Shown: positions 1 through 64,000 of the stretch, in pieces
Position numbering within the stretch: the stretch's first letter is position 1
Layout: every line of letters begins with the position of its first letter
Assembly (NCBI GenBank): GCA_964016885.1
Contig: OZ024742.1
Location: forward strand, 302,870,001 to 302,934,000
From: Eledone cirrhosa
Taxonomy: Eukaryota
Length of the DNA: 64,000 nt
Reading direction: 5' to 3'
Notes under the pieces: generated by a model
Databases searched by the model: none
Seen by the model: only the letters and a program-made list of their open reading frames with translations
Told to the model about the DNA's origin: nothing
Translations under genes and position numbers: made by a program

Positions 1-127
1 GAGGGATGGGGGGAAGAAGGAAATAAAGGAAGCGATAAAAGAATAAAAAGATCTTACGTCTCCCTTGGCAAGCAGGGGTTACCCATTGCAAAATCGGCAA
101 GAGGTGTTATAGTCCTAGTCTACCGCC

Positions 128-1124
128 CCCCTCCCCTAGTCTAGGATAGATTTGGCGGACCCCGCTTTTTATAGCAGCTGGTTTAGACCCCGGATACTTG
201 CCCCCTTTTTCCGACCGCTCCCACTATTTTCCGTGCCTTCTATATTTCTTAGTGACATTTATGCCTTATTTTCTCGTTTCAGTTTTTCTTTCTTCGCTTT
301 TCTTTTGGGCGGGGTGGATTCTGAATTTATTTTTCCGTATTCTACCTTTACTTCGTACGAACTTTCATGTAGCTTGTATAAGACCTTTTAGAGTTAGCAT
401 TAGTATATATTTTTTTCGGGACTCAGAATTATTATCTCGTACTAGTTTACTTTGCTGCACTGGGTGGTTGCTGGCATTGTGCCCGGGATAGAAACCTTTA
501 TTATTTATTTCGTGGTAGTCTCTTTAGTATTTTGGCACCATTTGTTGACCCGTCACCGTATGATTTACGTACTTATACCTCTTAAAAGGGTCCTTGCCTA
601 TTCCGTCCCACCTAGTTCATTTACTTATTTCGTTATTTCTTTATTTTTTTCTTTACTTCTTTCTTTCTTTATTTATTTATTTATCTAGCCTAACAATAGC
701 TAGAGACTTAGGTCGTAGAACTTGCTTTACTTTTTTCTTTACACTTATTCGCTTTTCTTCACTCTCAGTATTTTTTCTTTCATATATATTTTTACCCCTC
801 ATTGTTCTAACTACCGTTCCGACTTCCTCCCCCTCCCCAGTATATTCTTTGACCTCATGCCCAGCTGTAGCTGGCACTACCAACGCTTGATTGAGTCTAC
901 TCCACCCCCTCCCCTCTTTCTCCTACTGGCAGGTTTAGCCACCATCTCCCCTACTAATTTGCAATCACAGAATTACTACTGACTTTTGACAATCACTTTA
1001 ACCATATATGGAATTACCCCTTGAGAAGATCGGCTATTTAAATACCAGGATAAATTTTCATTTAGTCCAGAATTAGCCGTCGAAACGGCTTGAGCTCAGC
1101 CGTCGGGGTCTTACTGGTTCCTAT
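128..1124 (+). repeat. 5' pseudo-LTR (direct repeat of 3662-4651)
   Basis: Near-identical to 3662-4651 with scattered substitutions and a 7-nt indel. Confidence 0.95.
1009..1122 (+). ncRNA. Type I hammerhead ribozyme, U3:A8 core variant, extended stem II
   Basis: Stem I ACCCC(1016-20)/GGGGT(1105-09); core TTGAGAA (1021-27); stem II GATCGGCTA...TAGCCGTC; GAAA (1082-85); stem III CGGCT/AGCCG around TGAGCTC; GTC cleavage triplet ending at 1104. Confidence 0.8.
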
Positions 1125-1362
1125 TACCCACTCTACACCCCAAGTATTGAGTACTTTGGTGCGTTATGGTCCACCTGGTTCCTTACCACATTTCCTTCGT
1201 TATCTAGCTCCTATTCCCGTAGTAGAGCACTTTCCGACCTTACCACGCCGTATCCAGACTTTTCCGCTAAGCTCAATTCCTTTCACCCGCACCATGCGAT
1301 AACACAACATTGACTTCTCTACCAAGAACATCCCAATCCCACCGAAAAAACTGTACCTTCGG

Positions 1363-3450
1363 ATGCTCACGCAAAAAATCGATCTATTTGCGAAAAGACT
1401 TAGATGGAGAACTTTTTTCTATGACAGATATTGCGACAACCAGGACTTCGGCACCAAGGAGAGATTCGGATTTATTACCTACAAATTTCCGCCCCCGAAC
1501 CCCTTGCTCTCACCCTTCGAGAATGACCTCTTCCAACTGGTCAAGAACATTAAATTTAAACCCAGACACAACCGATTCTTACAAAAACTCCGTAGCAACT
1601 TAACAGAGTATGATAACACCAATGACATCATGGTGCATTCGGATAAAACTGGGAACCTATACTTTGTCAACCCTGACAGATACCACACACTGATCAGGAG
1701 CAGCCTAAACTCCACCTATAAAAAGGCCAACCACTCTTGCATCGAGGACATAAATCGAGATGGACAACAAATTACCTCCAGCCTCGGGGTCGCCGACCGC
1801 ACGGAACCTCTAGACCCACGGACACCATACTTCACACTGAAGGACCATAAATCCGATTTTGACCGTAAACCCTCTATCAGGCTTATTAACCCAACGAAGT
1901 CCGACATAGGGAGAATCAGCAAAAAAATCCTAGACCGCGTGATACCAAAAGTCAAGCAACACGCCCGACTTAGCCTATGGATCAACACCCAGGAAGTAAT
2001 CTCATGGTTCAGCAATATGGAGGATAAACGAGACACTAAATTCATACAGTTCGACATAGAGAGCTACTATGCTTCAATCACCTTACCGCTACTTACTGCC
2101 GCCTTGGACTTCGCCGAAACACTTGTGCCCATCACCGACCAGGAAAGAAAAATCATCCTCCACGCCAGGAAGACAGTCTTACTCTTTGACGACTCTAAAT
2201 GGATAAAAAGAGCTCCCGACTCACCCTTCGACGTCAGCATGGGCGCCACGGATTCGGCGGAGGTCACAGATGTTATAGGATTATTCCTAATAGCCAAACT
2301 CACTGATATGTTTCCTGCATTCGGTGGTGGATTGTACCGTGATGATGGGCTCCTTACCCTTAAAGGGTACAACCCCAGTAGTACAGATCGGGTCCGGAAA
2401 CAATTAATCAGTTTCTTCCCCGACTGGGGATTTAAAATAACCCTACAAACGTCCCTGACGCGAGTAAACTTCCTGGACGTGACCCTCGACCTCGAAAACG
2501 ACCTGTACTACCCATACAGGAAACCTAATGACAACCTGCACTACATCTACCACCGATCAAACCATCCTAGGAACATCACAAACAACCTGGTCAAAAACAT
2601 CTCCCTCCGCATATCCCGTTTGTCAGCTAATGAGCGGATATTCGATGAACATGCGCCTTATTACAACCAGGCCCTCAAGCGGAGTGGTTTCCGGGAGGAA
2701 ATATCCTACTGTCCAACTCCCATTAGCGGAACCAGCAGGAGACACCGCCGCTCACGCAATGTAACATGGTTAAATCCTCCCCACAACGCAGAGGTGACAA
2801 CTCCCATCGGGAAACTATTCTTTAGGCTCATTGAAAAACACTTCCCACTACAACACCGCTACCACAACATAATTAACAAAAATACCATCAAACTCTCTTA
2901 CAGCACTACACCAAACTTCGTACAAAACATCGTCTCCTCTAACAACAAAAAACTCAACCCCGATGGCAGAAATAACCTAAATAGCAGTGGAGAACCGACC
3001 AGGAGGTGTAACTGTCCGGATAGATCCATTTGCCCACTCGACAATAGATGCAGAGACCGTAATGTGATCTACCAGTGCAACGTGAGGACGGATACCTCCA
3101 ACAAAGCCTATATAGGACTAACCGCCTGTGACTTCAAGACCCGGCTATACCAACATAGACATACCTTCCGAAACCCGGCCCGACGTCACGCCACTACACT
3201 TTCGGGCCACATATGGGACCTCAAGGACAACAACATGACCTATGATCTCACTTGGAGATTACTGTCCAGAGCCAATTCTTACACGGGAGGACGCCGTCCG
3301 TGCAATTTATGCTCGGAGGAAACTTTACAAATACTGTTTTCGACGGACCAACTCATAAACAAGAAAGATGAACTGGTTACTGCATGTAAACATAGATTGC
3401 GTAGGACTTACCTCGCCCTCAAACCCCATAATGACCCGGGGAGGGGGTAG
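1363..3450 (+). CDS. PLE reverse transcriptase - GIY-YIG endonuclease polyprotein (695 aa)
   Basis: RT motifs SDKTGN, IRLINPTKSDIGRISK, FDIESYY, VSMGATDSAE, LYRDDGL, VNFLDV; Cys linker CNCPDRSICPLDNRC; GIY-YIG VIY...YIGLT; C-terminal CNLCSEE and CKH. An in-frame upstream ATG at 1294 is followed by TAA at 1300. Confidence 0.95.
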   Translation: MLTQKIDLFAKRLRWRTFFYDRYCDNQDFGTKERFGFITYKFPPPNPLLSPFENDLFQLVKNIKFKPRHNRFLQKLRSNLTEYDNTNDIMVHSDKTGNLYFVNPDRYHTLIRSSLNSTYKKANHSCIEDINRDGQQITSSLGVADRTEPLDPRTPYFTLKDHKSDFDRKPSIRLINPTKSDIGRISKKILDRVIPKVKQHARLSLWINTQEVISWFSNMEDKRDTKFIQFDIESYYASITLPLLTAALDFAETLVPITDQERKIILHARKTVLLFDDSKWIKRAPDSPFDVSMGATDSAEVTDVIGLFLIAKLTDMFPAFGGGLYRDDGLLTLKGYNPSSTDRVRKQLISFFPDWGFKITLQTSLTRVNFLDVTLDLENDLYYPYRKPNDNLHYIYHRSNHPRNITNNLVKNISLRISRLSANERIFDEHAPYYNQALKRSGFREEISYCPTPISGTSRRHRRSRNVTWLNPPHNAEVTTPIGKLFFRLIEKHFPLQHRYHNIINKNTIKLSYSTTPNFVQNIVSSNNKKLNPDGRNNLNSSGEPTRRCNCPDRSICPLDNRCRDRNVIYQCNVRTDTSNKAYIGLTACDFKTRLYQHRHTFRNPARRHATTLSGHIWDLKDNNMTYDLTWRLLSRANSYTGGRRPCNLCSEETLQILFSTDQLINKKDELVTACKHRLRRTYLALKPHNDPGRG

Positions 3451-3661
3451 AACTATAACACCTCTTGCCGATTTTGCAATGGGTAACCCCTGCTTGCCAA
3501 GGGAGACGTAAGATCTTCTTTTTATTCTTTTATCGCTTCCTTTATTTCCTTCTTCCCCCCATCCCTCCTTAGTCCTTCTACCCCAGCTCTTCTTCTTTGT
3601 CGGCGTTTTTTCTCGCCCACCCGAGGCTGCCCTTTGGTCCCTTGTAGCCTCAGTACCCCCA

Positions 3662-4646
3662 CCCCTCCCCTAGTCTATGATAGATTTGGCGGACTCCGCT
3701 TTTTATAGCAGCTGGTTTAGACCCCGGATACTTGCCCCCTTTTTCCAACCGCTCCCACTATTTTCCGTGCCTTCTATATTTCTTAGTGGCACTTATGCCT
3801 TATTTTCTCGTTTCAATTTTTCTTTCTTCGCTTTTCTTTTGGGCGGGGTGGATTCTGAATTTATTTTTCCGTATTCTACCTTTACTTCGTACGAACTTTC
3901 ATGTAGCTTGTATAAGACCTTTTAGAGTTAGCATTAGTATATATTTTTTTCGGGACTCAGAATTATTATCTCGTACTAGTTTACTTTGCTGCACTGGGTG
4001 GTTGCTGGCATTGTGCCCGGGATAGAAACCTTTATTATTTATTTCGTGGTAGTTTCTTTAGTATTTTGGCACCATTTGTTGACCCGTCACCGTATGATTT
4101 ACGTACTTATACCTCTTAAAAGGGTCCTTGCCTATTCCGTCCCACCTAGTTCATTTACTTATTTCGTTATTTCTTTATTTCTTTCTTTACTTCTTTCTTT
4201 CTTTCTTTATTTATTTATCTAGCCTAACAATAGCTAGAGACTTAGGTCGTAGAACTTGCTTTACTTTTTTCTTTACACTTATTCGCTTTTCTTCACTCTC
4301 AGTATTTTTTCTTTCATATATATTTTTACCCCTCATTGTTCTAACTACCGTTCCTCCCCCTCCCCAGTATCTTCTTTGACCTCATGCCCAGCTGTAGCTG
4401 GCACTACCAACGCTTGATTGGGTCTACTCCACCCCCTCCCCTCTTTCTCCTACTGGCAGGTTTAGCCACCATCTCCCCTACTAATTTGCAATCACAGAAT
4501 TACTACTGACTTTTGACAATCACTTTGACCATATATGGAATTACCCATTGAGAAGATCGGCTATTTAAATACCAGGATAAATTTTCATTTAGTCCAGAAT
4601 TAGCCGTCGAAACGGCTTGAGCTCAGCCGTCGGGGTCTTACTGGTT

Positions 4647-4651
<5 letters not shown>
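3662..4651 (+). repeat. 3' pseudo-LTR (direct repeat of 128-1124)
   Basis: Direct repeat; ends at TTCCTA followed by (TA)n. Confidence 0.95.
4536..4649 (+). ncRNA. Type I hammerhead ribozyme (U3:A8), copy in 3' pLTR
   Basis: Same as 1009-1122 except C>A at 4547, which breaks the stem I pair next to the core; predicted cleavage after 4631. Confidence 0.7.

Positions 4652-4707
<56 letters not shown>
4650..4707. repeat. (TA)n/(TG)n microsatellite, PLE target
   Basis: Direct reading. Confidence 0.95.
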
Positions 4708-4942
4708 ATGTCTTTGAAGGATGAGTATTTTAAATTTTATTTTATTCTGAATTAAGGCTCTATTGATTTTTCCCTGGATTTCACCAAATTCTGTTGATGA
4801 ATCTATATTCTGATTCTTTTTGAATTGAGTTTGAATTATTTTCCCACATCTTACGTTAACTATTTTTCCATTTTGACGCTATAGTCACTTATATATTATG
4901 GAATACTGTTGGCTTCTTGCTACAATAATTTCTATACTTTTC

Positions 4943-5000
<58 letters not shown>

Positions 5001-5528
5001 GTGTATGTCTATGTCTCTGTCTATGTGTACATACGTGTCTGTATATATATGCGAGTGTATTAACATTTCCACGCCAATGTTTATAATTATTGACACACTT
5101 CGAATTTCTCTTATTAAAATGTTGAAGTTGTTACAAATTGTATGTATTTTAATAAGTGTAATATTTGTAATTAAGTTTATTCGAAGATATAAATTATTTC
5201 CCTCTCTGCACTTGTTAAATATAAGGATTCATACACCAGTTTACTTCCATGTATAATATGAAGGTGTTCATTTTATAGATTCATATCTCGGTGTAGTAAT
5301 TAATTCCGGTTTGTTGGAATTATTATCTTTGTAGTTTTTGATGTTTTTAGCCCCTCGTCATCACTGAAAGAATATACCTATGATCAAATGTACTGCCGGT
5401 TTAGATGTCCTGTACTTGAAAATATGACGATCGTTCTATCTAATTTTGTGATCAATGGGGTCTAGGACTACAGAGCACTGTGATATTGGGATGAACTTTG
5501 TCTATTATTATTATTTCATCGTGAAACG

Positions 5529-6475
5529 GGCGGTGGATTGGCAGTATCGGTAGAGAGTCGGACGTCATGCTTTGCAGCATAGAGTTCAAATTTCGCCGAG
5601 GTTAACGTTGCCTTTCATCCTTACGGGGTCTATAAAATAAAGTACCAGTCACGCACTGGGGTCGATCTAATCAACTTTCCTCTCCCCCAAAATTGCTGGC
5701 CTTGTGCGTATATAAGAAACCATTATTCGCGAAACGAACGGTGGATTGGTAGTATCGGTAGAGAGTCGGACATCATACTTTATAGCAATGAGTAAACAGA
5801 CCTTTCTGTTCTGAGTTCAAATCCCGCCGAGGTTATCTTTGATTTTCATCCTTACGTGGTCGATAAAATAAAGTATTAGTAAGCACTGTGGTCGATTTAA
5901 TCGACTTTCTCCTCCCCTTGAAATTGTTGGCCTTGTGCCTAAAGTAGAACCAATTATTGTTAGCGTGGGAGATTTTTCTTGCTTTTTACATTCCGAATTA
6001 AAAATCGCCGCCAATCTGAACTTTGGCTTTCACCCTTTCGTGGTAGATAAGATAAAGTACCAGTAGCGCACTGGTTTTGATTTAATCGACTCGCCCCTCA
6101 CCCCGAAAATTGTTTACCTTGTGCCAAAATCAGAAGAGGGTCGGATGCTATTCTTTGCAGCATAGAGTTACGCCCCTTTATGGTGTGAGGTCAAATCCCG
6201 CCGAGGTTAACTTTGCCTTTCATCCTTATGGGGGTCGATAAAATAAAGTACCAGTAATGCACTGATATAATTGCTGGCCTTGTGCCAACAGTATAAACAA
6301 TTATTATTAGCGTGGGAGATTCTTTTGGTTTTTTACATTCCGACTTGAAAACCCGCCGTTGTGAACTTTGGCTTTCACCTTTTCGGCATAGATACGATAA
6401 AGTACCAGTAATTTACAGGGGTCATTATGATCGGCTTCCCACTCCCCAAAATTGCTGGATTTGTGCCTAAATTAT
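5529..6475 (+). mobile_element. Cluster of ~5 tRNA-derived Nin-domain SINE copies and fragments
   Basis: A box TGGCAGTATCGGT, B box GAGTTCAAATCC, central GCCTTTCATCCTTACGGGGTCGATAAAATAAAGTACC, tail GGCCTTGTGCC..AGAAAC(A/C)ATTATT, all repeated. Confidence 0.88.
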
Positions 6476-6631
6476 GAATCATGATGTTGGAGTAAAGCAA
6501 CACCGTAATGACTCATATTCTCTCGCCGTTATCTCCTCTACAATGTTCTGGAAAGAACGTCAGTACCAATGCCCAGAGAATAATTATAATTAAAACTCTC
6601 TGATTGTATCAGATGAAAGAATGGTATTTAA

Positions 6632-7140
6632 CTAATGTATTGGTACGCGATGGGGCCCACCCACAGCCCCGGCGGACAGAATGGAGAAGGCGTTTCCCCG
6701 TCGGACGGCAAGGGAGACGCGCTGGAAAATCCACTCCAACTCGCGGGGCTCACACCTACGGCTGGCCAGCTTAGCGCCTATGGTGGTGAGTAAGGAGGTA
6801 ACCCTGGGGCTGAGGACACCAGAAGTTTCCACTGCCAGGGGAACGACCGCAAACCTGTCGGAGAGCGACCGGTATTTGAGGAGTTTGGCCCCCTCAGCCC
6901 GACGTGCAGCAGAACCTGGGTCAGTCGCAGACTGCACCAGGTTGCGGCTGCAGAAAGTGTAGGTGCAAGTGGCATCCCAGACGAGGGGTTTGCCACCGCG
7001 GAACGGGAAGATGGTCATGCCATCTGGCCTTTTGCCGTCCCTCGATCTAGCCCCACCGGCTCGAGCTGAGAAGGGAAGCCTGCAGCGTCCAAGCCATGCT
7101 TAATGACCTCGTTGAGGGCAGTATGGCGTGGAATGCGGAA
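6632..7140 (-). mobile_element. CRE-clade non-LTR retrotransposon 3' fragment (restriction-like endonuclease)
   Basis: RH..LNEVI...GKRPDGMTIFPF..GKPLVWDATC...KLLKYRSL...VPLAVETSG...QRVSLAVRRGNA, a PD-(D/E)xK RLE typical of CRE. Confidence 0.8.
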
Positions 7141-7929
7141 CTCCAAGTAACTTCAAACATCACTGGTGACAACTCGCTATATTATACTAAAAGAAGAGAA
7201 ATAAATAAAGAAATATATAGAAATATATATTTTTGTAAATAAGACAATAGAACCGTGTGGAAATGGAAGCACCAATGGAAACATAAGTTTTAAATCTCCG
7301 AAGCCGTTTATGAAAGTATTGAAGAAGACAAGAAAACACACTTCGATCTTCCGACGTGAAGAGGCTCCTATCAGGAGAAACCGTCACCGAAGCATCATTT
7401 TTCTTACCTGTTGTACAAACCTGGCTGGACACAGAACACTGCGCAAACATTCTAATAGTTCTATAGAGTTATGAAATAATACATATGAATCATTAAGTAA
7501 TGTCAGTTTCATCCTTTTGAAGAAAAAAAAAAAAAAAAAAATGAGTATAAATCCTGGAAAGCTGTAAGTCAGGTATTGAAAAAAAAAAAAAAAAAAAATC
7601 ACAAGGGATTAACACTCCAAATTCATTATTTTCCTTTTACTTTGCTCCACTTTTCAAATTAAATGACATGACGGTTCAGTTATATTTAAATATTGTAAGC
7701 GCGTCCATTGAGAGTATCGTCTTTGACAAACTGTTCAGTTACTCGCATGTGTGCGTGCTGAACTCTGGGTCTTTCCGCTGGGAACAACCCCTTGTTCGCC
7801 CCTCCCTTTTTTGTGTACATCCATCCATTCACTCATTGATTTCCTGCCATTCTACCTTCCCGTGTCTCTCCATCCATGCATCCCCTTTTCGCTCTCGTTT
7901 TCTGGCACCTCCATATATATAGGTGAGCT

Positions 7930-9401
7930 ATGCTGCCCTCTTACCAGCACTTTCCCTTCCAACCACACACACCAGCCACCCACCCTGATGCCGCTCGGTG
8001 CCCCAGTCCCCGGCCCCAACCCCATCCCCACCCCTCCAAATCAACACCTGCAGCACTTGCGGCACCACTAACAAACGGAAGAGGGGCCGGAACTGTTTGG
8101 GGTGCGGCTCTTCCACCACCTCACCTGCGTTGGCTTGACTCGTCAAGCTTCCAATGCCCTCGCAGCGTGAAGGTGCAAGAGTTGCCTCTTCCCCACGTCT
8201 TCCCAGCCACGGCGTCTGGCATACCACCAGATGGGACAGCGAGCTTGCCTGACGCCCGAGCCTCGCTGGTCAACATCGCTCGGCTCAGGCGGCTCCGGAA
8301 GATCCCTCTCAGGATCCCGAGAGCAGCATGGGTGCCGGTAGCCGATGCCCTCGCTTCCTCGATTGAGAGCGCCCTGGACTCCAATCGAGCCAGTGACTAG
8401 GTGCGGCTATTCTATTTCGCCCCACTCGCCCTCGGCCTCCCCAGCTCTGGCGCTGACCGGGGCGACCGGTCAACAGCTGCCTTCGTCAAGGCCAATGTCA
8501 CGTCATTTGGGCGAGCGCCCAATCCAAGCGTGCCCAGGGACGCCACACACCCCACCCTCAGGTAATCCCTATCCTCCACCCCCGAGGCCAGCGCCAAGCG
8601 TTTGCGTGACCAGGTAAACGCAAAGCTTATCATGAGTGATGTCTCGGCCGCAGTCAGAGTTGTTGCCTCAGAGGACACTGTCCCCCAACCCACCGAGGAG
8701 ATCCTGGCTGCTCTGCGGCTCAAACACTCTGAGCCATCCACTGATCTCAGACCCATACCCCCACCCGACCCCCACCTGCTCCTTGAGGCTACTGATGCAG
8801 ATATCATGTCCGCCATCAGGTCCTTCCAAGCTAGAAGCTGCGGAGGTGTTGATCGTCTCCGACCAGGCCACCTCGAGGAGTTGACATCCCCCCTCTCTGC
8901 TGAGGCTGGGCGCCGCCTTCTGAGTGCAATTGTGGCGCTCACCAATAGGTTCATTCATGGTGCCTCGACCCTTACGCCCGAGGCCTCTTTTTTTCGGCCA
9001 GCCTCACCGCTCTCAGGAAGAAAGAGGGTGGCATACGCCCCATTTCTGTGGGCAATGTCTTCCGGAGGCTGGCTGTCAAAGTGATTTGCAAGTCCGTCAC
9101 ACACGAACTGGGTGAGGAGTTTAGTCCGGTGCAACTGGGTGTCGGCGTGTCCGGAGGCTGTGAGGGAGCCTCTCATGCAATCAGGCAGTTCTTCAGCAGC
9201 TGCCCATCGGTACCGGCATCCAGGGACTCCAGGCACCTCATTGTCAAGCTTGACATGAGGAATGCCTTTAACTCTTTACGCCGGGATCATCTGCTCGAGG
9301 CCTGCCTCAGCCGAGCCCCCTCTGCCTACCCGCTGGCCTACCTGTCATATGGAGCCCCGAGCATGCTCCTAGCTGCTGATACGGTCATACCCTCGTTGTG
9401 A
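7930..9401 (+). pseudogene. CRE-clade RT N-terminal fragment with stop and frameshift
   Basis: SCGGVDRLRPGHL, RPISVGNVFRRL, QLGVGVSGGCE, KLDMRNAFNSLRR across ORFs 7930-8400, 8602-9084 and 9048-9401; truncated before YxDD. Confidence 0.8.
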
Positions 9402-9655
9402 TTCGACATTCATACTTTAGTTACACAAGAAGATTTAGAAGTTGATCCAACAATTCGCTTGGTATTTTAGTAGAAGATTCTTTTCGTATTCAATAAGACA
9501 TCCATTAACATAGGACGAGAATTTATGCTGTTCAGTATGTATACATAATAATCTAGTAATTAATATACTATTTGTGTTTCGACGGAATCGGACAACACCT
9601 TCTGATTCTAAACTTCACCTAAACGTTGACATTTGCACTTGTTCTTCATATTCAC

Positions 9656-9687
<32 letters not shown>

Positions 9688-10497
9688 CACATGCAAATCC
9701 AGAATCTTTTTATTTCTCTTTTCATCTTTAATTTTAGCCTCCAAATCTTAAGTTTACTTACTTGATATATAAATCTTGAAAATTACATTCCTCAAGTTGA
9801 CGTTCCATGACCTTCATATGATTTCCTTCTGGTTTTTATTTTAACATTATAATCCTATCATCGTAAACCTCCTTAACTACGGCTGAGTGGATTACAATTC
9901 ATGACACAATGACAGTCATTTTAATCCTCTCTTAATCTATTGATTATTTTGCCACGGTGTCTGACATAGCTAAGACATTCTTCAAACAAACCCTTTCAGT
10001 ATTCATCAAATCTATTTATAGGAGGGATGAAATCTTATAAATACTATTGAGTATGTCCAAATACTTAAGTAGACAAAAATATGAAACTACACACATGAAA
10101 CATAAGCAACTTTATTTCGAGGTCAGAGCTTTTCTGTTCGAGAAATCTTCCTATTTAAAGGTATGCTGTATGTTCTAGATAAACATAAATTATATTAAAA
10201 TACTTTCGACTAGCCACTGATATTTTCCTTTTAACTCAGCTTCCTGCTGCGTTGCTTGATTGGAATGTTAAATATTAAAAGGTTATGCTTAATAGCATCC
10301 CCACACATTATAAACAATAGTTTAGATAACTTTTTTAAGCGAAAATAATTGTGATTTTTGTGGAATTTAATGCAGTTTTATTCTAAACCATCGCTATCTA
10401 TCGTACTTCTAGTCAATACACTTATCGCAATCATCATAATCCTCATCACTATCACAATCATCACCATCGTCAATATTATTATTATTACTATTATTAT

Positions 10498-13034
10498 TCT
10501 TTGAGTCTCAGTCATTGATGTTATTTAACTGGAAAGTTTGTTGAAATGAATATTAAGCCGCTACCTGCAGCCTCAGATATTCAGGGTGTATCGGAGGGTT
10601 CTTGCTGTTCCCAGCATGCCTTTTGAAGTGTTCCAAAAAGCGGGACTGGACTAACCTTCTTTAACCATCCTTGGAAACTCTTTGAGATAGTACCTAATGC
10701 GTCTATGACAATCAGGACGACCTTGACTTCATGCCAGTTTTTACCTCCCACTTTAAGTCCTGGTATCGGTTAATTTTCTCCCTCTCCTTTTCTTGCACTC
10801 TCGTGTCAAATGGACAGGCTACATCTACAATCAGGCACGATCTTTTTTTCTTGTTCAAAACCACCAGGTGAAGCCTATTGTGTTCTAATTTCTTGTCCGT
10901 CTGTATCCTAAAGTCCCATAGCACCTTCACCTGATCGTTTTCTATCACCGACTCTGGCTTATGCTCATACCACTTCTCAGAATGTGGTAAATTGTTTACT
11001 TTGCATAGGTGCCAATGGATCACCCTGCCTATCACATCATGTCTTTATGGTGAGTCTGGGCTAGCTGTTTACACTCGGATACAATGTGAGCCACAGTCTC
11101 CTCTCTCTCTCCACAGATCCTACACAGTCGGCTAGCCTCCTCCTTGTAAATATGGTGTTTCATCCACTTCGTTCTGAGGGTCTGCTCTTGCGCAGCCATT
11201 AACATTCCTTCTGTAGCCTTTTTAAGGTCTCCTCTTTTTAACCAGTTACATGTCTGTGGATCTCTAAATTCAGTTTTCTTAAAGAAGGTATTATGAAGGG
11301 ATTTTTCATGAAGGTTGTTCTTCCTCCTTGTTATTATTTCCTCCTTGGACATCCATCCCCTGGTCTATTGTATTCTCCTTCAGTACAATTTTAAGCATTG
11401 GCTCCCTACTGTCAGTCACGTATTTGTGCAGGTTGTTTTTCTCCATCTGAACACAGTCCTCTATGCTGATAATACCTCTTCCACCTTCAGATCTCCCTAA
11501 GTAGAGTCTATCGACATCACCCCTCTTGTGGAACATGTTGTAGATAGTCAATAGCTTCCTAGTCTTCCTATCCATTTCTTTTTGTTCAGCAACATTCCAT
11601 TTCCGAATTCCCGCACTGTACCTAATAACAGCTCGGGAATTCACTGCACTTATGACATTCCTACTATTTAGATGTGATTTTAATACGCTCCTTACTCTCC
11701 TAATGTACTCAGATCTTATCAATTCCTTCATTTTTTTTGTTCTTGATGTCATCAGCCTCCAGAACACCTAAATATTTGTATCCTTCTTCAGTGTCAATTT
11801 CCTTTATCATCTCACCTGCTGGTACCTGGATTCCGTTGCTTCTGCTCAATTTACTCCCCCTCATCACTAGGACTCCACACTTATTAACACCAAATTCCAT
11901 ACATATATCAATGCTGAAAATACGGAGAGTGTCAACAAGTACATCCAACTCCTCACTCTCCCCAAAGAGTTTAAGATAATCCATGAAGAGGAGAGGCTGA
12001 CGGTAAGCTCTCCTCTTCCCAGCTTGTATCCTGCTCTCACTTTTTGCAATATGACGGACAAGGGTATGACAAACAACAAAGGGGTGAAACTATCACCCTG
12101 GAATATAACTCTCTTGATCTTCAAGACTCCCAAGGATTCTCAACCTGATGTTAGCTCTGTTTCCCAGGACTTCATACTTTTCACTTAATAGCTGCCTGAT
12201 GTTGTCTGCCACCTTGAAGATCTCTATGCTTTTGGTTATCCAAGAATGAGGTACCATGTCAAATGCCTTTTTGTAATGTATCAGTCCCATGGCAAGACCA
12301 GTATGCCTCTTTTTGCAATTCCTCATTACCATCTTATCAATAAGTAACTGATCTTTTGTACCACGGGACTTCTTTCGGCATCCTTTCTGTTCGTCCGTTA
12401 ACAAGTTGTTTATGTGGAGGTGATAGTAAATTTCCCCAGACACAATGCTTGTTAACAGTTTCCACATTACGGACAGACATGTGATAGGCCTATAGTTGGT
12501 AACCTCATTACTCTTGATTCGGTATTTCATTACCAGAACTGTAGTATCTTTTTCAACCACTCTGGTACTTCACCCGACATCAAGCAGTCATTGAACATGG
12601 CTGTCAGTTTTGGGTGGAGGGATGTTATATTTTTTTTATTCAATATGCTTGCACACCATCTGGGCCTGGTGATTTTCAGCTGATTAGTTTTTTGGCCTGC
12701 CCTTTAAGAGTTTCAACTGTGATACTCAGATCAGGTTCTTGGTGTGCTTGTTCACTAATCTCCTTTTGAACTCTCTCAATCCACACTGCCTGACTATTAT
12801 GTTCGACATCCTGCTACCCTATTCCTCTCCAGAATGTTTTAGTCTGTTCAGCCTCAGGGATCACGTGGTTACCTCTTTCTTTCCCTTCAAGATGTTCAAA
12901 CAACATCTACTGGTTGTTGTCAAACATGCGGTTCTGTCTATACTGACTGACTCTATTCTCATACCGTTTAATTTTTGCACTTTTTGCTGCAGTTTCTCTA
13001 TGATAACATTTAGCTCTTTTCCCCTAGTTTTGTA

Positions 13035-13036
<2 letters not shown>
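10498..13036 (-). mobile_element. R4/Dong-like RLE non-LTR retrotransposon, 5'-truncated, decayed, in (TAA)n
   Basis: [78 protein letters not shown]; (TTA)n on both sides. Confidence 0.88.
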
Positions 13037-13071
<35 letters not shown>

Positions 13072-13286
13072 GAATGCTATGGTTGACGGAGGCTCGGCTC
13101 TGTAAGGTATTGTAAATTTTGACCGCTATAACAATTGTAAATTGTTTAAAACTTTAACCAACTTGTAGACAAACACACCCTCCTCCTCGTGAGAGGGGTC
13201 TTTCTGCCCGTTATTTGGCCCTTCGGGGTTATATAACCGCCTATTGGAGGTTTGTGCCCAATATTTATTTTAAACAAAAAAACAAC

Positions 13287-15391
13287 ATGGCTACAAAAAA
13301 GAATTTTCATAGGTCACTCCCACTCATTCCGTCTTCTTCTTCCTCAATCGTCACTACAGCAGAGAGAAGATTGTCTCTCTCCCTCCCTTCTCTAAATATG
13401 TCTCTCTCCCTCCCTTCTCTTTCGCAAGCGACGCCAGAAAAGAAAAATCACGTGCAAAGCGAGCAAGATTTCTCCACGACGACAACGACGAAAAAGGTGT
13501 GCGGGAAATACGAAAACCCATTTCATTCGTCTGACGTCAGAAATAATAGCAGTAGCAGCCGTAATAACTGCAGCAACAGTGACAAGGAAAACAACAGTAG
13601 CAGCCGCAACAGCATCAGCAGCAGCATAAACAACAACAGCATTAGCAGCAGCAGCAGCAGCAACAACAACCACAGCAACAGCGGCGGCGGCAGTAGTCGT
13701 AGTACCTGCAGCAACAACAAAAGTAACAGCAGCTCTGACGACAACAACAACAACAACAACAGCAGCAAAGAAAAACCAATCTCGTTTGCAGGTATCGCAA
13801 AGAACCTGGAAACCATCCTCATAACAAATGAGGAATTAGAGGAAGCGAAGAAGATGGTGTCAAAAACTGGACACCGAGCCATCTGCAAGGCAGCGGAAAA
13901 TTTTTTCGAAAGCCAACAGCACTGTACGGTCACGTACCGTACAGTAAGTACAAAATCCCGTAGGGTTGAAAGAGCCACAGAGGCTCAAATACAAAAAGCC
14001 TTGGGATCTGTGTGGCAGCGGAAAACGCACATCACTCGAGGCAAAAAATATGCCACCGTAGACGTACTTTTTGCCACACCCAGGAGGCAAAGGCTCAATC
14101 CTTAGTGACCCTAAGGAGCGAGGAAATGGTGTTGGTGCACTCCTACTGCGGGCAAAAAATTGTGAGGGTCAAACTGACCCACGTCCCCCCCGGGATGGCC
14201 CCTTCTTGGCTGGCCGCGTCTGTCCTCGTCGGAATCGAGGACAAAACAACAGTACTGCAAGTACAGAAAAAAGTAAGAGAAGATTGGGTCGGCACCTCCA
14301 TTGAGATGTTAATCCAAACCAACCAGGAGTGTATCGAAGCTATCCCGGATGTGATAGACTTCGATAACGGCACTCAACTGCCCATAAGTGTTGAGGGCAA
14401 ACGCCCGAAATGCTTTCGCTGTGGATCGAAGACTCACCTCAGGGCCTTCTGCAACGAGAAGACCCTGAGAAAGGAGAAAACCCCCCTCCTTCCGAATCCG
14501 GCTCCACAGCTACCAGCAACAGGACAAGCGGCAACCAGGAACGATAGGTCCGTGGCACCCATACCCACTCCACGGAAATCAAAAACAGCAGCAGCAGTGG
14601 AAATATTAACAACAACAACAGCAATACCAAATGCAGCTGCAACAGAGACTCCAGTGCAAACATCACCAACAACAACAAGTGAAAGAGTGGAGCTGGTACC
14701 CCTCCCCGACCTCACAGAATCAGACATGGAGTGTGAGGTGGGAGAGGGATGGCAAAAGGTCGTAAGAAGGCACAAACGCAGAAGCAGCGCATCGTCGCCT
14801 TTGAAAAGGGAGGAAAGAAATGAGAAAAGGGTAAAGTCTACTGCAAAGAGACCCACAGCAGCAACACCACCAACACCATCACCACCCACACTAGCACCAC
14901 CATCACCACCGGCGACAACCCCACCGCCAACAACACCTTCAACACCACCACCACAAGCACCAACATCGCAAACACAACAACAAAACACACACACCCAGCA
15001 ACAACGACAAGAAAATAGCAGAACCACACCCCACCCCCAGAAAAACAAATGCACGGCAATAAATACACACAACAAGAAACTAATGACTTACATAATTGAA
15101 CACACAGACATTTCACAACAGGACTACATAATACCAGCACCAATCAAAACGCCAACTAACATAAGACTGCTAAAAATAGCACAGAAACAATACACAAACA
15201 TTAAAACGAAATTCCCCAACGCAGTTGGTGATTTCAGGGACCTAGGAGGTACCATCAATCGAAGAGTATATTCAGACATTCTCTTAGAAGAGCCGACGAC
15301 CAGCCGAAGGGACGATTCAACGGTCCCTTCACCAGACGATCAAGTGAAAAGGGATGTAAAAACCATCCCTCCTCTACCAAAAGTACGGTAA
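13287..15391 (+). pseudogene. LINE ORF1 (gag-like, zinc knuckle), one frameshift near 14070-14100
   Basis: ATG at 13287; Asn/Ser-rich tract, ISFAGIAK; continues in ORF 14012-15391 with CFRCGSKTHLRAFC, WQKVVRR and a Pro/Thr-rich region. Confidence 0.82.
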
Positions 15392-15426
15392 GTGGTCTTT
15401 CCCATCTTTTCCACTCTATTTTAAAC

Positions 15427-18400
15427 ATGACCTCACTCAGAATAGGCAGCATAAATGCGCGTGGCTTGGGGTCGTCATGGAAGCAGGGTCACCTGCTCAA
15501 CGACCTCAGGTCACTAAACATAGATGTAGTGGCCATCAGCGAGACCAGAATCTCCGAAGCACGGGCCTTTGCACCGATCTTCGGCGGCTACGATGTGTAC
15601 GCATCTCCCAGCCGTCCTGGATCGGGTGGAGGAGTTGCTGTGCTTTTTCGGAGAGGTTTGGATCTCGCCATACGGGCCATCTTCCTGGACCCAGAGGGTA
15701 AGCTGGTGGTGCTGGACGTGACCAGCGGAGACGGGCAAGCTTTCAGGCTAGTGGCCGTCTATGCCCCGACAGGAGCAGGGCGGCCTGATTTCTTCCGGCG
15801 TCTGGAGACCTTTCTTGGAACGTCCCGCTCTTTAGTGTTAGTGGGCGACTGGAACGGGATCGTAGATGCACGCTGGGACTGTGTGGGATTAGCGGATAGG
15901 GGTGGAGGGTGCAAGAGCCTCACCAACCTGCTCAGGCGTTTTGAACTGTCTGACAGGTACCGATTGGATTTCCCGAATGTGCCAATGTGGACTTGGACAA
16001 ACCGCATAGGGTCATCCAGATCATATCTAGATAGATATAGATATAGATAGATATATATATATAGATATAGATATAGATAGATATATAGAGTATTTTGTAG
16101 GGAAATAGATAGGTCTAGCATAGGCTGTCCACAATTCAAGATAGTCAGCTACACGGACCACAAATTCGTGATCTGTGTGCTTGACTTAGATAGGCTTCAT
16201 AGACGAGGACCCGGCTACTGGAAGCTAAACGCGTCCTTACCAGCGCGCAAGGCCTACAGAGACCGGATTAGCGAACTAGTTAAGCGGGCGTTGACAGGGG
16301 CCATCGTCAACAACAAGTGGTGGTTTGCTCTGAAAAGAGCGATTAGAATAGAATCGATTAGGTTTAGTAAGGCTTTAGCAATAGAGAAAAATAGAGCAGA
16401 GGGAGAACTAGTTAGAAAATTAGACGAGGCGCTTAGCAAAGGCATTGCGACCGACGTGCTTGCGGCGAAATTGGCCCTTGGCCAATTCTTCAATGCAAAG
16501 CACGAAGGCTGCGTTGTCAGAGCTAGGGTGCGTGCTCTCAGACACGAGGGGACGAAAGCCGTTCAATGGGCCCGAGTGGCGGAGGCGCGTCGTGGCAACA
16601 AAGCCACGATCCGGTCTTTGGTGGACCACGACGGGCGCATGCTACTCGATCCCGGGCAAATGTGTGAAGCTTTTCAGCGACACTTCGCTCAGCTGTTCGG
16701 GGGCAGCGGGGGGCCGGGTAGAGGGATGGACTTTAGTGTCTACCTCGACGGACTGCCGCGGCTCTCGGCCACTGAGGCGAAGTGTTGCGAAAAGCCGATA
16801 ACAGCCGCTGAAGTAAGGGAGGCAATGACTGGCTGCACAAGGGGTAAATCGCCTGGTTTGGATGGTCTGCCCTATGAACTTTACGTACAGATGCCAGACT
16901 TGTTCGGAGGCCTCTTGGCGGACGTCTACTGCAACTGGCAACAGAACGGGAGAATTCCCAGTTCTGTGAGCCGAGGAGCGGTGGCACTGCTGAGAAAGGA
17001 TCCGAACAAGGGGGATAACATAGACAATTTCCGGCCCATAACTCTGCTAAACACAGAGTTTAAGATTTTGGCCAAGGTGCTAGCAAAGAGGTTGGCGCTT
17101 GTCGTTGGTGGTCTGGTGGGAGAGGCGCAGACATGCGCCATTCCCGACAGATCCATCCACGACAACCTCCACCTCATGCGATACATCGTAGAGAGGGTAG
17201 CTAGGGAACCTGGCACGGGTGGGTCCTTGATCAATTTAGATCAGTCGAAAGCTTTCGATAGGGTCGACCATCGTTACCTAACGGCAGTCCTGAGGGCGGC
17301 TGGCTTTGGGCCCGTCTTCAGAGGCTGGATCGCTGCCATGCACAGCGACATCTGCTCTGTGGTGAGAGTGAACGGTCACCTGTCGGAACCGTTCAACATC
17401 ATGCGCTCGGTCCGCCAAGGATGTCCCCTCTCGTCCCTCTTGTACGTATTGACTCTCGAGCCATTACTGCACAAACTGGAGACGTTGAGGGGAGTCCCGC
17501 GCGAACTAGGATGCGGAAGATCCGTGTCAGCATATGCGGACGATGTCACCGTAGTGGTGTCGAACGCCAAACACATCGAGGCGATCGGCACTACACTAAG
17601 AGAATACGAAGCGGTGACAGGAGCAATGATCAACCAGGAAAAGTCAGTGGGCCTGCAGCTCGGCACCTGGAGAGGCAGGTCCATGCCGTCCAACAGCGTC
17701 GTCGGGCGCTGGACGGACGGACCGGTTAAATTGCTAGGGGTCTGGTTCGGTCCGGACCTCCAGACGGACAAAAACTGGGACGAGGTGACGAGCAGGGTGG
17801 CTTCTCTCACCCAGAAATGGGCGGAGAGGAAGCTATCCCTGAAAGGTCGAGCGGAGGTGGCTAACGCGTACATCGCGTCTGTCATCTGCTACCGCCTAAC
17901 CGTCGTACCTTGTCCTAAGCCTCGCCTGACTGCGCTGGAGCGTTTGCTCTTTCGCTTTTTGTGGAAGGGACGTGCTCCGATGGTCAGGCGGTCCATCTGT
18001 TGTCAACACCCGCTACGTGGAGGGCTGGGCATGCCGTGGCTGATGATGCGCAGGCACGCGCTCAGGCTACGACATCTCCACCTCTTCCTCGACGGTGATC
18101 AGGTGTGGTCGCCGTTTGCTAGACGCGTTTTTCCCCAGCTCGTTTCCTTGACGGAGCTGCAGTCCTGGGTCAAGCGAAGACCGAGAGGGAGCGCCTGGAG
18201 ACTGGAATGTCTTCAGGCGCTCACAGCCCTCGACCAATCGGGCAATGTGATCGGTGGAAACTCCACCTCGGCGTTCTATAGAGGATTAGTGGAGGGGAAG
18301 AGCGACGACGTACTTGGGGAAACTCTAGGCGTCGACGAAAATCAACTAGCCAATCTCTTCGGAAGAACTTTCGGGCCAGGGCCTATGGACAACTTCCAGA

Positions 18401-18900
18401 AATCTCTGGCCTGGCAGTGCTACCGAGGAGCCTTGCCAGTTCGGGATAAACTCTACAGGCATGGAGGTGCCGTCAGCCGGGCATGTCCGAGATGCGCGCA
18501 GAGCGACGAAACCGTCCTGCACGCACTCGTCCAGTGTCCGAAAATTGCTGACTTGTGGGTTTATGTCGAACACCTGCTGTCGCGTTTAGGACGGATCCAG
18601 CTATCATCTGAGTCTATCGTGAGGATTGCCCCGCCCTCCTCCTTTAGCCGGGAAGGGCAGGCAGTTTTTATCTGTCTGGTGGCCATGGCGAAAGAGATAG
18701 TATGGTGGACACGTTTGAAAGGGCTGAAGACGAGCACTTACCTCTTCGGTGATGCTCTGATTGACTTTTTCAAATTTCATTTGAAAAGGAAAATCAGAGT
18801 AGAGAAGGAAGTGCTCTCTTCCCAGCATTTTGTTGAAAGATGGGTGAGAGAAGCAAGAATGGCCCGAGTGAATGGGCCGACTCTGAGTATATATCTGTAA
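15427..18900 (+). pseudogene. LINE ORF2: AP-endonuclease + RT + zf-RVT, broken by a 54-nt microsatellite insertion
   Basis: GSINARGL, SETR, VYAP, VGDWN, SYLDR, TDHK, PGYWKLN, KSPGLDGLP, NFRPITLLN, DQSKAFDRVDH, VRQGCPLS, AYADD, CPRCAQSDETVLHALVQC; ORFs 15427-16050 and 16168-18900 are in the same frame. Confidence 0.93.
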
Positions 18901-19026
18901 ACTAAAGGTGGAAAACTGGGAGAGGGCACTTGCCTTGGTGGTCAGGGTCATTGTGGCTTTTTACTGGGCTTTCTCCACAAATGTCCCTCCGAAGTCTCCC
19001 CCCTATTGGGGAATTTTTCATTGTTA

Positions 19027-19310
19027 TTTTCATTGTTATTTTTGTTACATCCTCTGTTTTTGTTTTTTTACACGCAGAAATGCCCATTTGTACCGTCCTG
19101 CATTGTCCTGCACTGTCCTTAATGTCTACTTTATGTAAACCCTTGTGGTTAATAAAGAAATCATTGTTATTTTCATTGTTATTTTTGTTACATCCTCTGT
19201 TTTTGTTTTTTACACGCAGAAATGCCCATTTGTACCGTCCTGCATTGTCCTGCACTGTCCTTAATGTCTACTTTATGTAAACCCTTGTGGTTAATAAAGA
19301 AATCATTATT
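19027..19310 (+). repeat. ~140-bp tandem duplication of the LINE 3' UTR terminus
   Basis: 19027-19169 and 19170-19310 are near-identical; each ends AATAAAGAAATCATT. Confidence 0.9.
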
Positions 19311-19314
19311 ATTA

Positions 19315-19363
<49 letters not shown>

Positions 19364-19364
<1 letters not shown>

Positions 19365-22081
19365 GTTCTTTGACTCTCAGTCATTGATGTTAGTTAACTG
19401 AAAAGTTTGTTGAAATGAATATCAAGCCACTACCTGCAGCCTCAGATATTCAGGACGTATCGGAGGGTTCTTGCTGTTCCCAGCAAGCATACCTTTTGAA
19501 GTGTTCCAAAAAGCGGGGCGGGGCCAATCTTCTTTAACCATCCCTGGAAACCTTTTGAGATAGTACCTAGTGCGCCTATGACAATCGGGGCCACTTTGAC
19601 TTCATGGCAGTTCCAAATCCTTTTTACCTCCCACTTTAAGTCCTGGTATCGGTTAATTTTCTCCCTCTCCTCTCTTGCACTCTCGTGTCAAATGGGCAGG
19701 CCACATCCACAACCAGACACGATCTTTTTTCCTTGTCCAAAACCACCAGGTCAGGTCTATTGTGTTCCAGTTTCTTGTCCGTCTGTATACTAAAATCCCA
19801 CAGCACCTTCACCTGATCGTTTTCTATCACCGACTCTGGCTTATGCTCATACCACTTCTCAGAATGTGGTAAATTGTTTACTTTGCATAGGTGCCAGTAG
19901 ATCACCCTGCCCATCACATCATGTCTCCAGCCTTTATAGTGAGTCTGGGTTAGGTGTTTACATTCGGATACAACGTGAGCCACATTCTCCTCTCTCTCAC
20001 CACAGATCCTGCACAGTGGGCTAGCCTCCTCCTTGTAAATATGGTTTCATCCACTTCGTTTTGAGGGCCTGCTCTTGCGCAGCCATTAGCATTCCTTCTG
20101 TAGCCTTTTTAAGGTCTCCTCTTTTCAACCAGTTCCATGTCTGTGGATCTCTGAATTCAGTTTTCTCAAAGAAGGTATTATGAAGGGATTTTTCATGAAG
20201 GCTTCTCTTTCTCCTTGTTGTTATTTCCTCATTGAAATGCCCTGGTCTATTTTCCCCTCCTTCAGTACAGTTCTGAGCATTGGATCCTTACTATCAGTCA
20301 CGCATTTGTGTAGGTTGTTTTTCTCCATCTGAACACAGTCCTCTATGCTGATAAGACCTCTTCCACCTTCAGATCTCCTTAAGTAGAGTCTATCGACACC
20401 ACTCCTCTTGTGGAACATGTTGTAGATCGGCAATAGCTTCCTAGTCTTCCTATCCATTTCTTTTTGTTTAGCAACATTCCATCTCAGAATTCCCGCACTG
20501 TACCTAATAATAGACACAGCTCGGGAATTTACTGCACTTATGGCATTCCTACTGTTTAGATGTGATTTTAATAGGCTCCTTATTCTCCGAATGTATTCAG
20601 ATCTTATCAATTCCTTCATTTTTTTGTTCTTGATGTCATCAGCCTCCAGAACACCCAAATACTTGTATCCTTCTTCAGTGTCAATTTCCTTTATCATCTC
20701 ACCTGTTGGTACCTGGATTCCGTTGCTTCTGCTCAATTTACCCCTCCTCATCACAAGGACTCCACACTTACTAATACCAAATTGCATACATATATCATTG
20801 CTGAAAATACGGACAGTGTCAACAAGCACATCCAACTCCTTTTCACTCTTTCCGAAGAGCTTAAGATCGTCCATGAAGAGGAGGTGTTTGATGGTAAGCT
20901 CTCCCTTTCCCAACTTGTATCCTGCTCTCACTTTTCGCAGTATAATGGTCAGGGGCATCAGGGCAAGGACAAACAACAGAGGGGACAGACTATCTCCCTG
21001 GAAGATACCTCTCTTGATCTTCACGCCTCCCAAGGATTCTCCAGCTGATGTTAACTCTGTTTTCCAGGACTTCAAACTTTTGCCCAACATCTGTCTGATC
21101 TTATCTGCCACCTTGAAGATCTCTAGGCTTTTGATGATCCATGTCAAATGCCTTTTTGTAGTCTATCTATCCAATGGCAAGACCAGTGTGTCTCCTCTTG
21201 CAATTCCTCATTGCCATCTTATCAATAAGTAACTGGTCCTTTGTACCACAGGACTTCTTTCAGCATCCTTTCTGTTCGTCCGGTAACAAGTTGTTTGTGT
21301 GGAGGTGATGGTAGATTTCCTCAGACACAATGCTTGTCAACAGTTTCCACATTACGGACAGACATGTGATAGGTCTATAGTTGGTAACATCATTACCCTT
21401 GATTCGGTCTTTCATTACCAGAACTGTGGTACCTTTTGTCAACCACTCTGGTACCTCATCTGACATCAAACAGTCATTGAACATGGTTGTCAGTTTCGGG
21501 TGGAGGTATGTTATATTTTTAATCCAATACCCCTGCACACCATCTGGGCCTGGTGATTTCCAGTTGGTTAGTTTTTTGGCCTGTCCCTTAAGAGTTTCAA
21601 CTGTGATACTCAAATCAGTTTGTTGGTGTGCCTGTTCACTAATTTCCTTTTGTACTGTCTCAATCCACACTGCCTGGTCATTATGTTTACCATCCTGATC
21701 CCATATTCCTCTCCAGAATGTCTTAGTTTGTTCCGCCTCAGGGATCATGTCTTCGCCTCTTTCTTTCCCTTCAAGCTGTCCAAACAACATCTTCTGGTTG
21801 TTGTCAAACATGCGGTTCTGTCTATACTGACTGACTCTGCTCTCGTATCGCCTACTTTTTGCACTCTTTGCTACAATGCGTTGCTTCAGTTCCTCTATGA
21901 TAATATTTAGCTTTTTCCTCCTAGTTTTGTACTTTATTTCCAGTCTATTTTTAGTGTCTATGTTTTTTAGTGTCCCATTCAGTAGGGACTCAAGCTTTCC
22001 AATGTCATTTCTCATTTCCCTGATTCAACCATTCAGTCGTTTCTTCCACCAAGGTTCTGATCTTTCTTGTTTGTTGTTTCC

Positions 22082-22082
<1 letters not shown>
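19364..22082 (-). mobile_element. R4/Dong-like RLE non-LTR retrotransposon, second copy, in (TAA)n
   Basis: ORFs 21260-22015, 20221-21147 (GIFQGDSLSPLLF, FMDDLKLF) and 19636-19983 (RHD, NRPD, VDVACPFD); 3' end matches the copy at 10498; (TTA)n flanks. Confidence 0.9.
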
Positions 22083-22135
<53 letters not shown>

Positions 22136-22323
22136 GGCTGTCAGTCAGTAAAGACGTATTTTTGGAGCTCCGCAAATGTAGGAAATTTTCTGTTTATTTT
22201 CATTTATAATAATCGTTGTATTCTCTGCGGGGATGACTGTGTAATATTTGGACCTTTTCGACCAAATATTTGAATTCTTTTGTATTTAAAAATAATTCTC
22301 GAAAAAAAAAAAACATGGCTGAG

Positions 22324-22358
<35 letters not shown>

Positions 22359-23452
22359 TGCAATTAATGTCTGCTGTCATGTGACAGTGACCTAAATGTT
22401 GAGATGAGGGAAGCGGCAAACACATTGATTTTTACTACAAATACATTTAGCAACACCACCACAAACAGTATAAACAGTTGCAGCAGCAGCACCAATAGTG
22501 AGAACAATAACCTTAAAAAAAAAGAACAACGATAATACCAACCACAGCAGTAACAGCGACAACCAAAAGACAGACAACAGAAATGATGACAACAAAAACA
22601 ACAACGAAATTAACACTACTAACCAGAACATAAACAGCGACAGCACCAACAGCGACAATACCAACTGCACCGAGAATAACAACAACGGCGGCACCAAAGA
22701 TATGACCAACCTCAGTGATAACAACAACAACACCAACAAGAACAATGACAACAACAACACCAACAACAACAACAAGAACACTTTCGCTGCGCCAGCAGCC
22801 AAGAAAAGGCCATGATTCAACATGGACTTGACAGACAAGGAGACAAAGTTGGCTCAGGCATGGAAGCTCATCAAACGGGAGGCCATAGAAGCGGTGGAGA
22901 AGAGAACACTGGTCTTCAGATGCATCTCAGGTTAGACGAAAAGAGCCACAAACTCTCCCCAAGCAAACGTCGAGGCTGCGCTGAGGTGCATCAGAGGAGA
23001 TACAGAGTACGTAGCGAGGGGTCGACAATACGGCACCATCTCGGTGCTGTTTAAGTCAGAGGCCCTCGCTTTGAAGCACTGGACGACCCCTTGCAAAACC
23101 AGCAAGGTTATTATGTACCCCTCCCACATGGGAAAAAGAACGATTAAAGTCCGCATACCCAGGATTCCACCTGGTCTAGATATGTGGTGGTTCTTGGGAT
23201 GCGTGATTGTGGAGGGGTCAGATGCCGTTCCAATAGAGGTAACTAGGACAGGAAGAAAATCCCGGAGCAGATCCGCCTCCAAAACGGCTCTACAAGTGAT
23301 GGCTGAGGGCAAATGCAAAAGGACGCACTGTTTCGGTTGCGGCGAGAAAGCACACTTGCGAGCCTTCAACCCTCAGCTGTTGAAAAATGCAAAGGGTCAA
23401 AAGTCTCTGCTGCTGCCGACGCTGTTTAAGGTACTGATCGAGTTCAAAGGTT
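22136..23452 (+). mobile_element. Tx1-like LINE 5' part (5' UTR + decayed ORF1)
   Basis: Asn-rich ORF 22498-22815 ending NTFAAPAAKK; YPSHMGKRTIKVRI and CFGCGEKAHLRAF homologous to ORF1 at 14012; poly(C) run at ~22324-22358. Confidence 0.75.
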
Positions 23453-23700
23453 GATATTTTGTGTGATTGCTAAACACATTGACTGTCTTCAATCGTCCTT
23501 CAAATTTGCTGCCATTTTTGGCAAAAAGTTTCAAGTCATTCACATAAAACAGGTGATTTGTGGTTTTGCAGACTATTTTATAGCAATATTTTGTTTTGTT
23601 GAGCGCTAAAGACAGCAGTGTGAGTGGAATGCAAAATATCAGCTCTACCCTATTAAATTTTCTGACACGCTTTATTTCATATTTCAAGGTTTGATATTAT
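23453..23700 (-). pseudogene. Decayed R4-like RT fragment
   Basis: TNHLFYVNDLKLFAKN resembles HLLFMDDLKLF. Confidence 0.55.
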
Positions 23701-23824
23701 TCATTCTGTTTATCCTCTTTTTCTGCCATCTTGTCATCTCTAGGTATCATTGTGTCAACGAAGGGACAATATATTTTTCTTGTCTACCAATATCAGAGCA
23801 GATCCTCTTCTTGTGATATTCTTA

Positions 23825-24019
23825 TCACATTGTATATTGAATGTAATCAGAGTTGAATATCACCAAGACCATGAGGATATTGGAGTGAGGTGTGGCTTGG
23901 GTGAATTTATCGAGTCTTTCGTATAACTGTTTCTTTGTCCCGTTCGTTTGAATCATGGTTGCAACATACGTATTGATGATGGTGACATAGTCACTGTCAG
24001 AATAGAGACATACTACCAT
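23825..24019 (-). pseudogene. Decayed RTE-type AP-endonuclease fragment
   Basis: TIINTYVAT...QLYERL......LMVLVIFN resembles the YAPT...FY..L...GDFN pattern. Confidence 0.45.
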
Positions 24020-24544
24020 TAGCCATCATATATACATGTATGCATGCATATCAGTATCTGTATTATTTTCTATGTGTCTGTATATGTGTATGGTTTTTTT
24101 TTTTTTTTATTAAATGAGCACAACGCAATTGACGAACGAACACTTTCTAATTCGTATTCTAGCATTTTTATGATACCAAAAAACAAAAAAGAAAAGAAAA
24201 CAAAAAAAAAACACACAAAAAAACAAAAAAACAACAACAAACAAGTCAATGTATTCAACAACAGGCATTACTGATGAAAAGCATCTATAATATTTGTTTT
24301 GTATTAATTTTATTTTTTAAATTTGGTTATCGACTTCATTAAAAGGCTACAAGTCAATATCTGAATCTCCATCCTCCAACCACATTCACGCCTCAAACCA
24401 TTTCAATCTATGTGTTTTTCGTACCCCTTAACTGTCTAGAGTTCTAATTAGGACTTCCTGTAAACATGCGTGAGTTTTTCAATCCTATTTATCGGCGTCG
24501 CATAGATGACACAACAAGCAAATCGACACATAAAAACATACATT

Positions 24545-24687
<143 letters not shown>

Positions 24688-25217
24688 GTATGCATAAAAC
24701 AAAATACAATCTCATACAGAGGTAAATGAGCAAAAATGCACAAGCACTCATTCTGTGTCTCTCCATGTCTCTCCCTAGCACACACACACACAGACACATC
24801 CGTACACTCAGCGACGAGAATATACATGCACAGACACATGCACAGACACACGCAAACTAAGATATTCATATAACGACAGTCATAATCAAGCCACAAAATG
24901 AATTCTTTGATCTGCTTATTAAAACTGTGATATCGACACATAATGAGACAGGTTCCTGACATTTGATCACACCATGTATAACAAATATCTTAGAGATAAT
25001 AATAATAGAATATAATAATAATAAAGTAAGGATAATAATATATTTAATCATATCAATAAAGTCAACAGAATCGATTGACAATACCACATAGTATTAGTAT
25101 TAGTAGTATTAGTAATAGAAGTTGAAGTAATAGTAGTAGTAGTAGTTGTAGAAGTTTTAATAGTATTAGTAGTTGTACTTGTAGTAGTTGTAGTAGTAGT
25201 CGTAGTTGTTTGATGTA

Positions 25218-27810
25218 GTAATAATGATTTCATTTATTGGCCACAGGGGCCGACATATAGATGACAATACAAAAGACTGGGACAGTGGGGTTTTACAGAA
25301 AAATCAAGTAAACAATATGAATAACAATAACAAAGTAACAATAAAGTAACAATAAAATTACAAGGCAAAATTCCCCAATAAGGGGGATGACCACCTAGGG
25401 TTCGCTCAGGTACCCCACCGGTCCTGAACGACCCGACGCTTCGAGAGCACCCTGGAAGGGCACCCCTCTCCTCTTCAAATTTACCTACCTACAGCCGCAT
25501 GACCAGAGTAGGCCCACTCACACGGGCCATTCTCGCCACATTCACCCACCTTTCAGAAAATGTACTGGGGGGCAGCACTTCTCTCTCCACCCTCACCTTC
25601 CTTTCCAAGTGAAACTTGAAAAAGTTGATGAGGGATTGGCCGAAGAGAAAAGTGTCTGTCTTCAGTCCTTTCAACCTGGTCCACCATACAACCTCTTTCG
25701 CTACTGCCACCAGACAGAAGAAAATTGCCTGCCCTTCCTGGCCAAAAGAAGGCGGCGGGTCGATCTTCACTATGGACTCGGCCGATAGCCGGATCCGTTC
25801 TACACGCGACAACAGCTGTTCAACATAACTCCACACGTCAGTAATGCACGGACACTGGACGAGTGCGTGCAGAACGGTTTCGTCGCTCGGGCAGGTCCGT
25901 ATGACAGCACTTCCGTGCCTGTAGAGTTTATCTCGAACCGGCAGTGCCCCCCGGTAGCACTGCCAAGCGAGGGATTTTTGGAAATTATCCATCGTCCCCG
26001 GCTCGAAAGTCCTCCGGTACAGACTGGTTAGTTCGACTTCGTTGACGCCAGAGCCTCTCGGAGTGCGTCGTCGCACTTGCCCACCACTAATCCTCTATAG
26101 AACTCGAGAGTGGAAGTTCCAGTGACCGCATTGCCCGCCTGGTAGAGGGCAGTGAGTGCCTGGTAACATTCAAGATGCCAGTCACCCAGTCTCGGTCTCT
26201 TCTTGACTCAGGACTGCAACTCAGTCAAAGAAACGAGCTGCGGAAAGGCCCATCTGACAAACGGCGACCACACCTGTTCACCGTTTTGTCAGAATATCTG
26301 GAGATCCCGCAGCCTCAACGCGTGCCTGCGCATCATTAGCCACAGCATGCCCAGCCCTCTACGTAGAGGGTGCTGGCAGCAGATGGACCGCCTCACCAGC
26401 GGAACCTGACCCCTCCACAAGAATGTGAAGAGGAGCCGCTCCAAGATGGCGAGGCGCGAACGGGGGCAAGAGACGACAGTCAGACGGTAGTAGATGACGG
26501 ACGCGATGTACGCGTTCGCCACTTCCGCCCGACCTTTCAGTGATAGCTTCATCCCAACCCATTTCTAGGCGAGACTGACTACCCTGCTCGTCACTTCATC
26601 CCAATTCTTATCCACCTGGAGGTCTGGCCCGAACCAAACGCCTAGCAACTTTACCGGTCTGTCCGTCCAGAGCCTAACGACGCTGTTGGACGGCATGGAC
26701 TTGCCTCTCCAGGTGCCGAGTTGCAAGCCCACTGACTTTTCCGGGTTAAGTTTTGCTCCCGTCAACCTTTCATATTCCTCCAATAAGTTGCCGACCACCT
26801 CGATTTCTGAGATGTCCGACACCATCACGGTGATGTCGTCCGCATAAGCCGACACAGCCTTTCCGCGTCCCGGTTCGAGCGGGATGCCCTGCAACAGCTC
26901 CAGCTTCTGCAGTAAAGGCTCGAGAGTCAATACAGAAGGGAGGAGAGAGGGCACCCTTGACGGACCGATCGGGAAACCTGAAACGGTTCCGAGAGGTGGC
27001 CATTAATTTTGACCACCGAGCAGGTGCCGCTGTGTATTGCAGTGATCCAGCTTCTGAAGACGGGGCCGAAGCCAGCCGCCTTGAGGACAGCCTCCAGGTA
27101 CCGATGGTCGACCCTATCGAATGCTTTCGATTGATCTAAATTGATCAGAGCCCCACCGAAGCCAGGTTTACACCCTACCCTCTCTATGATGTATCGCATA
27201 GGCTGGAGCTTGTCGTGTATGGACCTGGTTGGGATTGCGCAAGTTTGCGCCTCCCCAACCAAATCCCCGACGACAAGCGCCAACCTCTTCGCTAACACCC
27301 TAGCCAAAATCTAAACTCTGCTCAACACAGAATTATGGGCCTGAAGTTGTCTAATGTGTCCCTCTTGTTCTCGTCTTTCCTTATCAGCGTCACTACGCCC
27401 GGGCTCACAGAACTGGGAATACTTCCGTTTTGCTGCCAGTTGCAGTAGAGGGCTTCGAGGAGATTAGAGAACAAGTCTGGCATATTTACGTAAAGCTCGT
27501 AGGGAAGAGCATCCAAACCGGGTGATTTGCGCCTCATGCAGCCGACAAGGGCATCCTGAATCTCGGCTGAAGTAATTAGCCTTTCGCAGCGCCCAGCGTC
27601 AGCTGTCGAGAGTTGCGGCAAGCCATCGAGGTAGGGACTGAAGTCCGCCACCGTCTCTGACCCGCCACTTCCCCCGAACAACTGAGCAAAATGTTGGCGA
27701 AAGGCCTCACATATCCGCTTGGAATCGCTCAGCTCGTGTCGGTCTCGGTCCGTCAAAAGCCGAATCATGGTTTTATTAGCAGGCTGCGCATCTGCCACGC
27801 GGGCCCAGAC
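25218..27810 (-). mobile_element. Tx1-like LINE, 5'-truncated, decayed ORF2
   Basis: ORFs 27322-27852, 26927-27307, 26565-26954 (AYADD), 26289-26552 and 25489-26076 are homologous to 16168-18900; 3' end CCCTGTGGCCAATAAATGAAATCATTAT. Confidence 0.9.
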
Positions 27811-28570
27811 ATTCACAAATAATGGTTTCTGATTTAGGCACAAGGCCAACAATTTTTTTTGGGGGGGAAAAGTCGATTAAATCGACCCTAGTTCGTTACT
27901 GGTACTTCATTTTATCGACCCTGTAAGGGTCAAACGCAAAGCTAACGTCGGAAGGATTTGAAATCATAACGTAAAGGGCCGTAATTTTATACCATGGTCA
28001 GCAATTTGAAGAGGAGAAAGTCGATTAAATCGACCCCAGTGCATTACTGGTGCTTTATTTTATCGACTCCGTAAGGATGAAAGGAAAAGCTATAACCTCG
28101 GCGAGATTTGAACTCAGAACGTAAAGGGCCGTAACTCTATGCTGCAAAGCATGGTGTCCGACGCTTTACCGATACTGCCAATCCATCGTCCTAATAATAA
28201 TTGTTTCTACGTTAGGCACAAGGCCAGCAATTACCCAGTGCATTACTGGTACTTCATTTTATCGACCCCGTAAGGATGAAAGGCAAAGTCAACCTCGGCG
28301 TGATTTGAACTCAGATCGTAAAGGGACGTAACTATGCTGGAAAGCATGGCGTCCGACCCTCTACCGATAATGGTTTCTTATATAGGCACAAAGCCTGCAA
28401 TTTGGGGGAGGCGAAAGTCGATTAGATCGACCCCAGTGTGTGACTGGTATTTTATTTTATAGACCCCGTAAAGATGAAAGGGAAAGCTATAACCTTGACG
28501 GGATTTGAACCCGGAACGTAAAGGTGTCCGAAGCTTTACCGATACTCCCAATACACCACCCTAATAATAA
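27811..28570 (-). mobile_element. Cluster of ~4 Nin-domain tRNA-SINE copies (minus strand)
   Basis: Reverse complement of the SINE consensus (ATCGACCCCGTAAGGATGAAAGGCAAAG, GATTTGAACTC, ACCGATACTGCCAATCC), repeated. Confidence 0.88.
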
Positions 28571-28754
28571 TAATTTGTGTTTGGTTCTTGAGGAAAGCAC
28601 TATCTTTCACATTGCGTCAGTATACTCGGCTGAAACTGAGTACCAACAATAGCTGTCCAACTGTCATGTAACTTCAGTCGCTTCACCCCACGGAAACCAG
28701 AAGGAGCACCGGGCTGTTGAAACTCCAACCTTGAGATACACTTTATACACTTTA

Positions 28755-29336
<582 letters not shown>

Positions 29337-29554
29337 TAAACAAATTGTTAATATGTAAGTCACAATTAACTCAATGATTACAAAGATATACGTTATAATA
29401 ACGTCAAGCTTGAAATGGGCTACATTTGCAGTATTCAATATAATAATATAGTCGTACATGAATTTATAATGTTCAACGCAGAAATATATTGAAATATCAC
29501 TCGTTATTCCCGATTCTTAAGATTATGTTGGTAAGCTAATAACGGCCCACTCTC

Positions 29555-29586
<32 letters not shown>

Positions 29587-29606
29587 TGTATGTATGTATG
29601 TATATA

Positions 29607-29681
29607 TATGGTGTCCCTCAAAAATGTATACATACTTCAACCGCATTCTAATCAAAGTGTGTATAAATCTTTTGGGACACC

Positions 29682-29684
<3 letters not shown>
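29607..29684. mobile_element. ~80-bp Tc1/mariner-type MITE or internally deleted element
   Basis: Imperfect TIRs GGTGTCCCTCAAAAATGTATACATACT / AGTGTGTATAAATCTTTTGGGACACCCTG|TA, embedded in TA repeats. Confidence 0.65.
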
Positions 29685-29748
<64 letters not shown>

Positions 29749-30230
29749 TATAGTTATCGGTTATATATATTTGTGTATTTGGAAATATGTGCGTGCCATA
29801 AATATATACAGACATGTATACAATTTCGCGTAAAGTTAAGTTTTACAACATTGTACATTAACCTCAAATGCTGGTTATTTTTCTATATACAATGAAATAT
29901 ATTTCCCATTTTGCATTCATTTTACATATTTTATTCAATTCTGATCCTTCTATTTGGATCTCCTATATGCACACATCACCTCACAACTAAATATTTCTTT
30001 CAAACTCTGAATTCTTTTCTTTGTAATTTTTTTTTTACACTTTCTGCACAAATGTTTTCATCGATGTATTTCTAAGAAAATTCTATATGGAATGTATGTG
30101 TATATTAAGCCATTACATATTTCGTTAGTTGTTCCTAACATATACGTATCCTTCAGTATTTTAAATATATTTATATTACTTTTTTTCTTGGAATTTATTT
30201 TTTAATTTTTATATCACATGCTTTATTTAA

Positions 30231-30368
<138 letters not shown>

Positions 30369-30473
30369 GCATTTACACAAACAGATACACATATATCTCT
30401 ATATATAAATAGATACACACACACGCACACAGGCACACGCACACACACACATATGTGTATATTTATATATATA

Positions 30474-30511
<38 letters not shown>

Positions 30512-30519
30512 TATATATG

Positions 30520-30568
<49 letters not shown>

Positions 30569-31599
30569 ATAAATGTATGTATATATGTATATATGTTTTT
30601 TTTATTATTTTAGATGCGTGTGTTTGAAATTATTTATACTAAGAGTTGCTGGTTTCTCAGAAGCAAACTCTGTCATCGCCATTTAAACACCAACAAAATA
30701 TGTTTTCAAGCCAATCTTTAGAAAGTCTAGCATATAATCTCTGTCCTAGTTACAGATTGAATTTTCCAAAAAGCGTGTTAACGTTTTCTATATATTGAGA
30801 ACCTGAACTTTTGTATTGTTACAAGTATACATATGGAAATATTATCTTGCTAGAGTAGTATAAGCTATTGATAGAGTTACTTTGATAGAGTTACCTATAT
30901 AATGTGTTCTTACTTGCTGAGTTTGATTCTAATGTGCCAACTGTACAACTAACTCTTTAAACAGAATATATTCTTCCACTTTGATATTTGATGTTGGCGA
31001 TTCTGTCCCGAAAGCTATGTTAAAAATGTTCCATAATTGATTAGAAGACATTAAGCTTAGAACATTCTGGAAATGTTTTTTGTTTAAAATTATATAATTG
31101 TCACCATTTATTTGAAGTATCTTTATGTATAACTCAGCTATTCCCTGTTAGTCTTGGGTGATCTCTGATCGAGCGAACATACAATCAAAGATATTTAACA
31201 TGTGAATATTCTGTACTATTTCGTAACGAGATAAACTTATGACAGAGTTGCATGTACGTTTGAGAATGTCAGACAACGCTGTTTCAAGATTTGGTAATCC
31301 TTAATCAGTGACATTCATTCAATTCAACCCGTATTTGGCTTGGAAAAGCGTCCATATAGAATTTTGCGTGATAAACATTTACTGATAATACTCATTTGCA
31401 TATAACAAATAGAAAATATTGGCTGGAAACAATAATTTGCATATATAGTAAACTTGGCTGGTTGTATCTGAATGGCAGTAACACCAAGCCACCAGCGTTT
31501 AATCATAATATAGCTATGTATGAAAACATATCTAAACATATACTTTACTATATAAAATAAACATATGCGTAGTTACTGCTGAATCTAAATATATCATAA

Positions 31600-32650
31600 A
31601 ATGTAGGGAGTTTTAATATCCCACCCTCAATAATTTCACAAGCAGTTCCTAAAATATTAAAACGTCAACCACTTTTCTGTTATCCAGATGAAGAATTCAA
31701 TGTTAATTGTGAAGAAATATATGAGAAGTTGAATCAAGAGAAGATAAAATACAAAATGATTATGGGCGAGTTTAATGCCAAGGTGGTATCAATAAGTGAT
31801 TACTAAGAACATTTAGTGAGGCATAGAATTTATAGTGTGAAGGTATATTTGTAACTGTGAAGGTATATTTGTGACTGTGTTGGTATATTAGTTAATACCG
31901 TTTAGAGTGAGGTACATCACCTCCAGTACACAACAATAAACCACTTTATTAGATATTTCCTGATTAACCATTATAAAATGTCAAGATATGACACAACATC
32001 ACCTGTTTACAGTGGACGTGAATATCGTCTAGTAAGGGCAGCATGCAAGGTGAGTATGAGAAAAGAAAACACTAAATTATTCAGGAAAAGCCAGTAAGAA
32101 GTATATGTACGTGTTCTTACCAAATAGAATTATCAGACTGAAATAGAAAACAGATTTGAAGGGAAGGGTAAAACCAAACTTGTAGATAGCAGAAATGCTG
32201 CACTCAAGTTAGCAAGTTGAAAGAAATACGTCAAGTAAAAGACAAATTTGTGAGCGGAAACATAGTAGGAAACGAAAACAAACATTACTTAGAAACTGAA
32301 ATATGTAGGCATTAAGAAAAGGATGAAAGAGGAAACAGCAAAATTAAATATGCACAAAATTGAGCAAGCTTTACAGAATATAACAGTTTTATAATACTTA
32401 AAAGAAAGCTTATTTTCTCAAAACCCACACATTATTGCTTCGAAATCTAGAAATGGAGAAGTCATAAATATTATAGAAGAAGGATGTTATTCTCGAGCAA
32501 CACACGTTTCAAAATTCCACTTGTTGATGATGGATAAATGGAACATATCAAGTGACGAAAGTCAGAATGAATTGAAAGATATGAACATCGGAAAAGCAAT
32601 AGTTTAAAATGAAGCGCTTATTGGGTCTTCGCAAAGGAAACAGCGAAGTG
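31600..32650 (+). pseudogene. Highly decayed RTE-like LINE fragment
   Basis: ATGATTATGGGCGAGTTTAATGCCAAGGTG encodes MIMGEFNAKV (GDFNAKVG motif); A-rich coding-like composition downstream. Confidence 0.5.
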
Positions 32651-33097
32651 GTTAGGCACCTGGGTCAACGTTTCAGAAAAAATTTAAAATTAAACGACAT
32701 CTCCATCAACAAATGTTTATCTGATTTTGTCTTCTTGTTCACAGAACGCAGATGAAATATACTGGTATGGGGCCCATCCATGGATGTAGTATTTCCCTCT
32801 TCCTCATTTTCCATTATTTAGACACACTTCTTATTCATTCCTCTCTCTTTCTATTTATTATATAAATCCTCTTGTATAAATACTGCTATCATTATATATA
32901 TCTCTCTAACACTAACCCTAGCGAATTGTCTAAACCTGAGCGACACACGTCCCAGTCAATTGTGCACAATATAACTGTTTCGAGATCTCCCTTTTCCCCC
33001 GCAACTAAAATTTTGTTTCAGTATGATTTAAAAATATTAAATTCTGATTGCCGTATCATTTGCTCTACATGTTATGGATGTAATGTATGTATGTATG

Positions 33098-34371
33098 TTT
33101 TTCTCTTTCTCTTAATTTCGAGTATATTTTTTTGACCGGCCACCTTCCTGGTGGCAAGGTTGTAAAAGAAAAGAAATTGTCATCCCTTGAATCGCAAGAA
33201 TGTTTTGCAAACTTTGAAGGTGCCAGCTATCGCAGCCATTTGTAGACTATGAATTAGGGAGCTGCGCTTTTTGTCCGCAAATCCAAGTTCAGTCATACTT
33301 TGGTCCAAGCGGGTTGGTATATAACCCGTAGCACCAATAATGATGGGTATGAAGCTAAAGGTGTATCTTGGATACTGAATTTGTAAACTCCTCATCAATG
33401 GTCCGTAGATGTCCTCCTTCTCCTGTATTTTTCTGACAACGTTTACATCAAGTGGGCAGCTGATCTCCACAACAGAACACGTTTTCAATGTGTGGTCCCA
33501 AACTACAATATCAGGCCGGTTGTGCTTTAATTTGGTGGCAGTTTTTATTTTCAGGTTCCACCAGTATTCCTTAGTGCCATCTGTCTCAATATATTCTTCC
33601 TCGTTTGTTGTTAATTTTGTTTTCCGAAGTGCGTTCCAGATGGTTCTAGCTATCCCATCGTGTCTCATGGGGAGGTAGTAGCGAGATGACATTCTTTCGC
33701 AGCTGGCAACAATGTGGCTTACATCCTCGATCTTTGTTTTACATAGCCTACATTTATTGTCAGCTGCTGGCCCTCCTCTTTTGTTCAGCAGATATTTGGT
33801 AGGGAGTTCTTCCTGTATTGCATAGAGATATCCCTCAAGGCAAGGTGTGATGTCATAAACTTCTCGGAACTCCATGCCAGGCTTTTTGAGTGGTTTATCC
33901 TCTCTATGGTCTGTGTATTACGCCTCAAGTATCCATGCACAACTTTTTCTGTAAATTGGTCAATTTTTTTATCTTGTTTGAACATTGAATAGTATCTTCC
34001 AATTTCTCTGGGTGAGAGATTTATATCGGGCGTTATTCCATATCTCTCCTCCAGATCAGTCACTATTCTAATGATATTTCTTTTTTCATGCTCATAAACC
34101 TGGGTAAGATGGTTGCCAACCTTTTTCCTCTGTTGAAGGTGTTGCTTCAGTGTTACTATCCGGGTCTCATATGTTGGTAATATTGATTTTAGACTCCGGC
34201 CACCTTCCTTGCGTGAGAAGTATAGCCTATCCACATCACCATTGATGTTAAAGTTCCCAGTAACACTGAGAAGTTTTCGAGTTCTAACATCCATCTCACT
34301 TAGTTCTTGCAATGACCAGTTCAGTAGGCCAAATGTTGGCGTTAGAATTGGCACAGCATAAGTATTGTTAT
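33098..34371 (-). mobile_element. R4-like RLE retrotransposon 3' fragment in (TACA)n
   Basis: CRLCKTKIEDVSHIVASC, YYLPMRHD, HNRPDIVVWD, VVEISCPLD..KEDIY; (TATG)n flanks at ~33083-33097 and 34372-34420. Confidence 0.87.
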
Positions 34372-34420
34372 CTATGTATGTATGTATGTATGTATGTATG
34401 TATGTATGTATGTATGTATG

Positions 34421-37400
34421 TTCTTCTGGTTTTATAATTTCACAATTTTTTTCCGAATACAGAGAGTCGGGTTCTAACATAGACACAAGACTCTCTCATT
34501 GGAATTTACACAACATCAACTCAGTAGATTATGTATGCATGCATGTGTAGATATGGATGTTATTGTATGTGTGGATGTGGATGTTTTGAATTGTATTTGT
34601 GCATGTGTATATACTTTGTATCTGTACATGTGTTATTAGATGCAACATTTTTAGAATGTTTTACATATTTTTACTGTTCCAGTATTTTTACTGGATTGTA
34701 CTTGTAATTTCCTAACTAGTTGTGTTCTTTCTGTTCCTGTGAAGCCTAGCTTCTCAAGATTTGTATTGAGGCAGTTACTAACATACCCGAGTGCCCCAAT
34801 AATCACAGGCATAAATCTGAAGGTGCAATCAGGGTGGAGTATCTGCAGATTTATCATCAGTTCTGCATAAATATTCTCCTTTTCGCTAATCTTTGATACT
34901 ATATTGGCATCTGCTAGGCAGCTAATTTCCACTACTGTGTATGTTTTCTTCTCCCTGTCCCATATCATAATATCTGGTTGTTATGCCTGCATTTTATTGG
35001 GGTATTTAGTGGAACATTCTACCAGTACTTTTTCATATTATGTACATGGATGTCTTCGACATTGCTGTAACTTTTAATGTGTTTATTATGGGGACTATCC
35101 TTTTTAAGGATTGCATTGTACAGTGTTTTGGCCACTACATCATGCCTCATAGGTAGATAGTACCGCGATGACATCTTTGGAAGTTGCTGATGACATGGGT
35201 GATATCCTCGATGTTAGTTCTGCAGAGTCGGCACTTGTTATCACATCTAGGTGTTTTGCCTGCATCCCTATCTCTTTTGTGAATCAGGTATTTAGTGTTA
35301 ATTTCCCGTTCTTGGATTGCAAAAGCGTATCCTTCACTCTCACTCTGGAGCTTCCTGGCAACATATCGATGCATGATTGTTTGCTGATAAGCATGCAGTT
35401 TTTCATCCATGGATTCACTGCGATACTGCTGAGCGACATCCCTGGGTGTGAGTTTTTGATTATCAAACAGAGAATATCTCTCGAGGAGTTCCTTCCCAAC
35501 TCTCATGATCTTATCTGTTTCATGCAGATAGACTTGCTCGAGAAGCGGGCTCCTACGCTTCGAGGTTCGTAGATGTTGTCGGAGAGATATGATGCAACAT
35601 TCAAATGCTGTCTGGACTGATGTTAGGCCACTGCCTCCCTGCTTATGTTTGAAGTAAAGGCGGTCTATGTCACTGTTGATGTGGAAGTTTCCGGTGTTGT
35701 TTAGTATTTTTCGAGTTCCAACATCAACTGCTCGGATTTCGTCTAATGTCCAAACGTTGGTGTTAGGACAGGCACAGCAAACACATTGTGAGCCACTGTT
35801 TTGTTTTGCGCAGAGATTTCTGATGACCAAATCTTTCTTAATCGGGTGTAGTATTCCCTGGTTACGCGTTCTTTATTACAGATACCATTACAGGGTATGT
35901 TCTCATCTATCCCCAGATATCTGTAGCAGTCCTCATCAGATATCGGTGAAACAGTTAGGCCAATGATGACAATGTTGCTAGATTGGCTTGTTGTTTTTCC
36001 CCACTTTACAGTCATATATAAGCCTTTATCTTGGTCAAACTCCATTCCTATATCATTTGAGAACGTTGTAACCAGGTTATGATGTTTATTCATCACATCC
36101 ATGGCATAGAGTTTCAGATCATCCACAAAGAAATTATGGGTTAGGTACGTATTTCTGTCCTCCTGTGAGCCAATGATGTATCCTTCACATTTCCTGAGCA
36201 GAAAGGACAAAGTTTAATGACAAGATGAAAAATATCACAGAGAGACTGTCTCCCTGAAATATACCCCTGCGATATTTTATTTTATCAGTGAAAATAGAGT
36301 CCTCTTTCTCTGTCTTTAATCTTAGGATAGTAGCCCAAGAAGAAGACAGCTTCTCTATGGTTCTGATAATAATGTCTGGGACTTTAGCAAGTTGGAGGGC
36401 CTCTATCATCTAAGAGTGGGGAACAGAATCAAAACCTTTCCTGTAGTCCAGCCAGACTGTAGCCATATTCCTCCTAAGTTGTCGCACCTCCGACATCGCA
36501 GTTTTGTTGATTAGGAGTTGTTCAGCACATCCCCAAACCTCTTTCTTTCCAGGTGCTTGTTCATCTGTGATGATGTTATTATTTTCACAGTGATCTTGGA
36601 GGAATAGGTTCAGACAGGCTCTATACATCTTATACATCTGGTTCTGGCATGCTATCGGTCGGTAGTTTTTTGCCAAGTGGGTGTCATTGTTCTTGGGGAC
36701 CATTAATGTTTGTGCTCATGTCAACCATTCTGGTATAAGTATATTTCCCTTAAGAACTTGTTGGTAGAGGTCAGTAAGATACCTCCGATAGAATATCAGT
36801 TCTTTTGTACCAGTAGCCGACAATCATGTCTCTTCCTGGTGTTTTCTTATCTTGGAGTTTTCCTATCATAGTCTCAAGGGTACCCTCACTTATTTCGTTT
36901 GTTGTAGTGTAGGAGCAATAGTTCTTTCGGATTTCTCTTAGCCACACTGCATCTTGGTTGAAATTCTTCTTTTCACACCATCTTTTGCTCCAAAAGGAAT
37001 CTGTCTTTCTGGGATGGGACCTCAGCGACGCTCATTATTTTGTTCTTCATATCTCTATAGAGTGATGTTTGGTTTCGTCTGAATCTTTTATTAAGCACTT
37101 TTCTCTCATCTACCTTCTTCAGGTATCGGCGTTTTGCACTAACAGCTCTCAATTCTTGTTTGAGGGTGATCAGCTTATATTGAAGAGTTCTGGTTTTACT
37201 GTTACCAAACATCGTCTCTATTTTATTTTTCACTCTTTGTTGGTGAGGAGAGAGGTTTTTTGTGTTTGTTTGCATGTAAGGAGCATTGTCACATATCCTA
37301 TGGTTTTTCGTAGGTCAGCAATCTTTTTTTTCTATTTTAGTTATATATGATGGTATTTTTGGTGGTGTTTTGTTCTTGTTAATATCTCTGCTACCACCAA

Positions 37401-37602
37401 GATAATGCTTCACTGTCATTGCTAAGGCATATAAACAGGCGTTGATTTGCCAAAATGTTGGGGTTTTTATCCGTCGTAAATATTCATCCCCTATTTCGTC
37501 AATAACACGTAATATTTCATTTAAAAAAAAAAAAAAAAATTAAATATTGTCGTTTTAATACGTTCAGCAAGAGATATATTTCTACATTAATTAATTTCTC
37601 TC
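34421..37602 (-). mobile_element. R4-like RLE retrotransposon, decayed, in (TACA)n
   Basis: NYRPIACQN, WLDYRKGFDSVPHS, GIFQGDSLS, FVDDLKLY, RYLG, CRLC, VEISC; (TATG)n on both sides. Confidence 0.88.
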
Positions 37603-37852
37603 TATGTATGTATGTATGTATGTCCTTTGTCAGGTTTTGTTTTTTGTCCTCCAGGTGTCCAAAATCACCCTTTTCACCAAATAAACTTGGTGGGGTTGCC
37701 CGTTTAGTCGCCGACGACCCGAACGGAAGAACTCATAAGAGTCAATGGCCATCCAAAAATGTGTAAATATGTATACACGTGTATGCATGTGTATATGTAT
37801 CTGATACCATCAACACTATAAACACAGAGCTGGCGTATCTAAGAACTGACTA

Positions 37853-37898
37853 ACTGCCTGATGAGGTCATGGCTATCATCGAAATATATATAGCAGTA
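37853..37898 (+). ncRNA. Minimal type I hammerhead ribozyme (PLE-type)
   Basis: ACTGC-CTGATGA-(imperfect stem II)-GAAA-TATATA-TA-GCAGT; palindromic stem III; a short tail then (TA)n at 37939. Confidence 0.7.
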
Positions 37899-37937
37899 AA
37901 TAGAGGATTGTGAGTTTATACAATTGACTTATGTTTC

Positions 37938-38000
<63 letters not shown>

Positions 38001-39143
38001 CATGTATATACGTGTATGCATGTGTATGTATATGCGCACGGTCATAGATATAATCGAGCTGGAACCCGTTCGTGCGGTTAAACCACTGGGAGTGAAGTAC
38101 TCCTAGCCTTTGTCAGGGCATTCTTCTAAGAGAAGGCAACTCAGGAAACTGGGATAACTCTGACATAAAACCTGCAGCTCAGTAGTTACCGATGATGTTG
38201 ATCTTTTCTTCTTTTCGGGTTATAGCTACTGTTGTTCAGAGAGTGGGATTGGCCCAGTGCACAGTCTTTCCTCACTTTATGAATAATCTTCACGCACAGG
38301 CATTGCACGATAGCATTAATTGATAATTATTAATAATGGTATATCGTGCAATGGCCATACTCAATAACGATGGACCAGCCATCATCATATGTGTCTGTAT
38401 GTATGCATTCATGCATGCATGTATGTATGCATGTATGTATTATGTATGTTCTTCTGGTTTTATTATTTCATAAATAAAGGGCAGTGGATTGTCAGTATCG
38501 GTAAAGCGTCGGACTACATGCTTTTGCCGCATATAGTGTGGTATCCTCTATGTTTTACATTTAAACATTTATGATCATTTCTAACAGAAAATATTTGAAA
38601 ACTATACAAAATAGATTTCCTCACTAATTGCCTTTGTTTTTCAAAAGTGTATACATAGTTATTATACTACTGTGTATTTTATATTACTATCAGAGCAACA
38701 CCAGCTTCATATTTAATTGTGTGAGGTTCTTGCTGTGATTTTATGCCTCCTAGTAATTTTTTACGTTGCTGACATTTGCAAAGAGCTGATATGAGTTACA
38801 TATTCCGCATAGATCTGACATAACCAATATCTGGTATACTTGATACCTAATTTCACAGTGCTGTGGTCTGAAATGTTACGGGTTTAGATATAATTATTGC
38901 TGGTGGGGATTTAAGTAGTCCCTATAATGAATATAGTTTGAAGAGTTGCGTTGGATTTGTAACAAATATGGGGAAATAGGGAGACGGGGAAATACCTTTT
39001 GAATTGAAAAATGACTATTCTATGCTTGTATGCTTGTATATATATACATGAATTCATATATGAGTGTTTGTACGCTTGGGTTTATGCATATGTGGGAAAG
39101 ACACATAAACACACGCACACACACACACACACACATACACACA

Positions 39144-39216
<73 letters not shown>

Positions 39217-39244
39217 ACAATGTATATATACATGCACATATATA

Positions 39245-39295
<51 letters not shown>

Positions 39296-40072
39296 AATAA
39301 TTACCCAACTGAATTCAATAAAGACATTCCTTGGTAAATGAATGAACGACACAAATTCTCCAAATGGTTGTCTCCAAAACTATACAATTGTTCTGTTTAT
39401 TTATTGGAAAATTACTCATATATTATTATGTATCTTAGTATATCTCTCTGAGAATCTCAGCTGGCCAGTATATCTCAGTATAATCTTGAATTAAAAAACG
39501 AAGAAAGGTAGTGATTCAAATTCGAGTTATCATCACTGCTTTGCATTCTTGGTAATGACAACTAATCCGCAATAATACTGTTCCAGTTACCTTAAATAGG
39601 AATCTGATCATGATACAAATTGGGTTTAGTAGCAATGTAAATTCATTTGTTTCTTTTAAATTAAAATATTAAAGATCTCTCTCTGTAGATTATGAGATTA
39701 TAAAGAGTGCAGATGCAAAATGGGTAGGGAAATAAACACACTGTCTCTTGACGAATAAGTGATGATTTTCTTGACCAAATTAGTTACGTTACAAGCTTCA
39801 CATCTACTATTAATTAGTATGTATTTCAATGTTTTGTTAAAGGACAATATTCTGCCAAGTTGCATTCGTGACCAAGCATTTTGTTCTCAGTTTGAATAAT
39901 TCGCCAAAAAAAGGTATGGCCATTACAATGACCCGTTTATTCGTCTTTATAATATTTCTATGACTCAAGAGCCTTACATAATTTTGATTCCACTAAAAAA
40001 ATAAATCTTGTCTCAAGCCTTTACTGTCCGCTAACACAGCCACACACGCACGCATGCACGCAAACGCGCGCG

Positions 40073-40135
<63 letters not shown>

Positions 40136-40160
40136 AGACACAGACACAGACACACACACA

Positions 40161-40200
<40 letters not shown>

Positions 40201-41119
40201 TATATATGTAGAGCACGAAATATTCTATGTAATCAACGGGTGTCCCCAGTTATTAAAACACAATGTCATCTCACACTCGCCACACAAATGTGTCAACAAG
40301 AGTAAGGTCAAGTGTCATTAACTGGCTTAGATTAAACTTTTATGTAAGTCATAAATACGATAGCACAGGAGTATAGAACACGATGACAGCAATAGAAATA
40401 ACAGAGGAAGTTACAACATTTATTAATTCATAATACATGTGATTTTGTAAGAACCTTGCACAAAAAAAAAATTAAGACACAAAAATTACTCGTTTTATCA
40501 GAGAATAGTGACAAATTGAGAATGATTAATAAAAATAATATATAAATAAAATTAAATTGAAAAGAAGAGAAAAGGAGAAACGATGAAAATTTATTTGCTC
40601 GGGATAGCCATGTAAAGGGGGAGTGATTAATGGTTTAGTTTTCCTATATTCGTTATTTAACTAGTAAACTGACACAGTAGGCATGGTTATTTTATAGTTC
40701 ATTCATTCAACTTGTGTAGTGTATGGGCTATGTAGAGGAGCAATACGGGATTATTAATCACTTTGACATGCCTATAAGCTCATTGGAGAAAGAAAATGCT
40801 GTCTTGTAGTTATAATAACGACAATACTTTTACGTCAGGCAATTATATGCAACAGAAACTTTTACAGTATTTGTAGCTGTAAAGGACAGGTAGGAGCTTA
40901 ACACATTACCTGTTACGGTAAAACATACCAAGTGTTTATGAGGAGAACAGATATAAATAGATAAATATAAATAAGTCGAACTAAAAATATAACATATAAA
41001 ATAGGAAATCAAAGACCCTGTAAATCTTGTCAAAATCTGAGTGAGCATAAGAAAATTCTGAGTGAGCATAAGAAAAATAGATAATCAACAAATTATATAA
41101 AAGTAAAAATGAAACATGG

Positions 41120-41213
<94 letters not shown>

Positions 41214-41214
41214 T

Positions 41215-41266
<52 letters not shown>

Positions 41267-41378
41267 TATATAAATAAGTATTGAAGTTTCCGTTGAAAAT
41301 TGAAAAAGTCATAGGAGTGAAGAGTGCTCTATGTAAGTTACAGAGCTAAATTTAATGTATAATAAACAATACAAGATA

Positions 41379-41454
41379 ATTACCTCATTACCAGAGTTTT
41401 CCCGAATAAGACGAATACAAGAAACGTCCTTATTCGTTCGTCAGACAAGGCAAT
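41379..41454 (-). ncRNA. Hammerhead ribozyme in the tailed pLTR (stem III mutated)
   Basis: Reverse complement of 45524-45599, with GAAAACTCTGG instead of GAAACCTCTGG. Confidence 0.65.
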
Positions 41455-42254
41455 TTAAAACATAGTGAAATATTTGAAAAATCTCCTCAAGAAAGGTAAA
41501 AGTTTAACGGGCAAAAAAGAAAAAAAGTAAAAAAAAATATATATAAATAAAAGTAATGCAAGAGATATCTAAAAATAAAATAAGGAAATATAGTAAGGGT
41601 ATGTGTATAAATGTGTGTATATGCACCTACAAATGTACATATGTGTGTATGTACAAATGCATGTGTATAGTGAAAAAATGTGTGCGTAAGCATATCAGGG
41701 CAAGCATATCAGTGTATGTGTGACCACAAATACGTATATAATATATGTTGAAAAAATAAATTGTAAGATAATAGAGTTAGCGTACATACAGACTCAGAGA
41801 CTAAGGATTGAAATATATACACATACAAGTATGAAAGCACGCGTATAAACACACACACACGCGCAACCACATACATGCATGTGATATATACAGGGAAGGG
41901 AGTGTATCAGTCAAAGCAGTGTCAGGCTGAAGATCGATGCATATATAAAAATATGAAATATGAAAATAAAAAAATTAAATCAAAGAGAAAGTAAGAGGGA
42001 GGGGTTATCAATTATAAAGTAACACTAGAAAAATAGAAAACATACAGAGGTTCGTATACACACATATATATATATAAATATATATATAAATACGTACAGA
42101 CAAAAGCACATACATGCGTACATACATACAAAAACGCTCATACATACACACGAAGCACATATATATACATACACGTACATCTAATCACACACACGCACGC
42201 GACCATATATATATATACATATATATACACACATATATATATATATATATATGA

Positions 42255-42993
42255 TTACTCGTATGTGGACCTTGACCGTCGAATCAACTACCATCCTAGG
42301 ATTTTACCAACCATCCTACCACATCTTCTTACGGAATCACCTTTACGACTCACCCCCACACACACCCCAAACATTTTTTTCCCACACGCCACCTACACCC
42401 ACAACACGCTTAAACACCACACACACACACGTGCGTCCCACCACATATTTACACATTCAGCCTCCGGATTCCTCTCCCCCACCCCTCTATCCACACACGC
42501 ACACACACTCCGACCTACACCCCACCCCACATACACCTCTTCCTGAACATGCAACCCCGTTCTTCCCCCAACCCTTGCTTTCACATACACACACACACAC
42601 ACGTACACCTACACACACACACCACCTTCAGCCCTCCCCGCTCAGACACCCCGTCTCCCTCTCCCCACTCCACCCGCCACCCCCCCTACACGCCCCACAC
42701 ACTTCCACCACTTGTTTTACCCCAGTTTAACTTTATTTTGATCATGCTTTTATTTTTATTTTTATTTTTATTTTTATTTTCATTTCCACCGTTTCCTCCC
42801 ACCCTCTTTTTGCTATATGTCTCTCCACCACTCCTCTACACACCCTTTGAACTCTCTTCCCACACACTTTTCACCTGAAGAAGGGCTTATGCCCGAAACG
42901 TCGTTCCCCACCACCACCCCACTCTCAAGAGCGTGAAATTAATAAACATTCGTTGTACTGCCTCTCTGTTTTGTTCCTGTTAAAATTTTCCAT
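42255..42993 (+). mobile_element. Nested PLE-like 3' fragment with a hammerhead-like motif, in (TA)n
   Basis: C-rich UTR, then TTTCAC-CTGAAGA-AGGGCTTATGCCC-GAAACG (42875-42900) with GTGAAA at 42933; TA repeats on both sides. Confidence 0.55.
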
Positions 42994-45523
42994 TATATAT
43001 ATATATATATATACATATACACACACACACATGTATATCAGTATGTAAAAAACATAGATATAAAACACACATACACACACACATATACACATACACGCGC
43101 ACATACGAATGCATTCGTATACATATACAAACACGTATACACACATATGCACACTTACACGCATACATACAATATAAAAACCAGCCGTATGAATAAATGA
43201 GTACAAATTATACGCAAGTAAACATACATAAAAGCGGCTGAGGGACAACAGAATATATCTGGGGTTTAAAACGCAAGTGACATGTGGTATCAGGTAGTGA
43301 AAGAAAAGGGGGAAGTAAAATATGTAAAATTGTGAAGATATAAAGTAAGTGAATCAAAAAGAAGGGGGGTGGGGGGTCACTGGTGGATGTGAAGTAAAAA
43401 TAAAGTTAGAAATTAAAATAAAAGTAAATCAGAAGGAGAAGTCTGTAAAGAAGGTAAGTTAAGGAAAGTGAAGAACAAGAGTCTATGGAGGATAAGTATC
43501 TGAAAGTGAGTTAAGTTTATATGAGTTGGAAAGCAAGTGTGATTTCATATGTGGGCAACTGGTGAACATTTCTGTTTTTGTATTTAGGCAGGTCTTTGGT
43601 GATTTAAAGTTCTGTAAAATCCAATATTTTTCACTTATGCAGAGTGCGCATCTTCTTGTTCCTCTTGCATATTCTTTAGATTGGTTCAACATTGACCAAT
43701 CTAATTTATATTGGATACCTTGGTCTTTCAAATCCCATATTCTGCTAGCCAGAGCTGTTGTAAATCTTTTTTCAGGATGTTGGAAAGATGCGACATGTGT
43801 GTAATAACGCGTTTTGAATTTGTCTTGAGTCATACCCACATATCGTTCGCTGGTGGCTGGTAGATTGTTGCTGGTGGTTGTCACTTTAGCCGCATATACA
43901 ATGGCTTTGGTGTTGCATTTACCTTGTAATGGGCATTCACCTTTGACTCTACAGGAGCAATTTTGATGTTCTCTGGGTATTTTCTTATTGAAGATATAAG
44001 ATTTAATAGGGGGACCGCAGGAGTAGCTGATTTTGACACAGTTTCAATTGAAGATCTTATAGTATCTATGTGCTCTAGGGAAATGTTTATCTAAGAGCTC
44101 TAGGAATTTTTTGCCTACATTAGTTTTAACTGCTAATGAGTAGGGTGTGCGTGAACCAGATTATTTTTCTTTTCCTATTATTATGTTTAAAGGAGTTAGT
44201 ATTGTTGGGTATGTACTTAATCGATTCGCTAAATCCGCTATTTTGAAGGGCTTTATTATAGTAGGGGGATGCCTTATTGAAAATAGCTTCTGAGGAAGAG
44301 AGGGTGGAGATGCTACGGCTAATATTAGGGATAAGATTTTTGAAAATTATAGGAGGATGGTAAGAGCCTTTATTTATATATTTTAAATTTTAATTAGGTT
44401 TATGGTGCGGTTTATAAGAAGCAGTAGGCAGATCTAGGTTTATATCTAGAAAATTAACATTAGAAAGGTTAGTGTCAATGGTAATTTTAAGATTAAAACT
44501 AGCGAAGGTTTTTATTAAGTCTTTCTTGAAGTTATGGCCTATAGTGGTATGGGAAAGTAGTAGACCATTGTCGCAATAAAGCCCAAAGGTATGGTTAGAG
44601 AATTTCTCTTTAAGTGTGTGTAGGAGGAATAGGCCGACTAAATCACACACGTCAGCACTGTAAAAAGAACCCATTGAGACATCGAATGGGTTCTCTGGGT
44701 TAGATTTTTTTACCCAAGTGTCATTATTAGTAAATATATATATATGGTCGCGTGCGTGCGTGTGATTAGATGTAGATGTATGTATATATATGTGCTTCGT
44801 GTGCATGTATGTGCGCTTTTGTATGTATGTACGCATGTATGTGCTTTTGTCTGTACGTATTTATATATATATTTATATATATATATGTGTGTACGAACCT
44901 CTGTATGTTTTCTATTTTTTCTAGTGTTACTTTATAATTGATAACCCCTCCCTCTTACATTCTCTTTGTTTAATTTTTTTATTCTCATATATTTTTTCAT
45001 TTTTTCATTTTCATATTTTATATTTTTATATATGCATCGACCTTCAGCCTGACACTGCTTTGACTGATACACTCCCTTCCCTGTATATATCACATGCATG
45101 TATGTTGTTGCGTGTGTGTGTTTATACGCGTGCTTTCATACTTGTATGTGTATATATTTCAATCCTTAGTCCCTGAGTCTGTATGTACGCTAACTCTATT
45201 ATCTTACAATTTCTTTTTTCAACATATTTTATATACGTATTTGTGGTCACACATACAATGATATGCTTGCCCTCATGTATGTACTTACGCACACATTTTT
45301 TCACTATACACATGCATTTGTACATACACACATATGTACATTTGTAGGTGCATATACACACATTTATACACATACGCTTACTATATTTCCTTATTTTATT
45401 TTTAGATATCTCATTAATTTTTAGATATATCATTAATTTTATTCATATATATATATATATATTTTTTGCCCATTAAACTTTTGCCTTTCTTGAGGAGATT
45501 TTTCAAATATTTCACTGTTTTAA

Positions 45524-45599
45524 ATTGCCTTGTCTGACGAACGAATGAGGACGTTTCTTGTATTCGTCTTATTCGGGAAACCTCTGGTAATGAGGTAAT
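45524..45599 (+). ncRNA. Type I hammerhead ribozyme in the inverted pLTR
   Basis: ATTGCCTTGT/ATGAGGTAAT stem I (with G-U pairs); CTGACGA core; stem II CGAATGAGGACG/CGTCTTATTCG; GAAA; CC-TCT-GG; GTA cleavage triplet. Confidence 0.78.
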
Positions 45600-45658
45600 T
45601 ATATTGTATTGTTTATTATACATTATATATATATATATACATATTTATATATATATAG

Positions 45659-45758
<100 letters not shown>

Positions 45759-46217
45759 CGTGTTTGAATACAAATAAGAAACACAAATAATACTCAAGTT
45801 AACATCCATACATAATAACATAATATCAATAAATATACATGCCTAAATTCTTCAGTAAATCGTATATCTACTATATGATAACTTATCAAGATTAAGATGA
45901 CAGATTCAATAAATACTCTCACAATGGTACATTACATCCATGTAGAGCTGTCTGCAATCGCTGATATAAATTATGTAACTATAAACAGTTCGATTATCTA
46001 TCACTAGACAGATAATCAACATCGTTCTCTTTAATAGTTACAAACGTTTAAACCTATTGAAAAGCATTTAAAATAAAGAGCACTCCAACTGGGTCGCTGA
46101 TGCTGCCCTGAAAGTGCCCACCCACTATAAAACACTATATTAGCCTCAATAAAAACCACGAATTTTTTCGTCAAACTTAAAATTATTTTATTGTAACATA
46201 AAACTTATTATAATATA

Positions 46218-46402
46218 ATTGTTTCTACATTTGGCACAAGGCTAGCAATAACCCAGTGCATTACTGGTACTTTATTTTATCGACCCGGTAAGGATGAAAG
46301 GCAAAGTTAACCTCGACAGGATTAAAACCCAGACCCTAAAGGACATAACTATGCTGGAACGCATGGCGTCCGACCCTCTACTGATACTACCAATCCACCG
46401 CT
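46218..46402 (-). mobile_element. Nin-domain tRNA-SINE
   Basis: Reverse complement of the SINE consensus. Confidence 0.85.
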
Positions 46403-46598
46403 CTTATTATAAGATAATGTCATGCAGTCATTCTTAATTTCTAAATATGCCCTTTTGAAGTAAGTTATTTTTGTGTTACAAATCACGTAAAGATTATATA
46501 ATTTGTTGACCAGAATTCTTTCAGAAGCAGAAGTTAATAAACGATGTAACGTAATCTTCTGGTTCTGGTATTGTATATATATGTGTTTATACATAAAT

Positions 46599-46723
<125 letters not shown>

Positions 46724-46753
46724 ACACACCACACACCACACACACCACCCACA

Positions 46754-46792
<39 letters not shown>

Positions 46793-46899
46793 CTTATATG
46801 CATACATCTATCTATCGGATTCTGTCTAACACGTGGAAAACGCGCTGGTGAGTAAATGTTTTAATTTCATTGGAAATTGCATGAACTGAATCTACATTC

Positions 46900-49672
46900 T
46901 TACACCATTTTGTAGATAAGCTGCCACCCTACACTTTGTAGGTGGTAGCAAACCCAAATAATAAGTCCACCAGGGCAAAAAACGGAGAAATTCCACAAAA
47001 TTTCTACCGGAATTTTGAATATAGCCAAAAGGGTCAAAATCTTTGACCTCATCTTCACAAAAAACACATCAGAGAATTGTGGAGATGGGCTGTTAATCTC
47101 ACCTTCCCCAGCACTAGTGTCAGGTGAAGGCTGCCTGCCTGCTGCTATCACCAACAACAACAACAACAGTAACAACAACAGCAACAAAAACAGCAACAAA
47201 AACAACAACATCATCAAATCTGTCAGCCAACAATTAGACAGAGGTGGTGGAGGGACGGTAAAACTGTTAAGCCAAGAAGCAGCTCGCACCGCCTCGTTGA
47301 AACACTTCGATATGTTTAAAACACCCCCTGACAACAACACCAGCACCACCAACACGAAAACTGTGAATGGCACAAACCAAAACAAGGCTATCAACATCAA
47401 CAGTGACAACGAGAACAAGAAGAACAACAACGACAACAAAACCACAACCAACAACAACAAGAACAACACCAACAACGGAAAAAACAAAAACAACATCAAC
47501 AATAAGAACAATAATAACAACAACCATACCAATAACTGCAACAAGGAAGTAAACGACAAAATATCATTTGCGCAAACCGTAAAGAAAACGGTAAGCTACA
47601 CTCCGGTAGATATTTCAAATGCAAATGAGCTTTTGAACAACGCCAGACAATATGTAACTTTTGGGGAGAACGGATCATTCTCCATAAACTCTCCCCCAGA
47701 TTTGCGAAGAGAAGCTGCCTTGAAAACTGTGATTTTCAGGACAATCTCAAATAAAACACGAAAACCGACTCAACTTTAACAAGGCGAAATTGAGTTGGCT
47801 TTAAAAAATGCCTTAAAAGGCATTGCTTTTATTCAGAAGGGTATACTCTACGGGAGTTTATCCATTTAAATGAAAGACCAACTGACGGCACATAAATATT
47901 CTGTGTCGCCAATTGTGTCACCGCTGTTCACCTTTTCCCCCACTTACATGGGGAAAAGGACACAGAAAATAAAAATCTAAAGTATCACACCAAATATTGA
48001 CATTTGGTGGGTACTATGTGGATTTTTAATCCACGAAAAAGACTCAATAATATCGGTAGGTAAGTCCTGTTCAGCGGAACTAGCCTGGAAGTTCTGGTCC
48101 AAATGACACCAGAACGAATAGCTAGGATCCCGGAACGTGTGTTGCTGGATGGGCTTATATACATAAACATTTCGGTCGAGGGTAGGCGGCCCTCATGTTA
48201 CCACTGCTCAAGCAGGGGTCACCTAAAAGCTTTCTGTCCTCGGCTAACTAGCCAAAAAAAGGCACTACTGCCAAAACCTGCAACACCAGCACAGCAACAA
48301 CAACATAAAAAAAAACAGTGACAACAAAACAAACGACAAACACAGTCCCACCCAACCCTTCACCACCTAAAACAACTCCAGAAACACCCACACACATAAC
48401 AGCTCCCCAAACGTACCCCAACAACACAGATGATGCCTCATCATCGTTACCCGAGTGACGGAGGCAAAAAGTGGCAACAAGTCCACGATTCGGTTTGAAG
48501 GACCAAGACGGACGCGTTTTACGTGAGCCGAAGCAAATGTGCGCGGCCTTTCAGCGGTATTTTGCTCAACTGTTCGGGCAGGGCGGCGCGCCGGGAGGGG
48601 CTATGGATTTCGGTCCATACCTCGACGGCCTACCGCGACTCTCGGACAGCGAGGTGAAGGTCTGCGAAAAGCCGATTTCGGCCGCTGAGATTGGGGACGC
48701 GCTGAGCCAATGCGGCAAACGCAAATCTCCAGGTCTCGACGGTCTACCCTACGCATTTTACGTAGCAATGACGGACTTGTTCTCCGGTCTCCTAGAAGCG
48801 GTCTACTGTTACTGGAAGCACAACGGGAGAATTCCCAGTTCTGTGACCAAGGGCGTAATCACGTTAGTCAGGAAGGACGAGAACAAGGGGGATGACATAG
48901 GCAACTTCCGGCCCATAACTCGCTCAACACAGAGTTACAGATTTTGGCCAAGGTGTTGGCAAAGAGGCTGGTGCTTGTCGTCGAAAACCTTGTGGGAGAA
49001 GCGCAGACATGCGCAATCCCGACCAGGTCCATACACGACAACCTCCACCTCATGCGATACATCATAGAGAGGGTAGGGTGTAAACCCGGCTTCGGTGGGG
49101 CCCTGATCAACTTGGATCAGTCTAAGGCTTTTGATCAACTTGGATCAGTCTAAGGCTTTTGATCGTTACCTGGATGCGGTGCTCGAGGCGGCAGGCTTCG
49201 GTCCCGTGTTCAGGGGCTGGATTGCTGCAATGCACAACCGCAACAACTGCTCAAGGGTCAAGGTGAACGACTACCTCTCGGAGTCGTTCCATATCACGCG
49301 ATCCATCCGACAGGGATTCCCTCTTTCCCCCCTTCTGTACGTACTGACTCTCGATCCACTACTGCGGAAGTTGGAGCTATTGCAGGGCATCCCTTTGTAA
49401 CCGGGACTGCGAAAAGCGGCGTCGGCCTACGCCGACGACGTGACAGCACCTCGCAATTCGGGGAAGTCGGCACCTTACTGAAGGAATACTAAAGGTTCAG
49501 AGGAGCGAAGCTGAACCGGGACAAATCCGTCGGTTTGCAGCTCGGAACGTGGAGAAGCAAACCGATCCTTTCGATGACGTCGTCGGACGCTGGACGGAAG
49601 GACCGGTAAAGCTGCTCGGGGTCTGGTTTGGTCCTGACCTCCAGGTGGAGAAGAACTGGAACGAGGTGACGG
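46900..49672 (+). mobile_element. Tx1-like LINE, internally deleted (ORF1 fused to RT; no endonuclease or 3' end)
   Basis: Asn-rich ORF1 with KISFAQTVKK and CYHCSSRGHLKAFC; jumps at ~48455 into the RT linker (KSPGLDGLP, DQSKAFD, RQGFPLSP, YADD). Confidence 0.85.
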
Positions 49673-50291
49673 CCATATATATGTTACTAGATATGAATTC
49701 TTTATTATTATCTCCAAATTAGGAAAGTCTATGTATGTATATATATGTTACTAGATATGAATTCTTTATTATTATCTCCAAATTATTTGTCGAGCAATAT
49801 TGGCCATGACTGCTGCTGCGGTTGTAGGCAGGCCGCTGTCTTATTAGCAAACCACTTTCCACTGATTGACCTCGATGTCACGTGTTCGATTCTTTTTGAA
49901 TTTGCCACAGACGTAGAGGCAGTGATCTTCTCAATGGCTTGGAATTCAGTCCACGCTTTGCTATTTCCTATCCACTGAATTATTTTTTAATAAGTTTCCA
50001 GTGTCCTCGCTTTGCCTGGAAACTTACATGAGAATAGACTTTCCTGACGACGGAATGCTTCCTATATTATTCTTCGGAAAATATATTTACTCCATTCCAG
50101 AAACTAATTAGTTGGAAGTGATATTTTAGTAAGTAAGTTAATTTTATAATTTTCTTATTTTACGTCTCTTATATTATTGTTCTGCAACCCCATGCATTGA
50201 ACCACACTGTTATTAAGACAAAACCTATATATTTGATAGCATTGATATGCATCTGTATGTATATATATGTTACTAGATATGAATTCTTTAT

Positions 50292-50319
<28 letters not shown>

Positions 50320-50322
<3 letters not shown>

Positions 50323-50492
50323 AAATGTTAAACCCCGACGGCAGAGCTCAAGCCGTTTCGGCGGCTATTTCTGGACTAAATTAGAACTTTTTGGGGGTTT
50401 AACATTTTCCTATTACCCACTATACTACCCTAAGTATTGTGTACTCTGGTGCGTTATGGTCCATCTAGTTCCTTACCACACCTCCTTCGTTA
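50320..50492. mobile_element. Hairpin mini-PLE: inverted hammerhead 3' half + forward pLTR tail
   Basis: 50320-50381 is the reverse complement of ~1060-1122 (diverged); 50394-50492 is homologous to 1105-1202; TA flanks. Confidence 0.85.
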
Positions 50493-50712
50493 TATGTATA
50501 TATATATATAAAGTCAAAATGAATGAAGCAATACTCATTTAGGCTTGACATTAAGGCTGAATATAGAAATGTTTACCTCAATGAAATTCAGGATTCAGAA
50601 TCTTTATAATTGTTCTCCCTTTACAGTTCCACGTTGCATATAGGTAGATTGAAAGACTTTTGAATGCATCCTGTTTTTAAAATATAGAATTATTTGCTAT
50701 CATTATAAATAT

Positions 50713-50890
50713 GGCAGTATCGGTAGAGAGTCGGACGCCATGCTTTCCAGCATAGTTACGTCCCTTTACGATCTGAGTTCAAATCCCGCCGAGGTTCACT
50801 TTGTCTTTCACCCTTACGGGGTCGATAAAATAAAGTACCAGTAATGCACTGGGTAATTGCTGGCCTTGTGCCAAAATTTGAAACAATTAT
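50713..50890 (+). mobile_element. Nin-domain tRNA-SINE with TSD ATTATAAATATG
   Basis: Consensus match; TSD at 50702-50713 and 50886-50897. Confidence 0.9.
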
Positions 50891-52224
50891 AAATATGTAA
50901 TATTTCTTTCGTTTTTATTATCATTTTAAGGTGTGTTCCCGATGAGAAGTATCATCTTGTTACGTTAATATATTTTGTGAATGAGTAGAGAATGGAATGT
51001 TAAGATATCAATAAAAATAAATTACCTATGTAAAGTTAGTGAAATAGCACTGACTGGAAATTCTAAACCACACACCATTGTAAAACGAACTCTGTGGGAA
51101 GTTATCTTATTCTCCTCTCTTTGCCTAAACCCACTATCCTTTATTTCTTTAGCACCGTTCCAAAAAGGTGGAAAAATGATATTAGATTTTCTCACGTTTG
51201 GAAGTTCGAAAAAATACTATTTATTGTCCTATCTGAAAGGAATTGTGTTCACCCAGGAAATGAAACCAACTCGTTAAGCTGCGTTACCGAGATCATGTCT
51301 CTTATACACGGCAACTTTTCAATATTTGCTTCTTTTCATTTGACTTGAGACAAAACGGATAATTTATGAGTATGCAGTTAAAGTTCATATATTTCTGGAA
51401 AGCAGTTGCAGCTAAACACAAGTCCTCTGAAGTTTCCAGTTTCATTTACTTTATATTCAGATCTTGGTGGGTTGATTTTTCACCCCTTAATATAAATATC
51501 ACAAATGTACTGGAGCTTAGTTAAGTACACGTTGTTTTTGCCCCTTAATATAAACACTACTCATGTACTGATGTTTAAACAATAAACAATACTTACAACT
51601 GACGAACTGTGATAGTCTGCTCATGTAATAAATGGATATTATTGGTTAAAATCATATCGTGTGGTCAATATTATGCTATGTTTTGAAGGAGATTTTGTGA
51701 TGGCCTTATTCTATATTGATATTTTCGAATACATCTCTTTAGATTTATTGATCTCTCTCAAAATATTGTTTTGATAGAGACTTTTGACGATCCTATTTAA
51801 TATTCCTTTTCATCAAATAAACACTTCCATCACACTATAGATTAATACAATATACCTGACTAGGGTGGCCAACAATACTGCGACTGTTATTATTCATATC
51901 TCAACCACCAAGAAGAGACTGTAAATCGTTTATCAGATTTTCCGATATTTCCAACTTTTTTTTATAATCATCGACTATTATTATGGTAATTTGCGTGGGA
52001 AGCACACATTTCAAAATTAAAATTTTCCCAATGCTTCCCAAGGCAACCGCTTTATTTACATGTCTAGCTATAGGCGTAAAATATTTTAAAAGACGTAGTT
52101 GTTGACCAGCAGTCCTTTAGCGTAGTGGTTAAAGAATTCATCTGGCACTGGAGAAGATACAAGGTTAGATTACTCACTAGGAGTATCGTACCCGGTTTTC
52201 GCTACTATTATTTTTAGTGATCAA

Positions 52225-52417
52225 AAGTGGTGGATTGGCAGTATTGGTAGAGTGTCGGATGCCATGCTTTGGCGCATAGAGTTACGGCCCTTGCCATTCT
52301 GAGTTCAAATCCCGCCGAGGTTAACTTTGCCTTTCACCCTTACGGGGGTCGATAAAATAAAGTACCAGTAATACACTGGGTAATTGCTGGCCTTGTGCCT
52401 AACGTAGAAAAAATTAT
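52225..52417 (+). mobile_element. Nin-domain tRNA-SINE with TSD ATTATTTTTAGTGATCAA
   Basis: Consensus match; TSD at 52207-52224 and 52413-52430. Confidence 0.9.
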
Positions 52418-52894
52418 TTTTAGTGATCAATTATTATTAGGATCATTTACACTGGGAGGAATGCATCTTAATTATACATGTATTATTGTTGATGGGGTAA
52501 TGAATTGCTTATAAAGCGAACACTGCAGTTCGTTCACGACAGTATTTTGAATTCACAACGATGAAATTTGATATCTAAATTGAATGTAATACCCTGTGAC
52601 GCGAAATTCAGTTAGGCTGACATATTAGTTGCCCTACTGGATAGACATAAAGATTCACAACCACTGTATATACATGTATGTTTATATATGTATATACATA
52701 TATAAACATATATAAACTGTAAAATATGAGTCAATTGTATTCCTAGAAGGTATAAAAGATAAAAGGATAACGATCCCATAACTCCTTGTGGAGTCGTAGA
52801 GGCACTGTCAAACGGCGTATATAGGGCACTTTTAAAACTGGCGGACCCCAAACCTCTCCAGGTCTGAACACCATTGATTTTTTCTATAGAGGAA

Positions 52895-53022
52895 TAATCA
52901 ACCATCGTACTGGACCGTTACTTTTATCGACCTCGAAAGGATGAAAGGCAAAATTGACCCCGGTGGGAAGAATACCGTAAAGCATTCTATCCGTCTTAAC
53001 ACCTCTGCCAATTCGCCGCCTA
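52895..53022 (-). mobile_element. Diverged SINE copy
   Basis: TTTTATCGACCTCGAAAGGATGAAAGGCAAAATTGACC ... CTCTGCCAATTCGCCGCC. Confidence 0.7.
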
Positions 53023-53779
53023 TAGAATGTATATATGTACGTAAATATTTTTAACCATATTATCGAATCGTTCAAGTTTGCTTATGCTATAATTTTCAAG
53101 AGTTCCTCCAATAGGAAATATTACTAATAACATACGACGACTATGACAACAACACTAACAACAAATAAAGCAAAATGAAGATAAAAATAACAACTAAAAC
53201 ATAAACAAATGGAAAAGCAATAGAACATTCCCGCTAAATTTCGTATTGCTTAAATAAACGAAATATATATATCGATAATTTTTACCTTAATTAAATGAGC
53301 TTAAATATAATATAATGGAGTCGTTTCAAAAATCAATATTCTCCTAAAATCAAAGTTAAGATATAATAAATATATATAAAATTTATGAAAAATAGTAATC
53401 AATATATAAAACCAACTATATTATTTCTTACTCCTGTTATATATCCGATGTGATTGTAATTGAAAGTCTTCCGGTTCATTTGTTGTTATTTTCATATTTA
53501 GGAAGCTGTGTGTAGTTTATGAGTGGAATACTTTCAAAGAAAATGCGTCTGAATTCCAAAAAGGTACAAAAATTGGAGATATGATTAGGGCTGGAGAAAG
53601 TGAGCAATGGGGTGTAGCACGTGATATGAAAGTTAGTCATGTGAACCGAATATGTAAGATTGTGTTTTGAAAAGGATGACTCATAAGTATTTCGCATAAT
53701 CTCACGCACACATGGACAGATAAACAGGTGTGCACACACACACTATATATATATATATATATACATATACTCATGCTTA

Positions 53780-53880
<101 letters not shown>

Positions 53881-53939
53881 TGTTATACTTTGGGAGGGTC
53901 ATGTTGCCAATAAGAAACACACACACCAGTGTTTAACTC

Positions 53940-54560
53940 CGATTTATTATGAATTAAATTATAAATTAAAATTTTTTATAAATTTCCGGTTGGTTGGTTC
54001 CACAACCGGATCGTTGTTCATATACTGTCAAAGTTCTTTCGTCACACATTCTGTGACCACATCAGTGACCGGGGATTCTTTTCTTTGTTTTGTGCCTCTC
54101 TTTTGTTCTGTCCTACGCCATCTTGTTTTTGTGTGTGTTGTGTGTTTAGTTTGCGCATGTGTTCACATTCGGGTGTCTGTGCGTGTTTTTATTTGTTTAT
54201 TTACATGTTACTAGTTGGTTGTTTGTTCTATGTGTATGTGTTTTCATTTTGTCCTTAATTGTAAGTTGTGATCTTGCTATTCCATTCATGTTTTCTATTT
54301 AATTTTGGTTGAAGTTCATTTATGTTTATTGCATCTGTGATTTGTCTAAACATTGCGTCTTTTCTGTGTGTAGATTCTATTTTTATTTCTATGTTCTCTA
54401 ATATGCCCTTATGTCCTATTTTAGCATGTTGGTAGAGTACTGATGAGTCTTTTCTATCTTGAAGCTCTCGCCAGTATTCATTTAATCGTTCTCTTATTCT
54501 TTAAGAATATAATGTACATTGGTGAGACAGCTCGTAGCATAGCTAGTGGATTCCGGAGGT
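53940..54560 (-). mobile_element. PLE 3' fragment (GIY-YIG C-terminus + pLTR hammerhead) with a short inverted 5' piece
   Basis: Minus 54260-54493 reads ERLNEYWRE...SSVLYQH...FRQITDAINI...PKLNRKHEW; plus ~54514 reads YIGETARS; hammerhead at 54027-54069 (-). Confidence 0.75.
54027..54069 (-). ncRNA. Minimal hammerhead motif (A9 mutated)
   Basis: GTCA-CTGATGT-G-GTCACA-GAATG-TGTGAC-GAAA-GAACTT-TGAC. Confidence 0.6.
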
Positions 54561-54635
54561 TGAGTGTGTGTATGTGGGGATACGCACGTGTGTGTTTCTG
54601 TTTATACGTGGTGTGGATGTAAGTGGCTATATATA

Positions 54636-54709
<74 letters not shown>

Positions 54710-54953
54710 GTTATCAAGACAGTTATTGCTCCAACCAGTGAATTTACCTTTGATAACTATACTAAATATATATACACTCATTAACACACGTAATACACTT
54801 TATAAATCTATAGAACAAACGCAAGCAATCATTGAAAGCCTTATGTGTAAACAATGCACGCGGAACTCAAAGCTCCTAGTGGACAAGTTCATCGGATTCC
54901 AAACTCGTAAAAAATTACATTCGTAAAAACCGATATATATATATATATATATA

Positions 54954-55151
54954 TAGGAAAAGGTATGACCCCGACGGCAGAGCTCAAGCCATTCCGACGG
55001 CTATTTCTGAGTCCAGAGAATAAGCCGTCGAAACAGCTTAAGCTCTGCCGTCGGGGTCATGCCTTTTCTTATTACCCACTCTACTACCCTAAGTATTGAG
55101 TATTCTGGTGTGTTATGGTCCATCTGGTTCCTTACCACAATTCCTTCATTA
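54954..55151. mobile_element. Hairpin mini-PLE, second copy
   Basis: Inverted arm 54954-55009 and forward arm 55010-55151 (hammerhead 3' half + ~80-nt tail homologous to 1065-1202); (TA)n on both sides. Confidence 0.87.
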
Positions 55152-55445
55152 TATATATATATATATATATATATGTGTACATACGTGTTCATATATCAGT
55201 TTCAATAACGTAATGAGGCAAACTCATAAATTGTCAATCCTGGTCTGTCTCCAGATTTCTGGTAAGAAATTATATAAAATTCTCGTTTTCTTCTCATTTC
55301 TCCTCATCAGTAACCAATCAGCAATTCGAAAACATTAAAGTCTAACTATTTCCTGTCAGATAAAGGTATATAATAAATTTTCTCTAGTCTGACTCCCACC
55401 ATACATTTTACATTATGCTGGGGAGTATGTCATATATATATATAT

Positions 55446-55566
55446 AGGAAAAAAGTCAGGACCCCGACAGCTGAGCTCCAGCTGTTTCGACAGCTAGATC
55501 CGAACGAAACCAGTAGTGTTAGGACGGTAGTGATCTAGCTGAACTTATCAAGGGGTACAGTCCATA
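55446..55566 (-). ncRNA. Type I hammerhead with U3:A8 core (UUGAUAA) from a diverged PLE family pLTR end
   Basis: Minus strand: ACCCC-TTGATAA-GTTCAGCTAGATC...GATCTAGCTGTC-GAAA-CAGCTG-GAGCT-CAGCTG-TC-GGGGT..TTCCTA(TA)n. Confidence 0.82.
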
Positions 55567-55967
55567 TATGGACATGTAATCAAAACATAGCAGTAGTATC
55601 ATATCAAACAATCCTAAACATTGTTGTTTTTCTTTTCTGTCACGGGGAGTGGTCAAAGATTTTGGAATGTCGTATACATAGTTAAATTCCTTCATAGCGG
55701 CGGGTGGAGGTGAGGGTGGCTGGGCTTGGCTGTAGAACAAACGTGATGGAGTAAGATGACATTCTGATCTGTGGATGCCAGGCCACTCATGCGTTAAGGG
55801 AGAATTCTTTACAGCTATCTCTAAAGGGGGTAAGAACCTATGAGAAACAAGGAATATTGTAGAGTGAAAATGAATATACCAGGTCTCTCTCTATATATAT
55901 ATCTTCATACTGTCAACAATACCCACTTTGTGGTGTTCACATGACTTCATTATATTTCCGTTCAATA

Positions 55968-56160
55968 GGTCGGTGGATTGGCAGTATCGGTAGAGGGTCG
56001 GACGCCATGCTTTGACGCATAGAGTTACGGCCCTTGCTATTCTGAGTTCAAATCCCGCCGAGGTTAACTTTGCCTTTCATCCTTACGGGGTCGATAAAAT
56101 AAAGTACCAGTAATGAACTGGGTAATTGCTGGCCTTGTGCCAAAAGTAGAAACAATTATA
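55968..56160 (+). mobile_element. Nin-domain tRNA-SINE with TSD ATTATATTTCCGTTCAAT
   Basis: Consensus match; TSD at 55949-55966 and 56155-56172. Confidence 0.9.
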
Positions 56161-57795
56161 TTTCCGTTCAATTGTTTTAAAACTTTACTGATTATCTTCA
56201 GTTCATTCTGGAATGTTGATTAATTTGGAATTGTTGCATTTCAGAAGATTATTGAAGCTGAGCTTTATAAACCCTACAAAAAATAAACGAACGAATATAG
56301 CCGCTCAAATAACACTTTCTTACATTCTTTTTTATAATTGATGTTGTGCAAAACATGCGTTTGTGTAACATTCTGTACTAATTTACATAATTACTCTAAA
56401 TGGATTATTTTTCTAATTATCCACTTTTTCTTGTGGCTGTAGACTTGCTCGCGGGTATACTATATTCTCAGTTTTCTACTAATAAAGTTTATCAATAAAT
56501 TTACTAAACCTAAACCATTCTTCTCGAATAGATGTGTCCCTATACGCCATTTGTGTTAGTTACATGAAAAACTGTGGCGTAAAACGTTTAAGATTCATGC
56601 ATACATTCAATAAATAAATTTATCTGGTGGCACACAAGTCCTATTATCTCTACTTTGACACTTCCTTGTTCTGGCCGAAAATATTGCAAAACCAGGAGAC
56701 AGCTAGGTTAGTTATTTGTCATATAAAAGTATGTTTCATAGAGTTTTACCATGTCTATGTTTAGCCGCTGGAATTTTCTGGCTACCTGCGTTGTTCTACC
56801 TTCTGATCAAACAGATCAACCATGATTCTGAATGTTCGTAACAGTAACACTGCCTATGTGTAAATCACCCTTGAATATAAATCAGTACTTTCATTGTCAC
56901 CTTCTACAGTTTTGCTTTCTTGAATCATAGTACGTCGCAGTAGCTTAATCTATTGATATTTGAGGCACAATTTCTATCATATTTTACAGAAAACTGGATC
57001 ATCAAATCTCTACCTAAACTGCTTCTCAAATACGAATCTTCATCCATATGAGTCTTCACTGAAGCAGTCTTTGTAAAGATACTCGAAAACGTCACTTGTT
57101 ATTTAAGTAGATTTACAATTATATTCTCCCAGCTGGTTTCAACCACCAACTCTTCATCCCTACAGGTCGTGTGTAGAACAAGAAAATATAATGAAATGAT
57201 GAGGTATCGGTAGTGTATTGTATCATATGATATGGGGTTATACAGCTGTATCGCGATATACAGCTGAATGGCAGTATTGAACTATAGTGATATATGATTA
57301 GAATCATATAGCTTTACGGATGTACAGCAGTATTGCATTTGTGTGATACACGGCTGTACGAGAAGTATGCTATTATGGTGACGTGCATATGTCCGACAGT
57401 ATTTGGACTATAGTCATATACAGTTGTATGACTACTTTATAGTGAAAATATTGGTTATGGTTAGGATTAGTATAGCAGTATTGTACTATAGTGATATACA
57501 TCTCTATAACATGTTTGCCATTCCCTATGTACTTATAGGTAAATATCTGTTGACATATAAGGGACAGATGTGTAACTATTTCAAATGTAGCTTCTACATT
57601 AAGTACCACCCTCTTAGACTTCCCAAATAAAATGGTGTTATTATATTTCGGGTGTATCATCCATTATAAAGGGATCCAATATTTACAACCACACACGCGT
57701 TGGACATAGCCAATTTATATATTTTTCAATGCTTCAAGCAAACCACAATACACACACACTATATATTTTCAACCGTTCAACAGACTGGCAGAAGT

Positions 57796-57836
57796 CTGTC
57801 CTGATAAAGGGAAATGACCCAGAAACATGTTGATTG
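57796..57836 (+). ncRNA. Degenerate minimal hammerhead motif
   Basis: GTC-CTGATAA-AGGG..CCC-AGAAACATGT-TGAT; G8>A is uncompensated; ~100 bp upstream of (TA)n. Confidence 0.4.
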
Positions 57837-57929
57837 TTCTTCCAAGCCAGTGTTGAACAAACAGATGACGATCGGTCACCGGCACGGCACACCACAGCTT
57901 CAAATCGGGCCTTGAACTTTAATCTGTTA

Positions 57930-58015
<86 letters not shown>

Positions 58016-58739
58016 TGTATGTATGTATGTATGTATGTATGTATGTATGTATGTATGTATTATGTATGTATATACTATGTCCGTTCGTGTGTCTTTGCTT
58101 GATACTTGCGGTAATAAATTCATATTTTCTGTCGATTAATATAAAATATTCTTGTATATTTTCAGTAGACTTTAAATGAGTCCATAAGCTAAATGTTTTT
58201 GTTGTTGTTTGGGCTGTGCCAGTTCTGACTGAAAATTTCTGTAACGAACGATATTCCAATACTGACCAATATATATTTATATCTATCTATGAGATGAACT
58301 GACAAACGTATTTGTTCCAAATCTTTGTGTCCTCAGTTCAAATATCGTGGAGGTCAATCTTTTCTCTTACACTTCTGTGGTCGATAAATGAAGCTAAGTC
58401 CAGGAGAGGGGAATTGTCCAAATTGTTAAAGTTTCGAAATGGGTGGCTTACGGTTTCTCATTTGACAGTGTATGTTGAAATCCTACAGCCTCTTTCACAG
58501 GAAATAGGCAACGCTTTTGCCACGAGTTGCGATTGATGGATAATATCATCAACATATAGACGAACAAAAAATCATTCTCCCATGTTCCAGCATAGAATAT
58601 CAGTTTATTTACGAATTATTTGTTGTTCATTCAACTCCGGCATTTTAAAGAGAGTTTCGAGTGATTTGGGGAATTTGATTCTTGCTCCCGACTGGTTGGG
58701 TCTTGTAGAGATGTGATCTATATAGCCTACACGTAAAGT

Positions 58740-59000
58740 TGCTCGGCTTAGTGGTTAGTGTATTCAGCTCATTCGGTTGTGAGCCCGAATACTCATTGGT
58801 CATTCTGATCGTGAACAAGACACTTCATTTCACGCTGTGTCAGTCTGCTCAGATAGCAATTATGAGATGTAACTGTAACTCAAAGGATCAGCACTGTCAC
58901 AGGCACACTGTTTCACGCGGAACTATGTATAAGATACACATGTGTCGAATAGTCAGCCCCATGCAGTTTGATTTGATGAGCAGGCTGATCTACTGTTCAA
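58740..59000 (+). mobile_element. Second, older tRNA-derived SINE family (CORE-like), decayed
   Basis: A box GGCTTAGTGGTTAG; AACAAGACACTTCATTTCACG..CAGTCTGCTCAG central block. Confidence 0.5.
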
Positions 59001-59788
59001 AAAATTGGAACACGCGTCGTCAGAATCTATAGATGTCGAACAAGGATATACAGCTCACTTGACTAAACTTTCAACAGGTCTGTGTTTGTGTTTTTGGAAA
59101 AAGTTTAATGTAAGACAAATGTACTTCTAGAGGTTTCTTTTATGATTGAAACAGAAATATTTTATTTGAGACATTGCCTATCAGCTAACCTAAATATCTA
59201 TTTTATTGAACTGTCATATCATTTATTAACATTCTGGTGACACTTCGTTTCTTTATAAATTCCATGGAAATTCCAGTGACATAACTATGCTTGTCATTCT
59301 CTTTCCTAAATCTCAGTATTGATATTTATCATTTAAATTTGATAGGATTTTACTCACACTATAAGGAACGAGGTACAATATTTCTATACTAGATGTATTT
59401 TTCATATTGTATACAACACTTAGTCTGCTTCTCTGTTTCGAAAGCCTCAATAGCTCCTCACATCTTGGAGAAAAATAATCCTCGTATCTTTCGCTAGCTT
59501 AAAATTATCAAACAATGAATGGAAATGAACGGATTAAGGAAAAACAAATCCTAATATAAAGAAAAGAAAAACACATTACACAGTACATTTAGAAAGTGTA
59601 ACGTTACGGTAAATATGCAGAAATATTAATAATAAACGAAAGTATAACAAACAACATAATGTTAGTATACTTAAAATCTCTCATATATTCATATGTGATA
59701 GCAAATACGAATGAGGCATGTCTGTCTGTCTACCTGTCTGTCTGTCTGTCTGGCTGTCTGACTGTCTGTATGTATGTACGTATGTATG

Positions 59789-62700
59789 TTTTTCTGGTTT
59801 TATAATTTCACAAATTTTTGCCAATAGAGAGAGAGTCGGTTTCTAACAGTTACAATTTACTAACATCATTAGAATTTACACATCAACTAGGTAGATATGT
59901 ATGCATGTCTGCATGCATGTGTAGGTATGGATGTTATTGTATGTGAGCATGTGTATATGCTTTGTATCTGTACATGTTTATATAAAGTTATTAGATGCAA
60001 CATTTTTGGAATGTTTTACATATTTTTACTGTTCCATTAATGGATTGTACTTGTAGTTTCCTAACTAGTTGTGTTCTTTCTGTTCCCGCGAAATTTCCCG
60101 CGAAATTTGTATTGAGGAAGTTACTAACATATCCCAGTGTCCCAATAATCACAGGCATAAATCTGAAGGTATAATCAGGGTGGAGTATCTGCAGATTTCT
60201 CATCAGTTCTGCATAAATATTCTCCTTTTCGCTAATCTTTGATATTATATTGGCATCTGTTGGGCAGCTAACTTCCACTACTGTGCATGCCTTCTTTTCC
60301 CTGTCCCATATCATTATGTCTGGTCTGTTATGCCGGCATTTTATTTGGGTTTTTACTGGAACATTCCACCAGTACTCTTTCATATTATGTATATGTATGT
60401 CTTCCACATTGCTGTAGCTTTTAATGTGTTTATTATCGGGGCTATCTTTTCTACGGATTGCATTGTACAGTGTTTTGGCCACTACATCATGCCTCATAGG
60501 TAAATAGTACCGCGATGTCATCTTTGGACAGCTGCTTATGACATGGGTGACATCTTCGATGTTAATTTGCAGAGTCTGCACTTGTTATCACATCTAGGTG
60601 TTTTGCCTGCATCCCTATCTCTTTTATGAATCAGGTATTTCGTGTTGATTTCCTGTTCTTGGATTGTAAAAGCGTATCCTTCAAAGTGAGAGCCAATATA
60701 GCGGTTGTTGGTCCAAGATAGACTACTTCCTTTATCTATACTACTCTCACTCTAGAGCTTCCTGGCAACATATCTATCCATGATTTTTTGCTGATAAGCA
60801 TGCAGTTTTTCATCCATGGATTTACTGCGATACTGCTGAGCGACTTCCCTGGGTGTGAGATTTTGATTATCACACAGGGAATATCTCTCGGGGAGTTCCT
60901 TCCCAACTCTCTGTTTCATGCAGATAGACTTGCTGGAGAGACGGGTTCCTACGCTTCGAGGTTCGTAGATGTTGTCGGAGGGATATGATGCGACATTCAA
61001 ATGCTGTCTGGACTGATGTTAGACCTCTACCTCCCTGCTTACGTTTCAAGTAAAGGCGGTCAATATCACTCTTGATGTGGAAGTTTCCGGTGTTGTTTAG
61101 TAATTTTCGAGTAGTAACATCAACTGCTCGGATTCCAAACGTTGTTGTTAGGACAGGCACAGCAAACACATTGTGAGCCACTGTTTTGTTTTGCGCGGAG
61201 TGTTCCGATGACCATATCTTTCTTAATCGGGTGTAGTATTCACTGGTTACGAGTTCCTTATTACAGATACCATTATAGGAAATGTTCTCATCTATCCCTA
61301 GGTATCTGTAGCAGTCCTCATCAGATATCAGTGAAACAGTTAGGCCGTTGATGACAATGTTGCTAGATTAGGTTGTTGTTTTCCCCCGCTTTACAGTCAT
61401 ATATGAGCATCTATCTTGGCCAAACTCCATTCCTATATCCTTTGAGAACGTTGTAACCAGGTCAAGATTTTTCTTCATCCCATCCATGTTCTTGGCATAG
61501 AGAGTTTCAGATCATCCACAAATAAATTATGGGTTAAGTTCGTATTTCTGTCCTCCTGTGAGCCAATAATGTATCCTTCACATTTCTTTAGCAGAAAGGA
61601 CAGGATAAATAATATCACCGAGAGACTGTCTCCCTGAAATATACCCCTGCGATATTTTATTTTATCAGTGAAAATAGAGTCCTCCTTCTCTGTCTTTAAC
61701 TTTATAACATCATCACAGATGAAAAAGCAGCTGGAAAGAAAGGGGTTTGGGGTTGTGCTGAACAACTCCTAATCAACAAAGACAGCTTCTCTATGGCTCT
61801 GATAATAATGTCTGGAACTTTGCAAGACGGAGGGCCTCTATCATCCAAGAGTGGGGAACAGAATCGAAAGCTTTCCTGTAGTCCAGCCAGACTGTAGCCA
61901 TATTCCTCCTAAGTTGTCGCATCTCCAACATCGCAGTTTTGTTGATTAGGAGTTGTTCAGCACAACCCCAAACCCCTTTATTTCCAGCTGCTTTTTCATC
62001 TGTGATGATGTTATTATTTTCACAGTGATCCCGCCGAGGTTAACTTTGCCTTTCATCCTTACCGGGTTGATAAAATAAAGTACCAGTAATGCACTGGTTA
62101 ATTGCTGGCCGTGTGCCAAACGTAGAAACAATTATTTTCAGTGATCTTAGAGGAATAGGTTCAGGCAGGCTGTATACATCTTATACATCAGTTTCTGGCA
62201 TGCAATAGGTTGGTAGTTTTTAGCGAACTGGGTGTCTTTGTTCTTGGGGACCAGTAATGTTTGTGCTAATGTCAACCATTCTGGTATAAGTGTATCTCCC
62301 TTAAGAACTTGTTGGTAGAGGTCAGTAAGATACTTCCGGTAGAATATCAGTTTTTTGTATCAGTAGCCGACAATCATGTCTCTTCCTGGTGTTTTCTCAT
62401 CTTGGAGTTTTCATATCCCAGTCTCAAGGGTACCCTCACTTATTTCGTATGTTTTTATTGTAGTGTAGGAACAATAGTTCTTTCGGATTTCTTTCAGCCA
62501 CACTGAATCTTGGTTGAAATTCTTCCTTTAACCCTTTATTTTTCTCCAAAAGGAATCTATATCTCTCTGGGATGGCGCCTCAGTGACACTTATTATTTTG
62601 TGCTTCAGACTGATGTTTGGTTTCGTCTGAATCTTTTATTAAGCACTTTTCTTTCATCTACCTTCTTCAGGTATCGGCCCTTTTCGCTGACAACTCTCAA

Positions 62701-62895
62701 TTCTTGTTTGAGGGTGATCAGCATATATTGAAGAGTTCTGGTTCTACTGTTACCAAACACCATCTCGATTTTATTTTTCACTCTTTGTTGGTGAGGCGTG
62801 AGGTTTTTTGGTGTTTGTTTGTTTGTAAGGAGCATTGTCACATATCCTATGGTTTTTCGTAGGTCAGCAATCTTTTTTCCTATTTTAGTTATATA
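59789..62895 (-). mobile_element. R4-like RLE retrotransposon in (TACA)n, sister copy of 34421-37602
   Basis: Colinear with 34421-37350, same 3' end TTCTGGTTTTATAATTTCACAA; GIFQGDSLS, FVDDLKL, YYLPMRHD, HNRPD, VEVSCPTD. Confidence 0.88.
62029..62135 (+). mobile_element. 5'-truncated Nin-domain SINE inserted in the R4-like element
   Basis: Absent from the sister copy at ~36590; imperfect TSD ATTATTTTCA(CA)GTGATC. Confidence 0.85.
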
Positions 62896-63240
62896 CTAGC
62901 AGAATGGCCCGGCGTTGCTCGGTATTTGCTGTAGGGTTCTTATATATTTGATATATATTTATCCATCTTGAGCCTCGTGAAGTAAATACGATTGTTTATA
63001 TTTTGTTATTGTGTATGCAAAAATATCTGTACACCAATATATAAATAACAGTACAGAGAAGTAAGGAACACCTCGGCCTCGGGTTGGTGTCTACATTTTG
63101 TGCTTATAAAAAAAATTCGTCGTACATTACCAGGGTTTTTTTCCGTTTGAAGAAAATCAATACTTTATCGCGAAATAAATACTTTTGTTTATATGTGTAT
63201 GCAAAAATATCTGAACACGAATATATAATAATATATATAT
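62896..63240 (-). mobile_element. Non-autonomous Helitron 3' end (5' boundary uncertain)
   Basis: Minus strand ends CCGAGCAACGCCGG (hairpin) GCCATTCTG-CTAG|T; similarity to the R4 sister copy stops exactly here. Confidence 0.6.
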
Positions 63241-63556
63241 AATATATACGATATTAAATAAATGGAAACTATATTTATAAAACCATATTTATTTCATTAT
63301 ATATATTTCAGGGATATCATATTAACAATATGTTATGCCTTCTTCAGACAGTTTTATATCAGTTATAAATATTTACTAGTTGTAACCCAACAATTTAAAT
63401 ATAACTTTCCATATATAATATATATATATATATTTATTAAAATAACAGATTAAAATTTAAGCACAGAATCGCTGCTTTCACCCTTAACGGGATCTTCTGA
63501 AACTAAAATAATATATCTGTGAACGCAGAAGTAAATATTTCGAAAAACGTTACACA

Positions 63557-63636
<80 letters not shown>

Positions 63637-63800
63637 CGGGTAAAATTCCCGAGGTCCATGGACGAGTTCTCTCCAGCGGTCTCTGTCCCTCATTATCGCT
63701 GGCATGTCCTGCATCTCAAACAGAGGTTATATTTAATTTGTTGGGATATGTATAATAAAATAAATATGGTTTTATAAATATAGTTTCCATTTGTTAATAT

Positions 63801-63841
<41 letters not shown>

Positions 63842-63922
63842 TATATATACATATACACACACACACACACCACGTCATAATGACGTAATGCAGACAGCCA
63901 GGCATACAGACAGATATTATAA

Positions 63923-64000
63923 GGCGGTGGATTGGCAGTATCGGTAGAGGGTCGGACGCCATGCTTTGCAGCACAGTTACGTCCCTTTACGGACTGAGTT
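63923..64000 (+). mobile_element. Nin-domain tRNA-SINE, 5' part (runs off the window)
   Basis: GGCGGTGGATTGGCAGTATCGGTAGAGGGTCGGACGCC...GAGTT. Confidence 0.85.

Follow-up and report, generated by a model that had tools for sequence, protein, structure and literature searches.

Hairpin-and-tail inserts of Penelope-like elements (PLEs), the U3:A8 variant of the hammerhead ribozyme and R2 junctions set by a ribozyme are already known. In vitro, a PLE protein can nick each strand of AT-rich DNA and extend the ends so made; in the same work two internal RNA start sites define the tail, with uncut RNA mainly used (PMC11167929). The accessible sections of PMC8557442 characterise the Hydra clade by the motif set RW[K/R], DKT, a CxCx5C linker, CxxC and CxH. 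For Penelope, the promoter is described as internal and TATA-less, with an initiator (PMC2377424, in its available part), and in D. virilis the transcription start precedes an intron whose end falls at helix I (available parts of PMC2377424 and PMC4209133). At L1/SVA insertions an untemplated 5' G has been attributed to copying of the cap (PMC3287187, sections available). For PLE hammerheads, evidence of RNA cleavage in vivo is described as absent (PMC4209133, available part).

The window analysed here is a stretch of 64,000 nucleotides from Eledone cirrhosa, and its positions 1-4650 hold an element with the open reading frame and pseudo-LTR layout of a PLE of the EN+ type (Table 1). The predicted 715-codon product contains YRDDG at 345 and YIG at 603, together with the Hydra-clade motifs RWR (34), DKT (114), CNCPDRSIC (569), CNLC (667) and CKH (695). 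As judged from this translation, the element carries the motif set described for the clade and is a putative member of it. The frame has 801 protein relatives at E<=1e-20, mostly unnamed, and a Pfam-A scan of the element returned no family at E 0.001 or 10. The element may continue beyond the window start, where an inverted copy lies at 1-117.

The upstream pseudo-LTR contains a complete type-I hammerhead, in which all three helices are predicted to fold around the core YUGANRA / GAAA / UH, and the U3:A8 core named in the original prediction stands at 1021-1027. Standard pairs fill 93% of the pair cells in 12 natural hammerhead copies; stem I does not vary among them, and core position 7 can be G, U, C or A. 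Four pairs are changed on both sides, all in one divergent copy, and CpG decay could also account for two of them. That copy lies in the window itself (55447-55580, minus strand); it belongs to a divergent subfamily, is truncated and lacks the tail, yet has a complete hammerhead, whose core reads UUGAUAA. An Rfam scan gave no match to a hammerhead model, only TA-repeat miRNA noise. The hammerhead of the downstream pseudo-LTR (4538-4649) has a stem I mismatch beside the core, ACCCA for ACCCC, and a C3:A8 core replaces U3:A8 in copies L038, L080, L110, L082 and L309.

Some 46 kb further on, at 50320-50492, the window holds a 173-bp insert with TA runs on both sides, which by its sequence is a hairpin stub of such a PLE. 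We number its arms from the predicted cut, +1 being the base directly after it (window 1105) and -1 being C17 (1104). The arms are as had been described: the inverted arm matches, on sequence comparison, the reverse-complemented hammerhead 3' half of element 1-4650, and the forward arm begins with GGGGT at 50394, the equivalent of 1105 directly after GUC (1102-1104), and extends through the tail. The centre differs from that description, which placed some 12 nt of filler between the arms. These bases proved to be templated loop II of the insert's own subfamily: when aligned with L372, a natural long copy of that subfamily, 50382-50392 is the onward run of the inverted arm into loop II, and its letters are present unmutated in another hairpin (C4:260890783). 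The inverted arm therefore reaches about -56 and crosses the cut site, and at most one base (the G at 50393) is untemplated. Other classes of repeat were considered and rejected. A non-LTR retrozyme would be expected to form head-to-tail tandem units with complete hammerheads, and the insert is head-to-head with 3' halves only; as for a MITE, the central junction varies from copy to copy and the 80-nt tail stands at one end only.

Table 1. Coordinates of the parent element, its hammerhead and the hairpin insert within the window.
Feature	Position	Strand	Remarks
Inverted truncated copy of 3448-3567, 5' side of element	1-117		
Upstream pseudo-LTR	121-1123	+	98% identical to 3654-4650
Complete type-I hammerhead, autonomous element	1010-1121	+	
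Hammerhead stem I	1016-1020/1105-1109	+	
Hammerhead core UUGAGAA (U3:A8)	1021-1027	+	
Main family 5' breakpoint (-41)	1064-1068	+	AGTCC in loop II, within TTAGT
Hammerhead GAAA	1082-1085	+	C17 = 1104
Upstream pseudo-LTR tail	1122-1203	+	
Open frame, 715 codons (stop to stop)	1303-3450	+	Predicted RT and C-terminal GIY-YIG-type nuclease
Downstream pseudo-LTR	3654-4650	+	98% identical to 121-1123; second hammerhead; ends tail-less in (TA)n
Inverted arm, tail-less	50320-50392	-	Element +17 back to about -56
Cut site within inverted arm	50336/50337	-	
Main -41 end within inverted arm	50377	-	
Junction G	50393	+	Untemplated addition, substitution or fifth G of run; subfamily has A here
Forward arm, +1 to +17 (first family 3' end)	50394-50410	+	Starts at first base after GUC
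Tail, about 80 nt	50411-50492	+	Ends at second family 3' end in (TA)n

The window is rich in other repeats. SINE-like dispersed repeats lie at 5519-6451, 38470, 50712-50891, 52216, 55959, 61999 and 63913, one copy being 220 bp downstream of the insert, and further interspersed repeats form direct and inverted pairs that are 70-92% alike (12247-12927/21132-21811; 16567-18815/25574-27807; 35749/61134).

The insert is an ordinary member of its family, one of tens of thousands of stubs: a 29-nt word from the tail has 24,495 exact copies genome-wide. A second stub in the window, at 54953-55155, is of the common type, with an inverted arm to about -37, a forward arm from -41 and a tail. We assembled a sample of 127 distinct copies, selected solely by their tail, of which 126 were aligned. 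It comprises most of the first 100 tail-word matches, the leading 30 hits of a search subsampled by flank, and further copies close by in the loci concerned; like all samples used here it consists of the first rows in genome order rather than random draws, and hits chosen for their likeness to the insert were left out of the breakpoint histogram. A TA run follows 118 of 121 located tail ends, which agrees with the (TA)n targets of the Hydra clade. Hairpins make up 96 of the 126 aligned copies; in 84 of these the inverted arm stops at the tail-less site, and many have microhomology at the junction. The two arms carry equal subfamily letters in 47 of 49 hairpins (shuffled mean 14). The other two (L066 and L114) have three subfamily letters that are unlike between the arms. 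This suggests that a hairpin can combine two templates, and the joining of one cut and one uncut RNA is conceivable. In L016 and L055 the forward arm is the tail alone and adjoins the inverted arm without overlap, as in classic twin priming on one RNA.

The original prediction had proposed a histogram of 5' breakpoints as its test, with a spike at GTC/GGGGT expected. The spike is present, at about one tenth the size of a peak at -41 that had not been foreseen. Of 126 forward arms in the tail sample, 15 end upstream of -48, 77 at -48..-34, 20 at -33..-1, 4 at +1..+3 and 10 further down, although at the palindromic loop II the alignments run a few bases past -41, and at least one copy near the site (L037) was called wrongly; GUC/GGGG is read through by 110 of 127 forward arms. 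Inverted arms end near -41 in 71 of 96 cases, as do the 77 forward arms. Genome searches with the same geometry at three sites (seven TA letters, 12 free bases, then the arm) gave 892 (TA)n-flanked arms around -41, 165 around +1 and 171 around -23. Among the 100 matches listed for each, pure (TA)n starts at the focal base numbered 37, 17 and 0 by eye, which extrapolates to roughly 330, 28 and 0 copies, the -41 figure being boosted by TA microhomology. The -41 peak is also seen in solo arms adjoining (TA)n, where there is no palindrome, and so is no palindrome artefact. Long poly(A) or poly(T) stands at the hairpin centre, beside the -41 end, in L042, L078 and L244.

An untemplated G precedes the A of -41 in 14 of 61 distinct sites, compared with 1 of 65 at -30, a control position that likewise starts with AG (both by eye; Fisher p 0.0002, and p 0.03 on a stricter subset). 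This extra G suggests a cap. From these junctions, -41 is likely to be an RNA 5' end and probably a capped start. The sequence at -41, TTAGT or TCAGT, resembles an initiator; no match to a Drosophila-type DPE was found at +28..+33 counted from 1064.

The smaller peak was resolved among the 165 (TA)n-flanked arms starting at -9..+5, of which 100 matches were listed and 90 classified by script. Thirty-seven of the 90 start at +1, a count that falls to 34 when CpG decay at -1 is taken into account, and any other base in -9..+5 accounts for at most 9 (mean 3.7-3.9); since the search favours one TA-run parity, the like-for-like neighbours are -2, with 1-2 starts, and +3, with 4. The flanks of the 37 arms are all different. 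Twenty-one carry a tail and 16 do not; the latter (16/90, L320, L323, L334 and L340 for example) are 17-bp (TA)n inserts that span precisely the stretch between the cut site and the first RT start site. An extra G stands at the junction in 3 of the 37, and 34 of the 37 come from two subfamilies other than that of the insert. Because C precedes +1, the peak cannot come from TA microhomology. Nor was there a peak at a sister GUC/G control site, searched with the same geometry and 100 matches listed: pure (TA)n/G starts were 17/100 at +1 against 0/100 at the sister site (p 7e-6), and non-hairpin starts 34/100 against 4/100 at the sister AGCCGTC/G (-24/-23; p 4e-8), all by eye among the matches listed. 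In an independent set, the first 100 of 1,392 arms truncated at -15..+5, from which 13 were dropped as indel-shifted read-through arms, +1 had 10 arms and tied with the microhomology-favoured -14. Here a partner arm crossing the cut site was absent from 9 of 10 arms starting at +1, compared with 22 of 59 starting at -15..-2 (p 0.004). In L259, C1:223403091 and L150 the inverted arm stops exactly at +1, and in two of these the forward arm also starts there. The +1 peak, as read from these junctions, likely records self-cleavage of the element RNA in germ cells in a minority of copies.

Each peak can also be read otherwise. The -41 end could be an RNA end of another kind, produced by a splice acceptor, a slicer or a nuclease cut with no capped start; a pyrimidine run precedes the AG at -41/-40, and the extra G could be plain terminal addition by the RT. 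We judge this unlikely, however, since the AG is retained and the junctions lack a constant upstream exon or leader, grounds on which a splice acceptor at -41 was itself rejected. A similarly low probability falls to the idea that the +1 peak marks where the RT halts at the base of stem III, or where a host nuclease cuts at the first unpaired base beyond it. The subfamilies that make up the peak do have a sixth U-A pair in stem III (column pair 90-98), which would also favour stalling, but a stall should strike forward arms regardless of their partner, whereas arms with a site-crossing partner show no peak, a dependence to be expected of an RNA cut but not of an RT stall. A stall should, moreover, favour -1 (7/90, several by microhomology) over +1 (37/90), and the sister GUC/G site has no peak. 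A cut by a host nuclease may still be the cause. We consider it quite improbable that the hairpins arose by fold-back self-priming, which the available part of PMC3846280 reports as a proposal for head-to-head PLE palindromes, or by the later loss of a palindrome's central part, with breakpoints that have nothing to do with RNA ends. The microhomology at many junctions would fit such an origin, but both peaks are present in solo arms adjoining (TA)n with no palindrome, and in the insert the inverted arm extends further upstream than the forward arm and has no tail, so that neither arm can have been copied from the other by fold-back. The junction of the insert may nonetheless come from central deletion.

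With self-cleavage as the preferred reading of the +1 peak, the mechanism first proposed for the insert, in which the RT copied a self-cleaved RNA to its end and then switched template, is probably real for a minority of the family. For the insert itself this reading probably does not hold, since its subfamily and structural class have no +1 spike and its partner arm crosses the site. We defined the class as copies of the same lineage with an inverted arm reaching -40 (168 matches, 100 listed). Among the 100 matches listed, +1 has 4 clean starts including the insert, or 6-7 with ambiguous ones, and neighbouring bases have 1-6 each (by eye); a script run on the first 30 found 1 start at +1. The insert's subfamily contributes 0 of the 37 starts at +1 and 8 of the 27 at -9..-2. 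Its core is intact in most copies, and yet there is no +1 peak; its stem III is shorter. A dead core (G5 to A in 2/3 copies) was considered as the cause and rejected, most of the 100 listed copies reading UUGAAAA, with A in 5. The forward arm of the insert does begin precisely at +1 and has one additional G, as copies of RNA ends can, in a family where the +1 peak is real; its inverted arm, reaching -56, indicates a long RNA able to hold the whole ribozyme; a similar copy, L282, combines a long partner with a start at +1; and two-template hairpins seem to occur. That the RT copied this arm up to the 5'-OH end of a self-cleaved RNA, the product then being linked to a second cDNA from an uncut RNA, is nevertheless doubtful in our view, given the lack of a +1 excess in class or subfamily (0/37), a partner arm copied through the uncut site, and a supposed template-switch filler that is templated. 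The forward arm of the insert likely ends at the ribozyme site by chance.

We lean towards an account in which hairpins come from dual-strand priming, the +1 end of the insert is a coincidence and other copies derive in part from hammerhead-cut RNA, with both RNA ends (-41 and +1) read back from DNA junctions. Both nicked strands of a (TA)n target would prime the RT at two RNA sites, +17 and about +97. Most templates would begin at -41 in loop II without the 5' half of the ribozyme, and therefore could not self-cut at that end; running off the -41 end, the RT would produce the 58- and 138-nt cDNAs found as stubs. Forward arms are often shorter than 138 nt and end anywhere down to the tail. Longer read-through RNAs would hold the whole ribozyme, and a fraction would be cut at GUC, the 3' piece then being copied to its end to give 17-bp and about 97-bp inserts starting at +1; after such a cut, both cDNAs would have to end at or before +1. 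End joining, through microhomology or with a few added bases, would link the two cDNAs head to head.

A wider reading, to which we would give even chances, is that the stubs amount to a genome-wide map of germ-line RNA 5' ends, with a capped start in loop II and a GUC end, in which cut RNA is retrotransposed and subfamilies differ. If true, the GUC end would be sequence evidence for in vivo cutting by an animal PLE hammerhead. On the map reading, the -41 start would leave the mRNA 5' end with half a hammerhead only, a half that might be completed, end to end, by the 5' half that this mRNA carries in its downstream pseudo-LTR. The sharp +1 excess, tied as it is to the partner arm, is indirect evidence for germ-line cleavage, in which cut RNA would be a side product rather than the main template; the flagged copy does not itself count as such evidence. 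A histogram of stub 5' ends is cheap and could be used in any PLE-rich genome. A literature search outside supplements and most subscription journals found neither a PLE breakpoint pile-up at the hammerhead site nor a start inside loop II; PMC11167929, in its Fig. S2, and PMC8557442, in its file of Hydra hammerheads, may hold relevant data. The accessible sections of PMC8557442 contain no breakpoint analysis, the available part of bioRxiv 10.64898/2026.07.22.740005 does not use 'cleavage site' or 'breakpoint', and 'ribozyme' is absent from that of PMC13282606.

The family resembles the Hydra-clade C-terminal EN+ PLEs in its motif set, canonical hammerhead, (TA)n targets and ORF-plus-pLTR layout (PMC8557442, accessible sections), although its tail is about 80 nt where 30-40 bp are quoted for PLEs. 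It shares with PAc/Poseidon of Anolis two internal RT start sites that set the tail, AT-rich targets and uncut RNA as the main template (PMC11167929). In that system no reads begin or end at the cut site and cleavage is dispensable in vitro, whereas the family here has a minor genomic peak at the cut site and its main peak inside loop II. The U3:A8 minimal hammerheads of the Schistosoma Cercyon PLE are likewise similar in core covariation, in their many truncated copies and in motif pairs on opposite strands, 100-700 bp apart (PMC4209133, available part); unlike those of Cercyon, the ribozyme here has a helix III of 5-6 bp and so may fold as a monomer. The start site of Penelope lies further upstream of the ribozyme, while that of this family would lie inside loop II. 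As with the HDV-like ribozyme of R2, genomic 5' junctions would mirror an RNA self-cleavage site, but in R2 cleavage makes the normal template end and here it would account for a small minority of stubs (PMC3774820, available part). Finally, full-length L1/SVA insertions likewise have a fixed 5' end with an added G that is interpreted as copied from the cap (PMC3287187, sections available); unlike them, the copies here are stubs of 58-138 nt, because the priming sites lie near the RNA 5' end.

Follow-up and report, generated by a model that had tools for sequence, protein, structure and literature searches.

A truncated hammerhead copy from a Penelope-like element lineage in Eledone cirrhosa in which mismatched 3–8 core pairs were amplified

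The hammerhead sequence at positions 55446–55566 of the window (the whole stretch of 64,000 nucleotides analysed here) is, on balance, best read as an old, truncated copy from a lineage that kept the hammerhead fold while the 3–8 pair of its core moved, the ribozyme itself being slow and conditional. The same family has also multiplied with mismatched C·A and U·G cores, and fast self-cutting was likely not needed for its spread. The original prediction, made from the letters of the window, had instead taken this copy as independent confirmation that a U3:A8 core is fixed across at least two families of Penelope-like elements.

The copy is a type I hammerhead with a U3:A8 core and lies at the end of a 443-bp truncated pLTR fragment (55886–55444, minus strand) that has no ORF of its own. 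Its parts are as follows.

55444..55886, minus strand: pLTR fragment, a 5'-truncated 3'-UTR/pLTR of the older subfamily S2 of a putative Hydra-type Penelope-like element (BLASTN to siblings and sequence)
55552..55556, minus strand: 5' arm of stem I, ACCCC (sequence, fold and covariation table)
55545..55551, minus strand: core positions 3–9, UUGAUAA, with U3 at 55551, U7 at 55547 and A8 at 55546
55489..55544, minus strand: stem-loop II, with G10.1 (55544) paired to C11.1 (55489), a 2x1 internal loop and a 31-nt loop II
55541–55532 and 55500–55491, minus strand: 10-bp helix of stem II (sequence and fold)
55485..55488, minus strand: G12 A13 A14 A15.1 (GAAA), the commonest letter being the same in 10/10 subfamilies
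55467..55484, minus strand: stem-loop III, arms 55484–55479 and 55473–55468, with U16.1 at 55467
55478–55473, minus strand: palindrome GAGCTC of loop III (sequence)
55466, minus strand: C17, with predicted cleavage 3' of this base (hammerhead numbering on the sequence)
55445..55465, minus strand: 3' arm of stem I, GGGGT (55465–55461), and 3' end of the insertion (sequence and sibling alignment)

Re-reading the minus strand from 55556 to 55445 bore out the letters and coordinates originally given for the motif. Three helices surround the core and both strand ends lie in stem I, as in type I topology. The conserved bases U4 G5 A6, A9, G12 A13 A14, A15.1:U16.1, H17 and G10.1:C11.1 are all present, and U3:A8, a published variant, takes the place of the canonical C3:G8 pair. 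RNAfold predicts a three-way junction, with a z-score of −2.86 for 55458–55558 (3/200 shuffles as good) and of −1.43 for the full 121 nt of the original prediction (18/200 shuffles as good). The statement that only position 7 differs within the core holds for positions 3–9 relative to the copy at 1016; outside them, position 10.2 has also changed from A to U, which is unpaired with U11.2, so that the 10.2:11.2 pair is lost. Position 10.2 is A, C or U depending on the subfamily. The GAGCTC palindrome was correctly described as retained, with 0/6 columns changing their commonest letter across ten subfamilies.

TTCCTA(TA)n starts at 55450 on the minus strand, and the insertion ends about 20 nt beyond C17. 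The fragment is flanked by (TA)n/(GA)n at about 55887–55902 on one side and by (TA)n at 55432–55443 on the other, and it matches sibling loci with 78–91% identity over 357–461 bp (BLASTN). At seven positions the copy differs from the commonest letters of its own subfamily; it is decaying and, having no ORF, is likely inert. An abundant SINE-like repeat of about 190 bp, unrelated to the hammerhead, lies just upstream at 55972–56163 and in some ten other places.

Rfam gave no hammerhead match at the gathering score in the window, and at E<=10 the region around 55446–55566 produced no hammerhead and only two chance matches. A genome search returned 3,458 first-look hammerhead candidates (40 of them were scored), with siblings 88–93% identical, and a genome search with the 5' half of the hammerhead gave 6,162 exact matches, while its reversed control gave 0. 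Together these numbers rule out a chance match.

The window holds further copies of the same lineage, including a near-full young element.

1..4650, plus strand: near-full young copy of subfamily S9, a partial tandem, same lineage as the copy at 55446–55566
1303–3450, plus strand: frame of 715 aa with RT and C-terminal GIY-YIG (ORF list and motifs)
1016–1109 and 4543–4636, plus strand: complete hammerhead copies flanking the RT and GIY-YIG frame
54953..55155, no strand assigned: short inverted insertion of the same lineage, with 3' halves of the hammerhead only
50318..50493, no strand assigned: another such insertion, also short and inverted, carrying one 3' half of the hammerhead plus the tail

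An in-frame ATG lies at 1294, followed two codons later by a stop in the window copy. The hammerhead sits in the pLTR of an element with RT and GIY-YIG, the location known from Penelope-like elements. Within 1303–3447 we found RWR at 34, DKT at 114, CxCX5C at 569, CxxC at 667 and CxH at 695, but no CCHH, and insertions of the lineage sit in (TA)n. The accessible part of the Hydra clade definition lists RW[K/R], DKT, a CxCX5C linker, no CCHH, CxxC with CxH, and (TA)n insertion (PMC8557442). The element therefore appears to be a Hydra-type Penelope-like element, an assignment made from the motifs and the (TA)n target. A Neptune-like clade, our initial guess, was dropped after the motif test. The 715-aa frame had no Pfam match, whether at E<=0.001 or at E<=1. 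A non-LTR retrozyme, defined in the available text of bioRxiv 10.64898/2026.07.22.740005 as tandem units that each carry a hammerhead and have no ORF, was also considered and rejected: 55446–55566 is part of a solo pLTR fragment with no tandem array.

The window contains other elements as well. A second, distant family, also apparently Hydra-type, lies at 43483–44860 (minus strand) with an inverted part at 41480–42216; it shares 36–44% protein identity with the element at 1303 and has CxCX5C, CxxC and CxH. Beside it, at 41385–41455 (minus strand), is a canonical C3:G8 core string with a downstream GAAA, whose fold is not significant (z −1.36) and whose orientation is ambiguous. A near-intact LINE-type RT frame of 939 aa occupies 16081–18900 (plus strand), preceded at 13970–16050 (plus strand) by endonuclease-like and ORF1-like frames, all classed by eye.

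Are the copy at 55446–55566 and the element at 1..4650 members of two families? From sibling loci we extracted 171 distinct complete copies, to which seven more were added (178 in all). On the basis of loop II they fall into eleven groups, S0–S9 and a side branch, S8t; ten were used as a ladder. These subfamily labels follow our own rules; of two misassigned copies one was moved, and S0 (12 copies) and S1 (5) are thinly sampled. The copy at 55446–55566 falls into S2 and the element at 1..4650 into S9. Linked ORF fragments are about 66–75% identical to the window protein in S2, 73–83% in S3, 78–88% in S4, 85–95% in S5/S6 and 95–98% in S9 (read by eye, with matches <60% set aside as another family or frameshifted). 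Siblings that continue past the insertion end share the downstream sequence of the element at 1016, and mismatch within subfamilies, 0.101 in S0 and 0.077 in S2, has dropped to 0.008 in S9. In a FastTree phylogeny of the 178 copies with positions 3, 7 and 8 masked, the subfamilies nest as a ladder, with local support of 1.0 for S3–S9, 1.0 for S4–S9, 0.93 for S5–S9 and 0.92 for S8–S9. S3 may be a side branch. A tree of the endonuclease region (38 sequences) was unrootable with distant outgroups, and its unrooted order alone was used. ORF identity, common downstream sequence and the nested tree all indicate that the two supposed families belong to one ladder-like lineage, of which they represent an old and a young stage. 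The agreement of the two copies is therefore not independent evidence, and the notion of an independent copy from a second family has to be abandoned.

The 3–8 pair does not behave as a fixed trait of this lineage. Among the 6,162 exact matches to the 5' half, 4,556 have U:A, 1,534 C·A, 60 U·G and 12 C:G, the last two being separated by a count of the matches listed. Genome-wide there is no association between the two positions (odds ratio 0.59, p=0.10). A Watson–Crick 3–8 pair is found in the copy at 55446–55566 but not throughout the family, which includes C·A and U·G subfamilies. When the search pattern leaves the core open, S6 has C3 in 95 and A8 in 100 of the 100 matches listed of 776, and S3 has G8 in 17/19; S0 has G8 in 9/10 and C3 in 3/10 copies. 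Along the ladder, position 8 reads G, A, A, G, A and then A throughout, while position 3 turns from U into C at S5 and is U again from S7. The two positions never change together, and they remain pyrimidine and purine. U:A is found both in old (S1, S2, S4) and in young (S7–S9) subfamilies.

In the masked tree, the C·A grade, with at least 1,534 copies, encloses the youngest U:A clade, which places C·A masters on the trunk. Nor is C3 an assembly error, since C occupies position 3 in 24% of depth in contigs of one public run, possibly from the source sample (contigs from two runs of other organisms gave 2 and 6 pieces, too few for use). C·A and U·G are thus subfamily states that were amplified, and not products of decay. 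From other Hydra elements and a few S0 copies we infer a C:G ancestor of the lineage. The return to U:A from C·A or U·G is also favoured by AT-biased mutation and does not by itself prove selection against C:G. The original view of U3:A8 was right in that the pair is not decay, being inherited in 38/42 S2 copies, but whole C3·A8 and U3·G8 subfamilies have amplified. A bolder and less probable reading is that a successful lineage went through nearly inactive cores (C·A on the trunk for at least 1,500 copies, U·G in two older subfamilies) with all other catalytic bases fixed, the mismatched cores either cleaving with the help of protein or belonging to a fold kept non-catalytically.

Outside positions 3 and 8, the core has been stable. 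Across the ten subfamilies the commonest letter changes in 0/12 of the remaining core columns against 38/63 loop II and flank columns (p=7e-5); 4/30 stem columns change. For the five core columns of the 5' half (U4, G5, A6, A9, G10.1) alone, the comparison is 0/5 against 38/63 (p=0.014). As the first search patterns required part of the core, the search was repeated with the core left free. Among the 100 matches listed of 5,075, U4-G5-A6 and A9 are kept in 97, A8 occurs in 100 and C3 in 22.

Covariation, which had been put forward as confirmation of the structure, was assessed in 24 hand-picked copies of the 178, all related sequences. Paired cells amount to 88.7%, compared with <=49.7% for slid-partner controls. 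Changes on both sides are seen at three stem II pairs and at none in stem I; in stem III they occur in the copy at 55446–55566 alone. The stem II pair singled out in the original prediction runs from A:U (S0–S2) through a mixture of G·U, G:C and A·C (S3) to G:C (S4 onward). Stem II therefore appears to covary between subfamilies, a real but small signal of about three events among related sequences. Taken together, the stem II changes and the unchanged core columns corroborate the idea that selection on the hammerhead fold acted along the master lineage.

Stem III is a different matter. Here the copy at 55446–55566 has A in place of G at 55483 and T in place of C at both 55480 and 55469; each of these is private, against a commonest letter held by 36–38 of 43 aligned siblings. 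All three are CpG-type transitions, and transitions run at 0.087 in CpG columns against 0.043 in other C/G columns. Because CpG faces CpG in the helix, ordinary decay on both arms mimics compensation. The stem III A:U pair is present in this copy alone among 59 aligned S0–S2 copies. Genome-wide, the double change occurs in 34 of 1,809 sibling copies against about 28 expected from single changes at 14/100 and 11/100 among the matches listed (p=0.14), and the exact triple in 8 of 1,809 against about 3 expected, an excess to be expected if copies differ in age or methylation. Across public contigs the family base at 55483 makes up 92% of depth, to which other subfamilies contribute. The supposed stem III covariation is thus a CpG artefact. 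The private changes do make the predicted fold cleaner than in siblings, with stem probabilities of 0.99/0.97/1.00 against sibling medians of 0.13/0.96/0.11, and this probably drew the eye in the first place. At 1101 (plus strand), as in most copies of the youngest subfamily (11 of 13), a G·U wobble has become fixed at 15.3:16.3 of stem III; this is the same pair that decayed to A:U in the copy at 55446–55566.

We next consider how such an element may use its hammerhead. Complete copies hold sequence on both sides of C17, indicating that the template was uncut or re-ligated at that hammerhead. Of the 171 3' ends, a TA run about 20 nt past C17 terminates 80, whereas 85 run on and 6 are of other kinds; a second 3' end lies near window 1203. 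In the window copy, the two alternative ends lie at 1124 and 1203 (plus strand), about 80 nt apart, and the tail is longer than the 30–40 nt of other Penelope-like elements. Helix III is neither absent nor unstable, being a 5-bp helix in a hairpin of −6 to −9 kcal/mol (predicted); its self-dimer is predicted at −27 to −31 kcal/mol, compared with −12 to −19 for two hairpins. In the copy at 1016–1109 (plus strand), stems II and III have the same five-base words in their arms. The 3' arm of stem II can therefore pair with the 5' arm of stem III, an arrangement that buries GAAA. This alternative hairpin is predicted to dominate in S5–S8 (median 0.52–0.80) and could possibly act as a built-in off state.

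Exact matches to the 3' half of the hammerhead number 48,059, compared with 6,162 to the 5' half, the patterns covering 31 and 21 places respectively. The 3' halves are often inverted pairs 30–70 nt apart, and most insertions begin in or just after loop II. This suggests that stem-loop II is a strong RT stop and an inversion site, giving rise to short palindromic inserts by the tens of thousands. Protein binding, rather than catalysis, could also be what conserves the unchanged 3' half.

In the mechanism we propose, the upstream repeat of the element RNA would be cut after C17, some 190 nt ahead of the ATG at 1294. The cut would free or circularise a unit, as proposed for other Penelope-like elements (PMC4209133), and would probably be helped by the element's protein or by two copies pairing via GAGCUC. 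The reverse transcriptase would begin about 20 or about 100 nt downstream of C17 and read across the uncut or re-ligated junction, and the downstream repeat would have to stay intact until copied. Since RT must cross such a junction, weak cutting would be tolerated or even favoured, and any pyrimidine–purine combination at 3–8 would suffice. Since the downstream repeat must survive, a slow ribozyme that depends on protein or on a partner copy would be favoured. The low in vitro activity and the need for dimers reported in the accessible text on hammerheads of Penelope-like elements (PMC4209133) agree with a slow ribozyme. So do the available findings on the anole element, where cleavage is protein-dependent and core mutants leave insertion in vitro unchanged (PMC11167929).

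A less probable reading, though the foremost of the alternatives, is that the fold is kept for a non-catalytic job, as a protein handle on the RNA or an RT landmark; with cleavage dispensable, a C·A core could sit on the trunk. The position of the C·A grade as ancestral to the youngest clade speaks for this, as do the surplus of 3' halves and the near invariance of stems I and III. In the anole element, the sections available report hammerhead mutants without effect on insertion in vitro, so that cleavage was dispensable there, and no RNA-seq ends at the cut site (PMC11167929). In the accessible data of a pairwise scan, moreover, all 3–8 changes except the G:C swap were low in activity (PMC9901934), so C·A may be dead and the fold retained for another purpose. 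The five unchanged 5'-half core columns and the pyrimidine–purine rule at 3–8, however, fit a core that still has to fold.

It is rather improbable that the mismatch is rescued, either by C3 pairing with G7 in a shifted register (CUGA-GA-A-G, with position 7 missing and one extra base before 10.1) or by U:A RNA that binds C·A transcripts by way of the unchanged stems I and III and cuts them in trans. Metazoan hammerheads in Penelope-like elements typically have such an extra base between 9 and 10.1, as far as the available text goes (PMC4209133). C3 and G7 arise at the same step of the ladder, G7 accompanies C·A in 95 of the 100 matches listed, and the predicted self-dimers of stem-loop III are more stable than two hairpins. 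On the other hand, the C3–G7 link is one phylogenetic event, G7 persists after C3 reverts, and the U·G of S3 is left unexplained. Further, the three-base turn of the shifted register is unlikely to place the general acid, which counts against this rival.

That U3:A8 is fixed and catalytically required, with covariation of stems II and III in an independent second family as its confirmation, is very improbable. U:A is indeed the commonest state, it recurs in old and young subfamilies, and stem II does covary; yet there is one lineage, 3 and 8 show no association, C·A and U·G subfamilies exist, and the double change in stem III is no commoner than chance would have it. The C·A and U·G copies could be thought passengers of U:A masters, but their own diagnostic flanks and nested position argue against it. 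Chance or fully decayed sequence without structural selection can hardly be entertained: the lack of an Rfam match and the seven differences of the copy at 55446–55566 are outweighed by the pLTR position, the thousands of copies, the excess of paired cells and the core conservation.

How does this lineage compare with known systems? Natural U3–A8 hammerheads have been in print since 2011, as variants active in vitro (Perreault et al. 2011, PMC3088659), and in Penelope-like elements since 2014, as minimal hammerheads of the Cercyon elements of Schistosoma mansoni with about 1,300 matches (Cervera and De la Pena 2014, PMC4209133). In the accessible parts of the latter, the hammerheads resemble ours in being type I in the pLTR, with U3–A8, a long helix II, G10.1–C11.1 and a palindromic loop III, and in occurring mostly as solo truncated copies in many subfamilies with compensatory changes. 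They differ in their small palindromic helix III, in place of which our lineage has a 5-bp stem III with a 9-nt loop and a loop II of 28–31 nt, and in the extra base between 9 and 10.1, which our lineage does not have. The Results/Discussion of PMC4209133 report no C·A or U·G cores, which are amplified here. Likewise, the part of PMC3088659 available describes the same compensatory swap in paired form only, whereas here the unpaired single-step states were amplified. Natural, amplified C·A or U·G cores did not turn up in the literature covered, a weak negative given partial coverage of the relevant papers.

The Hydra clade (Craig et al. 2021, PMC8557442, accessible parts) shares the protein motifs, the (TA)n target and a sense-strand hammerhead at the 3' end. 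In its file S2, every Hydra hammerhead is C3:G8, including that of the one cephalopod family listed, which has different stems, so our lineage appears to have a derived core relative to other Hydra elements. Similarly, the accessible description of the PAc Poseidon element of the green anole (Frangieh et al. 2024, PMC11167929) includes a hammerhead near the ORF start, two 3' ends and an uncut RNA template, but PAc belongs to a different clade, has a canonical C3:G8 core and has a tail of 30–40 nt versus about 80 nt here. The single mutants of PAc described there are C3G and G8C, not C·A or U·G. The function of the hammerhead in Penelope-like elements is called unclear in the available text of PMC8557442.

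The original claim adds little to what was known, as U3:A8 in Penelope-like elements is in print and the stem III signal is an artefact. It does expose a trap: in a two-copy comparison of a CpG-rich hairpin, CpG decay looks like covariation. The less expected result is a trunk lineage that amplified with a mismatched 3–8 pair. If the mismatched cores cleave with the element's protein, they would widen the rules for the hammerhead core; otherwise, the fold would be kept non-catalytically. Either way, the genome provides a natural, age-ordered series of all four 3–8 states (C:G, U·G, U:A and C·A) in a scaffold that is fixed elsewhere, which lets one ask whether cleavage is needed and how much 3–8 mismatch is tolerated.
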